From Methylophaga sp. (GTDB lineage Bacteria > Pseudomonadota > Gammaproteobacteria > Nitrosococcales > Methylophagaceae), in NCBI GenBank assembly GCA_040882115.1, contig JBBEBX010000008.1, positions 2,113 through 66,112 on the forward strand: 64,000 nucleotides of DNA, read 5' to 3'. The translations under genes and the position numbers were made by a program. The first letter of the stretch is position 1; every line of letters begins with the position of its first letter. Below are positions 1-64,000 of the stretch, in pieces. The notes under the pieces are model-generated. The model made no database searches, had not been told where the DNA came from, and was given only the letters and a program-made list of their open reading frames with translations.

Positions 1-1
1 G

Positions 2-568
2 GCTGCGGCATCACTTACCGTTGCTGATGATTTCAGTATTCAGATTGGCACCACTGATCCGGTACCGGTTGCCAATGGCACGTACGAAACTGTGCAAGCC
101 TTTGTTGACGAAATTAATACAGCACTGGGCAGTAATGGCCGGGCCAGCCTTAATGATGACGGCACTTTAAGTATTACAGCGCTGGACGACATTACCATCA
201 GTGGCGATATCGGCTTGACGACACTCGGCCTGGATGAAGTTACAGAGCCTGCGGGTAATATGGTCGGTGTCAATGTGATGAGCGTAGATGCTGCCAACGA
301 TACGATTAACCGGATTGATGCCGGCCTCAAAGCCGTCAGTGATTTGCGTAGTACCTTTGGTGCCATTCAAAACCGGTTTGAATCAACCATCGCTAATCTG
401 GGGGCAACAGTCGAAAACTTGTCAGCCTCACGCAGTCGGATTCAGGATGCGGACTTTGCGGCAGAAACTGCCAATCTGACCCGTGCCCAGATCCTGCAAC
501 AGGCAGGTACGACCATACTGGCGCAGGCCAATGCCTTACCGCAGAATGTGTTGACACTGCTCGGTTAA
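2..568 (+). CDS. fliC: Flagellin, 3' part (5'-truncated by window edge)
   Basis: Open frame from nt 2 to TAA at 568; C-terminal flagellin D1/D0 motif [12 protein letters not shown]...[27 protein letters not shown]. Confidence 0.97.
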   Translation, partial: AAASLTVADDFSIQIGTTDPVPVANGTYETVQAFVDEINTALGSNGRASLNDDGTLSITALDDITISGDIGLTTLGLDEVTEPAGNMVGVNVMSVDAANDTINRIDAGLKAVSDLRSTFGAIQNRFESTIANLGATVENLSASRSRIQDADFAAETANLTRAQILQQAGTTILAQANALPQNVLTLLG

Positions 569-607
569 TTAACGTTTCAATAACAACGTAGTATTTTTTA
601 CACCTGA

Positions 608-640
608 CCCGCTAGCTGCTTCCAGTTAGCGGGTTTTTTT
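608..640 (+). terminator. Rho-independent terminator after first flagellin
   Basis: CCCGCTAGCTG-CTTC-CAGTTAGCGGG stem (one G-U pair) followed by T7. Confidence 0.9.
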
Positions 641-789
641 ATGGCCAGGGTTTGCCGCTTTAACGGCACCTTTGCAGAAACCGGCAAAAATTGCCTGTCA
701 TGCCGTTCACTTCTGTTCCCGGTGCATACCGTTGTAATAAGACATAAATCAACATTCACAGAAACACTCACGGAAACTTAATAACCCTG

Positions 790-857
790 GTCATCCCGAG
801 CGATAGCCGAGGGATCTAAAAGCAGTGCAGAGATGCCTCCACTGCGGTCGGCATGAC
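790..857. repeat. REP/REPIN-like palindromic doublet (GTCAT...ATGAC type)
   Basis: GTCATCCCGAGCGATAGCCGAGGGATCT, 13-nt spacer, AGATGCCTCCACTGCGGTCGGCATGAC. The arms are imperfect inverted copies and each is itself a hairpin. Confidence 0.7.
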
Positions 858-981
858 ACAGTGATAATAAATCAGTGATTTGTATCCAGAGAAAGTAAGC
901 GCCAGATGAAATAGAGGTCATGCAGTTTTGTGACGGGCCGCACGCTTTTGCAAAATAATCTAATAATTTGTTAATGGGGTC

Positions 982-1008
982 TAAAGTTTAGTAACGCACA
1001 GCCGTTAA
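982..1008 (+). promoter_or_regulatory. sigma28 (FliA) promoter of second flagellin
   Basis: TAAA(GTTT)-N15-GCCGTTAA; near-consensus with correct spacing. Confidence 0.9.
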
Positions 1009-1096
1009 ACATTCCGGAGGCAGTAAAGACATCGAGAATGTCTATCTGTCAATAATGAAACGGGTAGGTGCCCGACTTCCACCAGGAGAAACCACC

Positions 1097-2584
1097 ATGG
1101 CTCAAGTTATTAACACAAACATTGCTTCACTAAACGCACAACGTAACCTTAATGCATCACAATCTTCTCTGGCGACTTCATTAGAGCGTCTGTCATCTGG
1201 TCTGCGTATCAATAGCGCCAAAGATGACGCCGCTGGTCTGGCGATTTCTGAACGTTTCACTACGCAAATTCGTGGTTTAAATACTGCAATTCGTAACGCC
1301 AATGACGGTATTTCACTGTCACAAACTGCTGAAGGTTCTTTGGGCGAAATCAGCAACAACTTACAACGTATTCGTGAGCTGGCGGTACAGTCTGCCAACG
1401 CCACTAACTCTGATTCAGATCGTGCTGCATTGGATCAACAAGTACAACAACGTCTGGCTGAGATTGACCGTATTGCCTCACAATCTTCATTTAACGGCCG
1501 TAAAATTCTCGACGGCTCTTTCGGTAATGGTACATTCCAGGTTGGCGCTAATGTTGGTGAAACTATTTCATTAGACTTGACCACCAGTATTCGCCAAAGT
1601 GATATTGGCGCTACCGCAGCGGCAACTTCAGTTGATGTTAATACTTTAATTACCGAAGCTGCTGATGCTACTTCGGGCTCAGGTTCTTTTGATGCCAGCA
1701 CGCTGCTTGCAGATTTCAGTACTGAAACAGTGAGCTTTGACGTAACTGATGGCACAACAACTACCAACGTTGTTTTAGACCAGGACTATTCTGGCGCTGG
1801 CGGTATTGATGCTTTGGTATCTGATTTGTCAACAGCATTGGGCGCAGATTTCGTCGTGAGCAATGATGGTGATGATGTAACCATCACAAGTGCCTTGACA
1901 GGTACTGGTACAGAGGTTTCAGTAGCTGCCTTCGAGGCTGATGAAGATGGAAATACTACTGATTCAGTAGTTACAGCCTTCCCTGCAGTAACTGGTACTG
2001 ATGGTACTGATGCAGTAGTTGCAGCACCATTTACTTTGGCTGCAGATGCGCTGACTATCCAAATCGGTGATTCAGATGCCGTATCTGTTGCAGCTGGTGA
2101 CTATGAAACACCTCAAGCGTTGGTTGATGCTGTCAACACTGCTCTGGCTGGTAATGGTACTGCAACATTAAATGATGATGGTACTTTTACTATCAACAGT
2201 GCTGAAACCATTACAGTGGGTGGTGCTCAAGCGGGTGATGTATTTACTGCAACTGAGTACGCCGTTGCCGGTAGTCTGGCTACGGTCAATGTATCGGATG
2301 TTGATGGTGCTAATGACACTCTGCGTCGTATTGACTCAGCGTTGACTTCAGTCAGTGACCTGCGTAGCACATTTGGTGCGATTCAAAACCGTTTTGAATC
2401 TACCATTGCGAACCTGGGTTCAACTGTTGAAAACCTGTCGGCTTCACGTAGCCGGATCCTGGATGCGGACTTTGCGTCAGAAACTGCAAATTTGACCCGT
2501 GCCCAGATCCTGCAGCAGGCTGGTATCTCGATTCTGTCTCAGGCGAATGCTCTGCCTCAGTCAGTGTTGGGTCTGTTGGGATAA
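1097..2584 (+). CDS. fliC: Flagellin (495 aa)
   Basis: [18 protein letters not shown]...[21 protein letters not shown]-terminus and conserved C-terminus; AGGAG RBS at 1084-1088 favours ATG 1097 over the ORF-track start 1055. Confidence 0.98.
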
Positions 2585-2592
2585 TATCCTGA

Positions 2593-2627
2593 AAGTGTCC
2601 GCACCTAGTGTGCGGACACTTCCTTTT
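2593..2627 (+). terminator. Strong hairpin (partial terminator or mRNA stabiliser) between fliC and flaG
   Basis: Perfect 12-bp stem AAGTGTCCGCAC-CTAGT-GTGCGGACACTT followed by CCTTTT. Confidence 0.7.
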
Positions 2628-2650
2628 ATTAGGTTAGAAGGACCATAGAT

Positions 2651-3049
2651 ATGGATATTAACAATTTGAATTCGCTTGTCCCTGCTGGCAAATCTGCCAG
2701 CGGGGATTTTGCGTTACGGCCCGATAAATTAACAGCAACCGCTGGAACAGATATTGCTTTAAGTAAATCAGTATCCGAACTATCGGCAAGTGTTGCCGAA
2801 CAGTCCGAACAATCGCAACAGCAGCAAGTTGACCGGGCGGTGTCACAGATTAATGATTATGTTCAGAATGTGCAGCGGTCATTGCAATTCAGTATTGATG
2901 AATTGAGTGGTCGTAATGTTGTTAAGGTTATCGATAAAACCACTGAAGAAGTGATCCGGCAAATACCGATTGAAGAAGTGTTGGTGATTGCCCGGACGAT
3001 TGCTGAACAATTAGATGAAGGGGTGAGTTTATTCAGTTCGCAGGCTTAA
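2651..3049 (+). CDS. flaG: Flagellar protein FlaG
   Basis: INDYVQNVQRSLQFSIDELSGRNVVKVIDKTTEEVIRQIP motif; position between fliC and fliD. Confidence 0.93.
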   Translation: MDINNLNSLVPAGKSASGDFALRPDKLTATAGTDIALSKSVSELSASVAEQSEQSQQQQVDRAVSQINDYVQNVQRSLQFSIDELSGRNVVKVIDKTTEEVIRQIPIEEVLVIARTIAEQLDEGVSLFSSQA

Positions 3050-3072
3050 CTGCAGCTGATAAGGGGTAAATC

Positions 3073-4440
3073 ATGGCAATTACAGCAGGCGGTATTGGTT
3101 CGGGAATTGACGTTAATGGTTTGGTGCAGCAGCTTGTCGCTGCTGAAGGCCAGCCAGCAACGCAGCGTCTTGACCGAAAAGAAGCCAATATACAGGCTAA
3201 TTTGTCTGCATTTGGTTCTTTAACATCGGCTTTGTCGCGGTTTCAGGATAGCGTTAAAGCCTTGCAGAACCAGGACAACTTCTTAAAACAAACCGCGACG
3301 ACATCTAATGCAGATTTGTTCTCTGTAACAGCAGATAAAAATGCTGTTGCCGGGAGCTACTCTGTTGAAATCGTGCAGTTGGCACAAGCAGCCAAAGTGC
3401 GTACGGATAGTTTTCAGGCCGATGAAAACATCGGTACTGGTAATTTAAATATCAGTCTGGGTACCAGTAGTTTCGATTTGGCTATCACAGATGATAACAA
3501 CACATTAGCCGGTATTCGTGATGCGATTAATGCATCAGAAGATAATCCGGGTGTGCGCGCTTCCATTATTAATGTTGATGGCGGTAGTCGTTTAATTCTG
3601 ACATCAGATGAATTGGGCGCAGCCAATGACATTACGGTCACTGCCACAGATGATAATGCCGGTGATGGTTTTGATTTAACGCGATTGAATACTTTGACGA
3701 CCATTGACGCTGCCCAGGATGCGTTGATAAGAGTTGATAATCAGGATATCTCCAGAGACAGTAATTCATTTTCTGATGTGATCGACGGTGTAACGTTCAA
3801 TTTGAAGAAAGCCGAAGAAGGCACCGTCGAAACACTGACCATTGCCCAGGACAATAATGCCGTCAAGAGCCGTGTTGAGGGGTTTGTGGCAGCTTACAAC
3901 ACACTTAACAACACGATTAATCAGCTTTCCTCGTTTAATGCTGATACCGGCGCAGCGGGCACATTATTGGGCGATTCGGCTTTAAGAGGTGTGCAAACAC
4001 AATTACGGCGAACACTGACCGATGCTGTTCAGGGTGTGGATATCAGTACGTTGGCAGAATTGGGTGTGACCACCAATCAGGAAAATGGCAATTTACAGCT
4101 GGATACAGAACGTTTAAATACGGCGCTGACCGGTAATTTTGCCTCAGTCGCCGATTTGTTTGCTTCGGAAAATGGTATTGCCAAACGACTGGATGGTGTT
4201 TTAGACCGCTATACCAGTTCGGGTGGTGTACTTGAATTACGCTCATCAGGATTGCGATCGCAGCTGGATGGTATTGCCGATGATCGTGAACGATTAGATA
4301 GTCGCTTAGAAGGCCTTGAATCAAGATATCGTGCCCAGTTTACGGCGATGGATCAGTTAGTTTCCCAGCTGCAAAGCCTGAGTGGTTATCTTGATCAGCA
4401 ATTGGCTAATATGCCTTTGGCAAATAGAAATAGACGCTGA
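3073..4440 (+). CDS. fliD: Flagellar filament cap protein FliD
   Basis: GIGSGIDVNGLVQQLVAAE N-terminus; LLGDSALR and RYRAQFTAMDQLVSQL C-terminal motifs. Confidence 0.96.
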   Translation: MAITAGGIGSGIDVNGLVQQLVAAEGQPATQRLDRKEANIQANLSAFGSLTSALSRFQDSVKALQNQDNFLKQTATTSNADLFSVTADKNAVAGSYSVEIVQLAQAAKVRTDSFQADENIGTGNLNISLGTSSFDLAITDDNNTLAGIRDAINASEDNPGVRASIINVDGGSRLILTSDELGAANDITVTATDDNAGDGFDLTRLNTLTTIDAAQDALIRVDNQDISRDSNSFSDVIDGVTFNLKKAEEGTVETLTIAQDNNAVKSRVEGFVAAYNTLNNTINQLSSFNADTGAAGTLLGDSALRGVQTQLRRTLTDAVQGVDISTLAELGVTTNQENGNLQLDTERLNTALTGNFASVADLFASENGIAKRLDGVLDRYTSSGGVLELRSSGLRSQLDGIADDRERLDSRLEGLESRYRAQFTAMDQLVSQLQSLSGYLDQQLANMPLANRNRR

Positions 4441-4570
4441 GTTTTGTCAGTTTATTAGTTGTGAAACACTGATTTAAAACAAAATTGTGTTATGTTTTAG
4501 TCTGCTGGCGAATGAGTGGTGAAGTCCTGAGTTTTTTAGGTATTCAATGTGGATTTCGCGAGATTACTGC

Positions 4571-4597
4571 TAAAGATAAGTGTGTAAGTGACGATAA
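4571..4597 (+). promoter_or_regulatory. sigma28 promoter of fliS-fliT
   Basis: TAAA-N15-GACGATAA (one mismatch to GCCGATAA) in a 200-bp intergenic gap. Confidence 0.75.
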
Positions 4598-4642
4598 CAA
4601 AACTGAATGCGGATAGCTTCTGATATGGAAAAGGATACAAAC

Positions 4643-5041
4643 ATGCACGCCAATCTTGCAATGCAGCAATACCGCCAAAATCATATTCATGGTTCGGTCG
4701 AGACCGCGTCGCCACACCGTTTGGTGCAAATGTTGATGGAAGGTGTGCAAGAAAAACTGTTGGCGGCTAAAGGCTATATGGCCAAAAACGATATTGCCAA
4801 AAAAGGCGAGCATATCAGCTGGGCGATTTCGATTATTGACAGTCTCCGCGCTTGTTTGGATTTTGAGCAGGGTGGTGAGATTGCCGAAAACCTTGGCAAC
4901 CTCTACGACTACATGGAAAGACGCCTGCTGGAAGCCAATCTCAAAAATGACCCAGCGTTGATTGATGAAGTCGGAATGTTAATGGCGCAAATTAAATCAG
5001 GTTGGGATGCGATCCCAGCAGAATTCCATAACGCAAAGTAA
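4643..5041 (+). CDS. fliS: Flagellin export chaperone FliS
   Basis: ASPHRLVQMLMEG...LDFEQGGEIAENLGNLYDYM...IKSGWDAI; AAGGA RBS before ATG 4643. Confidence 0.96.
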   Translation: MHANLAMQQYRQNHIHGSVETASPHRLVQMLMEGVQEKLLAAKGYMAKNDIAKKGEHISWAISIIDSLRACLDFEQGGEIAENLGNLYDYMERRLLEANLKNDPALIDEVGMLMAQIKSGWDAIPAEFHNAK

Positions 5042-5050
5042 CTCATCCCG

Positions 5051-5356
5051 ATGAGCACCATGCGCATCATCATCGAAGAAAGCCTTAAGCTGAGTGAACA
5101 GCAATTGCTGCACGTTAAGCAAAGCGAATGGGATGCTTTTCATGCAATGGAACCAAAAAGGCAGCAACTCATCCGCAGTCTTTCCAATGTCGACGTTGAT
5201 GTTGGCTCACCAGATGAGATTCGCTCGGATCTTGAAACGCTCATATCGATAAACGATGAAATAGAAAAGCGTTGTATTGAGCAGCGTAATGAGCTAATGA
5301 AATTGTTGGTAGATATTCGCGCTGGTGCCAAAGCGAGTAAGGCTTACCAAAAGTAG
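5051..5356 (+). CDS. fliT: FliT-like chaperone
   Basis: 101-aa helical protein after fliS, with WD...RQQLI and C-terminal KAYQ typical of FliT. Confidence 0.75.
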   Translation: MSTMRIIIEESLKLSEQQLLHVKQSEWDAFHAMEPKRQQLIRSLSNVDVDVGSPDEIRSDLETLISINDEIEKRCIEQRNELMKLLVDIRAGAKASKAYQK

Positions 5357-5389
5357 TTTTTTTAGTTTCACAAACCACATTTTCTCCCC

Positions 5390-5403
5390 GTCATTTTTTT
5401 GAC
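5390..5403. promoter_or_regulatory. FleQ-box-like palindrome overlapping a sigma70 -35 of fleQ
   Basis: GTCATTTTTTTGAC (GTCA-N6-TGAC); its end overlaps TTGACA at 5399-5404; identical 14-mer at 6997. Confidence 0.65.
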
Positions 5404-5497
5404 AACCCCAGGTGATAATGCTTAACTTGTGTTAGTCATCACACATATATATTGCTTGCTTTTTTCGAGCTGGTTAAAAGGATTAACGGGAGTATTA

Positions 5498-6997
5498 ATG
5501 AGCGCAAATAATGTATTGGTTGTCGATGCCGACGCTCAGCGCCGTGAGACCTTGTCTACGCTAATTACCTTTATTAATTGTCAGCCGGTACTGGTGGATG
5601 AGCCGGATAACTGGTTTGATTCTGTTGATGATTTGAATGATATTGCTATGGCAATTGTTGGTGATTGCGGCAGCAGTCAGCAAACTCGGGAGTTGTTGCG
5701 GACACTGGTCAATCATGAAGCCCGGGTGCCTGTGTTTACGCTTGATCATAATGGGGAAGAACACGATTTTCCGGGCGCCATAGGCGCTTTGCGTTATCCG
5801 GTCAAATATCCCCAGCTGAGTAATGCCCTGCAACAGGCGACGATTTATCGCGGTCAGCAGGATAATGCCAGTCAACCGCATAGCCATTTTCGTTTGCTGG
5901 TAGGTCATAGCCCGGAGATGAAAAAAGTACAGCGGATGATCGATCAGGTATCAGATTCTGATGCCAATGTATTGATTCTTGGCGAGTCAGGCACCGGTAA
6001 AGAAGTGGTTGCTCGCAATTTGCATCATTTTTCCAGTCGCCGTGATAAACCATTTGTACCCGTTAACTGTGGGGCCATTCCCGGAGAGTTGTTGGAAAGC
6101 GAATTATTCGGTCATGAAAAGGGCGCCTTTACCGGCGCTATCACCGCGCGCAAAGGCCGGTTTGAATTGGCTGAGGGCGGTACATTATTTCTCGATGAAA
6201 TTGGCGATATGCCCTTGCCGATGCAGGTGAAATTGCTGCGCGTGTTGCAAGAGCGGACTTTTGAAAAAGTCGGCAGCAATAAAACCCAACTGGCCAATGT
6301 GCGAGTGATTGCCGCTACCCATCGTAATCTGGAGTCGCATATTTCAAAGGGCCATTTCCGCGAGGATTTATATTACCGGCTCAATGTGTTCCCGATTGAA
6401 ATGCCAGCATTAAAGGAACGTCCGGAAGATATTCCCCTGCTTATTCATGAACTGATACAACGTATTGAACATGAAAATCGCGGCTCGGTCAGGCTGACGG
6501 CTGCCGCGATGGCATCATTTTGTCGCTACCCCTGGCCGGGAAATGTTCGCGAATTGGCCAATGTCATTGAGCGGCTGGTGATTTTATTCCCCTATGCGAC
6601 TGTCGATTTTGACGATCTGCCTGACAAATATCGTGTTGAAGGCGATGCGCTGCCAGACCATATCAATGCTGTTATTTCTGCCCGGCCAGAAGCAACTGTG
6701 CCACGCGAAGTTCACCAGCATTCAGACGCAGCGCCAGCGGTTGCGTTAGCAGAACGCCGGCACTCGTCGGTTCCGGCCAGCAATGATGCCGAATTGCCCG
6801 CCGATGGTCTGGATCTGAAAGAACATCTGGCAAATCTGGAATATTTGTTGATCAAGCAAGCGCTTGATGAGGCTGCCGGTATTGTCGCCCATGCGGCACA
6901 GCGTCTGAAAATGCGCCGCACAACACTGGTGGAAAAAATGCGTAAGTACGGTATCCAGCGTGAAGGTGAGCAGCTCGCAGAAGCGACGGAAGGCTAG
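5498..6997 (+). CDS. fleQ: sigma54-dependent flagellar master regulator FleQ/FlrA
   Basis: FleQ N-domain, GESGTGKE Walker A, GAFTGA, C-terminal HTH (AAQRLKMRRTTLVEKMRKYG); GGGAG RBS before ATG 5498. Confidence 0.96.
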   Translation: MSANNVLVVDADAQRRETLSTLITFINCQPVLVDEPDNWFDSVDDLNDIAMAIVGDCGSSQQTRELLRTLVNHEARVPVFTLDHNGEEHDFPGAIGALRYPVKYPQLSNALQQATIYRGQQDNASQPHSHFRLLVGHSPEMKKVQRMIDQVSDSDANVLILGESGTGKEVVARNLHHFSSRRDKPFVPVNCGAIPGELLESELFGHEKGAFTGAITARKGRFELAEGGTLFLDEIGDMPLPMQVKLLRVLQERTFEKVGSNKTQLANVRVIAATHRNLESHISKGHFREDLYYRLNVFPIEMPALKERPEDIPLLIHELIQRIEHENRGSVRLTAAAMASFCRYPWPGNVRELANVIERLVILFPYATVDFDDLPDKYRVEGDALPDHINAVISARPEATVPREVHQHSDAAPAVALAERRHSSVPASNDAELPADGLDLKEHLANLEYLLIKQALDEAAGIVAHAAQRLKMRRTTLVEKMRKYGIQREGEQLAEATEG

Positions 6998-7010
6998 TCA
7001 TTTTTTTGAC
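6997..7010. promoter_or_regulatory. FleQ enhancer box upstream of fleSR
   Basis: GTCATTTTTTTGAC about 55 bp upstream of the sigma54 -24 element. Confidence 0.7.
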
Positions 7011-7064
7011 TGTGACGTATTTGGTTTTTATTTTAAGCTATTGAATTTAAAGCTTTAATTTTTA

Positions 7065-7080
7065 GGGCATATATTTTGCA
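7065..7080 (+). promoter_or_regulatory. sigma54 promoter of fleSR
   Basis: GGGCATATATTTTGCA: GG at 7066-67 and GC at 7078-79, canonical -24/-12 spacing. Confidence 0.8.
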
Positions 7081-7116
7081 GAAACCCAGCAAACACGCTG
7101 ATGCTGGAGCAACAAT

Positions 7117-8286
7117 ATGCACGCCAAATGGTCTGAAAGTTCTTCAATAGACACCATCCTGCCACCCCGACAAAATCGGATGCCGCCGCCGGATTGGTCG
7201 AAAACGCTACAACCCGGTTCTGCTAAGCCCCTTAACGAACAGCCGACCGGCCGTAGTGCCAGCCGGATGAGCCGATTGCTATCTGTCATGCCAGCAGGTG
7301 TGGTGGTAATTGATGGTGAAGGCCGTGTCCAGGATTGCAATCCTGCAGCGATAAAATTACTTGGTGAACCACTCAGTGGCGAACGCTGGATTGATATTAT
7401 TCAGCGGGCATTTCAGCCACGCCCTGATGACGGCCATGATGTGTCACTGCGTGATGGGCGTTTGGTACATATTTCTACTAATCCGTTAGATGGCGAACCG
7501 GGCCAAATCGTTTTACTTCACGATGTCACCGAAACCCGCCAACTGCAGCATAAAGTCTCGCATATGCAGCGGTTATCAGCGATGGGCGAAGTGGCGGCGC
7601 GTTTAGCTCATCAAATCCGCACACCGCTGTCTTCAGCAATGCTGTATTTATCGCCATTATTAAAAGCCAATGGGGATGCCGCAACCCAACGCCGGTTTGC
7701 AGAGCGTTTGCATGACAGTCTCAGCCATATGGAACAGCTGGTGCGTAATATGCTGGCGTTTTCCAAAGGCGATATGGCGGCCCCTGCACCGGTCAATATT
7801 GATGCCTTATTCGAAGAAGTCGCCCGGCAATTTCACAGCAGCGCCAGTCCGGATGGTTGCCAGTTGACCGTCACCAACAACACCAATGATGGCCATATTT
7901 TCGGCAGTCAGCCAGCCCTGGTCAGTGCGATTAATAATCTGATGAATAATGCCCATGAAGCCTGCCGGGAGAACGGAAAAATCAGTCTGTCAGCCGATTT
8001 CATTGAAGATGAACAGCAACAGCAATTTATCGAAATCAGTATTGAAGACAATGGTATCGGTATTGAAGAAGCGGATTTTGACAAGATCCTGCAACCGTTT
8101 TACACCACCCGCTCAGCAGGTACAGGCCTCGGTTTGGCGGTGGTGCAATCCATTATCAAAGCCCATAAAGGCATCATGTGGCTGGACAGTGATTTGGGTG
8201 AAGGCAGTACCTTTTGTCTGCGTTTACCGGTGTATCGTGCCAATCAGCCGGTTTCCCGTTCTGTTAAAGCTGGAGCGATGTCATGA
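7117..8286 (+). CDS. fleS: PAS sensor histidine kinase FleS/FlrB
   Basis: PAS (MPAGVVVIDGEG...CNPAA), H-box LAHQIRTPL, HATPase G-boxes (DNGIGI, GTGLGL). Confidence 0.94.
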   Translation: MHAKWSESSSIDTILPPRQNRMPPPDWSKTLQPGSAKPLNEQPTGRSASRMSRLLSVMPAGVVVIDGEGRVQDCNPAAIKLLGEPLSGERWIDIIQRAFQPRPDDGHDVSLRDGRLVHISTNPLDGEPGQIVLLHDVTETRQLQHKVSHMQRLSAMGEVAARLAHQIRTPLSSAMLYLSPLLKANGDAATQRRFAERLHDSLSHMEQLVRNMLAFSKGDMAAPAPVNIDALFEEVARQFHSSASPDGCQLTVTNNTNDGHIFGSQPALVSAINNLMNNAHEACRENGKISLSADFIEDEQQQQFIEISIEDNGIGIEEADFDKILQPFYTTRSAGTGLGLAVVQSIIKAHKGIMWLDSDLGEGSTFCLRLPVYRANQPVSRSVKAGAMS

Positions 8287-9665
8287 GTCAAACCATGATT
8301 ATGGTCGTTGAAGACGACGCCAATTTACGTCATGCCCTGTGCGATACATTAGAGCTGGCCGGTTATCAGGTGACCGCCACTGACCACGGTCAGCAGGCGC
8401 TGGATAAACTCAGCAGTGAGCCGATTGGCCTGTTGCTCAGTGATCTGCAAATGCAGCCGATGGATGGTCACACGTTGTTGAAAAAAGCCCGTGCCATGCT
8501 GCCGTCATTGCCTGTGGTCATGATGACGGCTTATGGGTCGGTGCAAAGTGCCGTTGAAGCCATGCACGAAGGCGCTTGCGATTACCTGATGAAACCGTTT
8601 AACGCTGATGATTTGCTGGAACGGGTGCAGCGTTATGTACGTACCTTGCCACCAGCCGATAATGTTGTTGCCAGTGCGCCAAGTTCCAAAAATCTGCTGA
8701 CCCTGGCACAGCGTGTTGCGGCCAGTGACGCCACGGTGTTATTGAATGGCGAAAGTGGTACTGGTAAAGAAGTTTTATCGCGATATATTCACCGGCACTC
8801 ACCGCGTAAGGATGGGCCGTTTATCGCCATTAACTGTGCGGCGATCCCGGAATCGATGCTGGAAGCGACCTTGTTCGGTTATGAAAAAGGCGCTTTTACC
8901 GGCGCCAGCCAGGCCTATGCCGGTAAATTTGAGCAAGCCCATCAGGGCACTATTTTGCTTGATGAAATTTCTGAAATGGATTTAACACTGCAGGCCAAAT
9001 TATTACGGGTGTTACAGGAACGTGAAGTTGAGCGCATCGGTGGTCGTAAAGTAATTTCTTTGGATGTGCGGGTTATCGCCACCACCAACCGGACGCTGCG
9101 CGATGAAGTCGCTAATGGCCGCTTCCGGGAAGATTTGTTTTACCGGCTGAATGTATTTCCGTTGAAATTATTGCCACTGCGCCAGCGGGTTGAAGATATT
9201 CAGCCGCTTGCTGAGCAGATTTTGCAACGCCACAGTGAACAACAAAACCGCAATACACCGCAGCTCAGCCCGGAAGCAATCGCACAAATGCTGGCCCATC
9301 AATGGCCGGGCAATGTTCGCGAGTTGGATAATGTGTTGCAACGGGCGCTGATTTTACAGCCCGGCATGACTCTGAATGCCGAAGATTTGGCATTTGAAGC
9401 CATGTCGCAGCTATCTCAAACATCAGAAGTGAGTCAGCCCGTTGAGACAGCAGAAGCCGTTGTTGCGCCCGACGACATTCAGGATAGCGATCTGCGTGGT
9501 CATGAGCAGCGTCACATTCTCGACACACTCAGTAAATATCGCGGCAGTCGCCGGCAAACTGCCAAAGAGTTAGGGATCAGCGAACGCACGCTGCGTTACA
9601 AGATCTCGCGCTTTCGTGAGCAGGGGATTGCCATTCCCGGCAAATCTGGCAAGCAATCTGCATAA
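8283..9665 (+). CDS. fleR: sigma54-dependent response regulator FleR/FlrC
   Basis: Receiver (VEDD...SDLQM), AAA+ with GESGTGKE and GAFTGA, HTH; ATGA overlap with fleS. Confidence 0.95.
   Translation: MSQTMIMVVEDDANLRHALCDTLELAGYQVTATDHGQQALDKLSSEPIGLLLSDLQMQPMDGHTLLKKARAMLPSLPVVMMTAYGSVQSAVEAMHEGACDYLMKPFNADDLLERVQRYVRTLPPADNVVASAPSSKNLLTLAQRVAASDATVLLNGESGTGKEVLSRYIHRHSPRKDGPFIAINCAAIPESMLEATLFGYEKGAFTGASQAYAGKFEQAHQGTILLDEISEMDLTLQAKLLRVLQEREVERIGGRKVISLDVRVIATTNRTLRDEVANGRFREDLFYRLNVFPLKLLPLRQRVEDIQPLAEQILQRHSEQQNRNTPQLSPEAIAQMLAHQWPGNVRELDNVLQRALILQPGMTLNAEDLAFEAMSQLSQTSEVSQPVETAEAVVAPDDIQDSDLRGHEQRHILDTLSKYRGSRRQTAKELGISERTLRYKISRFREQGIAIPGKSGKQSA
9647..9662 (+). promoter_or_regulatory. 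sigma54 promoter of the fliE operon, inside the last codons of fleR
   Basis: TGGCAAGCAATCTGCA: GG 9648-49, GC 9660-61. Confidence 0.7.
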
Positions 9666-9700
9666 GCCTTACACGTGTCATTTTTATAGCAGGAGTTATT

Positions 9701-10030
9701 ATGATCAACGCTATCGATCCCAATCAGTTGCTGACCCAACTACGTGCCATGCAAGGTCAGGCGCAAAGTGCACCGGTTAATCCGCAGCAGATCAACAGCA
9801 ATAATCAGGTCGATTTCGGCGATTTGATGAAAAGCGCGGTGAATCAGGTCAATGGCCTGCAGCAAACTTCTGCATCAATGAGTAAAGGATTCGAAATGGG
9901 TGATCCCAATATCAATCTCAGCGATGTGATGATTGCATCACAAAAATCCAGCGTTGCCTTTGAGGCGACCGTACAGGTTCGTAATAAACTAGTCGAGGCG
10001 TATCAAGAAGTTATGCGCATGTCGATTTAA
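9701..10030 (+). CDS. fliE: Hook-basal body complex protein FliE
   Basis: LSDVMIASQKSSVAFEATVQVRNKLVEAYQEVMRMSI. Confidence 0.97.
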   Translation: MINAIDPNQLLTQLRAMQGQAQSAPVNPQQINSNNQVDFGDLMKSAVNQVNGLQQTSASMSKGFEMGDPNINLSDVMIASQKSSVAFEATVQVRNKLVEAYQEVMRMSI

Positions 10031-10061
10031 GCCTTTTGCTTTGACTGAATAAGAGCACGCT

Positions 10062-11726
10062 ATGGAAAACGCACCAGCCTCAACTGCCCGGCCAACGAGC
10101 AATACACCACTGTCGATTATGCAAGGCAATATGGCCCGGCAGCCGGCGGTCAAGCAAATCATCTTTTTGCTGGCCATTGCTGCCAGTATTGCCCTCGGTG
10201 GTTATATTCTGATGTGGTCGCAAACACCGGCTTATCAGGTGTTGTTTTCGGGAATGCAGCCGCAGGAATCAGCTGAAGTTGTCGAAACGCTGAATCAAAT
10301 GGGTGTCAGTTACAAACTGGAACAAAGCAGTGGTGCCATTATGGTGCCGGCAGCCGATTTGCAAAGTCTGCGGTTGAAACTGGCTGCAGAAGGTTTGCCG
10401 CGCAGCACTGCACAGGGCATGGAAATGCTCAATCAAGAACAAGGCTTTGGCACCAGTCAGTTTATCGAGCAAGCGCGTTATCAGCGGGCCATGGAGCAAG
10501 AGTTGGCACGCTCGGTCAGTGAATTACAAAATGTCCGTAGTGCCCGGGTGCATCTGGCGATCCCCAAACAATCGGTATTTGTTCGTGATCGGCGGCCGCC
10601 AACAGCATCTGTGGTCGTTAATTTATATGCCGGACGCAGCTTGGAACGCGGGCATATTGCCGCGGTGACGCATATGGTGGCATCCAGTGTGCCGAATATG
10701 AACAGCAGTGATGTCACCGTTGTTGATCAACGCGGTAATTTACTGAGCCAGCCAGAACGTGATGCCAATATTGCGCTCAGCGACAGTCAGCTGGAATACA
10801 CCCAAAAATTAGAACAGCGTTATATTCGCCGAATCGAAGATATTCTGGCGCCGATGGTGGGTTTACAAGGCGTACGGGCGCAAGTGGTGGCCGATGTTGA
10901 TTTCACCATGACCGAACAAACTGCCGAAAGTTATAACCCGGATTTAGCCGCGATTCGCAGTGAACAACTCAGCGAAGATGAACGGGTTGGCGGCGTTGGT
11001 GCCGGCGGTGTGCCCGGTGCTTTGGCTAACCAACCGCCGGGTGGTGGCGTGGCACCGGAGCAAGTTGTTGATGAAGCCGCTGAAGGCGAAGCCGTGGCAC
11101 CAGCGGTGATCCCTGGCTCAAACAGCAGCCGTACCATCCGTAACTACGAACTGGATCGGACGATCAGTCATAGCCGTTTGGCGCCCGGTGATATTCGTAA
11201 ACTGAATGTGGCCGTGCTGATAGATGAGCCGGTCAATGCGGCGGGTGAGGCAACCCCGATGTCTGAAGTACAAATGAATCGTATTAATTCGCTGGTCCGT
11301 GATGCCGTTGGCTTTAACGAAGCGCGCGGCGACAGCCTGAATGTGGTTAGCGCACCGTTTAAAGCGCCAATTGAAGCAGAGCCTTTGCCAGCGGTGCCGA
11401 TCTGGGAACAAGCCTGGGCATGGGATTTGGGCAAACAAATTCTTGGCGCACTGGTGGTGTTGTTCTTAATCTTTGGTGTGTTGCGACCTGCCTTTAAAGA
11501 TCTGAATAAAACACCGGCCGGATTACCCAATCAGGCTGGTAGTGATGAAGCTGCTGAACAGGCCCGTCAAGCGATTGCCGCTAGCGCCAATAATGAAGAC
11601 ATTGCTAAACTGACAGCAGGTTCTGACCGGATGGAAGCACACATGAATAATGTTCGCAGTCTGGTGCAGCAGGATCCGGCCCTGGTCGCCCAGGTGGTAA
11701 AAAACTGGACAGCGAGTGATGCCTGA
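10062..11726 (+). CDS. fliF: MS-ring protein FliF
   Basis: Two TM segments; GFGTSQFIEQARYQRAMEQELARS, SARVHLAIPK, NYELDRTI motifs. Confidence 0.97.
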   Translation: MENAPASTARPTSNTPLSIMQGNMARQPAVKQIIFLLAIAASIALGGYILMWSQTPAYQVLFSGMQPQESAEVVETLNQMGVSYKLEQSSGAIMVPAADLQSLRLKLAAEGLPRSTAQGMEMLNQEQGFGTSQFIEQARYQRAMEQELARSVSELQNVRSARVHLAIPKQSVFVRDRRPPTASVVVNLYAGRSLERGHIAAVTHMVASSVPNMNSSDVTVVDQRGNLLSQPERDANIALSDSQLEYTQKLEQRYIRRIEDILAPMVGLQGVRAQVVADVDFTMTEQTAESYNPDLAAIRSEQLSEDERVGGVGAGGVPGALANQPPGGGVAPEQVVDEAAEGEAVAPAVIPGSNSSRTIRNYELDRTISHSRLAPGDIRKLNVAVLIDEPVNAAGEATPMSEVQMNRINSLVRDAVGFNEARGDSLNVVSAPFKAPIEAEPLPAVPIWEQAWAWDLGKQILGALVVLFLIFGVLRPAFKDLNKTPAGLPNQAGSDEAAEQARQAIAASANNEDIAKLTAGSDRMEAHMNNVRSLVQQDPALVAQVVKNWTASDA

Positions 11727-12736
11727 TGGCGGAACAAAGCCGAAAACTAACGGGCACTGAAAAAGCCGCGGTATTTTTGCGCAGCATTGGTGAAGCCGAT
11801 GCGGCGCTGGTGCTCAAACATATGAGCCCGAAAGAGGTACAAAAAGTCGGCGCGGCCATGGCAACGCTGAGCAATGTCAGTCGTGACGAAGTACAAAATG
11901 TCATGAGTAACTTTGTCGATACCGTCGAAAAAGAAACGGGGCTGGGTATCGGCTCGCATGATTACGTTCGTAAAATGCTGGTTGGCGCCCTGGGTGAAGA
12001 CCGTGCCGGCAGTCTGTTGGATCGGATTTTGTCCGGCGGTAATACCAATGGCCTGGATCAGCTGAAATGGATGGATGCCCGCGGTATTTATGAAGTTATT
12101 CGTCTGGAACATCCGCAAATTGTGGCGATTGTCTGTTCTTTTTTAGAATCAGATCAGGCGGCCGCGGTATTACATATGTTTCCGGAGCGTGATCAGGCAA
12201 CTATCTTACTGCGCATTGCGACGCTGGATGGTGTGCAGCCAGCGGCATTGAATGAGCTTAACGAAATTCTCGAAAAACAATTTTCCGGGAATGCCGGCAC
12301 CCAGACGGCCACTGTCGGTGGACCCAAAACCGCAGCGGATATTCTTAATTTTGTCGATGGCAGCACGGAAGCGGCGATCATGGAGAGAATCAAAGAAGCC
12401 GAGCCAGATCTGGGACAAAACATCGAAGATCTGATGTTTGTCTTCGACAACCTGATCGATGTCGATGATCGCGGTATTCAAACCCTGATGCGTGAAATTC
12501 AGTCGGATCAACTGCAGTTAGCGCTGAAAGGTGCTGACGATAACCTCAAGGAAAAATTCCTGAAAAACATGTCGCAGCGTGCTGCTGAAATGCTGCGTGA
12601 TGATCTGGAGGCAATGGGGCCGGTTCGGGTCAGTGACGTGGAAAGCGCCCAAAAAGCTATTCTGGCCACAGCCCGCAGCCTGTCTGAAAAAGGCGAGATT
12701 GTTTTAGGCGGTGGTGGTGGCGATGACTTCATCTGA
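11726..12736 (+). CDS. fliG: Motor switch protein FliG
   Basis: EHPQIVA, MFVFDNL, GPVRVSDVESAQ motifs. Confidence 0.98.
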   Translation: MAEQSRKLTGTEKAAVFLRSIGEADAALVLKHMSPKEVQKVGAAMATLSNVSRDEVQNVMSNFVDTVEKETGLGIGSHDYVRKMLVGALGEDRAGSLLDRILSGGNTNGLDQLKWMDARGIYEVIRLEHPQIVAIVCSFLESDQAAAVLHMFPERDQATILLRIATLDGVQPAALNELNEILEKQFSGNAGTQTATVGGPKTAADILNFVDGSTEAAIMERIKEAEPDLGQNIEDLMFVFDNLIDVDDRGIQTLMREIQSDQLQLALKGADDNLKEKFLKNMSQRAAEMLRDDLEAMGPVRVSDVESAQKAILATARSLSEKGEIVLGGGGGDDFI

Positions 12737-13412
12737 TGACGACGTTGTAACTACTGAACAAGCTGATGTGCTGTCCGCTGATGAACTGGCCAATGCCTAT
12801 CAGCGCTGGGAAGCACCGCGCATGGTGTCGGTGGAAGATATCGAACAGGGTAAACATAAGCCGCTGACCGTTGCTGCCATCGAAAAACTGCATGAAGAAA
12901 CCCGTCAGGAAGCCTTTAAAAATGGTTACGAAGAAGGCCATAAATCGGGTTATGAAGCCGGTATCGCCGCAGGCCAGAAACATATCAAACAGCAAGTGGC
13001 GCAGTGGCAAAAATTGATCGAACATTTGAATGCACCACTGTCGGCATTAGACGATCAGGTCGAGCAGGATTTACTGCAACTGGTGCAAACGCTGGCGCAG
13101 CAATTTATTCAGTATGAGTTGCAATTACAGCCTGAGCGGGTCGTCGATGCCATGCGCGCAGCTTTGGCTGCCTTGCCAATTAATGACCGCAAATTAAAAA
13201 TCTTTTTACACCCACAAGATGTTGAGTTGGTGAAGGCTGGTTTGGCGCTGGATCATGAGGATGCGCGTTGGCAGTGGCTGGAAGATCCCTTGTTGACCCG
13301 TGGTGGCGTGCGATTGGAAACGGCTGATACCAGTGTCGATGCCAGTGTTGAGGCGCGCCTTTCGCGGTTAATTGAAAAAATGTTGGGTGAGCGTCGTGAC
13401 CCAACCGAATAA
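12723..13412 (+). CDS. fliH: Flagellar export protein FliH
   Basis: GYEEG/GYEAG repeats, LHPQD, RGGVRLET; start approximate. Confidence 0.93.
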   Translation: MTSSDDDVVTTEQADVLSADELANAYQRWEAPRMVSVEDIEQGKHKPLTVAAIEKLHEETRQEAFKNGYEEGHKSGYEAGIAAGQKHIKQQVAQWQKLIEHLNAPLSALDDQVEQDLLQLVQTLAQQFIQYELQLQPERVVDAMRAALAALPINDRKLKIFLHPQDVELVKAGLALDHEDARWQWLEDPLLTRGGVRLETADTSVDASVEARLSRLIEKMLGERRDPTE

Positions 13413-14799
13413 ATTTGGCGCAGCGCGCTGGCACCAGCAACTCAGTGATTATCAGCAGCGGCTGGAACGGGCCGATCACAGTTCATCGGTTAATGTCGAA
13501 GGGCGTTTAACCCGCATGGTGGGCCTGACCCTGGAAGCGGTCGGATTTCAGGCACCTATTGGCAGCCGTTGTGAAATTCATGCCAAAGGTCAGCAGCCGG
13601 TCGAAGCTGAAGTTGTCGGCTTTCATGACGAAACCCTGTATTTGATGCCAACCGGTGATATGCGGGGTTTAGTGCCCAATGCCAAAGTCCGGCCGGTACG
13701 CAGTGATTCACAGGTGCCGGTAGGCGAGGCATTACTCGGCCGGGTAGTTGATGGTGCTTGTAAACCGCTGGATGGCAAAGGGCCACTAAAAGTAAAAGAT
13801 CGGGTGCCGTTGCATGGTCAGCCGGTGAATCCGCTGGCCAGAGCGCCGATCAGGCAGCATTTGGATGTGGGCGTACAGGCCATTAACGCTTTGCTCAGTG
13901 TCGGCCGTGGTCAGCGGATGGGGCTGTTTGCCGGCAGTGGTGTCGGTAAAAGTGTGTTGCTGGGCATGATGACGCGCTTTACTGAAGCCGATGTGATTGT
14001 GGTCGGTCTGATTGGTGAACGGGGTCGTGAGGTTAAAGAGTTTATCGAAGATATTCTCGGCGAAACTGGCTTAAAGCGGGCAGTGGTGGTGGCGTCACCT
14101 GCTGATCATTCGCCGCTGATGCGTTTGCATGGCGCGATGCTGGCGACCAGTATCGCCGAGTATTTTCGCGATCAAGGCAAACAAGTGTTACTGCTGATGG
14201 ATTCGCTGACCCGTTATGCACAGGCGCAACGGGAAATTGCCCTGGCTATTGGTGAGCCACCGGCGACCAAGGGCTATCCGCCCTCGGTGTTTTCATTATT
14301 GCCACAGCTGGTCGAACGCGCAGGTAATGGCGAAGCCGGCAAAGGTGCAATCACGGCTATTTATACGGTGTTGACTGAAGGGGATGATCAGCAAGATCCG
14401 GTGGCCGATGCGGCACGTGCCATTCTTGATGGCCATATTGTGTTATCGCGGCAATTGGCGGAATCCGGTGTTTATCCGGCGATAGATGTAGAAGCATCGA
14501 TCAGCCGGGTTATGCCGCAGGTTGTTGACAGCAAACATCTTCAACAGGCGCAATTATTCAAACAAATTTATGCCACCTACCGGCAAAATCAGGATCTGAT
14601 CAATATCGGTGCCTACAGCGCTGGCAGTGATCCGCAGATTGATCATGCGATTCAGATGTTTCCGAAATTACGTAATTTATTGAAACAGGACATGCATCAA
14701 GCGCATGATTGGCAACAGAGCGTTAATAATCTGCAACAAACCTTGCAGGCGCCGCCCGCCGCTGCCAATCCGCCGTCGCGGGCAGCAAATACACGCTAA
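13396..14799 (+). CDS. fliI: Flagellar export ATPase FliI
   Basis: GLFAGSGVGKS Walker A, LLMDSLTRYAQAQRE, ILDGHIVLSR; GTG start approximate. Confidence 0.97.
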   Translation: MTQPNKFGAARWHQQLSDYQQRLERADHSSSVNVEGRLTRMVGLTLEAVGFQAPIGSRCEIHAKGQQPVEAEVVGFHDETLYLMPTGDMRGLVPNAKVRPVRSDSQVPVGEALLGRVVDGACKPLDGKGPLKVKDRVPLHGQPVNPLARAPIRQHLDVGVQAINALLSVGRGQRMGLFAGSGVGKSVLLGMMTRFTEADVIVVGLIGERGREVKEFIEDILGETGLKRAVVVASPADHSPLMRLHGAMLATSIAEYFRDQGKQVLLLMDSLTRYAQAQREIALAIGEPPATKGYPPSVFSLLPQLVERAGNGEAGKGAITAIYTVLTEGDDQQDPVADAARAILDGHIVLSRQLAESGVYPAIDVEASISRVMPQVVDSKHLQQAQLFKQIYATYRQNQDLINIGAYSAGSDPQIDHAIQMFPKLRNLLKQDMHQAHDWQQSVNNLQQTLQAPPAAANPPSRAANTR

Positions 14800-14817
14800 T
14801 CACCGGACAAATAGTCT

Positions 14818-15261
14818 ATGGCACGCGCCCAAAAGCTGATTCCAGTCATTGATATGGCCCGTCGGGAAACTGAGCAAGCCCAGCTGCAACTGGCTGATGC
14901 CAATCGATTACTGCATCAGGAACAGCAGCAGTTGCAGGATTTGCAGCATTACCGGCAGGTCTATTTGCAGCGCTTTCGCAGCGCCGATCCGCAGGTTATG
15001 TCAGCACGTAAGGCCATTGAGCTACGCAGTTTTCTGGTGCAGTTGGACCAGGCGATTCAGTTACAGGAATCACAGGTTCGACAGTACCTGAGTCAGTCAC
15101 AACATAAACAACAAATCTGGCTGCAAGCGCGCAGCAAACAGCAAGCCATGGAAACCTTGCTGGAGCGTTATCAGCAGCAGGATATGCAGCAACAACAGCG
15201 GCGTGAACAATTGCTCACCGACGAATTCAGTGCCCAGATATGGCGTCGCAAACAGCCCTGA
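14818..15261 (+). CDS. fliJ: Flagellar export protein FliJ
   Basis: 147-aa coiled coil after fliI; FLVQLDQAI, EQLLTDEF. Confidence 0.9.
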   Translation: MARAQKLIPVIDMARRETEQAQLQLADANRLLHQEQQQLQDLQHYRQVYLQRFRSADPQVMSARKAIELRSFLVQLDQAIQLQESQVRQYLSQSQHKQQIWLQARSKQQAMETLLERYQQQDMQQQQRREQLLTDEFSAQIWRRKQP

Positions 15262-15317
15262 GATAAAAAGCCAAAAATCCGACTGCGGAAATGTCACTGC
15301 CGGCCGATAAGTCTTAT

Positions 15318-15614
15318 ATGACTAAGCCGGAAATACAAACAGTGCAATTTGCTTCGCGGCTGACTATTGCCGAGACCCCGGATTGGTATATACGATTACT
15401 GACGCTGCTGCTGGATAGTAATGTATTAACTATCGACCTGCATGCAGTGACACGAATCGATACAGCCGGTTTACAATTGCTATGTTGCTTTGCCAGAGAA
15501 GCAGCGCGTCTGCAAGTGACGCTAAACTGGCAGCCATTGCCGGAATCTGTACAACAAGCATTGGATCTTGCTGGTCTGGAACTGGCGGGCATTGAAACGG
15601 CAATTAGGGAGTAA
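15318..15614 (+). CDS. STAS-domain protein (anti-anti-sigma/MlaB-like)
   Basis: LTIA...IDLHAVTRIDTAGLQLL STAS signature; alternative start at 15291. Confidence 0.85.
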   Translation: MTKPEIQTVQFASRLTIAETPDWYIRLLTLLLDSNVLTIDLHAVTRIDTAGLQLLCCFAREAARLQVTLNWQPLPESVQQALDLAGLELAGIETAIRE

Positions 15615-15616
15615 CC

Positions 15617-15979
15617 ATGGCGGTCATTTTAAGCGTTGATGATTCTGCATCATTACGACAAATGTTGATGATCACGCTGCAAAATGCCGGTCATCGGGTG
15701 GTTAGTGCAGAGGATGGCCGCACGGCCTTTGAACTGGCACAACAATATCCCTTTGATCTGATTCTCACTGATTTTAATATGCCGCAATTAGATGGCCCGG
15801 GGCTTATCAAGGCGCTGCGCGCCGAACCGGCTTACCAGCACACGCCCATGCTGTTGCTGACTACCGAAGATGCGCCGGAAAAAAAACAACTGGGAAAAAC
15901 TGCCGGCGCTACCGGTTGGCTAAGGAAACCAGTTGATGCCCAACAACTATTGATGACTATCGACAGGCTGCTGGGCTGA
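15617..15979 (+). CDS. cheY: CheY-like single-domain response regulator (F7/F8-type)
   Basis: D8-D9, phospho-D52 (TDFNMP), LTTE, KP; GKTAGATGWL typical of F7/F8 CheY. Confidence 0.9.
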   Translation: MAVILSVDDSASLRQMLMITLQNAGHRVVSAEDGRTAFELAQQYPFDLILTDFNMPQLDGPGLIKALRAEPAYQHTPMLLLTTEDAPEKKQLGKTAGATGWLRKPVDAQQLLMTIDRLLG

Positions 15980-15985
15980 GCCGGT

Positions 15986-17749
15986 ATGACGATGACTGTG
16001 CAGGTTGCGAGCCTATCAGCACTCTTTATTGAAGAAAGCCGGCAATTGCTGATGCAAATCGAGCAGGGCTGGCAACAAGCGCAGTCCGGCGATATACAGT
16101 GGCGCAGCCAAATGCTGCGGCAACTGCATCAGCTGAAAGGTATGGCAGCAAGCTTTAACCAATCCGCTGTAGCCGATTGTTGCCATCAACTGGAAACACA
16201 GCTCAATCAACAAGATTCAGCAATGTCTCCGGAACAGGCCATTGCGGTCAGTCAAACGCTGTGCATGCTGCATGACATTTTGCACAGTGTTAAATATGTT
16301 GCACAGACACCTGCGATTGAGACGCCTGAGCAGATCACGACAGCGAATGAGCAGCTTTGGCGGATTGATTTCAAACCGTTACCGGGCTTTTTTGCCAATG
16401 GCCAGGACCCGCTGCATTACCTGAAACAACTGCAACAGCTGGGTGATATGACGGTGCTTGCCGATACCAGTCAGTTACCGGTCTTTGCTGATTTTGATGC
16501 CAGCCAGCCGTGTTTAAGCTGGCAGGTAACGCTAAAAACGGATGTTGATGAACAAAGCCTCTGGCAGCTGTTTGATTGGGTTAAAGAACTGTGTCAGGTC
16601 AATATAACTGCCTTAAATGAAATCCCGCCGCCAATGCAGTCGCCAGCGCCAGCGCGGCAATCGCCGCTGAATGACATTATGCGTCGGCATCAGCAACAGT
16701 TGGCTTGGTTGCAGGAGTTACAACAAGCTGCGCAGGGTTTGCCATCGTCGTTGCAAAATCGTCTGGAGCAATTGCAATTGGCGCAGTCGCAAAATTATCT
16801 GGATTTGCAAAAACTGATGCTCAAGCCATTAAGCACGGCTTACCAGCGCCTGCCGGGTTTGTTACAAACCATTTGTAAACAGACTGGCAAACAAGCGGAT
16901 TTGGTACTGCCTTCACAGCCAATCTGGTTGCCGGCAATGACATTGGATTTGATCAGTGATGTGTTGATCCAACTGCTACGCAATGCTATTGCCCATGGCA
17001 TTGAGTCACCTGATTCGCGCCTTGCTGCCGGCAAATCCCCACAGGGGCAAATTGCGATTGAACATTACCTGGATGGCTTGCAACTGAAGCTGCATTTTTA
17101 TGATGATGGTTGCGGTTTGCAAAGCGAAAAAATTCTTGCCGCGGCCGGTGAAAACACCAGTGCCGATATTCACGAGTTGATTTTTCAGGCGGGTCTGAGC
17201 ACGACCCGTATGCCAGATTTACTAGCTGGTCGGGGGATTGGCCTGGATCTGGTACGCCAGCATATTCAGCAATTGCAAGGGCACATCAGCGTGGCCTCAG
17301 ATAATGCAGGATGTGCTTTCCATATCAGCATACCGCTGCCGCAAACCCTGCAAGTACTTCAGGCGGTGGCGGTGGCCGATCAGATATTTGTGGTGTCGCC
17401 GGAGTGCATCATTGCCGATTTGCCTGCCAGCAGTTTGCCATTACGCCAGGTCAGCGGTCGCGGTGAATTTGTTGAATATCAGCAGCAGTGGTGGCCGGTA
17501 TGGGATATCAGACAACGCTTAAAACTGGTTGGCCCGATGCCTGAAGACAGCCGTTTACTGATTATGCGTGAGCAGGGGCGGCAGTATATGCTGCGAGTGG
17601 ATAAGCTGCTGCTTCCGGCAGAGTATTTGCTTAGTGATGTTCAGCGTCATTATCAGTCGTTGCCGGGCGTAGTGGCATTGGCAACGAATGGCGGCCTGCA
17701 GCCCGCCTTGTGGCTGCAATGGCAACAGATTTTTGGTGAGCGTAAATGA
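15986..17749 (+). CDS. Divergent CheA-like histidine kinase (HPt-P2-P3-HATPase-CheW)
   Basis: HPt H48 (LHQLKG), P2-like WRIDFKP...QDPL...LQQLG, N-box LLRNAIAHG, DDGCGL, GRGIGLDLV, C-terminal CheW-like domain. Confidence 0.85.
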   Translation: MTMTVQVASLSALFIEESRQLLMQIEQGWQQAQSGDIQWRSQMLRQLHQLKGMAASFNQSAVADCCHQLETQLNQQDSAMSPEQAIAVSQTLCMLHDILHSVKYVAQTPAIETPEQITTANEQLWRIDFKPLPGFFANGQDPLHYLKQLQQLGDMTVLADTSQLPVFADFDASQPCLSWQVTLKTDVDEQSLWQLFDWVKELCQVNITALNEIPPPMQSPAPARQSPLNDIMRRHQQQLAWLQELQQAAQGLPSSLQNRLEQLQLAQSQNYLDLQKLMLKPLSTAYQRLPGLLQTICKQTGKQADLVLPSQPIWLPAMTLDLISDVLIQLLRNAIAHGIESPDSRLAAGKSPQGQIAIEHYLDGLQLKLHFYDDGCGLQSEKILAAAGENTSADIHELIFQAGLSTTRMPDLLAGRGIGLDLVRQHIQQLQGHISVASDNAGCAFHISIPLPQTLQVLQAVAVADQIFVVSPECIIADLPASSLPLRQVSGRGEFVEYQQQWWPVWDIRQRLKLVGPMPEDSRLLIMREQGRQYMLRVDKLLLPAEYLLSDVQRHYQSLPGVVALATNGGLQPALWLQWQQIFGERK

Positions 17750-18132
17750 ATCCATCATCACAGTGGCTGCTGTTTCGGCGTGGCCGGCAAGGTTTTGCGG
17801 TTGCAGCTGATGCGCTCGTCTGTCAGTTATCGGCTTTTGCTTGTGCCGTTTTGCCGGATGCGCCTGCGGGTATTGTCGGCTTATTCAGTTTTGCCGGTGA
17901 GGCGCTGCCCATGTTAGATATGGCTGCAGTTGCCGGTGACTTAGCCGAGCCAACAGGTAATTGTCTGATCATCAGTATTGATGCAAAACGACAATTGGGA
18001 TTGCTCAGTGATGATGTCGCGGTGTTAACGAATACCGTACCCGAACAGGATGCGATAGTTATCGACGACAAACACTACAAATTATTAAACGCGCCGGTAC
18101 TCATACAATTGCTGGCCGGAGCAGCGGACTGA
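17746..18132 (+). CDS. Short, degenerate CheW-like protein
   Basis: LPDAPAGIVGLFSFAGEALPMLD aligns to CheW core but lacks NLRG; ATGA overlap with the cheA-like gene. Confidence 0.65.
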   Translation: MNPSSQWLLFRRGRQGFAVAADALVCQLSAFACAVLPDAPAGIVGLFSFAGEALPMLDMAAVAGDLAEPTGNCLIISIDAKRQLGLLSDDVAVLTNTVPEQDAIVIDDKHYKLLNAPVLIQLLAGAAD

Positions 18133-18845
18133 TGGCGACAACCCCAAGAGTGGTCGCCGTCATGAATCAGACCCATGATGTCGGCAAAACCTTTATAACC
18201 GCCAATCTGGCCTATGCGCTAACGGCGCAGGGCAAATCAGTATTGCTGATCGATATGGATCCTCAGGCTGATTTAAGTCGTAGTTTTCAAGTGCCGGCTA
18301 CTCAGCCGGGCCTGCGTGACTTTTTGCAGGGCACATTAACGCTGCCAGAGGTATCGCTGACCATTACCGATGGCCTGACATTAATAGCGACCGGCCAGGA
18401 TCTGGCCGCTTTTGATCAATCGCCAACAGATAAAATGGCACGGGGCAGACAATTACTTAATTATCTGTCAGCCGGCGTGTTTGCTGATTTTGATTTGTTA
18501 TTACTGGATTGCGCTGCGGTGTCGGGTTTGCTGGGCAGTAATGCAGTGTTAGTGGCATCTGATATGTTGTTACCAGTCACCGGCGATGCGCCGGCGATGC
18601 AAGGCATGCTTGATATGTTACCGGTGATTCGCCGGGTCAGTCAGCGGCGCAGTGTGCCGTTACGGGTATGGTTATGCCTGAATCGTTTGCCGCGCGGCAA
18701 TGCATATGTTGAGCAGTTAGCGGCGACCCTGAATCAGTATTTCCCCAAGCGACTGCTGCGCACCATGATTTATGAAGCTGATGAAGCACAAACCACGGTT
18801 TATCAATCGTTGGCGCAGGATTTACTGGCCGGCAGAACCAGCTGA
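18132..18845 (+). CDS. ParA/Soj-family protein with degenerate deviant Walker A
   Basis: NQTHDVGKT, LLIDMDPQAD, LLLDC; shortened C-terminus; TGATG coupling at both ends. Confidence 0.85.
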   Translation: MATTPRVVAVMNQTHDVGKTFITANLAYALTAQGKSVLLIDMDPQADLSRSFQVPATQPGLRDFLQGTLTLPEVSLTITDGLTLIATGQDLAAFDQSPTDKMARGRQLLNYLSAGVFADFDLLLLDCAAVSGLLGSNAVLVASDMLLPVTGDAPAMQGMLDMLPVIRRVSQRRSVPLRVWLCLNRLPRGNAYVEQLAATLNQYFPKRLLRTMIYEADEAQTTVYQSLAQDLLAGRTS

Positions 18846-19486
18846 TGACCATGCCAATTTTTCCGGATAATGACCAGATCGCGCTTATCGAGCGCAGTTT
18901 TCCGCAACTGCTGGCGGTGACACCGTCTGTTTCCGAGCAGTTTTATCAGCGACTGGCGGCAGAACATCCGGACATATTCAGATTGTTTGAGGATGCCGAT
19001 GCGACTGGTCAGCAGCAAAAACTGCTGGCGGCGATGACGTTGCTGGTGACGAATCTCAATCAACCGACGTTGATAGACAGTTATTTTCAGGCACTTGGTG
19101 AACGCCACCAACAATATGGCGTCAGGGATGAGATGTTTGCGCCGTTCACAGAGACCTGGCTGGCGGTGATAATGGATTGCCTGGGTGAAAGCAATGCCAA
19201 CACAGTCAGCGCTGCCTGGCGGCAACTACTGAATTATGTTGTTGGCATCATGCATTATTCTGTTACTGCCAAAGCCCCGACAGCCCGTACCGCGGACAAT
19301 ACTGCAGACAGTGTATTGACACCACACATCGCTGATTTACTGGCACAACAACAACGTCTTATCACGCAGCTTAGCCTTGCTGCCAGCCGGGAACCGGCAG
19401 CGCAGAACTTGCTGGCCGATCTGGCAGAGTTACGGTTAGCGAGCAGTGCGTTGCAATTGGCACTGAGCGACCATCAATCCTCCTGA
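18845..19486 (+). CDS. Single-domain 3/3 heme globin with C-terminal helical extension
   Basis: Globin pattern with Tyr34 (B10), Phe48 (CD1), Gln56 (E7), proximal His88 (LGERH..YGV), AAW in helix H; ~80-aa tail. Confidence 0.85.
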   Translation: MTMPIFPDNDQIALIERSFPQLLAVTPSVSEQFYQRLAAEHPDIFRLFEDADATGQQQKLLAAMTLLVTNLNQPTLIDSYFQALGERHQQYGVRDEMFAPFTETWLAVIMDCLGESNANTVSAAWRQLLNYVVGIMHYSVTAKAPTARTADNTADSVLTPHIADLLAQQQRLITQLSLAASREPAAQNLLADLAELRLASSALQLALSDHQSS

Positions 19487-19499
19487 ATAATTATAAAGC

Positions 19500-19515
19500 T
19501 GGCATCTGCTTTGCA
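19500..19515 (+). promoter_or_regulatory. sigma54 promoter of fliK
   Basis: TGGCATCTGCTTTGCA, near-consensus TGGCA-N6-TTGCA, 41 bp before the fliK ATG. Confidence 0.85.
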
Positions 19516-19556
19516 TAGACAGGCCAGAACACTCTGAAAGTATTTGAGGACGCCAG

Positions 19557-20897
19557 ATGAATGCACCGCTGACTATTAAAACCGAGGTTGCTGCCAGTAA
19601 GCCGGCAAATGAAAGTGCCAAAGCCACACCGGCCAACGATAACAATGGCTTTAGTCAGGCCCTGGAAAAACAAGTTCAGGACAATGGCAAAGCTGAAACG
19701 GACCGTAGTAGCCGTGCTCAGAAAAATGCAGAACATCAGGAAAGCCGCGATAACAATGCCAGGAAATCGGATCAAGCGGCAGTAACTGCCAGTGAAGACG
19801 GCAAAAAATTGCCGCCTGCCGGGGATAATGACAAAGCGGTAAAAGCTGAGGATGGTGAACAAACAGCTGAATCAACTGATAAAGCTACCAATAGCACCGA
19901 AACTAAAACGGATGATAATGCACCATCTTCAGAAACAGTCACGGTTAATGTGGCTGCGCCGGCAATAGAAAAGTCAGCAACTGAAAAAGTCACCATGACC
20001 TTATCAAGCAATGCCAAGGCACAGCCCAAGTCGGTCATAGCTGGAGACGATGCTCCGTACAAAGCCGTCATACAAAATCTGACCCCGGTGCTTAACGCCG
20101 AAGGCGATATCAAAACTGTCGACATCGATGGTAAAACCCGTTTTGCCGATATCCTGAAAAAAGATGGCGCAGCACAATCAGCGATACGTGCTGATATTTT
20201 GCAGGCCATCAGTCAGAAAACCAGCAGCGATGACAGTAATGGACAAACCTTAAAAACCAGCTTGCAAAACCTCCTGCTCAACGCTGACAATAAGCCGCAG
20301 GCAAATGCTCAGGTAGCCGAACTGATTCGACAGATCCAACCGGGGCAACAGCGCAGCACTGACAACCGGACACCAGCGGGGTTGGTGACCGCATTAACGC
20401 CGGCTGCCAGTGCGCCCGGGCAAGCCAGTGCAGCCAGCACGCCGCAAATTGCTATGGATGTGCAGCCACAACTCAACAGTGCTGCCTGGTCACGGGTGGT
20501 CAGCAGTCGGGTAGTGTGGATGGCCCGTGAAGGCGTTCAGCAAGCTGAACTGCGTTTAAATCCCGCGAATTTAGGCTCGGTGGACGTGCGTTTAAACATC
20601 AATAATGATCAGGCCAGCGTCACCTTTCTGGCACAAAATGCTGCCACGCGTGAAGCACTGGAACAAGCTATGCCAAGGCTCAGAGAAAGTCTGGCGGAGA
20701 ATGGTCTGTCGCTGACACACAGTGAAGTAGGTCAGCAGGATCATTCTGATCAGCAAGCTTCTGAAGATGAAACAAGTATGCAAAACGGTCATTTGGCTCA
20801 AGTATCGGTTCCATTGGACGATACAGAAGATGAACTGGTAACGGGGATGCCGACAGAGGTCAATGAACCGTCCACCGGCGTCAGCTTGTACGCATAA
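19557..20897 (+). CDS. fliK: Hook-length control protein FliK
   Basis: Low-complexity N-region; C-terminal AELRLNPANLGSVDVRL...REALEQAMPRLRESLAENGLSL domain. Confidence 0.93.
   Translation: MNAPLTIKTEVAASKPANESAKATPANDNNGFSQALEKQVQDNGKAETDRSSRAQKNAEHQESRDNNARKSDQAAVTASEDGKKLPPAGDNDKAVKAEDGEQTAESTDKATNSTETKTDDNAPSSETVTVNVAAPAIEKSATEKVTMTLSSNAKAQPKSVIAGDDAPYKAVIQNLTPVLNAEGDIKTVDIDGKTRFADILKKDGAAQSAIRADILQAISQKTSSDDSNGQTLKTSLQNLLLNADNKPQANAQVAELIRQIQPGQQRSTDNRTPAGLVTALTPAASAPGQASAASTPQIAMDVQPQLNSAAWSRVVSSRVVWMAREGVQQAELRLNPANLGSVDVRLNINNDQASVTFLAQNAATREALEQAMPRLRESLAENGLSLTHSEVGQQDHSDQQASEDETSMQNGHLAQVSVPLDDTEDELVTGMPTEVNEPSTGVSLYA
19777..19814. promoter_or_regulatory. Tandem CGGCAA-type palindromes (candidate FleR/FlrC enhancer) inside fliK
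   Basis: CGGCAG-TAA-CTGCCA (19777-19791) and perfect CGGCAA-AAAA-TTGCCG (19799-19814), ~270-300 bp downstream of the sigma54 promoter. Confidence 0.55.
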
Positions 20898-20931
20898 AAT
20901 AACAATATAATGTGCAGTCACATTTGGAGAG

Positions 20932-22131
20932 ATGGCCGTGTTTAAATTAGAAAATTACTCGCTGAGAAAACGCATGTACATCGTTGCCGGTTTTGGCATC
21001 ATTGGCCTGTTGCTTTTCGCGTTATTGGGCTGGTATTTACAGACCGCGCAGCTTGCTGCCGCGACACAGTGGCAAATTATTGCTGGTTACATTATTGTCG
21101 CCAGTGCCATTGTCATGTACCTGGCGCATGTCATTGGCCGCTTTGGCGACTCGCGTGCCACCACTTTGGTAACCGGTATTCAGAATATCAAGAAAGGTGA
21201 TTTGACCCAGAAAATCGTTATTTCTGGCAAAAGTGATTTTAGCTGGATGGCGTTTGAGCTCGACAGTGCCCGTAAAAATGTCTCGAATCTGGTGCAGACC
21301 CTGGCCAGCGGTGTCGATCAGTTAAATACTGCGACACAAAATATGGCAGTGATCAGTAAAGAAACGGTCAGCGGCGTATTAAAGCAGCAGGCAGAAACCG
21401 ATCAGGTAGCGACAGCCATGAACGAAATGACGGCCTCTGTTCAGGAGGTTGCCCGTACTGCATCAAATGCTGCAGATGCTGCCCGCAATGCTGATAATGA
21501 AGCCAAAGCCGGCAAAAAAGTTGTGCTGCAAACTATGCATTCAATTGATTCCTTGGCCGGTGAAGTTGAAAAAGCTGCAGAAACGATTAGTAGTCTGGAA
21601 GCGGATATCAATAATATCGGCGCGATTATTGACGTGATTCGCGGTATTACCGAGCAAACCAATTTACTGGCTTTAAATGCGGCTATTGAAGCGGCCCGTG
21701 CCGGTGAGCATGGTCGTGGTTTTGCTGTGGTCGCCGATGAAGTACGTACTTTGGCATCGCGTACCCAGTCATCGACCCATGAAATTGAAGAAATGATCGG
21801 TCGCCTGCAAGTGGGTGCCCGGGAAGCAGTTAAGGTGATGAACGACAGTCGCGAAAAAGCCCGTAACAGTGTGGAAATGGCTGAGAGTGCCGGCGCGGCA
21901 TTGGATACCATTACCGCGATGATTAGCACCATGGATGAAATGAGTGCGCAGATTTCCAGCGCTGCCAATGAGCAATCTTCAGTTGCAGAAGATATTAATC
22001 GCGGTATTGTCGAAATCAGTCAGATTGCTGATCACACCGCTGAAGGCGCTCAGGAAACGTCAACTGCCGTTGATACGCTGAGTGGTCTGTCGGCGCAGTT
22101 GCAGGAAGCTTCTGGTAAATTCAAGATTTAA
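20932..22131 (+). CDS. Methyl-accepting chemotaxis protein lacking a sensor domain (TM-TM-HAMP-MA)
   Basis: Two TM helices joined by a ~14-aa loop, HAMP-like segment, hairpin tip [31 protein letters not shown]; true start may be GTG 20938. Confidence 0.93.
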
Positions 22132-22146
22132 ACGATATTCACTGCC

Positions 22147-22175
22147 AAAAAAAGCCCGCCAAGCGGGCTTTTTTT
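22147..22175. terminator. Bidirectional terminator between convergent MCP and pyrF
   Basis: A7-GCCCGC-CAA-GCGGGC-T7. Confidence 0.92.
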
Positions 22176-22184
22176 ATGGGCGCT

Positions 22185-22880
22185 TTACACGGATAAACTT
22201 TGATTAATGGCCGTTAAAGTGGCCAATGGATCAGCCGCCTGGGTTATCGGCCGGCCAATGACTAAATAATGGCTACCTGCTTGCAGGGCTGCCGCCGGTG
22301 TCATAGTGCGATGCTGGTCATCAGCGGTACTGCCGGCAGGGCGAATGCCCGGTGTTACTAATTGAAATGACTCACCCAGCTGAGCTCGCAATGCAGACGT
22401 TTCCAGCGCCGAACAGACCACGCCATCCAGGCCACTATCTGCGGCCATTTGCGCCAGCTTTAATACGGTTGATTCGATGCTGCCACTGAGGCCAATTTCG
22501 GCAAAGGTATTTTGATCCATACTGGTCAATAGCGTCACACCAATCAGCAATGGTGCCTGCGGATGATCACCCAGTGCGGCACGGGCGGCGCGCATCATGG
22601 CACTGCCGCCCAAAGTGTGTACATTGACCATCCAGACGCCAAGGTCGGCGGCCGCCGCGCAGGCTTTGGCGACCGTGTTGGGAATATCGTGATATTTCAG
22701 ATCCAGAAAAATCTGAAATCCACGTTGCTGTAATTCATTAACAACCGCCGGGCCGCTGCGGGTAAATAACTCTTTACCGACTTTTAGCCGGCATTGCTGT
22801 GGATCCAGTTGATCGGCAAGCTGCAACGCTGCAGCAGCATCGGGATAATCCAGGGCAACGATAATTTTTGGATCAGACAT
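22185..22880 (-). CDS. pyrF: Orotidine-5'-phosphate decarboxylase
   Basis: [33 protein letters not shown]; start MSDPK at 22880. Confidence 0.97.
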
Positions 22881-22931
22881 AACGGCGCTCGCTATTAATA
22901 TGCCGACAGATCCTACCGGAATAAGCAATGA

Positions 22932-24107
<1,176 letters not shown>

Positions 24108-24180
24108 GTTGCTTGCTATCAACCGGCTATCGGACTGTGGCATAATCGCAGTCTTTTAACGACCTGACTGAGGATAACCC

Positions 24181-24510
24181 ATGGATTTTCTGATTTCACC
24201 GGCATTTGCTGAAACCACTGCTGCGGCTTCAGGCCCTGGCATTTTGGATTTCGCATTTCCAATTATTTTGTTGGTGCTGTTTTATGTGATGTTAATCCGC
24301 CCACAACAAAAACGCGCTAAAGCGCACCGCACGATGCAATCATCACTGGCCAAAGGTGATGAAGTGGTTACTGATGGCGGATTGATGGGCAAAATTCTCG
24401 AGATCAACGACAATGCCATCACCGTACAAATCGCTGAAAACGTCGATGTAAAAGTACGCCGCGAAGCCATCAGCTCTGTATTGCCAAAAGGCACTATCAA
24501 AAAGTTGTAA
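24181..24510 (+). CDS. yajC: Preprotein translocase subunit YajC
   Basis: LIRPQQKRAK...LAKGDEVVTDGG. Confidence 0.97.
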   Translation: MDFLISPAFAETTAAASGPGILDFAFPIILLVLFYVMLIRPQQKRAKAHRTMQSSLAKGDEVVTDGGLMGKILEINDNAITVQIAENVDVKVRREAISSVLPKGTIKKL

Positions 24511-24564
24511 ACCATTGACTGACACCGCCTGTTTATCAGGCGGTGAGACAATCTGGAAAAACCA

Positions 24565-26421
24565 ATGAACCGATATCCCTTGTGGAAAAACCTGCTGTTG
24601 CTGGCAGTGATTTTAACGGCATTTTTGTATGCCATGCCTAATATATATGGCGATGATTTAGCAGTGCAGGTATCTGCCGGCCGGCTGGCAAGTGTTGACA
24701 ATACGCTTGCTGAAAATGTCGAACAAAAACTCAAAGATGCAGGTGTTGAATACAAAGGACTGACCCTAGAAGACAATCGTCTTTTGGTGCGTTTCAGTGA
24801 TGCTGACAGCCAATTAAAAGCCCGTGAGCTGATTGCCAGCGAATTGGCTGAACAAGACTATATTGTTGCTTTGAATTTGGCACCGACCACACCGCAATGG
24901 TTGTTAGGTTTGGGCGCCGAGCCAATGAATCTGGGTCTGGACTTACGCGGTGGTGTGCACTTTCTGATGGAAGTGGATATGGACGCCGTGCAAAAGCAAG
25001 CGCTGACCGGCATTGCTGACGATGTCCGTTTACTGCTGCGCGAGGCGGTGATTCGTTACACCCGCGTTGAAGTCGAGGGTAATACGCTTTTCCTCGGTTT
25101 TCGCGATACCGATGAGCGTGATAAAGCCGAACAGCAAATCAGCAGCGAATATCCTGATGTCAACGTTAACGTTGCTGAAAATGCTGATAGACCCACACTG
25201 CAACTGACCATGACCGAAGCTAACTTGCGGGAAACGCAAACGCTGGCTTTACAACAAAACATCACTACCTTGCGGAATCGTATTAATGAGTTGGGCGTTG
25301 CTGAGCCAACTGTGCAGCAACAGGGTCAAAGTCGTATTGTGGTGCAGTTACCAGGTGTACAAGATACCGCGCAAGCCAAGAAAATTTTGGGCGCCACGGC
25401 AACATTGGAATTTCGTTTAGTCGATTTTGAAAACGATGCCCGTGATGCCGTAAATGGCCGGGTACCGGCTAATTCCGAATTGTTTTACCACCGTGATGGT
25501 ACCCCTTATTTATTAAATAAACGGGTGATGCTGACCGGTGAGCATGTGATTAACGCGGCTTCTACTTTAGATGGTCAAACGGGGTCACCGGCTGTATCCG
25601 TTACTTTGGATGGTAAAGGCGCACGGATTTTCACCAATATTACCGGTGACAATATTGGTAACCCGATGGCCGTGGTGTTTATTGAATCAAAATCGGAAAC
25701 GGAAACGGTCGATGGCGAAGAAGTCCGTGTTCGCAAACAATATCCGGAAATTATCAGCGTTGCCACGATTCGTGATCAGCTCGGTAAAAAATTCCAGATA
25801 ACTGGTTTAGACAGCACCACAGAAGCTCGCGATTTATCATTGTTACTGCGTGCCGGTGCATTGGCGGCGCCGATCGAAATTGTTGAAGAGCGTACCGTCG
25901 GCCCGAGCATGGGTCAGGAAAATATCGATCAGGGCTTTAAGTCGGTGATGATTGGTCTGGCCCTGGTCCTGGTGTTTATGGCGATTTGGTATCGCCTGTT
26001 TGGTTTGGTTGCGAATCTGGCGCTGGCAGTGAATTTAGTGTTGCTGGTGGCGTTGTTATCGATGCTGCAGGCGACGTTGACCATGCCTGGGATTGCCGGC
26101 ATCGTGTTGACCGTCGGTATGGCGGTGGATGCCAATGTGTTGATTTTTGAGCGGATCCGTGAAGAGCTGCATCTGGGCAATAGTCCACAAGCCAGTATCA
26201 GTGCTGGTTACGACAAAGCTATCTCGACGATTGCCGATGCCAACGTGACAACACTGATTGCTGCCGTGGTGTTGTTTGGTTTTGGCACCGGCACCATTAA
26301 AGGCTTCGCAATAACCTTATCGCTGGGTATCTTGACGTCGATGTTCACAGCGATCATGGGTACCCGCGCGATAATTAATTTAATTTACGGTCGTCAGCAT
26401 CGGCCGAAGCTGTCTATTTAA
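24565..26421 (+). CDS. secD: Protein translocase subunit SecD
   Basis: LGLDLRGGVHF, RINELGVAEP, AVDANVLIFERIRE. Confidence 0.98.
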   Translation: MNRYPLWKNLLLLAVILTAFLYAMPNIYGDDLAVQVSAGRLASVDNTLAENVEQKLKDAGVEYKGLTLEDNRLLVRFSDADSQLKARELIASELAEQDYIVALNLAPTTPQWLLGLGAEPMNLGLDLRGGVHFLMEVDMDAVQKQALTGIADDVRLLLREAVIRYTRVEVEGNTLFLGFRDTDERDKAEQQISSEYPDVNVNVAENADRPTLQLTMTEANLRETQTLALQQNITTLRNRINELGVAEPTVQQQGQSRIVVQLPGVQDTAQAKKILGATATLEFRLVDFENDARDAVNGRVPANSELFYHRDGTPYLLNKRVMLTGEHVINAASTLDGQTGSPAVSVTLDGKGARIFTNITGDNIGNPMAVVFIESKSETETVDGEEVRVRKQYPEIISVATIRDQLGKKFQITGLDSTTEARDLSLLLRAGALAAPIEIVEERTVGPSMGQENIDQGFKSVMIGLALVLVFMAIWYRLFGLVANLALAVNLVLLVALLSMLQATLTMPGIAGIVLTVGMAVDANVLIFERIREELHLGNSPQASISAGYDKAISTIADANVTTLIAAVVLFGFGTGTIKGFAITLSLGILTSMFTAIMGTRAIINLIYGRQHRPKLSI

Positions 26422-26431
26422 GGGCCTCGCC

Positions 26432-27382
26432 ATGCATTTGTTAAGTAAAGAAACCAATATCAACTTTGTCGAGATGCGTAAATTTGCCCTGGCCATTTCA
26501 GCATTACTTTTGATCGTCTCGGTTTTTTCGATTGTCACCAAAGGCTTGAATTTTGGTATCGATTTCACTGGCGGCACCATGATTGAAATCGCCTATCCGG
26601 AACAAGCTGATTTAAGTGGCATTCGCGATACGCTGGCAAATAACGGCTATGAAGATGCGGTGGTGCAGAACTTTGGATCGATCAGTGATGTGCTGATACG
26701 TTTGCCGGTGATAGAAGGTCAAAATATGGCAACGCTCAGTAATGAAGTGGTTGCTTTGTTAGAGCAGACAACGACTTCGGTATTGGACGTTAAACGGGTT
26801 GAATTTGTCGGGCCGCAGGTTGGTGAAGAGTTAGCCGAAGACGGCGGTCTGGCAATGATTTATGCGCTGTTTGGTATTTTGATTTATGTGGCGCTGCGTT
26901 TTGAGTACCGTTTTGCCATCAGCTCGGTTATTGCCCTGATCCATGACGTGGTTATTACCGTTGGCTTTTTTGCGCTGTTTCAAATTCAGTTCGATTTGAC
27001 CATTCTGGCTGCGATTTTGGCGGTGATTGGTTACTCTTTGAACGATACCATTGTGGTGTTTGACCGCATCCGTGAAAACTTCCTGAAATTGCGAAATTCG
27101 ACCCCGGCGGAAGTTGTCAATATCGCTGTGAATGGCACATTGGGTCGGACCATCATGACGTCGATGACCACATTGCTGGTTGTATTGGCGTTATTTATTT
27201 TTGGTGGTGAGGTGATTCACGGTTTTGCCATGGCATTGCTGGTGGGCATTGTTATCGGTACCTACTCATCTATTTATGTTGCCGGTAGCAGTGTATTGCT
27301 GATGGGCGTCAGTAAAACCGATTTGATGCCGCCAGAAAAAGAAGGTGATGACGGGGTGAACTCCGACGGCAGTCAGGTATAA
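26432..27382 (+). CDS. secF: Protein translocase subunit SecF
   Basis: GLNFGIDFTGG, IGYSLNDTIVVFDRIRE, GTYSSIY. Confidence 0.98.
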   Translation: MHLLSKETNINFVEMRKFALAISALLLIVSVFSIVTKGLNFGIDFTGGTMIEIAYPEQADLSGIRDTLANNGYEDAVVQNFGSISDVLIRLPVIEGQNMATLSNEVVALLEQTTTSVLDVKRVEFVGPQVGEELAEDGGLAMIYALFGILIYVALRFEYRFAISSVIALIHDVVITVGFFALFQIQFDLTILAAILAVIGYSLNDTIVVFDRIRENFLKLRNSTPAEVVNIAVNGTLGRTIMTSMTTLLVVLALFIFGGEVIHGFAMALLVGIVIGTYSSIYVAGSSVLLMGVSKTDLMPPEKEGDDGVNSDGSQV

Positions 27383-27390
27383 GTACCATC

Positions 27391-27417
27391 AAAAAAGCCC
27401 GCACTGCGGGTTTTTTT
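27391..27417. terminator. Bidirectional terminator after secF
   Basis: A6-GCCCGCA-C-TGCGGG-T7. Confidence 0.85.
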
Positions 27418-27437
27418 ATTTCTGGTAAATGTTGGAT

Positions 27438-27635
27438 TTAACCTGCACTGGCGCGCAGCGGAAAGCTTACAATATCAGCGGAGTGATAGTTTTCTGTGCT
27501 GGTCTCGCTGGTGGCGGTTTCGACGCTGATAATACGCAGTCCAGAGTAATCACTCTGATAACTCATAAAAGTCGCAAACTCTTCAAGTCCTTGCAGGATA
27601 TTGCGAAACTCAAGTTCCTGGCTACTTGTTTTCAT
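27438..27635 (-). CDS. Hypothetical 65-aa protein
   Basis: GGTGAG SD 5 nt before ATG; ends 20 nt from the bidirectional terminator; no family recognised. Confidence 0.55.
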   Translation of the reverse strand: MKTSSQELEFRNILQGLEEFATFMSYQSDYSGLRIISVETATSETSTENYHSADIVSFPLRASAG

Positions 27636-27826
27636 GATGACTCACCGTTAACTGTTAATTAATTAGCGGCGCTTATCGGCAAAGCTTGAGGGAAATATCG
27701 CTACCAGCATGTATTCATGAGTGGCTGATAAAAGGATTATGGAATTATTTAGCGGAATAAGCCTCCAACAAACTGAATGATTAAGCGCGCTGTAAAATCG
27801 CCGGAATAAGTTTTGGGAAATAAATA

Positions 27827-28783
27827 ATGCCAGTCAAACAACTCTGGATCTTAGTACTAATGTTGATAGCCATACCGGTGATGGCTGAGCCGAGCAATCG
27901 ATTGTTTGTCACTAATGAGCGTGATAACACGCTTTCCGTGATTAACGCTGACACCTTAGAAGTCGAACACACCATTGATATTGGCAAACGGCCACGTGGT
28001 ATTGGTTTTTCTGAAGACAGCAAATTACTGTATGTCGTCGCTAGTAATGACAATCAAATTGTTGCTCTGGATCCGCAAACTCTGCAAATCATCAAACGGA
28101 TCGATACCGGCGAAGAGCCGGAGACGTTTGCCGTTAATCCGGTCAATGGTTTTATTTTAACCTCGAGCGAATACGATGGTGAAGCGACGTTTATTGACCC
28201 GCAGGTCAATGAAAAAATCGCAGTGGTCAAAGTCGGTATTGAGCCTGAAGGTGCTGCAATTTCGCCAGATGGCCAGTATGCGCTGGTCAGCAGTGAGTCC
28301 AGCAATATGGTGCACATTATCGAAACTGATACTTATCGTGTGGTGGCGAATATTGTGGTGGCGGCCCGGCCTCGTGGCTTGGCGTTTAGTCGTGATGGCC
28401 AGTTTGCCTATGTTGCCAGTGAAATTGGCCGTGAAGTTAGCAAAATCAGTATTGAGACGCTGAAAGTGGTTAAAAAAGCGCCCATCGAAGTGGAAGGCGC
28501 CAAACCGATGGCCATTGTTGTCAGTCCCAATGGTGACACGTTGTATATTTCAACCGGCCGCGGTAATTCAATTGCCATGTTCGATGCAGATTCATTAGAA
28601 ATGATCGCCAATGTGCCAGTCGGTGAGCGCACTTGGGGCATGGCGCTTTCTAAAGACGGCAAATATCTCTACAGCGCTGATGGCATCAGCGGCACAGTGT
28701 CGGTGGTAGATACCGAAAAGCGGGAGCGGATCAAGGCAATTGATGTGGGGTCATACCCATGGGGTGTTGCACTCGATGATTAA
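27827..28783 (+). CDS. Exported YVTN beta-propeller, PQQ-dependent-catabolism-associated type (TIGR03866-like)
   Basis: Signal peptide; FVTNERDNTLSVI, IGKRPRGI, VGIEPEG, SSESSN, VGSYPWGV repeats. Confidence 0.8.
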   Translation: MPVKQLWILVLMLIAIPVMAEPSNRLFVTNERDNTLSVINADTLEVEHTIDIGKRPRGIGFSEDSKLLYVVASNDNQIVALDPQTLQIIKRIDTGEEPETFAVNPVNGFILTSSEYDGEATFIDPQVNEKIAVVKVGIEPEGAAISPDGQYALVSSESSNMVHIIETDTYRVVANIVVAARPRGLAFSRDGQFAYVASEIGREVSKISIETLKVVKKAPIEVEGAKPMAIVVSPNGDTLYISTGRGNSIAMFDADSLEMIANVPVGERTWGMALSKDGKYLYSADGISGTVSVVDTEKRERIKAIDVGSYPWGVALDD

Positions 28784-28806
28784 ACCCGGCGAATGTTGCT
28801 GAAAAT

Positions 28807-28829
28807 GCCGGTTAACGCCGGCTTTTTTT
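28807..28829 (+). terminator. Probable intrinsic terminator after the beta-propeller gene
   Basis: GCCGG-TTAACG-CCGGC then T7. Confidence 0.65.
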
Positions 28830-28850
28830 ATGGCGCTAATCAGGAAGTTT

Positions 28851-28879
28851 TTGTCAGTCGCCGCAGACACAGTTATGAT
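28851..28879 (+). promoter_or_regulatory. sigma70 promoter for the membrane protein-mpl-ubiX operon
   Basis: TTGTCA-N17-TATGAT. Confidence 0.6.
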
Positions 28880-28886
28880 GCCGGCC

Positions 28887-29399
28887 ATGACAATCATTTT
28901 ACGTTTGATCGATATTTGTTTGTTTCGCGCCGGTCCGGAAGATCTGCCGGCGAGAAGCGGCCTGTTGCAATGGTCATTGCTTGCCTACCTGTTGGTGGGT
29001 ATTGGGATCAATCTGCTCGATACCAACTGGACCTTGAGTTTAACTGTCAGTCTGGCAGATTTAATCATTTTATTAGCATTTGTTTGGCTGATTTTGCGGG
29101 GTTACCAGCATTTACCGCGATTAAATCAAACCTTGCTGGCGTTTACCGGTTGTGGTGTGTTGTTGGGCCTTGCGGTAATGCCGTTTCTGGCAATGTTTTA
29201 CCAATATGATGAAACTGAGCCAATGGCCAATGTGTTGCTGCTGGTCATGATGGTGATGATGTTGTGGAGCCTCATGGTTAGCGCGCATATTTTTCGGCGC
29301 GCTCTGGATTGCAGTGCGCCGGTCTCGGTTGCCTGGACGGTTTTATATGTGATTATTTCTATTATCGGCAGCGGGCTGGTGATGTCCGGAGTTGCTTGA
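28887..29399 (+). CDS. Conserved-looking multi-pass membrane protein upstream of mpl
   Basis: ICLFRAGPEDLP then about five TM helices; TGATG overlap with mpl; start 28887 chosen from promoter geometry (alternatives 28875, 28830). Confidence 0.75.
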   Translation: MTIILRLIDICLFRAGPEDLPARSGLLQWSLLAYLLVGIGINLLDTNWTLSLTVSLADLIILLAFVWLILRGYQHLPRLNQTLLAFTGCGVLLGLAVMPFLAMFYQYDETEPMANVLLLVMMVMMLWSLMVSAHIFRRALDCSAPVSVAWTVLYVIISIIGSGLVMSGVA

Positions 29400-30751
29400 T
29401 GCATATTCATATTCTCGGTATTTGCGGCACCTTTATGGGGGGGCTGGCAATGCTGGCCCGTGAATTGGGCATCAAAGTCAGTGGCAGTGATGCCAATGTT
29501 TATCCCCCGATGAGTGATCAACTGGCCGCTGCCGGTATTGATGTGATGCAGGGGTTTTTACCTGAGCATTTAAATCCGCAGCCAGATCTGGTGGTGATGG
29601 GTAATGCCATGAGCCGCGGTAATCCGGCGGTGGAATATGTGCTGAATCAGGGCTTGCCCTACATTTCAGGGCCACAGTGGCTGGCCGAACATGTATTACA
29701 GGGCCGCTGGGTGCTGGGCGTATCCGGTACGCATGGCAAAACCACGACCAGTAGCATGCTGGCGTATATTCTGGAAGTTGCCGGCATGCAGCCGGGTTTT
29801 CTGATTGGCGGGGTACCAGCGGATTTTGCTGTATCGGCACGACTTGGTGAAACGCCGTTTTTTGTTATTGAGGCGGATGAATACGACACGGCATTTTTTG
29901 ATAAACGTGCCAAGTTTGTCCATTACCGCCCACGGACGCTGGTGATCAATAATCTGGAATTTGATCACGCTGATATTTATCCGGATTTAGCGGCCATTCA
30001 GACGCAGTTTCATCACTTGATTCGCACGGTGCCGGCTGAAGGTTTAGTTATTAAACCGGCTGAGGTGCCCGCCATTGAAAACACTTTGCAAAAAGGTTGT
30101 TGGACGCCGCAGCAGAGTTTTGGTGATAAAGCGGCCGATTGGCAAATCATTGCCGGTGCCGATGATGGCAGTCGTTTTACCGTTAAACACCAAAACCAAC
30201 AAGCCGACGTTAACTGGGCATTACTGGGTCAGCATAATGTGCAAAACGCGATAGCTGCGATGGCAGCGGCGCATCATGTCGGTGTCAGTGTGCCGCATGC
30301 TGCTGAAGCGTTAAGTCAATTTCGCGGTGTCAAACGGCGGTTGGAATTGCGCGGTGAAGTCAGCGGTGTCCGGGTTTATGATGATTTTGCCCATCATCCC
30401 ACCGCGATTAAAACTACGCTGGCAGGATTGCGTGCCAATATCGGCAATAAACGGCTGATAGCGGTATTTGAGCCGCGCTCTAACACCATGAAAATGGGCG
30501 TACATCAACAAACTTTGGGTCAGGCATTTGTTGATGCCGATGCAATCTTTATGTTTCAGGATAGCCAATTAGGCTGGTCACTGACCGATATGCAAAACAC
30601 CCTCAATGCCAAATTAAAGATCAGTGATGATATTGATGCACTGGTGCGGCAAGTGACCGCTGATGTGCAGGCCGGTGATTATATTGTGGTAATGAGTAAT
30701 GGCGGTTTTGCTGGTATTCACGACAAACTACTGAAGGCGCTGGCGAAATGA
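29399..30751 (+). CDS. mpl: Murein peptide ligase Mpl
   Basis: HIHILGICGTFMGG, GTHGKTTT, IEADEYDTAFFDKR, DDFAHHPTAI. Confidence 0.97.
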   Translation: MHIHILGICGTFMGGLAMLARELGIKVSGSDANVYPPMSDQLAAAGIDVMQGFLPEHLNPQPDLVVMGNAMSRGNPAVEYVLNQGLPYISGPQWLAEHVLQGRWVLGVSGTHGKTTTSSMLAYILEVAGMQPGFLIGGVPADFAVSARLGETPFFVIEADEYDTAFFDKRAKFVHYRPRTLVINNLEFDHADIYPDLAAIQTQFHHLIRTVPAEGLVIKPAEVPAIENTLQKGCWTPQQSFGDKAADWQIIAGADDGSRFTVKHQNQQADVNWALLGQHNVQNAIAAMAAAHHVGVSVPHAAEALSQFRGVKRRLELRGEVSGVRVYDDFAHHPTAIKTTLAGLRANIGNKRLIAVFEPRSNTMKMGVHQQTLGQAFVDADAIFMFQDSQLGWSLTDMQNTLNAKLKISDDIDALVRQVTADVQAGDYIVVMSNGGFAGIHDKLLKALAK

Positions 30752-31356
30752 CCGATCCTAAACAAATTGCGATCGCCATTACCGGTGCATCCGGTGCTGC
30801 CTATTCACGGCGCTTGCTGGAGCAGCTTTTAGCACAGCAGATGACGGTACATTTGATGATTTCCGCCGCCGGCCGGATTGTGCTGGCCGATGAACTGGAC
30901 TGGAAATTACCGGCACGCGCCGGTGATATTCAAAAACAACTGGTCAGCGAATTTGCCTGCCAGCCCGAACAAATTCAGGTTTATGGTGAACAGCAATGGT
31001 CATCGCCACTGGCCAGTGGTTCGCACCGGGTGCCGACGATGATTGTTTGCCCGTGCACCATGGGGACTTTATCGGCCATCGCCTGCGGCGCCAGTGATAA
31101 CCTGATTAATCGCGCGGCTGATGTCATGATGAAAGAGCAACGCAAGTTGATCCTAGTGCCGCGCGAAGCACCGTTTTCAGCGATTCATCTGGAAAATATG
31201 CTGAAACTGGCAAGGCTCGGCGTCTGCATTATGCCGCCCAATCCCGGCTTTTATTTCCGGCCCAAAACGCTCGATGATGTTATTGATTTTGTGGTGGCGC
31301 GGATCCTCGACCAGGCTGGTATTGAACACCAGCTGCAAGCCCGTTGGGGCGAATAG
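30748..31356 (+). CDS. ubiX: Flavin prenyltransferase UbiX
   Basis: AITGASGA, LASGS, PCTMGTL, RAADV..KE.R.LILVPRE. Confidence 0.96.
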   Translation: MTDPKQIAIAITGASGAAYSRRLLEQLLAQQMTVHLMISAAGRIVLADELDWKLPARAGDIQKQLVSEFACQPEQIQVYGEQQWSSPLASGSHRVPTMIVCPCTMGTLSAIACGASDNLINRAADVMMKEQRKLILVPREAPFSAIHLENMLKLARLGVCIMPPNPGFYFRPKTLDDVIDFVVARILDQAGIEHQLQARWGE

Positions 31357-31425
31357 CTCTAAGCAGCTTTTTGTCAGTCACGTATAATGCGTGCAAGCTC
31401 TGATTTAACCAGTACGGAATCCAGC

Positions 31426-33099
31426 ATGTCGGATATTGAAATCGCCCAACACGCCAAAATGCAACCTATTACCGATTTGGCGACGAAGCGGCTGGGTTTG
31501 TCTGCAGAACAGCTTGATAACTATGGTCGTTATAAAGCCAAAGTTTCATTAAATGTTATGGATGAATTGGCTGATAAGCCCGACGGCAAACTGATCCTGG
31601 TAACAGCGATTAGCCCGACTCCAGCAGGTGAGGGTAAAACTACCACGACCATTGGTCTGAGCGATGCGTTAAACCGTATCGGTAAAAAAACCGTGGTCTG
31701 TGTGCGCGAGCCATCGATGGGCCCGTGTTTTGGTATGAAAGGCGGTGCTGCCGGAGGTGGTTACGCACAAGTCGTGCCGATGGAAGATATCAATCTGCAT
31801 TTTACCGGCGATTTCCACGCCATCGCTTCTGCTCATAATCTGCTGGCGGCGATGATCGATAACCATATCCACCATGGTAATCCGTTGCAGCTTGATAGCC
31901 GGAAAATTGTCTGGCAGCGGGTGATGGATATGAATGATCGGGCGCTGCGGCAAATTACCGTCGGTATGGGCGGCCCGGCCAATGGTTTTGTCCGTGAAGA
32001 TCGGTTTGATATTGTTGTTGCTTCTGAAGTGATGGCGATTTTCTGTTTAGCCAATTCGCTGGCTGAACTGAAACAGCGGCTCGGCGATATTCTGATTGGT
32101 TACAGTTTTGATGGTACACCACGCTATGCCCGTGATTTGCAGGCACAGGGCGCGATGACCACTTTGCTAAAAGAGGCCATTAAACCCAATTTGGTACAAA
32201 CGCTGGAAAACAATCCGGCCTTTGTCCATGGCGGCCCGTTTGCCAATATTGCCCACGGCTGTAATTCGGTAATTTCCACCAAGATGGCCTTAAAACTTGG
32301 CGATTATGTAGTGACCGAAGCCGGTTTCGGTGCCGATTTGGGCGCTGAAAAATTCATCAATATTAAATGCCGTAAAGCCGGTATCCGTCCGGATATGGCC
32401 GTGCTGGTAGCGACGGTTAAAGCGTTGAAATACCACGGCGGTATGGATGTTAAATCAATCACTGATGATAATCCTGAAGCCCTGAAAAAAGGCCTGGCAA
32501 ACTTAAAGCGGCATCTGAATAATTTGCAGCAACAGTTCAAGCTGCCGTGCGTTGTGGCCATCAATCATTTTATCCACGATCGTGACAGTGAAATTGCCAT
32601 GATCGAACAAGCCGTGACTGAAATGGGCGGTAAAGTGGTATTGGCCAGACATTGGGCCGAAGGCGGTGCCGGTGCCCAGCAATTAGCGGAAACGGTCGTT
32701 GCCATGTTGGATCAGCAAACCGGCAAAGATTGTCAGTTGTTGTATCCGGATGCCATGCCGTTATGGGACAAAATCCAAACTGTTGCTGAAAAGCTCTATG
32801 GTGCAACGCAGGTGTTGGCAGATCCTAAAGTCATGAAAAAACTCAGTGACTTTACCGAAGCCTATGGGGATTTACCGGTATGCATGGCGAAAACGCCTTA
32901 CTCTTTCAGTAGCGATGCCACATTGCGCGGTGCACCGGAAAATCACAGCTTGACCATTCGTGATGTGCGTCTGTCGCATGGTGCCGGCTTTGTCGTGGTG
33001 TTATGTGGCGATATTATGACGATGCCCGGTTTACCCCGGCATCCGGCCAGTGAACGTATCGATATTGATGATGATGGGGTTATTAGCGGTCTGTTTTAA
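31426..33099 (+). CDS. fhs: Formate--tetrahydrofolate ligase
   Basis: [53 protein letters not shown]. Confidence 0.98.
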
Positions 33100-33102
33100 C
33101 GA

Positions 33103-33879
33103 CTAAATATTGCGCTGTTTTTTGATGAGATCATAAGCCAGTTGTATTTCTTTAGTTTTTTCGGTTGCCACATCAATCATATCTTTAGGCACACCCTGAC
33201 CCATTAATTTATCGGGGTGATGTTGACTCATTAATTTGCGGTAAGCACGCTTAATTTCCTGTTCATTGTTATCAGCGGTGACGCCCAGCGCCTGATAAGC
33301 ATCTTGCAGAGCTGATGGGCTGGTTTGTGAGGACGAGCCGGAAAAATGTGCCTGGCCAATGACCATGTTTAACAATTGATTAAATTCACGGTCACTATAA
33401 TTTAAATAGCCAGCGACTTGCTGCAGCGTAGTTTGCTCTGCCTGGTCGACTTTGCCATCAGCCATGGCCATGACAATTAAGTAAACCATCAACGTGTGAC
33501 GAAGGTTGGCGGTACGCCCACAATGCTCATTAAAGCGTTGCATGGTGTCGGCTAAATTAAACTCTGCAGCTGCCCCGGTTTTAAATAATTGGATGGCTTG
33601 CTGACGATGCTCAGCTGACATACCAATTTTTTGGATAAACGCCTCAACATGGGTAATTTCATCCTGAGTGATCACACCGTCTGCTTTTGCCAGCCAACCT
33701 TTTAAAGTAAACAGGGTTTCCAGAAAAACCGTTTGTCGTTGTAAGGCTGTGCCCGGATTAAAGGCCCCGGCCCCCAGTTGACGAAAGCGATCAACCGCAG
33801 CGCCGGCAAAATACCCTAGCAGCGCTCCAATAAATCCAAACACAATAAAGCCAAGTGCTACGCCAATCCATTTAAACAT
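33103..33879 (-). CDS. djlA: Co-chaperone DjlA
   Basis: N-terminal TM, TerB-like middle (AKADG), J domain with HPD. Confidence 0.94.
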   Translation of the reverse strand: MFKWIGVALGFIVFGFIGALLGYFAGAAVDRFRQLGAGAFNPGTALQRQTVFLETLFTLKGWLAKADGVITQDEITHVEAFIQKIGMSAEHRQQAIQLFKTGAAAEFNLADTMQRFNEHCGRTANLRHTLMVYLIVMAMADGKVDQAEQTTLQQVAGYLNYSDREFNQLLNMVIGQAHFSGSSSQTSPSALQDAYQALGVTADNNEQEIKRAYRKLMSQHHPDKLMGQGVPKDMIDVATEKTKEIQLAYDLIKKQRNI

Positions 33880-33881
33880 GA

Positions 33882-35549
33882 TTATTTATGCTTTTTGAAA
33901 CTGAAAAAAAGTAATAATCCACCCCAGATACCCAACAACCAACTGAGCACTGGCAGACCAGCTATCATCGACGGCGCGTAGCCATCCAAGCCTTTTAAAA
34001 TGGCCGCGCCAATAATAAATGCTGAACCGGCAATTGCTGTCACGGTTCGATAACTGCTGTCCTGGATTTCCTGACGGATTTTTTGTAAATCACGAGACGA
34101 TAATTGCATTTGCAATTCGCCTTGATTGGCTTTGCGGGTTAATTCATAAAGCTGGCGGGGCAGGGTAGGTAGCGTTTCGGCCCAGGTAGGTGCTTCTTGT
34201 TGCAGTGATTTTAACGCCGCCTGCCAGCCGAGTTTTTCCTGCATCCATTTTTCTAAAATCGGTTTGGCGGTTTGCCACAGATCCAGATCGGGATATAACT
34301 GCCGGCCGAGGCCTTCAATATTGAGCAACGTTTTTTGCAGTAAAACTAACTGTGGTTGGATCTGCATATCAAAACGACGGGCAGTTTGAAACAGCCGAAG
34401 CAATAACTGGCCAAAAGAAATTTCTTTTAATGGGCGGGCAAAAATCGGTTCGCAAACGCTACGAATAGCTGATTCAAATTCATCCAGTCTGGTATCGGCC
34501 GGCACCCAGCCTGACTGCACATGGAGTTCAGCAACACGGCGGTAATCATGGTTAAAAAACGCTAAAAAGTTTTCGGCGAGATACCGTTGATCGTCCGGTG
34601 CCAGCGTACCCATAATGCCAAAATCAATGGCGATATACCGAGGATTGGCAGGATCGCTGGCATCAACCAAAATATTGCCGGGATGCATATCGGCATGGAA
34701 AAAACTGTCTTTAAATACCTGTGTAAAAAATATCTCAACACCAATTGCAGCCAGCCGTTCAAAATCAATATTGTGATCAGACAAAGCCTGCATATCACTG
34801 ATAGGTACACCGAATACTCGTTCCTGCACCAGAATATTTGGCCGGCTTAATGACCAATAGACTTCGGGGACATAGAGCAGGCGAGCATCAGTAAAATTGC
34901 GTTTGAGCTGTGATGCCGAGGCGGCTTCACGCAGCATATCCAATTCGTCGAACAGGTTTTTCTCCATTTCGGCGACGACTTCGCGGGGGCGTAACCGTTT
35001 GCCTTCTGACCAGTAACGCTCGGCGAGACCTGCCATGGTGTACAGCAAGTCGACATCACGGCGAATGACTTTTTCAATGCCCGGCCGTACTAATTTGATG
35101 ATGACTTGTTTGCCATCGGTCAAAGTTGCTGCATGCACCTGTGCAATGGAAGCCGACGCCAATGGCTCGGTTTCGATATTGGCAAATAATTGATCAATTT
35201 GATCCTCGGGATATGCCGCCCGGATTAATGCCAGCGCTTGTTCGCTCGGAAAAGGTGCGACCCGATCCTGTAATTTCGCCAGTTCATCGGCGATATCGTC
35301 CGGCAGTAAATCGCGCCGGGTGGAGAGAATCTGCCCGAATTTAACAAAAATCGGTCCTAAATCTTCTAATGCCAGCCGCAGTCTTTCGCCACGCGGCTGA
35401 TGGCTGGCTTTACGCCAGCGATACGGTGACAACCAGCTGATAAAACGCAGCGGCCGGAACATATGGATGGCCAGTATAAATTCATCAAGACGATGACGGG
35501 CAAATACCCGGTTGATTTGCACCAGTCTGTTTAATTGGCCAAATTTCAT
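33882..35549 (-). CDS. ubiB: Ubiquinone biosynthesis kinase-like protein UbiB
   Basis: [40 protein letters not shown]. Confidence 0.97.
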
Positions 35550-36145
35550 GCTTTATCCTGTGGGTGTTTTTTTTGCAGCCGCTGGATACGTGCTTCCAAA
35601 CGGTCAGCGGCAGCCTGCAAACTATCGATGTCTTGCATAAATCGGTCGGTTTCAGCTTTGTCAGGTAACAGCCGGCTTTCTTCGCGCAGATATTCGGCCA
35701 AAGATTTCTGGAAACTGTCGGCACTACTGTTCAACCAGCCAAATCCCTGACGCAAACCCTGCGCAATGGGGTAGGCCAGTGTATCGCCGGTGACTTTGGC
35801 CAGTTGCGCTTCCCAGTCAAAATCAAAGCCATTGAGCCAATCCTGCAATTGTTTGGCAAACTGCACATCGCCAAGAATTTTGATTTGTGCTGAGAACAAA
35901 TTGTCGGGATTACGGGCGACTTTAATCAGCGCGGCGCTGTCAGCGGCGATCATCAAATCGGCGGTTTTATCACGGCCATCAGCCAGTTTTAATGAGGCAT
36001 TTTTAAACTGGATAAAGATCGATACCTGAAAATCGGTGATATCCAGATGAATGCTGCGCTGCTCAAATTGATGTAGCTTGGCCTGACTGTCAGCATCTGC
36101 AGATAAAGCCTGATTAAGGGCAAATTCCAGCGGACGTAACGGCAT
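35546..36145 (-). CDS. ubiJ: Ubiquinone biosynthesis protein UbiJ (SCP2)
   Basis: SCP2-like N-region, DWEAQLA..GD, EYLREE; position between ubiE and ubiB. Confidence 0.9.
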
Positions 36146-36891
36146 TAGAATTTATAACCACGATGCAGTGCGACAATGCCTGCCGTCATATTAAAAAATT
36201 CACAGCGTTCAAAACCGGCATCAGACATCATGGTTTTTAATGTTTGTTGATCGGGATGCATGCGAATCGATTCGGCCAGATACTGATAACTCTCGGCATC
36301 GCCGGTAAAGACCTTACCCAGTTTGGGCAATAATTTGAACGAGTAGGTATCGTAAACCGGTGCCAGCCAGTCAGCAGGTTTGGAAAATTCCAACACCAGT
36401 AATTGCCCGCCCGGTTTCAATACCCGCAGCATAGAACGCAGTGCTTTGTCTTTATCGGTCACGTTGCGCAGCCCAAAAGCAATGGTAATGACATCAAAAC
36501 TGTTATCAGGAAACGGCAGTGCTTCGGCATTTGCCTGCACGTATTCAATGTTGCCGACTTTGCCTTTATCAGTGAGCCGATCCCGCCCGACGTTGAGCAT
36601 CGAGGCATTGATATCGGCGAGCACGACTTTGCCTGTCGGGCCCACTAAATCAGCAAATTTAGCGGTCAAGTCGCCAGTGCCACCGGCAATATCCAGTACT
36701 TTGGCACCACGGCGCACACCGCTTTGCTGCAAGGTAAGGTGTTTCCATAAACGGTGAATGCCCATCGACATCAGGTCATTCATCAGATCATAGCGGCCGG
36801 CGACAGAGTGAAAGACTTCGGCAACATGGCGGGCCTTTTCATTAACCGGCACCTGCTTATAGCCAAAATGGGTGGTGTTGTTATCTTCCAT
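36145..36891 (-). CDS. ubiE: Ubiquinone/menaquinone C-methyltransferase UbiE
   Basis: [34 protein letters not shown]. Confidence 0.98.
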
Positions 36892-36899
36892 AATTATTC

Positions 36900-37265
36900 T
36901 CAGGCATCTTGTTGGCGTTCGTAACCTTCGGCCATCAATTTTTCCAAATAGATTTGCCAGTATTCGTCCTGATGAATGCAGAGATCGTAAAGATAATCCC
37001 AGGAAAACAGGCCGCTGTCGTGGCCGTCATCAAAGTAAATCTTGATGGCGTAATGACCAACCGGCTCGATATTGGTGATGCCGACGCTTTCTTTTTGCAC
37101 CTGCAACACTTCCTGCCCTGGTCCATGGCCTCTAACTTCAGCAGACGGCGAGTGGACACGCAGGAACTCGGCAGACAGCAGATAATGTTTAGCATCGTAA
37201 ACCAGTTCCAGTTTACGGGATTGCTTGTGCAACGAAATGTCTGTGGGTAGCGGCGTGTCGGCCAT
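36900..37265 (-). CDS. DUF971 / gamma-butyrobetaine hydroxylase-like N-domain protein
   Basis: [16 protein letters not shown]...VGHYAI...[12 protein letters not shown]. Confidence 0.9.
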
Positions 37266-37273
37266 AAAATTCC

Positions 37274-38596
37274 TTAAAGAATGTAACGTGATAAATCTTC
37301 GTCCTGCGCCAACTCACCCAGTTGTTCATTGACATAAGCCTCATCAATGACAAATTGTTGACCTGCTTGTTCGCCAGCTTGGTAGGAAATTTCTTCTAAT
37401 AATTTCTCCAGCAGCGTATGCAGACGACGAGCACCGATGTTTTCGGTTTTTTCGTTGACCTGATAAGCCAGCTCGGCAATCCGTTGTACACCGTCTTCGG
37501 TAAAACTGAGCGCAACACCTTCGGTTGCCATTAATGCGATGTACTGTTCGGTTAAAGAGGCGCTGGGTTCGGTCAGAATCCGCACAAAGTCTGCTGCTTT
37601 AAGAGCATCAAGTTCGACCCGAATCGGTAAGCGGCCCTGTAATTCCGGGATGAGATCTGATGGTCTGCTCAAATGAAAAGCACCTGAAGCAATAAACAAA
37701 ATGTGATCGGTTTTCAGCACACCATATTTGGTGGTGACACTGCTGCCTTCGACTAACGGTAATAAATCACGCTGCACCCCGGCGCGGGAAACATCAGCAC
37801 TGCTGCCACCTTCGTTACGGCCGGTGATCTTGTCAATTTCATCGATAAAGACAATGCCGTTTTGTTCCACAGTGTGGATGACGTCCGCTTTCAGGTCTTC
37901 TTCATTAATCAGCTTGGCAGCTTCTTCATCCGTCAATAATTTAAGTGCTTTTTCGACAGTCAGCTTACGGGTGCTGTGTCGCTGTTTGCCCATGCTTTGA
38001 AACATTTCCTGCAACTGGCTGGTCATTTCTTCCATGCCCGGCGGTGTCATGATTTCGACGCCCATTTGTGACTGGGCCAGTTCTAATTCAATTTCGCGAT
38101 CGTTTAGTTTGCCTTCACGCAGCATTTTGCGAAATTTTTGCCGGGTCTCCGAGCTGGTATCCGCTTCACTGCCACGCGCGGGCCTCAGCAAAGCATCAAG
38201 AATGCGTTCTTCTGCTGCATCTTCAGCATGTGGCCGGGCACGTTTAATGGCTTTTTCGCGAAGCATTTTCATGGCGCTTTCCGCCAAGTCCCGGATGATG
38301 GATTCAACATCACGGCCCACATAACCCACTTCGGTGAACTTGGTGGCTTCAACTTTAATGAATGGTGCATTAGCCAGTGATGCGAGACGGCGAGCGATTT
38401 CCGTTTTACCAACACCGGTTGGGCCAATCATCAGAATGTTTTTCGGCGTCACTTCGGGTTGTAAATCAGCCGCTAATTGCTGGCGACGCCAGCGATTGCG
38501 CAGGGCAATGGCGACAGCGCGTTTGGCCTCTTGCTGACCGACGATGTGTTTGTCCAGTTCATGGACGATTTCTTTCGGAGTAAATGAATGGCTCAT
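37274..38596 (-). CDS. hslU: ATP-dependent protease ATPase subunit HslU
   Basis: [39 protein letters not shown]; start MSHSF at 38596. Confidence 0.98.
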
Positions 38597-38603
38597 GAAG
38601 TAA

Positions 38604-39143
38604 TCAGGTATCCAGGGTTTCGATAGAAAGGTTGTGATTAGTATAGATGCAGATGTCGGCGGCAATATTCAAGCCTTTCTCTACAATTTCACGTGCCGTT
38701 AAATCGGTGTTTTGCAATAACGCGGTGGCAGCTGCCTGCGCAAAAGGGCCACCAGATCCAATGGCAATCAGGCCATTTTCGGGTTCAATGACATCGCCGT
38801 TACCGGAAATGATCAGCGAGGCTTCAGCATCAGCAACCGCCAATAAAGCCTCAAGACGACGCATCATCCGATCAGTGCGCCAGTCTTTGGCCAGTTCCAA
38901 GGCGCTGCGGGTTAAATTGCCCTGATGTTTTTCCAGTTTGGCTTCAAAACGTTCAAATAAGGTAAAAGCGTCGGCGGTGCCGCCGGCAAAACCGGCAATA
39001 ACCTGATCGCGATACAGTCTGCGCACTTTTCGGGCATTACCTTTCATAATGGTATTGCCGAGACTGACTTGGCCGTCACCGCCTATCACTACCTGACCAT
39101 TCCGCCGGTAAGATAAAATTGTGGTGCCGCGGTATTGCTCCAT
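38604..39143 (-). CDS. hslV: ATP-dependent protease subunit HslV
   Basis: GTTIL catalytic Thr, [16 protein letters not shown]. Confidence 0.98.
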
Positions 39144-39250
39144 TGTGACTCCTGGGGATTCAACAAAAAATAGCCGTCGAGTATACTATGCTGAGCGCAT
39201 CGGTGCAGTGCGCCCTGTAAGCTTATCTTTTGAAATAAGCAAGATAGTGG

Positions 39251-39287
39251 TTGACAGCAGTCGGGGTTTTACGGAAAATGCGTCCTC
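39251..39287 (+). promoter_or_regulatory. sigma70 stable-RNA promoter of the tRNA-tuf operon
   Basis: TTGACA-N17-GAAAAT followed by GC-rich discriminator GCGTCCTC. Confidence 0.7.
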
Positions 39288-39293
39288 TTTAGT

Positions 39294-39378
39294 GGAGGGG
39301 TTCCCGAGCGGTCAAAGGGATCAGACTGTAAATCTGACGGCACTGCCTTCGAAGGTTCGAATCCTTCTCCCTCCACCA
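39294..39378 (+). tRNA. tRNA-Tyr(GTA)
   Basis: Cloverleaf with long variable arm; CAGA-CTGTAAA-TCTG anticodon arm; GGTTCGAATCC; CCA end. Confidence 0.97.
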
Positions 39379-39401
39379 TTTTTTTGCGAGTTTACTATTA
39401 A

Positions 39402-39475
39402 GCGGGTGTAGTTCAATGGTAGAACTCCAGCCTTCCAAGCTGACTATGTGGGTTCGATTCCCATCACCCGCTCCA
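39402..39475 (+). tRNA. tRNA-Gly(TCC)
   Basis: GCGGGTG acceptor; CAGC-CTTCCAA-GCTG; GGTTCGATTCC; CCA end. Confidence 0.97.
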
Positions 39476-39494
39476 GTTTAGTTTTGGAAGTACG

Positions 39495-39570
39495 GCCCGT
39501 ATAGCTCAGTCGGTAGAGCGCATCCATGGTAAGGATGAGGTCATCAGTTCGATTCTGATTACGGGCTCCA
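39495..39570 (+). tRNA. tRNA-Thr(GGT)
   Basis: GCCCGTA acceptor; CATCC-ATGGTAA-GGATG; CCA end. Confidence 0.96.
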
Positions 39571-39651
39571 TATTTGGTTTTGATTGGGCAGGGTTAAACT
39601 TGCCTGTTTGATTTTTTAAATTTTAAAAAGTTATTAGGCGGGAGACTGGTC

Positions 39652-40842
39652 ATGTCTAAGGCAAAATTTGAACGGAATAAGCCCCACGTCAACGTGGGCA
39701 CCATTGGTCACGTTGATCATGGTAAAACAACCCTGACAGCGGCAATCACCAAAGTCATGGCTGAGACATCAGGTGGCGAATTCAAAAACTATGCGGATAT
39801 TGATAACGCGCCAGAAGAAAGAGAGCGCGGCATCACCATCTCAACTGCCCACGTTGAGTACGAATCTGCTAACCGTCACTACGCTCACGTAGATTGCCCG
39901 GGCCATGCTGACTACGTCAAAAACATGATCACTGGTGCAGCGCAAATGGACGGCGCGATCTTGGTTGTTAACGCAGCTGACGGTCCAATGCCACAAACCC
40001 GTGAACACATTCTGCTGTCACGTCAGGTTGGTGTGCCATACATCATTGTTTACCTGAATAAGGCTGACATGGTTGATGATGCTGAGCTGGTTGAGCTGGT
40101 TGAAATGGAAGTTCGTGAGTTGTTGGACAAATATGACTTCCCGGGAGATGACACACCAATCGTGGTTGGCTCTGCACTGAAAGCCCTGGAAGGCGATACC
40201 TCAGAAATTGGTGTTCCATCAATCGTTAGACTGGTTGAAGCGATGGATGAATACTTCCCAGAGCCAAAACGTGCTATTGACGGTGCCTTTTTGATGCCGA
40301 TTGAAGACGTATTCTCAATCTCAGGTCGCGGTACTGTAGTGACGGGTCGTGTTGAGCGCGGTATTGTTAAAGTCGGTGACGAATTAGAAATCGTCGGCAT
40401 TAAAGACACCCAAAAAACCACCTGTACTGGTGTGGAAATGTTCCGCAAACTGCTGGACCAAGGTCAGGCAGGCGATAACGTTGGTGTATTGCTACGTGGT
40501 ACCAAGCGTGAAGATGTTGACCGCGGTCAGGTACTGGCACATCCGGGCACTATCAAGCCACATACAAAATTTGAAGCAGAAGTTTATATTCTGTCGAAAG
40601 ATGAAGGTGGTCGTCACACACCATTCTTCAACGGCTACCGTCCACAGTTTTACTTCCGTACAACTGACGTGACTGGTGCCTGTGAACTGCCATCTGGTGT
40701 TGAAATGGTCATGCCGGGTGACAACGTAAAAATGGACGTAACCCTGATTGCACCGATTGCGATGGAAGAAGGTTTGCGTTTTGCTATTCGTGAAGGCGGC
40801 CGCACCGTTGGTGCTGGTGTCGTTAGTAAAATTACGGCATAG
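39652..40842 (+). CDS. tuf: Elongation factor Tu (tufB locus)
   Basis: [18 protein letters not shown]; follows the Tyr-Gly-Thr tRNAs. Confidence 0.99.
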
Positions 40843-40854
40843 CATTGTTTAAGG

Positions 40855-40880
40855 TGGCTAAGCGCAAGGGCGCTTAGCCA
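40855..40880 (+). other. Perfect 11-bp hairpin between tuf and tRNA-Trp
   Basis: TGGCTAAGCGC-AAGG-GCGCTTAGCCA; no long U-tract. Confidence 0.6.
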
Positions 40881-40897
40881 TTGTGAGGGCAAGTGTT

Positions 40898-40973
40898 AGG
40901 CCAGTAGCTCAATTGGCAGAGCGACGGTCTCCAAAACCGTAGGTTGGGGGTTCGATTCCCTCCTGGCCTGCCA
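40898..40973 (+). tRNA. tRNA-Trp(CCA)
   Basis: AGGCCAG acceptor; ACGGT-CTCCAAA-ACCGT; CCA end. Confidence 0.97.
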
Positions 40974-41009
40974 TCATGTTTTCACCCAATGGATAAATAA
41001 CGAAAAACA

Positions 41010-41348
41010 ATGGCAGATAAACTTAAAATGATAGTCGCAGTTGCCCTCGTGGTGGCTGCGATTGCTTTGTTTTATACCTATTCAGAGTATTCAACATTGT
41101 ATCGTGTGCTCGGCCTTTTAGGTGCGGGCATTGTTGCGTTGCTGATCGCGTCACAGACAACGACAGGTGCTACGGCAATGTCTTATATCGGTGACACACA
41201 AGTTGAAGTGCGCAAAGTGGTCTGGCCAACACGTCAGGAAACTTTGCAAACCACTCTGATAGTGATTGTCATGGTTATCGTTGTGGCGATTATGCTGTGG
41301 GCATTTGATTCGCTGCTCGGGTGGGCGGTTCGCACACTGACTTTCTAA
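41010..41348 (+). CDS. secE: Preprotein translocase subunit SecE
   Basis: EVRKVVWPTRQET motif; three TM segments. Confidence 0.96.
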   Translation: MADKLKMIVAVALVVAAIALFYTYSEYSTLYRVLGLLGAGIVALLIASQTTTGATAMSYIGDTQVEVRKVVWPTRQETLQTTLIVIVMVIVVAIMLWAFDSLLGWAVRTLTF

Positions 41349-41361
41349 AGCAGGATAAATA

Positions 41362-41895
41362 ATGAGCAAGCGTTGGTATGTAATACAAGCTTATTCCGGC
41401 TATGAAGCGCAGGTGAAACGTTCCCTGGAAGAGCGCATTCATCGTCTCGAGTTGGAAGATAAGTTTGGCGAAATCCTGGTCCCGACTGAAGAAGTCGTGG
41501 AAATGAAGGAAGGTCAAAAACGTAAAAGTGAACGTAAGTTCTTTCCTGGCTATGTATTAGTCAATATGGAAATGGATGACGAAACCTGGCATGTGGTCAA
41601 TGACCTGCCACGCGTATTGCGCTTTATCGGTGGTACCGGCGATCGGCCAGCACCGATTTCAGAAAAAGAGGCCAACCAGATTCTGCAACGTGTGCAGGAA
41701 GGTGTTGAAAGTCCACGGCCTAAAGTATTGTTTGAACCGGGCGAAGTGGTACGTGTTACCGATGGTCCGTTCAATGACTTCACCGGCGTTGTCGAAGAAG
41801 TCAACTACGAGAAAAGTCGTCTTCGCGTTGAAGTGGTCATTTTTGGCCGCTCAACACCAGTCGAACTTGAGTTCAGTCAGGTTGCCAAAGGTTAA
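41362..41895 (+). CDS. nusG: Transcription factor NusG
   Basis: [24 protein letters not shown] domain, FGRSTPVEL. Confidence 0.99.
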
Positions 41896-41913
41896 CCGGA
41901 CTGAGATTTAAAC

Positions 41914-41940
41914 CGGGGAGCCGCAAGGCGCTTGCACCCG
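41914..41940 (+). promoter_or_regulatory. L1-binding translational operator of rplK-rplA
   Basis: CGGGGAGCC-GCAA-GGCGCTTGCACCCG, the usual L11-operon leader fold, just before the rplK SD. Confidence 0.65.
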
Positions 41941-41954
41941 TTAAGGAGTAAATA

Positions 41955-42389
41955 ATGGCTAAAAAGATAACAGCCTATATCAAGCTGCAAGTTGCAGCGG
42001 GTCAGGCAAATCCAAGTCCACCTGTTGGTCCTGCATTGGGTCAGCATGGTGTGAACATCATGGAATTTTGTAAAGCGTTTAACGCCCAGACACAAACACT
42101 GGAGCCGGGTCTGCCGACACCAGTTGTTATTACCGTTTATAACGACAAAAGCTTTACTTTCATTACCAAAACCCCACCAGCGGCGATTTTGCTGAAAAAA
42201 GCAGCCGGCCTGAAAAGTGGTAGTGCGCGTCCGAATACCGATAAAGTTGGTAGTGTTACCCGTGCTCAGTTGGAAGAAATTGCCAACACAAAAATGCCGG
42301 ACTTGTCTGCAGCTGATCTGGATGCGGCAGTACGTACGATTGCCGGTACTGCACGTAGCATGGGCTTGAAGACTGAGGGGGTTGAATAA
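41955..42389 (+). CDS. rplK: 50S ribosomal protein L11
   Basis: [15 protein letters not shown]. Confidence 0.99.
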
Positions 42390-43081
42390 TGGCTGCGTTG
42401 GGTAAAAGAAGCCGTGCTATCCGTGAAAAACTGACAGACGGTAAATTATTTGAATTAACTGAAGCATTAGACTTTTTGAAAGCCAATGCCTCAGCTAAAT
42501 TTGTTGAGTCAATTGATGTTGCGGTTAACTTAGGTGTTGACCCGCGTAAATCAGACCAGGTCGTACGTAGTTCTACCGTAATGCCAAACGGCACCGGTAA
42601 AACTGTCCGGGTTGCTGTATTTGCCCAGGGTGCCAATGCTGATGCTGCTAAAGAAGCAGGCGCTGATATCGTCGGTTTTGAAGATCTGGCCGAAGACATC
42701 AAAAAAGGCAACATGGATTTTGACGTTGTGATCGCCTCACCTGATGCAATGCGTATTGTCGGTACATTAGGTCAGGTTTTAGGCCCACGTGGTCTGATGC
42801 CAAACCCAAAAGTAGGTACCGTCACGCCTAATGTTGCTGAAGCAGTGAAAAATGCCAAAGCCGGTCAGGTCCGTTACCGTACTGATAAAGCCGGTATCAT
42901 TCATTGCCCGATTGGTAATGCCAAATTTGATACCGAAGCATTGCGTCAGAATTTGATGACATTGCTGGAAGACTTGAACAAATTAAAACCGAGTTCAGCC
43001 AAAGGCGTTTATATCAAGAAGATCAGTCTGTCCAGCACCATGGGTGCCGGTGTGACTGTTGATAAGGCGTTCTTAGCTTAA
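42389..43081 (+). CDS. rplA: 50S ribosomal protein L1
   Basis: [21 protein letters not shown]. Confidence 0.99.
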
Positions 43082-43132
43082 ACCGGATTAAAGAATTGGA
43101 CCGCCGCGTCTCAGCGTAAGCTGAGGCGAGGT

Positions 43133-43190
43133 CGTCTAAGACCGCAGGCATGTAAATTTAATTGATTTTCGGATCAGCCTGCGCAGACGG
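43133..43190 (+). promoter_or_regulatory. L10 (rplJ) leader RNA
   Basis: CGTCTAAGACCGCAGG...TTAA...CCTGCGCAGACGG, the conserved L10-leader kink-turn motif. Confidence 0.75.
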
Positions 43191-43304
43191 GTTCAGCTGC
43201 AGAATTTCTGAGGTTGGATGCCGTAACAAGGTGGGAATGGCAACATTTCCGTGTTAGCAACTATTCATTGTCGCAGTTAGGCAGTGAACCTAAGGAGGTC
43301 TTAG

Positions 43305-43832
43305 GTGGCTTTAAATCTCGAAGGAAAAAAGGCCGTCGTTGCTGAGGTCGCTGAAGTCGCATCAAGCGCATATGCTGCGGTCGCCGCAGAATATCATGGC
43401 TTGAGCGTGTCAGAAATGACCGCCCTGCGTGTTGAAGCGCGTAAACAGAATGTTTATTTACGCGTTATTCGTAACACGTTGGCACGTCGTGCAGTAGAAG
43501 GTACTGATTTTGCCTGTATGCAAGAAGGCATGATTGGTCCTTTGGTATTTGGTTTTTCTATGGAAGATCCAGGTGCTGTTGCGCGTGTTATGGGTGACTT
43601 TGCGAAAGATCACAAACAACTCGAAGTTAAAATGGTGTCTCTGGGTGGCAAATTAATGCCAGCATCAGAACTTGAGCGTCTGGCGAAAATGCCAACCAAA
43701 GATCAGGCTATCAGCATGTTCATGGGTACGCTTAAAGCACCAATCGAGAAATTTGTCCGTACTTTGCAAGCGCCAACCAGCAAGATGGTTCGTACGTTCG
43801 CGGCAGTTCGCGACGTAAAACAAGCTGCTTAA
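43305..43832 (+). CDS. rplJ: 50S ribosomal protein L10
   Basis: GTG start after AGGAGG; LRVIRNTLARRA. Confidence 0.98.
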   Translation: MALNLEGKKAVVAEVAEVASSAYAAVAAEYHGLSVSEMTALRVEARKQNVYLRVIRNTLARRAVEGTDFACMQEGMIGPLVFGFSMEDPGAVARVMGDFAKDHKQLEVKMVSLGGKLMPASELERLAKMPTKDQAISMFMGTLKAPIEKFVRTLQAPTSKMVRTFAAVRDVKQAA

Positions 43833-43888
43833 TCCATTAGTGGATAAGCAATTTTTTTATTCTGCAAGTTTGAATATAGGTAAATATC

Positions 43889-44260
43889 ATGGCTGTATCT
43901 AAAGACGATATCTTGGAAGCGATTTCCAATATGACAGTTGTTGAGATCGTAGATCTGATCGAAGCAATGGAAGAAAAATTCGGTGTAACTGCTGCTGCGC
44001 CTGTCGCTGCTGCTGCTGCCGCAGCGCCAGTTGCTGCTGCTGAAGAACAAACTGAATTTAACGTAGTAATGTCTAGCTTTGGCGAAAATAAAGTTGGCGT
44101 TATTAAAGTTGTTCGTGGCATCACCGGTCTGGGCTTGAAAGAAGCGAAAGACATGGTTGAAGGCGTACCTGCAACTGTTAAAGAAGGTGCAAGCAAATCA
44201 GAAGCTGAAGATGTTCTGAAGCAACTGACTGAAGCGGGTGCAACTGCTGAAATTAAGTAA
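43889..44260 (+). CDS. rplL: 50S ribosomal protein L7/L12
   Basis: [18 protein letters not shown]. Confidence 0.99.
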
Positions 44261-44305
44261 GCAGCCCGATATTCGTGGTAGCAGTACCACCACGAATTAG
44301 AGAAT

Positions 44306-44335
44306 GGCTGGTGGCCTTGGGCCACCGGCCTTTTT
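44306..44335 (+). terminator. rplL-rpoB attenuator/terminator
   Basis: GGCTGGTGGCC-TTG-GGCCACCGGCC followed by T5. Confidence 0.75.
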
Positions 44336-44429
44336 CCGTTGCAGGCCGATCGTAATATCCGGCCACTCATACATGACCCTGCCTGAATTTCGCTGCCGTG
44401 AAATCAGGTGTTTCTTCGAGGTGTAATAC

Positions 44430-47400
44430 ATGGCTTATACGTTTACCGAGAAAAAACGGATTCGTAAAGATTTTGGCAAGCGTCCAAGTGTCTTGACCGT
44501 CCCTAACTTATTGGCAACTCAGGTCAATTCCTATCAGGATTTCCTGCAAATGGGCATCGCTGCCGATGAACGTGGCGCGGTCGGTTTGCATGCTGCCTTT
44601 GAATCGGTGTTTCCGATTAAAAGTCATACCGGCATGGCCGAGCTGCAATATGTCAGCTACCGGCTGGGCACGCCTGCGTTTGACGTTAAAGAATGTCAGT
44701 TACGCGGCGTTACCTATGCTGCACCTTTGAGAGTCAAAATGCGTTTAGTCATTTATGACAAAGACGCCCCTGCCAAACAAAAAGTCGTCAAAGACATTAA
44801 AGAGCAGGAAGTATATATGGGCGAAATCCCATTGATGACTGAAAAAGGCAACTTTGTCATCAATGGTACCGAGCGGGTTATCGTGTCTCAGTTACACCGT
44901 TCACCTGGTGTTTTCTTCGATAGCGATCGCGGTAAAACGCATTCGTCTGGCAAAATCCTCTACAACGCCCGCGTGATCCCTTACCGTGGTTCTTGGCTGG
45001 ATTTTGAATTTGATCCGAAAGATGCGGTGTTTGTTCGTATCGATCGTCGTCGTAAATTGCCATCAACGATCCTGTTAAGAGCATTGGGTTACAGCAATCA
45101 GGAAATCCTGGAGATTTTCTTCGAGAACGACATTTTTACCCGCAAGAAAAAAGGCTTTCAATTAGCTTTGGAGCCACAACGTTTGCGTGGTCAGTCAGTA
45201 CCATTTGATATCGTCAGCAAAGACGGCGAGATCATCTGTGAAGCTGAGCGGCAAATTACCGGCCGTCATATTCGTCAGATGGAAAAAGCCAGCATGAAAT
45301 CGCTGGATGTACCCGATGATTATTTAGTCGGTAAAGTGATTGCCAAAGACATTGTTGATGACGAAACCGGCGAGTTGCTGGCTAACGCCAATGATGAAAT
45401 CACCACCGATATACTGGAAAAATTTGAGCGTTTTGGTATCGATGTGATCGAAACTATTTACGCCAATGATCTGGATCATGGTCCGTATATTTCTGACACT
45501 TTGCGCCTTGATGAAACCCGTAGTCATTTAGAAGCCAAGATTGAAATTTACCGGATGATGCGCCCCGGTGAACCACCGACAGAAGATGCGGCTGAAAACC
45601 TGTTTAACAACCTGTTCTTCACCCATGAGCGTTATGACCTGTCTAATGTCGGCCGAATGAAATTTAACCGTCGCCTGGGCCGGGAAGAGCTTGATGGCGA
45701 AGGCATTTTGTCGAAAGAAGACATTGTTGCTGTTATCGGTGAACTGATTTCCATTCGCAACGGCTTTGGTGTGGTCGATGATATCGATCATCTGGGCAAC
45801 CGTCGTGTGCGTAGCGTTGGTGAAATGGCCGAAAACCAATTTCGTGTTGGTTTGGTTCGGGTTGAACGTGCTGTGCGTGAACGTTTGAGCATTGCCGAAT
45901 CTGAAGGTCTGATGCCACAGCAGTTGATTAATGCCAAACCAGTGGCGGCGGCAATCAAAGAGTTCTTTGGTTCCAGTCAGCTGTCACAGTTTATGGATCA
46001 AAATAATCCACTATCAGAAGTGACGCATAAACGCCGTGTTTCGGCTTTAGGACCTGGTGGTCTGACCCGTGAGCGTGCCGGTTTTGAGGTGCGTGACGTA
46101 CATCCGACCCATTACGGCCGTGTTTGCCCAATCGAAACACCTGAAGGCCCGAACATCGGTCTGATTAACTCTTTAGCGTGTTATGCGCGGACCAATCAGT
46201 ATGGCTTTATTGAAACGCCATATCGTAAAGTTATCGACGGCAAAGCCACCACTGAAATTATTTATTTGTCAGCGATTGATGAGGGTGAATACAAAATTGC
46301 TCAGGCAACAATTGACCTGAATGATGACAACTCCATTGCCGACAATATGGTGCCATGCCGTCATAAAAACGAATTTTCGTTAATGCCGTCAGAACAAGTA
46401 CAACTGATGGACGTGTCCCCACGTCAGGTTGTATCTGTTGCAGCATCATTAATTCCGTTTCTGGAACATGATGACGCCAACCGTGCCTTGATGGGTTCGA
46501 ACATGCAACGTCAGGCTGTACCGACATTACGTACCGACAAACCATTAGTGGGTACCGGTATGGAGCGTGTTGTTGCTACTGACTCAGGCGTTATGGTCAC
46601 GGCGAAACGTGGTGGTACTGTTGATTCAGTAGATGCCAGCCGTATTGTTATTCGTGTTAACGATGATGAAACGGAAGGCAATGAATCAGGTGTTGATATT
46701 TACAACCTGATCAAATACGCCCGTTCTAACCAAAGCACTTGTATTAACCAACGGCCAATCGTTAAACCCGGTGATGTTATTGGTAAAGGCGATACCCTGG
46801 CTGATGGTCCATCTACCGATAAAGGTGAGCTGGCATTGGGTCAGAATATTCTGGTCGCCTTTATGCCCTGGAATGGTTACAACTTCGAAGATTCGATTCT
46901 GGTTTCAGAGCGCGTTGTCGAAGAAGATCGTTTTACAACCATTCATATTCAGGAACTGAATTGTCTGGCGCGTGATACCAAACTGGGTACTGAAGAAATC
47001 ACCAGTGATATTCCAAATGTCAGCGAAAGTGCGCTGGCGAAACTGGATGAGTCAGGCATTGTTTATGTCGGCGCCGAAGTTAAACCAGGCGATATTCTGG
47101 TCGGTAAAGTGACGCCAAAAGGTGAGACTCAGCTGACGCCGGAAGAGAAGCTGTTAAGAGCAATCTTTGGTGAAAAAGCCGCGGATGTTAAAGACTCATC
47201 ATTGCGTGTGCCTTCCGGTATTAACGGTACGGTTATTGACGTACAGGTATTTACCCGTGATGGCGTTGAGAAAGATGATCGTACCCAGCAAATCGAAAAA
47301 GCTGAGCTGGAAAAAGTCTGGACAGATTTAAAAGATCAGCACCGGATCATGGTTGAAGACGTGTTTGCCCGTCTGGAACGTAATCTGACTGGCAAAGCCG

Positions 47401-48506
47401 CGAAAAAAGGCCCTGGTCTGAAAAAAGGCGACAAGCTTACTAAATCCATCCTGAAAAACATTGAGAACAGTCACTGGTTTGATATTCAAATGGAAGCGGA
47501 TGAGCTGAATACCATGCTGGAAAATGCTGCCAAGCAAATTCAGCAGTATCGTCAGGATATGGATGAAGCCTTCCAAATCAAAAAAGACAAATTGACTTCA
47601 GGTCATGATTTGGCGCCCGGCGTACAACGGATGGTTAAAGTCTTCCTGGCTGTTAAACGTCGTATCCAGCCTGGTGATAAAATGGCTGGTCGTCATGGTA
47701 ACAAAGGTGTTATTTCCAACATCGTACCGGTTGAAGACATGCCGTATACCCAGGATGGCCGTCCGGTTGATATCGTGCTGAACCCACTGGGTGTTCCGTC
47801 ACGGATGAATATCGGTCAGATCCTTGAAGTGCATTTGGGTTGGGCTGCTAAAGGGCTTGGATATAAGATCCAGGAAATGCTCGAACAGCAGCGTGATATC
47901 GCTGAGCTGCGAGAATTCCTGAACCGCGTTTACAACACCAGCGGTAAAAAAGAAGATCTGGAATCGTTAAGCGACAACGAGATCCTTGAACTTGCCGGCA
48001 ACTTGCAAGGCGGTGTGCCGATGGCGACACCGGTATTTGACGGTGCTGATGAAGGCGAGATCAAGGATATGCTGGAGCTGGCCGGTCTGCCACGTAGTGG
48101 TCAGGCGAAGCTGATTGACGGTCGTACTGGTGAGTTTTTCCATCGTCCGGTAACCATTGGTTACATGCATATGCTGAAACTGAATCACTTGGTTGATGAC
48201 AAGATGCATGCCCGTTCAACGGGTCCATACAGCCTGGTCACACAGCAACCGCTGGGTGGTAAGGCGCAGTTCGGTGGTCAGCGGTTTGGTGAGATGGAAG
48301 TCTGGGCACTGCAAGCTTACGGTGCTGCTTACACCTTGCAGGAAATGCTGACAGTGAAATCGGACGATGTGAATGGCCGTACCAAGATCTACAAAAACAT
48401 CGTTGATGGTGATTATCGGATGGATGCCGGCATGCCGGAATCCTTCAAGGTACTGACGCGCGAAATTCGCTCGCTGGGTATCGATGTCGACTTAGTCGAA
48501 GAATAA
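44430..48506 (+). CDS. rpoB: RNA polymerase beta subunit
   Basis: 1358 aa; wild-type-looking Rif cluster [27 protein letters not shown]; [12 protein letters not shown]. Confidence 0.99.
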
Positions 48507-48560
48507 GCAGTAGCCCGATAATCAGGATTTTTGTCGTGCAAACGACAGCGGAGAAAAAAT

Positions 48561-51500
48561 ATGAAAGATTTGCTTAATTTGCTCAAGCAACAAAGTCAGC
48601 CGGAAGAGTTTGATGCGATTCGCATCGGCCTCGCGTCACCAAAAATGGTCCGTAGCTGGTCATTTGGTGAAGTCAAAAAACCGGAAACCATCAACTACCG
48701 TACCTTTAAGCCAGAACGTGAAGGTCTGTTCTGCTGCAAAATCTTTGGCCCGGTCAAAGATTACGAATGTTTGTGTGGTAAATATAAGCGTCTGAAACAC
48801 CGTGGTGTTATCTGCGAAAAATGTGGCGTTGAAGTTACCGTTGCTAAAGTGCGGCGTGAACGCATGGGGCATATTGAACTGGCATCGCCGGTTGCCCATA
48901 TCTGGTTTCTGAAATCGCTGCCATCACGGATTTCACTGTTCCTGGATATGACTTTGCGTGATATCGAACGTGTTCTGTATTTCGAAGCATTTATCGTCGT
49001 TGATCCAGGCATGACACCTTTGGAAAAAGGCCAGTTGCTGTCTGACGATATGTATTTACAAGCCATGGAAGAATATGGTGATGATTTTGATGCACGGATG
49101 GGGGCTGAAGCTGTTCAACAACTGCTGAAAAGCATCGATCTGAGCAAAGAAACTGACGTTATCCGTGAAGATATCAATGGAACCAACTCAGAAACCAAAA
49201 TCAAAAAGCTCAGCAAACGCCTGAAGCTGATGGAAGCCTTCCTGGAATCTGGTAACAAACCAGAGTGGATGGTTATGGAAGTATTGCCAGTATTACCACC
49301 GGATTTGCGTCCTTTGGTACCACTGGATGGTGGCCGTTTCGCGACTTCAGATCTCAACGATTTGTATCGCCGTGTTATTAACCGTAACAACCGTCTGAAA
49401 CGCCTGCTGGATCTGAATGCACCGGATATTATCGTCCGTAACGAAAAACGCATGCTGCAAGAATCAGTTGATGCCTTGCTGGATAACGGTCGCCGTGGTC
49501 GTGCCATCACTGGTACCAACCGCATGCCGCTGAAATCGCTGGCCGATATGATTAAAGGTAAGCAAGGTCGTTTCCGTCAAAACTTGCTGGGTAAACGGGT
49601 CGATTATTCAGGCCGTTCAGTTATCGTTGTAGGTCCTTACCTGAAACTGCACCAATGCGGTCTGCCGAAAAAAATGGCTTTGGAATTATTCAAGCCATTT
49701 ATCTACGGCAAATTAGAGCGTCAGGGTCTGGCTACAACTATTAAAGCCGCCAAAAAAATGGTCGAGCGTGAAGGCCCGGAAGTCTGGGATATTCTCGAAG
49801 AAGTAATTCGCGAACATCCGGTCATGCTTAACCGTGCACCAACATTACATCGTCTGGGTATTCAAGCGTTTGAACCGTTGTTGATTGAAGGTAAAGCCAT
49901 TCAGTTGCATCCACTGGTCTGTGCGGCGTTTAACGCTGACTTTGACGGTGACCAAATGGCTGTTCACGTACCATTGTCTTTGGAAGCGCAATTAGAAGCA
50001 CGCTCTTTGATGATGGCGACCAACAATATTTTGTCACCTGCCAATGGCGAGCCAATCATTATTCCGTCGCAAGACGTGGTATTGGGTCTGTATTATATGA
50101 CCCGTTCATTGGTTAACGAAAAAGGTGAAGGCAGCCGTTATGCCGATATCACCGAGCTGCGTCGCGCTTATGATAATAAAGCGGTGTCATTGCACGCCAG
50201 AGTTACCGTGCGTATTGATGAAACCGATGTTACCAAACCGGAGCTTGAGCAAAACCGTCGTATCCGTGTTGAAACCTCAGTGGGCCGTGCGATTTTGTTC
50301 AGTATCGTGCCTAAAGGTCTGCCGTTCTCAGTAGTTGATCGCACCATGACCAAAAAAGCCATTGGTGACTTGATTAACACTTGCTACCGTCGTCTTGGCT
50401 TGAAAGATACTGTTATCTTTGCCGATCAGCTGATGTATCTGGGCTTTAACCAGGCAACGCAGTCCGGTGCTTCGGTTGGTGCCGACGATATGGTGATTCC
50501 TGAGTCCAAAGCGAAAATCCTGGCCAAGGCGGAAGCTGAAGTCGAAGAAATCGCCAGCCAGTATGCATCTGGTTTGGTAACCGATGGTGAACGTTATAAC
50601 AAGATCATCGATATCTGGTCACGTACCAATGATCAAATTGCCAAGGCCATGATGGATGGTATTGGTATTGATATTGTCACTGATAAAGACGGAAACCAGG
50701 TCGAACAACAATCGATGAACTCGATTTATATGATGGCCGATTCCGGTGCTCGTGGTAGTGCGGCGCAGATTCGTCAGTTAGCAGGTATGCGTGGTTTGAT
50801 GGCAAAACCAGATGGTTCGATCATCGAAACCCCTATTACCGCCAACTTCCGGGAAGGTTTGGACGTTCTGCAGTACTTTATTTCTACCCATGGTGCTCGT
50901 AAAGGTTTGGCCGATACGGCATTGAAAACGGCGAACTCAGGTTACTTAACGCGTCGTTTGGTCGACGTTTCACAAGATCTGGTGGTCGTTGAAGAAGATT
51001 GTGGTACCACAGAAGGTATCAGCATGACGCCAATCATTGAAGGCGGTGATGTTGTTGAGGGTCTGGGTGAACGGGTTTTAGGCCGTGTTGTTGCTGAAGA
51101 AGTAATTAACAGTAATGGCAATGTGGTTCTGGAAGCTGGCAGCATGATTGACGAAGCCTCCGTGACCCAACTGGAAAAAGAAGGTATTGACGAAGTAATG
51201 GTGCGCAGTGCCATCACCTGTGAATCCCGTTATGGTGTGTGTAGCGCCTGTTATGGCCGTGACTTAGGTCGTGGTCATAAAATCAATGTTGGTGAAGCGG
51301 TCGGCGTTATCGCGGCACAATCAATTGGTGAGCCGGGTACGCAGCTGACCATGCGTACTTTCCATATCGGTGGTGCGGCGTCACGTACCGCAGCAGATAA
51401 TTCTGTTGTCCTGAAATTCAAAGGTCGTATTCGCTACAACAACATTAAATCGGTTGAGAACAAAGCCGGTAAATTCGTTGCGGTTTCACGTTCTGGTGAA

Positions 51501-52757
51501 TTGCATCTGATCGACGAAAATGGTCGTGAGCGGGAACGTTATAAAATTCCATACGGTGCTGAAATCACGGTTGCTGACAATGATGCGGTTGATGCCGGTC
51601 AAATCGTTGCCAACTGGGATCCACATACACATCCGGTTGTGACCGAAGTGAAAGGTCATATCCGTTTGAGTGATTTGGTTGAAGGTGTCACCGTTGATAA
51701 ACAAGTTGACGAAGTCACTGGTCTGACCAGCTTGATTATTCGTGAACCTAAGCAACGTAGTTCTGCAGCCAAAGATATGCGGCCAATGGTTAAGTTGGTT
51801 GATGACCATGGTAATGACGTCAACATCATCGGTACTGACATTCCAGCAGAATATTTCCTGCCGGGTGGTGCGATTGTTCGTGTTACAGACGGTATGGAAG
51901 TGGAAGTCGGTGACATCCTGGCACGTATCCCGCAGGAAAGCAGTAAAACCCGTGATATCACCGGTGGTCTGCCTCGGGTTGCCGATTTGTTTGAAGCCCG
52001 TAAGCCAAAAGATCCGGCTTTGATGGCAGAAATCAGCGGTACCATTAGCTTTGGTAAAGAAACTAAAGGTAAACAACGGCTGATCATTACCCCGAAAGAG
52101 GGTGAACCGCATGAAGAGCTGATCCCGAAATGGCGCCACATTGCCGTGTTTGAAGGTGAGCACATCGAAAAGGGTGAAATGATTGTTGATGGACCGGAAG
52201 ATCCACATGACATCCTGCGACTTAAAGGTGTGTTAGCCCTGACCAATTACATGGTTAGTGAAGTGCAGGAGGTTTACCGACTGCAAGGCGTTAAAATCAA
52301 TGATAAGCACATTGAGGTGATTGTTCGCCAAATGCTGCGTAAAGTTGAAGTTGATGCTGTTGGTGATAGCAAATTCCTGAAAGGCGAGCAGGTTGAATTT
52401 GACCGTGTGCTTGAAGCGAATGATGATATGCGCGCCCAGGATAAAGTCGAAGTTTTATTTACGCCGCTGTTGTTGGGTATTACCAAAGCATCGCTGGCAA
52501 CGGAGTCGTTTATTTCTGCGGCATCGTTCCAGGAAACCACTCGCGTTCTGACGGATGCTGCTGTTACCGGTAAGAGTGATCCGCTGCGCGGTCTGAAAGA
52601 AAACGTTATTGTTGGTCGCTTGATTCCTGCGGGTACCGGTTTGGCTTATCATAAAGAGCGTCATCGCCGTCGTTATGGTGATCCTGCACCGGTAGTAGAA
52701 GCGCCAGCCGTGGAAGTTGTTGAAAACAACGAGGAAGAAACCAACGAGGCCGGTTAA
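48561..52757 (+). CDS. rpoC: RNA polymerase beta' subunit
   Basis: NADFDGD catalytic motif, Zn-finger cysteines; start MKDLLN at 48561. Confidence 0.99.
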
Positions 52758-52762
52758 AGGTC

Positions 52763-52792
52763 TTGACGGGTCCGTTTGAAGCGGGGTAAAAT
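52763..52792 (+). promoter_or_regulatory. sigma70 promoter of the str operon
   Basis: TTGACG-N18-TAAAAT upstream of rpsL. Confidence 0.75.
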
Positions 52793-52903
52793 CCCTCTTC
52801 TTTGTCGGGCATCCATTAAGGGTGCCCGTTTTATTCGAATGGTAATGCGAGAATAATAGTATCGCAGGCTACCATCGCTAGATATTTGTTAAGGCTGTAT
52901 TTG

Positions 52904-53278
52904 ATGGCAACAATAAACCAGTTGGTTCGCAAACCAAGATTAAAACAAAAGAAAAAGAATAACGTTCCAGCATTGCAGGCATGCCCGCAACGTCGTGGTG
53001 TATGTACACGTGTTTATACAACCACTCCTAAGAAGCCTAACTCGGCAATGCGTAAAGTTGCTCGTGTACGTTTAACTAACGGCTTTGAAGTTACTTCTTA
53101 TATCGGCGGCGAAGGCCATAACCTGCAAGAGCATAGTGTTGTGCTGATTCGCGGTGGTCGTGTTAAAGATTTACCGGGTGTTCGTTATCACACTGTTCGC
53201 GGCGCCTTGGATACCTCTGGTGTATCAGCGCGTCGTCAGGGTCGTTCAAAATATGGTGCTAAACGTCCTAAAGGCTAA
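52904..53278 (+). CDS. rpsL: 30S ribosomal protein S12
   Basis: [25 protein letters not shown]. Confidence 0.99.
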
Positions 53279-53311
53279 GCCCAGACGTTTATTCCAAAGC
53301 TAAAGAATTAG

Positions 53312-53791
<480 letters not shown>

Positions 53792-53865
53792 GTTTGGTCC
53801 CCTTGCCCGGCTGGTTCCGGGCAAGGTTTGTTCTTTAACATTGTTGATCGTAAAGAGTAGCTATC

Positions 53866-55965
53866 GTGCCACGTTCCACACCTATTAATCGATACCGTAA
53901 TATCGGCATCATGGCGCACATCGACGCGGGTAAAACCACGACGACTGAGCGCGTGCTGTTTTACACGGGTATATCGCATAAAATTGGTGAAGTTCATGAT
54001 GGTGCCGCCACCATGGATTGGATGGAGCAAGAGCAAGAGCGTGGTATTACCATTACTTCTGCTGCGACCACCTGCTTTTGGGCCGGTATGGATCAACAAT
54101 TTCCGCAACATCGAATCAATATCATCGACACCCCGGGCCACGTTGACTTCACTATCGAAGTCGAGCGGTCATTGCGTGTGTTAGATGGCGCAGTCGCAGT
54201 CTTTTGTGCGGTTGGTGGCGTTGAACCACAATCTGAAACCGTCTGGCGTCAAGCTAATAAATATCATGTTCCCCGCTTAGCATTCATTAACAAAATGGAT
54301 CGTCAGGGCGCTAACTTCCTACGTGTTGTCGAGCAAATCAAAAAACGATTGGGTGCCCGTCCGGTTGTTTTACAGTTACCAATTGGTGCTGAAGAAACAT
54401 TTGAAGGTGTTGTGGATCTGGTTCGCATGAAAGCGATTTACTGGAACCCGGATGACATGGGCGTGACTTATGATGCCCGTGAAATTCCTGCTGAAATGCA
54501 ACAGCAGTGTCAGCAGTATCGTGACGACCTGGTTGAGGCGGCAGCGGAAGCCAATGAAGAATTAATGAACAAATATCTTGAGTCAGGCGAGTTGACTCAG
54601 GAAGAAATCAAGCAGGGCATTCGTCTGCAAACATTGGCCAATGAAATTGTGCCGGCATTTTGTGGCAGTGCTTTCAAGAATAAAGGTGTTCAGGCCGTTC
54701 TCGATGCGGTGATTGAATATATGCCATCACCGACTGAAGTGCCAGCAATCAAAGGGCTGCTTGACGTTGAAGCGGGTACCACCGATACGCGTCATGCTGA
54801 TGACAAAGAGCCGTTTGCCGCTTTAGCATTCAAGATTGCAACCGATCCATTTGTCGGAACATTGACTTTTTTCCGTGTCTATTCCGGTGTCATGAAGTCA
54901 GGCGATGCATTATTTAATCCGGTTAAAGGCAAAAAAGAGCGTATCGGCCGTTTGGTGCAAATGCATGCCAATAGTCGTGAAGAGCTAACCGAAGTATTTG
55001 CCGGCGATATTGCTGCGGCGATTGGTCTTAAAGATACCACTACCGGTGATACGCTTTGTGATCCTAATCATGTGATAACCCTGGAGCGAATGGAATTTCC
55101 GGAGCCGGTTATTTCAGTAGCTATTGAGCCAAAAACCAAAGCTGATCAGGAAAAAATGAGCATTGCTTTGGGCAAGCTGGCCAAGGAGGATCCTTCCTTC
55201 CGTGTTAGCACCGATGAAGAGTCTGCACAAACCATTATCGCCGGCATGGGTGAATTGCATCTTGATATTATTATCGACCGCATGAAGCGTGAGTTTGGTG
55301 TGAGTGCAAACGTTGGTGCACCTCAAGTTGCCTATCGTGAGACGATTCGCAAAACGGTTGAGTCTGAAGGCAAGTTTGTCCGCCAAAGTGGCGGTCGTGG
55401 CCAGTATGGTCATGTATGGTTGCGTTTGGAGCCAATGCCTGCAGGTAGTGGCTATGCCTTTGAAAACGCCACGATCGGCGGATCGGTACCAAAAGAATAC
55501 ATTTCATCTGTAGATAAGGGTATACAAGAGCAGATGAAAAATGGTGTAATAGCCGGCTATCCTGTCGAGGATGTCAAGGTTACATTGTTTGACGGTTCTT
55601 ACCACGATGTCGACTCAAATGAGATGGCATTTAAAGTGGCAGGCTCAATGGCTTTCAGGAATGGCGCGTTCGATGCGAGCCCGGCGCTGCTGGAGCCAGT
55701 TATGAATATTGAAGTGGTCACTCCGGAAGATTATATGGGTGACGTCATGGGTGATTTGAATCGCCGCCGTGGTGTTGTTAACGGTATGGATGATGTCATC
55801 AGTGGCAAAGTTATTAAGGCCGAAGTGCCGTTGGCAGAAATGTTTGGTTACGCAACTGATTTGCGTTCTGCAACACAAGGACGGGCGACTTACTCAATGG
55901 AGTTCGCCAAGTACAGTGAGATTCCAAGCAATGTTGCAGATGCGATCATTAACAAATCGAAGTAA
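53866..55965 (+). CDS. fusA: Elongation factor G
   Basis: [28 protein letters not shown]. Confidence 0.99.
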
Positions 55966-55992
55966 ATATAAAGTTCTAACGAGGTAGACGAG

Positions 55993-57183
55993 ATGTCCAA
56001 GGCAAAATTTGAACGGAACAAGCCCCACGTCAACGTGGGCACCATTGGTCACGTTGATCATGGTAAAACAACCCTGACAGCGGCAATCACCAAAGTCATG
56101 GCTGAGACATCAGGTGGCGAATTCAAAAACTATGCGGATATTGATAACGCGCCAGAAGAAAGAGAGCGCGGCATCACCATCTCAACTGCCCACGTTGAGT
56201 ACGAATCTGCTAACCGTCACTACGCTCACGTAGATTGCCCGGGCCATGCTGACTACGTCAAAAACATGATCACTGGTGCAGCGCAAATGGACGGCGCGAT
56301 CTTGGTTGTTAACGCAGCTGACGGTCCAATGCCACAAACCCGTGAACACATTCTGCTGTCACGTCAGGTTGGTGTGCCATACATCATTGTTTACCTGAAT
56401 AAGGCTGACATGGTTGATGATGCTGAGCTGGTTGAGCTGGTTGAAATGGAAGTTCGTGAGTTGTTGGACAAATATGACTTCCCGGGAGATGACACACCAA
56501 TCGTGGTTGGCTCTGCACTGAAAGCCCTGGAAGGCGATACCTCAGAAATTGGTGTTCCATCAATCGTTAGACTGGTTGAAGCGATGGATGAATACTTCCC
56601 AGAGCCAAAACGTGCTATTGACGGTGCCTTTTTGATGCCGATTGAAGACGTATTCTCAATCTCAGGTCGCGGTACTGTAGTGACGGGTCGTGTTGAGCGC
56701 GGTATTGTTAAAGTCGGTGACGAATTAGAAATCGTCGGCATTAAAGACACCCAAAAAACCACCTGTACTGGTGTGGAAATGTTCCGCAAACTGCTGGACC
56801 AAGGTCAGGCAGGCGATAACGTTGGTGTATTGCTACGTGGTACCAAGCGTGAAGATGTTGACCGCGGTCAGGTACTGGCACATCCGGGCACTATCAAGCC
56901 ACATACAAAATTTGAAGCAGAAGTTTATATTCTGTCGAAAGATGAAGGTGGTCGTCACACACCATTCTTCAACGGCTACCGTCCACAGTTTTACTTCCGT
57001 ACAACTGACGTGACTGGTGCCTGTGAACTGCCATCTGGTGTTGAAATGGTCATGCCGGGTGACAACGTAAAAATGGACGTAACCCTGATTGCACCGATTG
57101 CGATGGAAGAAGGTTTGCGTTTTGCTATTCGTGAAGGCGGCCGCACCGTTGGTGCTGGTGTCGTTAGTAAAATTACGGCGTAA
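55993..57183 (+). CDS. tuf: Elongation factor Tu (tufA locus)
   Basis: Protein identical to the copy at 39652; last gene of the str operon. Confidence 0.99.
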
Positions 57184-57188
57184 TAAAA

Positions 57189-57503
57189 ATGGCAGCTACT
57201 CAAACAATCAGAATCCGGCTGAAATCTTTCGATCATCGTTTGATCGATCAATCAGCTAAAGAAATCGTTGAAACTGCGAAACGTACTGGTGCGCGTATTA
57301 ATGGTCCAATTCCATTGCCCACCAAGAAAGAACGTTTCACTATTTTGGTTTCACCACACGTCAATAAAGATGCCCGTGACCAGTACGAAATCCGTACCCA
57401 CAAGCGTCTGATGGACATTGTTGAGCCAACTGATAAAACAGTTGATGCTCTGATGAAGCTGGATCTCGCCGCTGGCGTTGATGTCCAGATCAAGTTGAAT
57501 TAA
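57189..57503 (+). CDS. rpsJ: 30S ribosomal protein S10
   Basis: [30 protein letters not shown]. Confidence 0.99.
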
Positions 57504-57516
57504 GAGGGGTTGGGTC

Positions 57517-58149
57517 ATGACAATCGGACTCATCGGTCGTAAACGCGGTATGACACGTATCTTCTCAGAAGATGGTGTTTCAACGCCGGTTACGGTAATT
57601 GAAGTAGAGCCTAATCGTATTAGTCAGTTGAAAACAGCTGATGCTGATGGTTACAACGCGATTCAGGTAACTGTTGGTGCTCGTAAAGCATCACGTGTCA
57701 GCAAGCCAGAAGCAGGTCATTTTGCTAAAGCAGAAGCCGCTGCCGGTCGTAAGGTTTGTGAGTTTCGCGTTGAAGCTTTAGAAAGCTACGAAGTTGGTTC
57801 TGAAATTAAAGTTGATTTGTTTGAAGCAGGTCAAAAAATTGATGTTTCAGGCCTGACAAAAGGTAAAGGCTTTGCCGGCGTTGTAAAACGTTATGGTTTT
57901 CGCGGTGGTGATGCGACTCATGGTAACTCGCTGTCACATCGTGCGCCGGGTTCTATTGGTCAATGTCAAACACCTGGCCGGGTATTTAAAGGCAAGAAGA
58001 TGGCAGGCCATATGGGTGATAAACAACGCACCTTGCAAAACCTGTCTGTCGTCAGAGTCGATGCTGAACGTAACTTGTTATTAGTCAAAGGCTCGGTGCC
58101 TGGTGCGACTGGTAGCAATGTTGTGGTTCGTCCGGCTGTGAAAGCCTAA
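57517..58149 (+). CDS. rplC: 50S ribosomal protein L3
   Basis: [24 protein letters not shown]. Confidence 0.99.
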
Positions 58150-58170
58150 AGATTCTGAGGGGAATATAAA

Positions 58171-58791
58171 GTGGATCTTCAGTTACATTCATTTGACGGC
58201 AAGAAAAAAGCAGGAAACATTACTGTTTCTGATGCTTTGCTTGACCGCGAATACAACGAATCTCTGGTGCATCAAGTGGTAACCGCATATATGGCTGGTA
58301 GTCGTGCTGGTACTCATGCCCAGAAAACACGTTCAGAAGTTAGTGGTGGTGGTAGAAAACCATTTGCTCAAAAAGGTAGTGGTCGTGCACGTGCCGGTAC
58401 TATTCGTAGCCCATTGTGGCGCAGTGGTGGTGTGACCTTCGCAGCAAAAAACCGTGACTATAGTCAGAAAGTTAACCGTAAGATGTATCGCAATGCGATT
58501 TCATCAATTTTGTCTGAGCTGCGTCGTAACGATGCTCTGATCGTGGTTGATAAGTTTGAGTTAGATACCCCAAAAACAAAAGATCTGTTGGTTAAAACGC
58601 AGTCTTTGGGTCTGACCAATGCACTAATTGTCACTGAAAATGCAGCCGGTAATTTGGCTTTGGCCTCACGTAATCTGTATGACATTGCTGCAACTGATGC
58701 AGCGCATGTCAATCCGGTTGCCTTGCTGCGTTTTGAAAAAGTTGTGATGAGTGAAGACTCAGTTCGCAAGCTTGAGGAGTCATTCGCATGA
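58171..58791 (+). CDS. rplD: 50S ribosomal protein L4
   Basis: [18 protein letters not shown]. Confidence 0.99.
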
Positions 58792-59081
58792 ATGCTGAAC
58801 GTTTAAGCAAAATCATTATGGGTCCAGTTGTTGCTGAGAAAGCAACACGCGTGGCTGAAAATAATAATCAGGTAGTACTGAAAGTGCTGCCAAATGCCAA
58901 TAAGACAGAGATTAAATTTGCAGTTGAAAGACTGTTCGATGTCAAAGTTGCAGCTGTCAACACCAGCAGTGTCAAAGGTAAAACCAAGCGCACCGGCCGT
59001 ACATTCGGCAAACGTAGTGATTGGAAAAAAGCCTATGTGACATTGGCCGAAGGTGCTGATCTCAACTTCCTTGGCGAATAA
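58788..59081 (+). CDS. rplW: 50S ribosomal protein L23
   Basis: [15 protein letters not shown]. Confidence 0.98.
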
Positions 59082-59106
59082 ATAGAATACGGGTGAGGAA
59101 CCAGGA

Positions 59107-59934
59107 ATGGCATTAAGAAAAGCTAAACCTACATCAGCTGGTCGCCGATTTGTAGTAGAAATCAGTACCCCTGATCTGTACACCGGTGCACCACACGCGC
59201 CGCTGGTAGAGAAGAAGTCTAAAAACGGTGGCCGTAATAATGCGGGTCGTATCACTGTGCGTCATAAAGGCGGTGGTCACAAGCAGCGTTACCGTTTGGT
59301 TGATTTCAAACGTAATAAAGACGGTATTCCAGCAACGGTTGAGCGTATTGAATACGATCCAAACCGTACTGCGCACATTGCATTACTGAATTACGCCGAC
59401 GGTGAAAAGCGTTACATCATTGCCCCTAAAGGCGTGACTGCTGGTGATCGACTGGATTCTGGTGAAGAAGCATCGATTCGTGCAGGTAATTGCCTGAAGT
59501 TGTCTGCTATTCCATTGGGTAGCACAGTGCACTGTATCGAACTGAAACCCGGTAAAGGTGCGCAAGTTGCACGTAGCGCCGGTAGCAGTGCTCAATATGT
59601 TGCCCGTGAAAACGGTTATGCAACGATTCGTCTGCGTAGTGGCGAAACCCGTAAAGTATCTTTGGAATGCAAAGCGACTTTGGGTGAGGTTGGTAATGGT
59701 GAACATTCATTACGCTCATTGGGTAAAGCAGGTGCCAAACGCTGGCGCGGTGTTCGTCCGACCGTTCGTGGTGTGGTTATGAACCCGGTAGACCATCCAC
59801 ATGGTGGTGGTGAAGGTCGTACCTCTGGTGGTCGTCATCCTGTTACACCATGGGGTGTGCCAACTAAGGGCTACAAAACTCGTAAGAATAAACGTACAGA
59901 CAATATGATTGTACGTCGTCGTAACCGTAAATAA
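59107..59934 (+). CDS. rplB: 50S ribosomal protein L2
   Basis: [14 protein letters not shown]. Confidence 0.99.
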
Positions 59935-59953
59935 AGAAGGCTAGGAATTTCAC

Positions 59954-60229
59954 ATGCCGCGTTCAATTAAAAAAGGTCCGTTTATAGACCAGCACCTTGA
60001 AAAGAAGGTCTTGGAAGCGATCGAAGCCAACAACAAACGTCCGATCAAAACATGGTCGCGTCGTTCAATGATTTCACCTGAAATGATTGGCCTGACTTTG
60101 GCTGTTCACAATGGTAAACAACACGTACCTGTGTTTGTTACGGAAGATATGGTAGGGCATAAGTTAGGTGAGTTTTCACCAACACGGACCTTTAAAGGTC
60201 ATGCCGCTGATAAGAAAGCGAAGCGATAA
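59954..60229 (+). CDS. rpsS: 30S ribosomal protein S19
   Basis: [17 protein letters not shown]. Confidence 0.99.
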
Positions 60230-60238
60230 GGTTTAGAT

Positions 60239-60571
60239 ATGGCGACGAAAGCAAAACTCACTTATGCACGCATTTCTGCACAGAAAGTGCGATTAGTGGC
60301 AGATCAGATCCGTGGTTTGCCGGTAGAGCGGGCAATTAATTTACTGGCATTCAGCCCGAAAAAAGCAGCCGGGTTGGTTAAAGGTGTGCTGGACTCTGCA
60401 ATTGCCAATGCGGAACACAACGATGGGGCAGACATTGATGAGTTGTATGTCTCAGCCATCATGGTTGATGACGGTCCGACTATGAAACGTATGTCACCAC
60501 GTGCCAAAGGCCGTGGTAACCGTATCCTTAAACGTACAAGCCACATCACTGTGGTTGTAGACGAAAAGTAA
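60239..60571 (+). CDS. rplV: 50S ribosomal protein L22
   Basis: PRAKGRG...KRTSHIT. Confidence 0.99.
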
Positions 60572-60583
60572 GAGAGAATACTT

Positions 60584-61246
60584 ATGGGACAAAAGGTTCA
60601 CCCAACAGGTTTCAGACTTGGTATAATTAAAGATTGGAATTCGATCTGGTATGCAGATTCAGCCAATTTTTCAGAAATGCTAAATACCGATCTTAAGGTT
60701 CGTAAATTTCTGAAACAAAAGCTAGCGCATGCCTCTGTCAGTAAAATTCAAATCGACAGACCAGCGAAGAATGCCAAAATTACCATTCACACTGCCCGTC
60801 CAGGTATCGTGATCGGTAAAAAAGGCGAAGATATTGATAAGCTGCGCCGCGAAGCGTCAGAAATCATGGGTATTCCTGTTAATGTTGGTGTCGAAGAAAT
60901 TCGTAAGCCTGAGCTGGATGCAACCCTGGTTGCAGAAAGTGTCGCTCAGCAGCTTGAACGCCGCATTATGTTCCGCCGCGCCATGAAGCGTGCCGTCACC
61001 AATACCATGCGTCTTGGTGCTGAAGGTATTCGTATTAATGTTGCCGGTCGTCTGAATGGTGCTGAAATCGCACGTACCGAATGGTACCGCGAAGGCCGTG
61101 TTCCGTTGCATACCCTGCGTGCGGACATCGATTATGGTACGGCAGAAGCCAAAACCACATACGGCATCATTGGCGTTAAGGTCTGGATTTTTAAAGGTGA
61201 AGTTTTTGACGCCACTGCGCCAAACTCACCTGTAACAGAGAAATAA
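60584..61246 (+). CDS. rpsC: 30S ribosomal protein S3
   Basis: [20 protein letters not shown]. Confidence 0.99.
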
Positions 61247-61257
61247 GGTTATAACCG

Positions 61258-61671
61258 ATGTTACAGCCAAAAAGAACTAAATTTAGAAAGCAGCAGAAGC
61301 TGCGTAACCGGGGTTTGGCCCACCGTGGCGCCAAAGTTAGCTTTGGTGAGTTCGGTCTTAAGTCATTGGATCGTGGTCGCATTACTGCCCGTCAAATCGA
61401 GGCCGCACGTCGTGCGATGACTCGTTATATTAAGCGTGGCGGTAAGATCTGGATCCGTGTTTTCCCGGACAAGCCAATTTCCAGCAAACCACTGGAAGTT
61501 CGTCAGGGTAAAGGTAAGGGTAATGTGGAGTATTGGGTTGCCAATGTGCAGCCAGGCCGCATGCTTTATGAAATGGAAGGTGTTTCTGAAGAGATTGCAC
61601 GTGAAGCATTCCGTCTTGCAGCAGCAAAGCTTCCTGTTAAAACGACATTTGTAACGCGGGCGATACTGTAA
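61258..61671 (+). CDS. rplP: 50S ribosomal protein L16
   Basis: [18 protein letters not shown]. Confidence 0.99.
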
Positions 61672-61853
61672 TGAAAGCGAGCGAAATCAGACAGAAATCT
61701 GCAGAAGATGTAGCCAAAGAATTGGCTGAGCTTCATAAAGAGCAGTTTAATTTGCGGATGCAGCACGCCACTGGTCAGCTGCAACGCAGTAGTGAGTTGA
61801 AGCGTGTGCGCCGTGACATTGCGCGTATCAAGACTGTACAGACCGAGAAATAA
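61671..61853 (+). CDS. rpmC: 50S ribosomal protein L29
   Basis: [23 protein letters not shown]. Confidence 0.98.
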
Positions 61854-61865
61854 TAGGGCACTGAA

Positions 61866-62126
61866 ATGAGTGAACAAGAAAACATAGCACGTTCTTTAGT
61901 GGGTCGTGTCGTCAGTGACAAGATGGATAAAACCATCACGGTTCTGGTTGAACGCAGTGTTGCGCATCCGATCTACAAAAAATATGTAAAGCGTTCTACC
62001 AAGCTGCATGTGCATGATGAAAACAATGATTGCAACATTGGCGACGTAGTAAGTGTTACCTCGTCGCGTCCATTGTCTAAGACAAAGTGCTGGAAGCTGG
62101 TCGATATTATCGAACGTGCGAAATAA
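61866..62126 (+). CDS. rpsQ: 30S ribosomal protein S17
   Basis: [16 protein letters not shown]. Confidence 0.99.
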
Positions 62127-62152
62127 GCAAAATTCAGTTTGGAGTTTAGACC

Positions 62153-62521
62153 ATGATTCAAATGCAAAGCAGTCTCGATGTGGCCGACAATAGCGGTGCT
62201 AAACGAGTAGAATGCATCAAAGTTTTAGGCGGTTCACACCGTCGTTATGCGGGCATCGGTGACGTTATTAAAGTCACTATTAAAGAAGCTGCACCGCGTG
62301 GCAAAGTGAAAAAAGGTGACGTGCATAATGCCGTTATCGTTAGAACCCGTAAGGGCGTGCGTCGTCCAGATGGTTCTGTCGTGCGTTTCGACAGCAATGC
62401 TGCGGTATTGTTGAACGCTGCGCATCAACCAATTGGTACGCGTATTTTCGGCCCGGTCACACGTGAGCTTCGTGGTGAAAAATTCATGAAGATTATTTCG
62501 TTGGCACCGGAAGTACTTTAA
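62153..62521 (+). CDS. rplN: 50S ribosomal protein L14
   Basis: [16 protein letters not shown]. Confidence 0.99.
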
Positions 62522-62536
62522 GTAGGAGCGCTGGAA

Positions 62537-62854
62537 ATGGAAAGATTAGTTAAAGGCGATCAAGTCGTCATCACGGCCGGTAAGGACCGTGGTAAACAAG
62601 GCGAAGTCCTGCGTCGGGTCGAAGGTGGCAAGTTTGTTGTGCAAGGTATTAACCTTGTCAAAAAGCATATGAAACCAAACCCGGCGATGGGTCGCACAGG
62701 TGGTATTGTTGAGAAAGAAATGCCAATTCATGGGTCGAACCTGGCGTTGTTAAACCCTGCCTCTGGCAAGGGAGACAAAGTCGGTTTCAAAATTCTCGAA
62801 GATGGTCGCAAAGTTCGCGTCTTCAAGTCGAACGGCGAAACCGTTGGCGCTTGA
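62537..62854 (+). CDS. rplX: 50S ribosomal protein L24
   Basis: [22 protein letters not shown]. Confidence 0.98.
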
Positions 62855-62874
62855 GCTAGAGTTGGGATAATACA

Positions 62875-63414
62875 GTGAGCAGATTAAAAGATTATTATCG
62901 TGAGACAGTAGTTAAGCAGCTGCAAGAGCAGTTTGGCTACCAGTCTGTTATGGAAGTGCCTCGCATTACCAAAATCACCTTAAATATGGGTGTGGGCGAA
63001 GCGTTGACTGATAAGAAAGTGTTGGAAAATGCCGTTTCAGATATGGAACGCATTGCTGGTCAAAAGGCAGTTATTACCAAGGCTAAAAAATCAGTTGCCG
63101 GTTTCAAGGTGCGTGAAGGTTGGCCGATTGGTTGTAAAGTCACGTTACGTAGTGAGCGTATGTATGACTTTTTAGATCGGCTGATTAGTATTTCCATTCC
63201 TCGTATTCGTGATTTTCGGGGTTTGAACCCGAAATCGTTCGATGGTCAGGGAAACTACAGTATGGGAATTAAAGAACAAATTATTTTCCCAGAAATTGAG
63301 TTTGACAAGATCGACAAAACCCGCGGTATGGATATTACCATCACGACCACTGCAAAAAATGCAGAAGAGTCCCGCGCTTTGTTGGCTGCGTTCAAGTTTC
63401 CTTTTAGAAAATAA
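62875..63414 (+). CDS. rplE: 50S ribosomal protein L5
   Basis: [18 protein letters not shown]. Confidence 0.99.
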
Positions 63415-63437
63415 ACCGAGTCTGGGTGGAATAAATT

Positions 63438-63743
63438 ATGGCTAAACGTTGCATGGTTAATCGCGAGATTAAGAGAGCAAAACTGGTAGAAAAGTACGCG
63501 GCAAAGCGCGCTGAGCTGAAAAAGCAAATGCTCGACATGTCATTGAACGTTGAGCAGCGCGAAGCAGCAGCAAAGAAATTTCATGCGCTGCCACGTAACT
63601 CAAGCCGGACGCGCTTGCGTAATCGCTGTGAAATTACCGGTCGACCACACGGTGTTTACCGTAAGTTTGGTCTGGCCCGTAATAAATTGCGTGAACATGC
63701 AATGAAAGGCGATATTCCTGGCCTGGTCATGGCCAGTTGGTAA
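63438..63743 (+). CDS. rpsN: 30S ribosomal protein S14 (long, Zn-independent form)
   Basis: [19 protein letters not shown]; 101 aa. Confidence 0.98.
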
Positions 63744-63772
63744 TTGCCAACCTGATTTGTGGAGCAAAATAA

Positions 63773-64000
63773 ATGAGTATGACAGATCCAATTGCCGACA
63801 TGCTGACCCGCATTCGCAATGCCCAACAGGCCAACAAAGTTGATGTTAAAATGCCATCTTCTAAAGTAAAAATCAGCATCGCTGAAGTACTTAAAGAAGA
63901 AGGTTACATCGCTGCTTACAATGTTAGTGAAGAAGCGGGTAAGGCGCAGCTTTCAGTAACATTGAAATACTTCGAAGGTAAGCCGGTTATCGAAACGATT
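63773..64000 (+). CDS. rpsH: 30S ribosomal protein S8, 5' part (runs off window)
   Basis: Translation [18 protein letters not shown]...LKEEGYI...[11 protein letters not shown]. Confidence 0.97.

Follow-up and report, generated by a model that had tools for sequence, protein, structure and literature searches.

We analysed a 64,000-nucleotide stretch of the genome of Methylophaga sp. (assembly GCA_040882115.1, contig JBBEBX010000008.1), referred to here as the window; all coordinates are window positions. Downstream of fliI (13372-14799, Pfam), the genes fliJ (14818..15261, + strand; Pfam FliJ, 77 bits) and fliK (19557..20897, + strand; Flg_hook, 91 bits) form the edges of a slot occupied by six co-oriented, tightly spaced genes at 15318-19486, all on the + strand, in the order STAS-CheY-CheA-CheW-ParA-globin. 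The first encodes a STAS protein with an anti-sigma-antagonist fold (15318..15614; Pfam STAS_2, 54 bits). Its open reading frame spans 15291/15318-15614, and orthologs share the ATG at 15318, where the first-pass annotation had placed the start. It is followed by a CheY-like single-domain response regulator (15617..15979; Response_reg, 83 bits), a divergent CheA with P1 (carrying H48), P2-like, P3-like hairpin, P4 and P5 regions (15986..17749; Pfam and AF2), a shortened CheW-like coupling protein (17746..18132; Pfam CheW, 26.8 bits), a ParA-like protein with an altered Walker A motif (18132..18845; Pfam AAA_31, 86 bits) and a globin gene of 213 aa (18845-19486; Pfam Globin, 47.5 bits at residues 32-135). 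In all related loci a chemosensory cassette is likewise the next element after fliJ.

The genes are separated by gaps of 56 nt (fliJ/STAS), 2 nt (STAS/CheY) and 6 nt (CheY/CheA), or overlap by 4 nt (CheA/CheW), 1 nt (CheW/ParA) and 1 nt (ParA/globin), with 70 nt between the globin gene and fliK. No terminator-like site was found in the intergenic spaces of the cassette, and the count for the region was not above that in shuffled sequence. The close-packed, co-oriented layout from fliJ to fliK and the lack of a terminator after fliJ, both read earlier from the bare sequence, were thus confirmed. A GCCGATAA box resembling a sigma-28 -10 element lies in the fliJ-STAS gap (15303..15310, + strand). 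This box is conserved across loci, in reduced and complete forms alike, and the window contains 7 copies against 2.0 expected, with 0 of 100 shuffles reaching 7. Its conservation hints at a candidate promoter of the cassette's own, although it lies only 7 nt from the STAS ATG. The sigma-54-type promoter box of fliK, TGGCAT-N5-TTGCA (19500..19515, + strand), is the sole match in the window, and the same box precedes fliK by 35-74 nt in 20 of the 20 loci examined.

We examined the signalling proteins for residues required by a phosphorelay. In the window's CheA, Pfam recognised Hpt (45 bits), HATPase_c (44 bits) and a weak CheW domain (17.7 bits), and gave no match to H-kinase_dim (P3). The AF2 model has five domains, and by fold it comes closest to CheA P3-P4-P5 structures (E 4e-26). 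H48, N333, the G1 box (D373-G377) and the G2 box (G415-G419) were invariant in 25/25 CheA sequences from reduced and complete forms, and the CheY-like receiver retains D8, D9, D52, T80 and K103, in agreement with the first-pass view of an intact-looking phosphorelay core. Compared with the CheW of complete clusters (168 aa), the CheW-like protein is missing approximately 20 residues at its N terminus and approximately 17 internally. In the ParA-like protein the Walker A motif reads NQTHDVGKT in place of NQKGGVGKT, with loss of the signature lysine, and alignment with ParA of complete clusters revealed that 18 aa are deleted close to the C terminus. These changes cast doubt on ATP-driven dimer cycling. 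CheR, CheB, CheD and any MCP recognisable by Pfam are missing from the cassette; the whole genome encodes one CheR, one CheB, no CheD and four MCPs. With the phosphorelay residues kept and the adaptation enzymes missing, the earlier description of a stripped, adaptation-free chemosensory module held.

The cassette had also been put forward as an undescribed system, and comparison with relatives showed otherwise. Most genomes of the same family carry in the fliJ-fliK slot a complete stage 1 F7 cluster, a type already described (PMC7184735), and the earlier remark on a likeness to F7 clusters headed by a STAS gene was supported. The order of these clusters is STAS-CheY-CheA-CheW-ParA, a receptor of 794-922 aa, CheR-CheD-CheB and an McpA-like MCP. 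Loci L046-L049, L051-L053, L056 and L057 are complete in this sense, with Pfam identifying CheA with P3, CheW, ParA, a Globin+PAS+HAMP+MCPsignal receptor, CheR, CheD and CheB. The receptor consists of globin, an Aer2-like PAS, a second PAS, HAMP and a 36H signalling domain; its first PAS matches that of Pseudomonas aeruginosa Aer2 (3vol, E 1e-27), and its signalling domain matches Tsr (chain residues 231-523).

The window's cassette is a reduced descendant of this stage 1 F7 (Aer2/Che2-type) cluster found between fliJ and fliK across Methylophagaceae. In a tree of FliI+FliJ the reduced forms were monophyletic, (B,(C,(D,A))), with the window in clade A, and they have derived ParA and CheA changes in common. 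[quoted passage not shown] The receptor was shortened in steps, from 448-452 aa through 242 aa to 208-218 aa (213 aa in the window), and is absent from a sister lineage (L034) that keeps the other five genes, so that kinase function may be possible without the globin protein. In two other lineages (L050 and L055), the kinase and CheY have eroded instead.

The first-pass annotation had noted that the cassette has no MCP and ends in a globin. There is indeed no Pfam MCP and the globin gene is last; however, this gene is the positional ortholog, and a truncated remnant, of the cluster's globin-PAS-HAMP-MCP receptor. Its globin domain (18845..19264, + strand; Pfam and fold match) is of M type with a 3-on-3 fold, and is 35% identical to its counterpart in the 448-aa globin-MCP ortholog. 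Its sequence matches in the PDB were Hell's Gate globin I and flavohaemoglobins, its fold match was 3s1i (TM 0.90), and Y34, Q57/Q58 and H88 are nearly invariant. A variable linker follows (19265..19315, + strand; pLDDT < 50 at residues 141-157), and then a conserved C-terminal helical hairpin of 55 aa (residues 158-213; 19316..19486, + strand), modelled by AF2 as helices 154-181 and 184-212. Within the gene, dN/dS is lowest in the hairpin (0.08-0.12) and lies at 0.2-1.0 in the linker. By alignment, the hairpin is in register with the MCP tip hairpin via the 242-aa intermediate, and it is likely to be a remnant of that tip. The canonical MCP tip motif is unrecognisable in it; in hhalign comparisons the clade A tail gave no match to the complete or the 448-aa receptors, and its match to the L002 tail was not significant (E 0.07).

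The gene order of stage 1 F7 systems has been described, and their function is unknown (Ortega et al. 2020, PMC7184735). The window shares with Vibrio cholerae cluster III and V. vulnificus che2 the STAS (anti-sigma antagonist) gene followed by cheY, cheA and cheW, and the status of a second system beside an F6 system; the sister lineages share in addition an Aer2-like 36H receptor with an xWxxF-type terminal pentapeptide, cheR-cheD-cheB and an mcpA-like receptor. In contrast, the window lacks cheR, cheD, cheB, the mcpA-like receptor, the PAS, HAMP and signalling domains of the receptor, and the terminal pair of STAS and Ser phosphatase genes, while its ParA-like gene and globin do not figure in the published stage 1 description. 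In the stage 2 F7 Che2 system of P. aeruginosa, a cytoplasmic haem-based gas-sensing receptor similarly feeds CheA2 and CheY2, with unknown output, and Aer2 systems are O2 sensors (PMC10107281). However, Aer2 senses through PAS-haem, whereas the window has only the M-type globin, with no PAS and no adaptation enzymes. The 448-aa and 794-922-aa orthologs resemble HemAT and other globin-coupled sensors in joining a globin to a chemoreceptor signalling module, but the globin is myoglobin/flavohaemoglobin-like rather than of the sensor/protoglobin type (Pfam Globin 47-65 bits versus Protoglobin 17-20 bits; best structures Hell's Gate globin I, neuroglobin and flavohaemoglobins), and in the window the signalling domain is a hairpin undetected by Pfam. 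A ParA-family gene in a che cluster beside a cytoplasmic receptor recalls the ParA-like ATPases that position chemoreceptor arrays, ParC of Vibrio and PpfA of Rhodobacter sphaeroides, the latter acting on cytoplasmic receptor clusters (PMC3964821); the window protein differs in having Thr-His-Asp for the Lys-Gly-Gly of the deviant Walker A motif, and in its deletion.

Most likely, the cassette works as an adaptation-free, haem-linked kinase-to-CheY pathway, and we hold the overall explanation, a reduced F7 descendant in which this pathway still operates, with moderate confidence. The haem globin would bind O2 (or NO/CO), and its hairpins could pair to give a short four-helix bundle which, like a receptor tip, would dock on CheW and on P5 of CheA. 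The docked bundle would set autophosphorylation of CheA at H48, followed by transfer to D52 of CheY, with no methylation-based adaptation. ParA, without the lysine needed for an ATP sandwich dimer, may serve as a static tether and not as a dynamic partitioning ATPase, and the STAS protein may work with the CheA scaffold. Against this mechanism, the neutral, predicted-disordered linker between globin and hairpin is hard to square with mechanical signal transmission.

Alternatively, the STAS protein rather than CheY could be the real output, the complex then being a partner switch that controls flagellar gene expression (HsbA/FlgM-like) or acts on another target, and the phosphorelay being secondary. 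The cluster begins with STAS whether it is reduced or complete, as it does in many gammaproteobacteria, and the RIDTAG motif of STAS is conserved. The two erosions in L050 and L055 independently keep STAS, the P2-like domain, P5, CheW and the globin receptor, and in L050 STAS is fused to the CheA remnant (STAS_2 at residues 16-89, CheW domain at 435-561). However, the window's clade strictly keeps the kinase motifs and CheY, which is among its most constrained genes. A search of the genome for RsbW-, RsbU- and HsbR-type proteins found none; its sole PP2C match is a protein in which PP2C is fused to a Ser/Thr kinase, and no more than two STAS proteins are encoded. An interaction between CheA2 and RsbU was also not seen in V. 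vulnificus (PMC10107281). Partner genes thus gave no support to the switch on FlgM/FliA suggested in the first-pass annotation, and we regard output through STAS as unlikely.

Directly 3' of fliK lies a gene for a hairpin-anchored HAMP-MCP (20932..22131, + strand; MCPsignal, 153 bits), left out of the earlier description of the cassette. Across all related loci it is conserved at 75-97% identity, regardless of how far the cassette is reduced, and it is probably not part of the cassette. CheA and CheW might nevertheless couple to this MCP or to the main F6 array, with the globin-hairpin protein a separate soluble O2/NO-binding accessory, as in a bipartite receptor. This MCP, a constant neighbour, lacks a sensing domain; the McpA-like receptors that F7 clusters encode are known to be incorporated into the F6 array (PMC7184735); and L034 keeps CheA and CheW without a globin gene. 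However, the MCP shows the same conservation where the neighbouring cluster is complete and has a 36H receptor of its own, its 7-aa and 14-aa insertions relative to that receptor place it in a longer heptad class, and its tip is canonical whereas P5 of CheA and CheW are strongly diverged. This arrangement, which ranks after STAS output, also seems improbable.

Finally, we estimated selection on the cassette over divergences with dS from 0.3 to above 1. dN/dS was 0.03-0.07 for CheY, 0.02-0.09 for ParA, 0.16-0.25 for CheA, 0.11-0.26 for CheW, 0.11-0.25 for the globin gene and 0.17-0.29 for STAS, compared with 0.16-0.21 for fliK. It is very unlikely that the cassette is decaying and has no function today, as a more advanced case of the erosion found in other lineages of the family: stepwise gene and domain losses, the erosions in L050 and L055, the complete loss of the receptor in L034, a constraint on STAS, CheA, CheW and receptor some 2-3 fold weaker than in complete clusters, and the failure of Pfam to find P3 or more than barely detect P5 and CheW all point that way, but catalytic residues are invariant, constraint within the globin gene is strongest on the hairpin, and, in place of the disrupted orthologs or dN/dS near 1 that the first-pass annotation had associated with decay, the range is 0.02-0.29 and none of the six frames is disrupted in any of the clade A genomes examined (25 distinct globin-hairpin and at least 13 CheA sequences). 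This conservation under purifying selection argues that the cassette is not a decaying set of pseudogenes, and the reduced state has been maintained throughout a clade of at least 14 species.

The six genes that the first-pass annotation had placed between fliJ and fliK, in a Methylophaga sp. genome of 2.54 Mb in 11 contigs, were all recognised by Pfam. On the + strand, fliJ (14818-15261) is followed by a STAS gene (STAS_2, 15318-15614), a CheY-like receiver (Response_reg, 15617-15979), a CheA-like kinase (Hpt, HATPase_c and CheW, 15986-17749), a short CheW-like protein (17746-18132), a ParA-like protein (AAA_31, 86 bits, 18132-18845) and a 213-aa globin protein (18845-19486), and then by fliK (19557-20897). 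The genes of this cassette are separated by gaps of 2-6 nt or overlap by 1-4 nt, and a scan of the cassette intergenic spaces for terminator-like sites found none. After fliK lies a sensor-less, hairpin-anchored HAMP-MCP (20932-22131, + strand, Pfam), downstream of which the flagellar region stops and pyrF, tgt, yajC and secDF are found.

Full-length relatives of the cassette CheA were confined to the same genus, where they were present in 14 of 37 genomes (the window's included), with none in 46 genomes from the four other genera of the family. Nearly all the remaining family genomes carried a more canonical CheA 2-3 kb downstream of fliJ. We retrieved twelve loci with canonical CheA for comparison, and in most of them the slot was filled by a complete cluster, in the order STAS, CheY, CheA, CheW, ParA, receptor, CheR, CheD, CheB, second MCP, fliK and post-fliK MCP. 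In these complete clusters CheA has 675-720 aa and Pfam recognises its Hpt, H-kinase_dim, HATPase_c and CheW domains; CheW has 168 aa, ParA 252-261 aa and the second MCP 390 aa. The receptor (794-922 aa) has the Pfam order Globin, PAS, PAS, HAMP, MCPsignal; the first PAS domain matches Pseudomonas aeruginosa Aer2 (3vol, E 1e-27), the match of the signalling domain to E. coli Tsr spans chain residues 231-523, and the C terminus is EWDEF. This layout agrees with the F7 cluster that Ortega et al. 2020 (PMC7184735) call 'stage 1'.

In a tree of FliI and FliJ the reduced forms all group together as a single clade, (B,(C,(D,A))), where A is the window type, B the type with a 448-aa receptor, and C and D the forms at loci L002 and L034 of related genomes. 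The window falls within A, and the species with complete clusters are the sister group and outgroups of the reduced clade. All reduced forms share derived features: the loss of cheR, cheD, cheB and the second MCP; a change of the ParA Walker A motif from NQKGGVGKT to NQTHDVGKT together with an 18-aa deletion; a CheA that has lost its long P2-P3 linker and whose P3 is unrecognised by Pfam; and a CheW trimmed both N-terminally and internally. The receptor gene shrinks stepwise among them. In clade B its product has 448-452 aa, made up of a globin, a middle part with weak likeness to PAS and a short MCPsignal domain; in form C it has 242 aa and its tail matches MCP tip profiles at E 1e-6 to 2e-7; in clade A, the window included, the gene encodes 208-218 aa; and in form D it is absent, leaving a ParA-fliK gap of 177 nt. 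The complete F7 clusters in the same slot, together with the tree of flanking genes, show that the cassette descends from a haem-sensor F7 cluster of known type, and the proposal that it was an undescribed system had to be abandoned; what stood of that interpretation was a reduced module with an intact kinase and receiver. The cassette is a known system in reduced form, specific to its lineage and stably maintained there, and it stands out by an altered ParA and an unusual receptor of miniature size. Full-text literature searches on STAS and ParA in che clusters and on Methylophaga chemotaxis or globins turned up no account of such a reduction.

A scan of named genomes turned up close relatives of the complete-type CheA, at identities of 52-69%, in Nitrincola, Methylomonas, Methylotuvimicrobium, Cycloclasticus, Pseudoalteromonas, Bacterioplanoides and many uncultured gammaproteobacteria. 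Their clusters repeatedly include STAS and ParA genes, and many of the receptors have a globin at the N terminus. Aer2-like receptors with an N-terminal M-type globin were seen in F7 clusters of many gammaproteobacteria, Nitrincola and Cycloclasticus among them (loci L068, L071, L075, L076, L083, L124, L125, L134 and others), and globin-Aer2 fusions of this kind were not described in the papers examined. F7 clusters adjoining fliI, fliJ and fliK, before or after fliK (L071, L111, L119, L123), occurred in Chromatiales, Bacterioplanoides and uncultured groups. At one locus of another genus (G002, L054:2419-4519), the CheA in the slot was split into frames of 396 and 294 aa, which may reflect a frameshift or an assembly error, and a search of that slot for STAS gave no match.

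Set against the features of a stage 1 F7 cluster, the cassette has the order of STAS, then cheY and cheA (by Pfam), and its position in the fliJ-fliK slot and the adjacent placement in the flanking-gene tree make it orthologous to the complete clusters. It differs in lacking an Aer2-like cytoplasmic 36H receptor with PAS domains, which is found in the sister loci but not in the window, and an mcpA-like second receptor, represented in complete clusters by the 390-aa MCP. The absence of CheR, CheB and CheD, already noted at first pass, was also borne out by Pfam. The whole genome contains one CheR (contig C6), one CheB (contig C11, in the main cluster) and no CheD; the adaptation enzymes lost from the cassette have no spare copies. 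On contig C11 a second CheA (665-aa frame), a CheW and a CheW-like gene are grouped with this CheB, a candidate for the F6 system expected elsewhere in a genome with a stage 1 F7 cluster. The genome's chemoreceptor repertoire is very small, with four MCPsignal genes, one of them beside a Chp/Pil cluster on contig C2.

The post-fliK MCP was considered as a receptor for the cassette. Its identity is 75-97% across all related loci, and it is conserved to the same degree where the neighbouring cluster is complete. Compared with the 36H receptor it has insertions of 7 and 14 aa, which place it in a longer heptad class. On these grounds we judged it unlikely to serve the cassette; it probably serves the main system as a receptor.

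The cassette CheA retains the features of a kinase. Residues H48, K51 and G52, N333, H337 and G338, the G1 box D373-D374-G375-x-G377 and the G2 box G415-R416-G417-x-G419 are invariant in 25 CheA sequences from reduced and complete clusters, in line with the earlier view that the phosphorelay core looks intact. The protein had no match to Pfam H-kinase_dim. Its AlphaFold model (pLDDT 79) contains P1 as a helix bundle, an alpha/beta domain resembling P2 (123-209), a helical hairpin resembling P3 (227-276), P4 and P5, and the best Foldseek matches were the CheA P3-P4-P5 chains 8c5v_A, at E 4e-26, and 1b3q (E 4e-26 to 2e-22 overall). By motifs and model together, it has the P1 phospho-histidine, P3 hairpin, P4 boxes and P5 expected of a CheA.

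None of the clade A genomes examined has a disrupted frame in any of the six genes, and the protein database contains 25 different globin-hairpin proteins (54-100% identity) and at least 13 sequences of the reduced CheA. Pairwise Nei-Gojobori dN/dS within clade A was 0.03-0.07 for CheY, 0.02-0.09 for ParA, 0.16-0.25 for CheA, 0.11-0.26 for CheW, 0.11-0.25 for the globin gene and 0.17-0.29 for STAS, with 0.03-0.05 for fliI and 0.16-0.21 for fliK. The corresponding values in complete clusters were 0.07-0.09 for STAS, 0.07-0.10 for CheA, 0.05-0.12 for CheW and 0.07-0.09 for the receptor, indicating that constraint on these four has relaxed about 2- to 3-fold in clade A. Constraint on CheY and ParA is the same in both.

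The window globin domain is 35% identical to the globin of the 448-aa ortholog. Its sequence is of the myoglobin/flavohaemoglobin-like (M-type) kind, with Hell's Gate globin I and flavohaemoglobins as best PDB sequence matches and a model that superposes on 3s1i with TM 0.90. Almost no variation is seen at the usual B10 Tyr, E7 Gln and F8 His sites. A HemAT-type globin-coupled sensor was rejected, as Pfam assigned the domain to Globin, with no significant match to Protoglobin, and the PDB and fold matches were M-type. In the model of the whole protein (pLDDT 79), the globin is followed by a disordered stretch (141-157) and by helices 154-181 and 184-212 with a turn at R-E-P. Within the gene, dN/dS is lowest in this hairpin (0.08-0.12) and nearly neutral in the linker (0.2-1.0). 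A multiple alignment, bridged by the 242-aa intermediate, placed the hairpin in register with the receptor tip, and on positional grounds it is a probable remnant of an MCP tip. The globin protein had no match to Pfam MCPsignal and no recognisable MCP signalling domain. With hhalign, the clade A tail did not match the tips of complete or 448-aa receptors, and its comparison with the 242-aa tail was not significant (E 0.07); the homology of hairpin and tip is therefore kept as a positional argument.

In the mechanism we consider most likely, the globin would bind O2 or NO, and the hairpin would dimerise and dock on the reduced CheW and on P5 of the reduced CheA in the manner of a receptor tip. 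The docked hairpin would then set phosphotransfer from H48 to D52 of the reduced CheY, without adaptation. That the 213-aa protein is a working mini-chemoreceptor, in which a gas-binding globin joined only to the kinase-docking MCP tip still controls the co-diverged CheA and CheW, is a tentative and somewhat doubtful proposal. The neutral, disordered linker counts against mechanical coupling of globin and hairpin, and form D, which lacks the receptor gene, is a further caveat. If the proposal is true, the 213-aa protein would be the smallest natural chemoreceptor, and the series from 922 through 448, 242 and 213 to 0 aa would be a natural deletion experiment on what CheA regulation needs of a receptor.

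For a STAS partner switch of the RsbV/HsbA type, of which the first-pass annotation cited the Pseudomonas hsbA-hsbR-hptB example, no partner was found in the genome. The Thr of the STAS motif RIDTAG, a candidate equivalent of the RsbV/SpoIIAA phosphorylation site, is conserved in all forms. A genome search for an RsbW-, RsbU- or HsbR-type partner found none suitable: the single SpoIIE/PP2C match is a 575-aa fusion of PP2C with a Hanks-type Ser/Thr kinase (L138:1255-2982, on contig C11 at 400851-402578), and all HATPase_c_2 matches lie in frames of 433-821 aa. Two independent erosions, at L050:3243-7434 in another genus and at L055:2538-6202, have lost the kinase domain and CheY and keep STAS, a P2-like and P5 scaffold, CheW and a globin-MCP receptor; L050 has STAS and what remains of CheA fused into one protein. 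These erosions hint that STAS works with the CheA scaffold, on which it probably acts.

The reduced ParA keeps the GKT P-loop, the Walker A' Asp (DMDPQ) and the Walker B Asp (LLLDC), and has lost the signature lysine of KGGxxK[ST] that is present in the ParA of complete clusters. Since this lysine is missing, cycling as an ATP sandwich dimer, for which PpfA provides the comparison (PMC3964821), appears unlikely. The very low dN/dS of the gene argues that a structural role has been retained.

Chemotaxis research has yet to explain what stage 1 and stage 2 F7 systems do (PMC7184735), and these loci are of value mainly because they provide a natural series of deletions in the unexplained stage 1 pathway. 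Within Methylophaga, a single slot runs from a complete cluster through one without adaptation enzymes to receptors of 448, 242 and 213 aa and finally to none, and the lineages that lack the kinase and CheY and keep STAS, scaffold and receptor add to the comparison. Comparing such strains could reveal which parts serve the core function, whether a tip alone can regulate CheA, and the roles of the STAS and ParA-like genes. For annotation, a 'stand-alone globin' can be the remnant of a chemoreceptor.

Two promoter-like boxes flank the cassette. The box GCCGATAA, resembling a sigma-28 -10 element, lies at 15303-15310 in the window, 7 nt before the STAS ATG, and is kept in the fliJ-STAS gap whether the locus is reduced or complete; in the window it occurs 7 times, where 2.0 copies would be expected. 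No convincing sigma-28 -35 element was found upstream, and the position of the box is too near the ATG for a normal leader, so it stays a bare observation. A sigma-54-type box (TGGCAY-N5-TTGCW) lies at 19500-19515, 41 nt before the fliK ATG. In 20 of 20 loci (the window and L001-L003, L034-L038, L040, L043-L046, L050, L052, L053 and L055-L057) such a box precedes the fliK ATG by 35-74 nt, whatever the state of the cassette.
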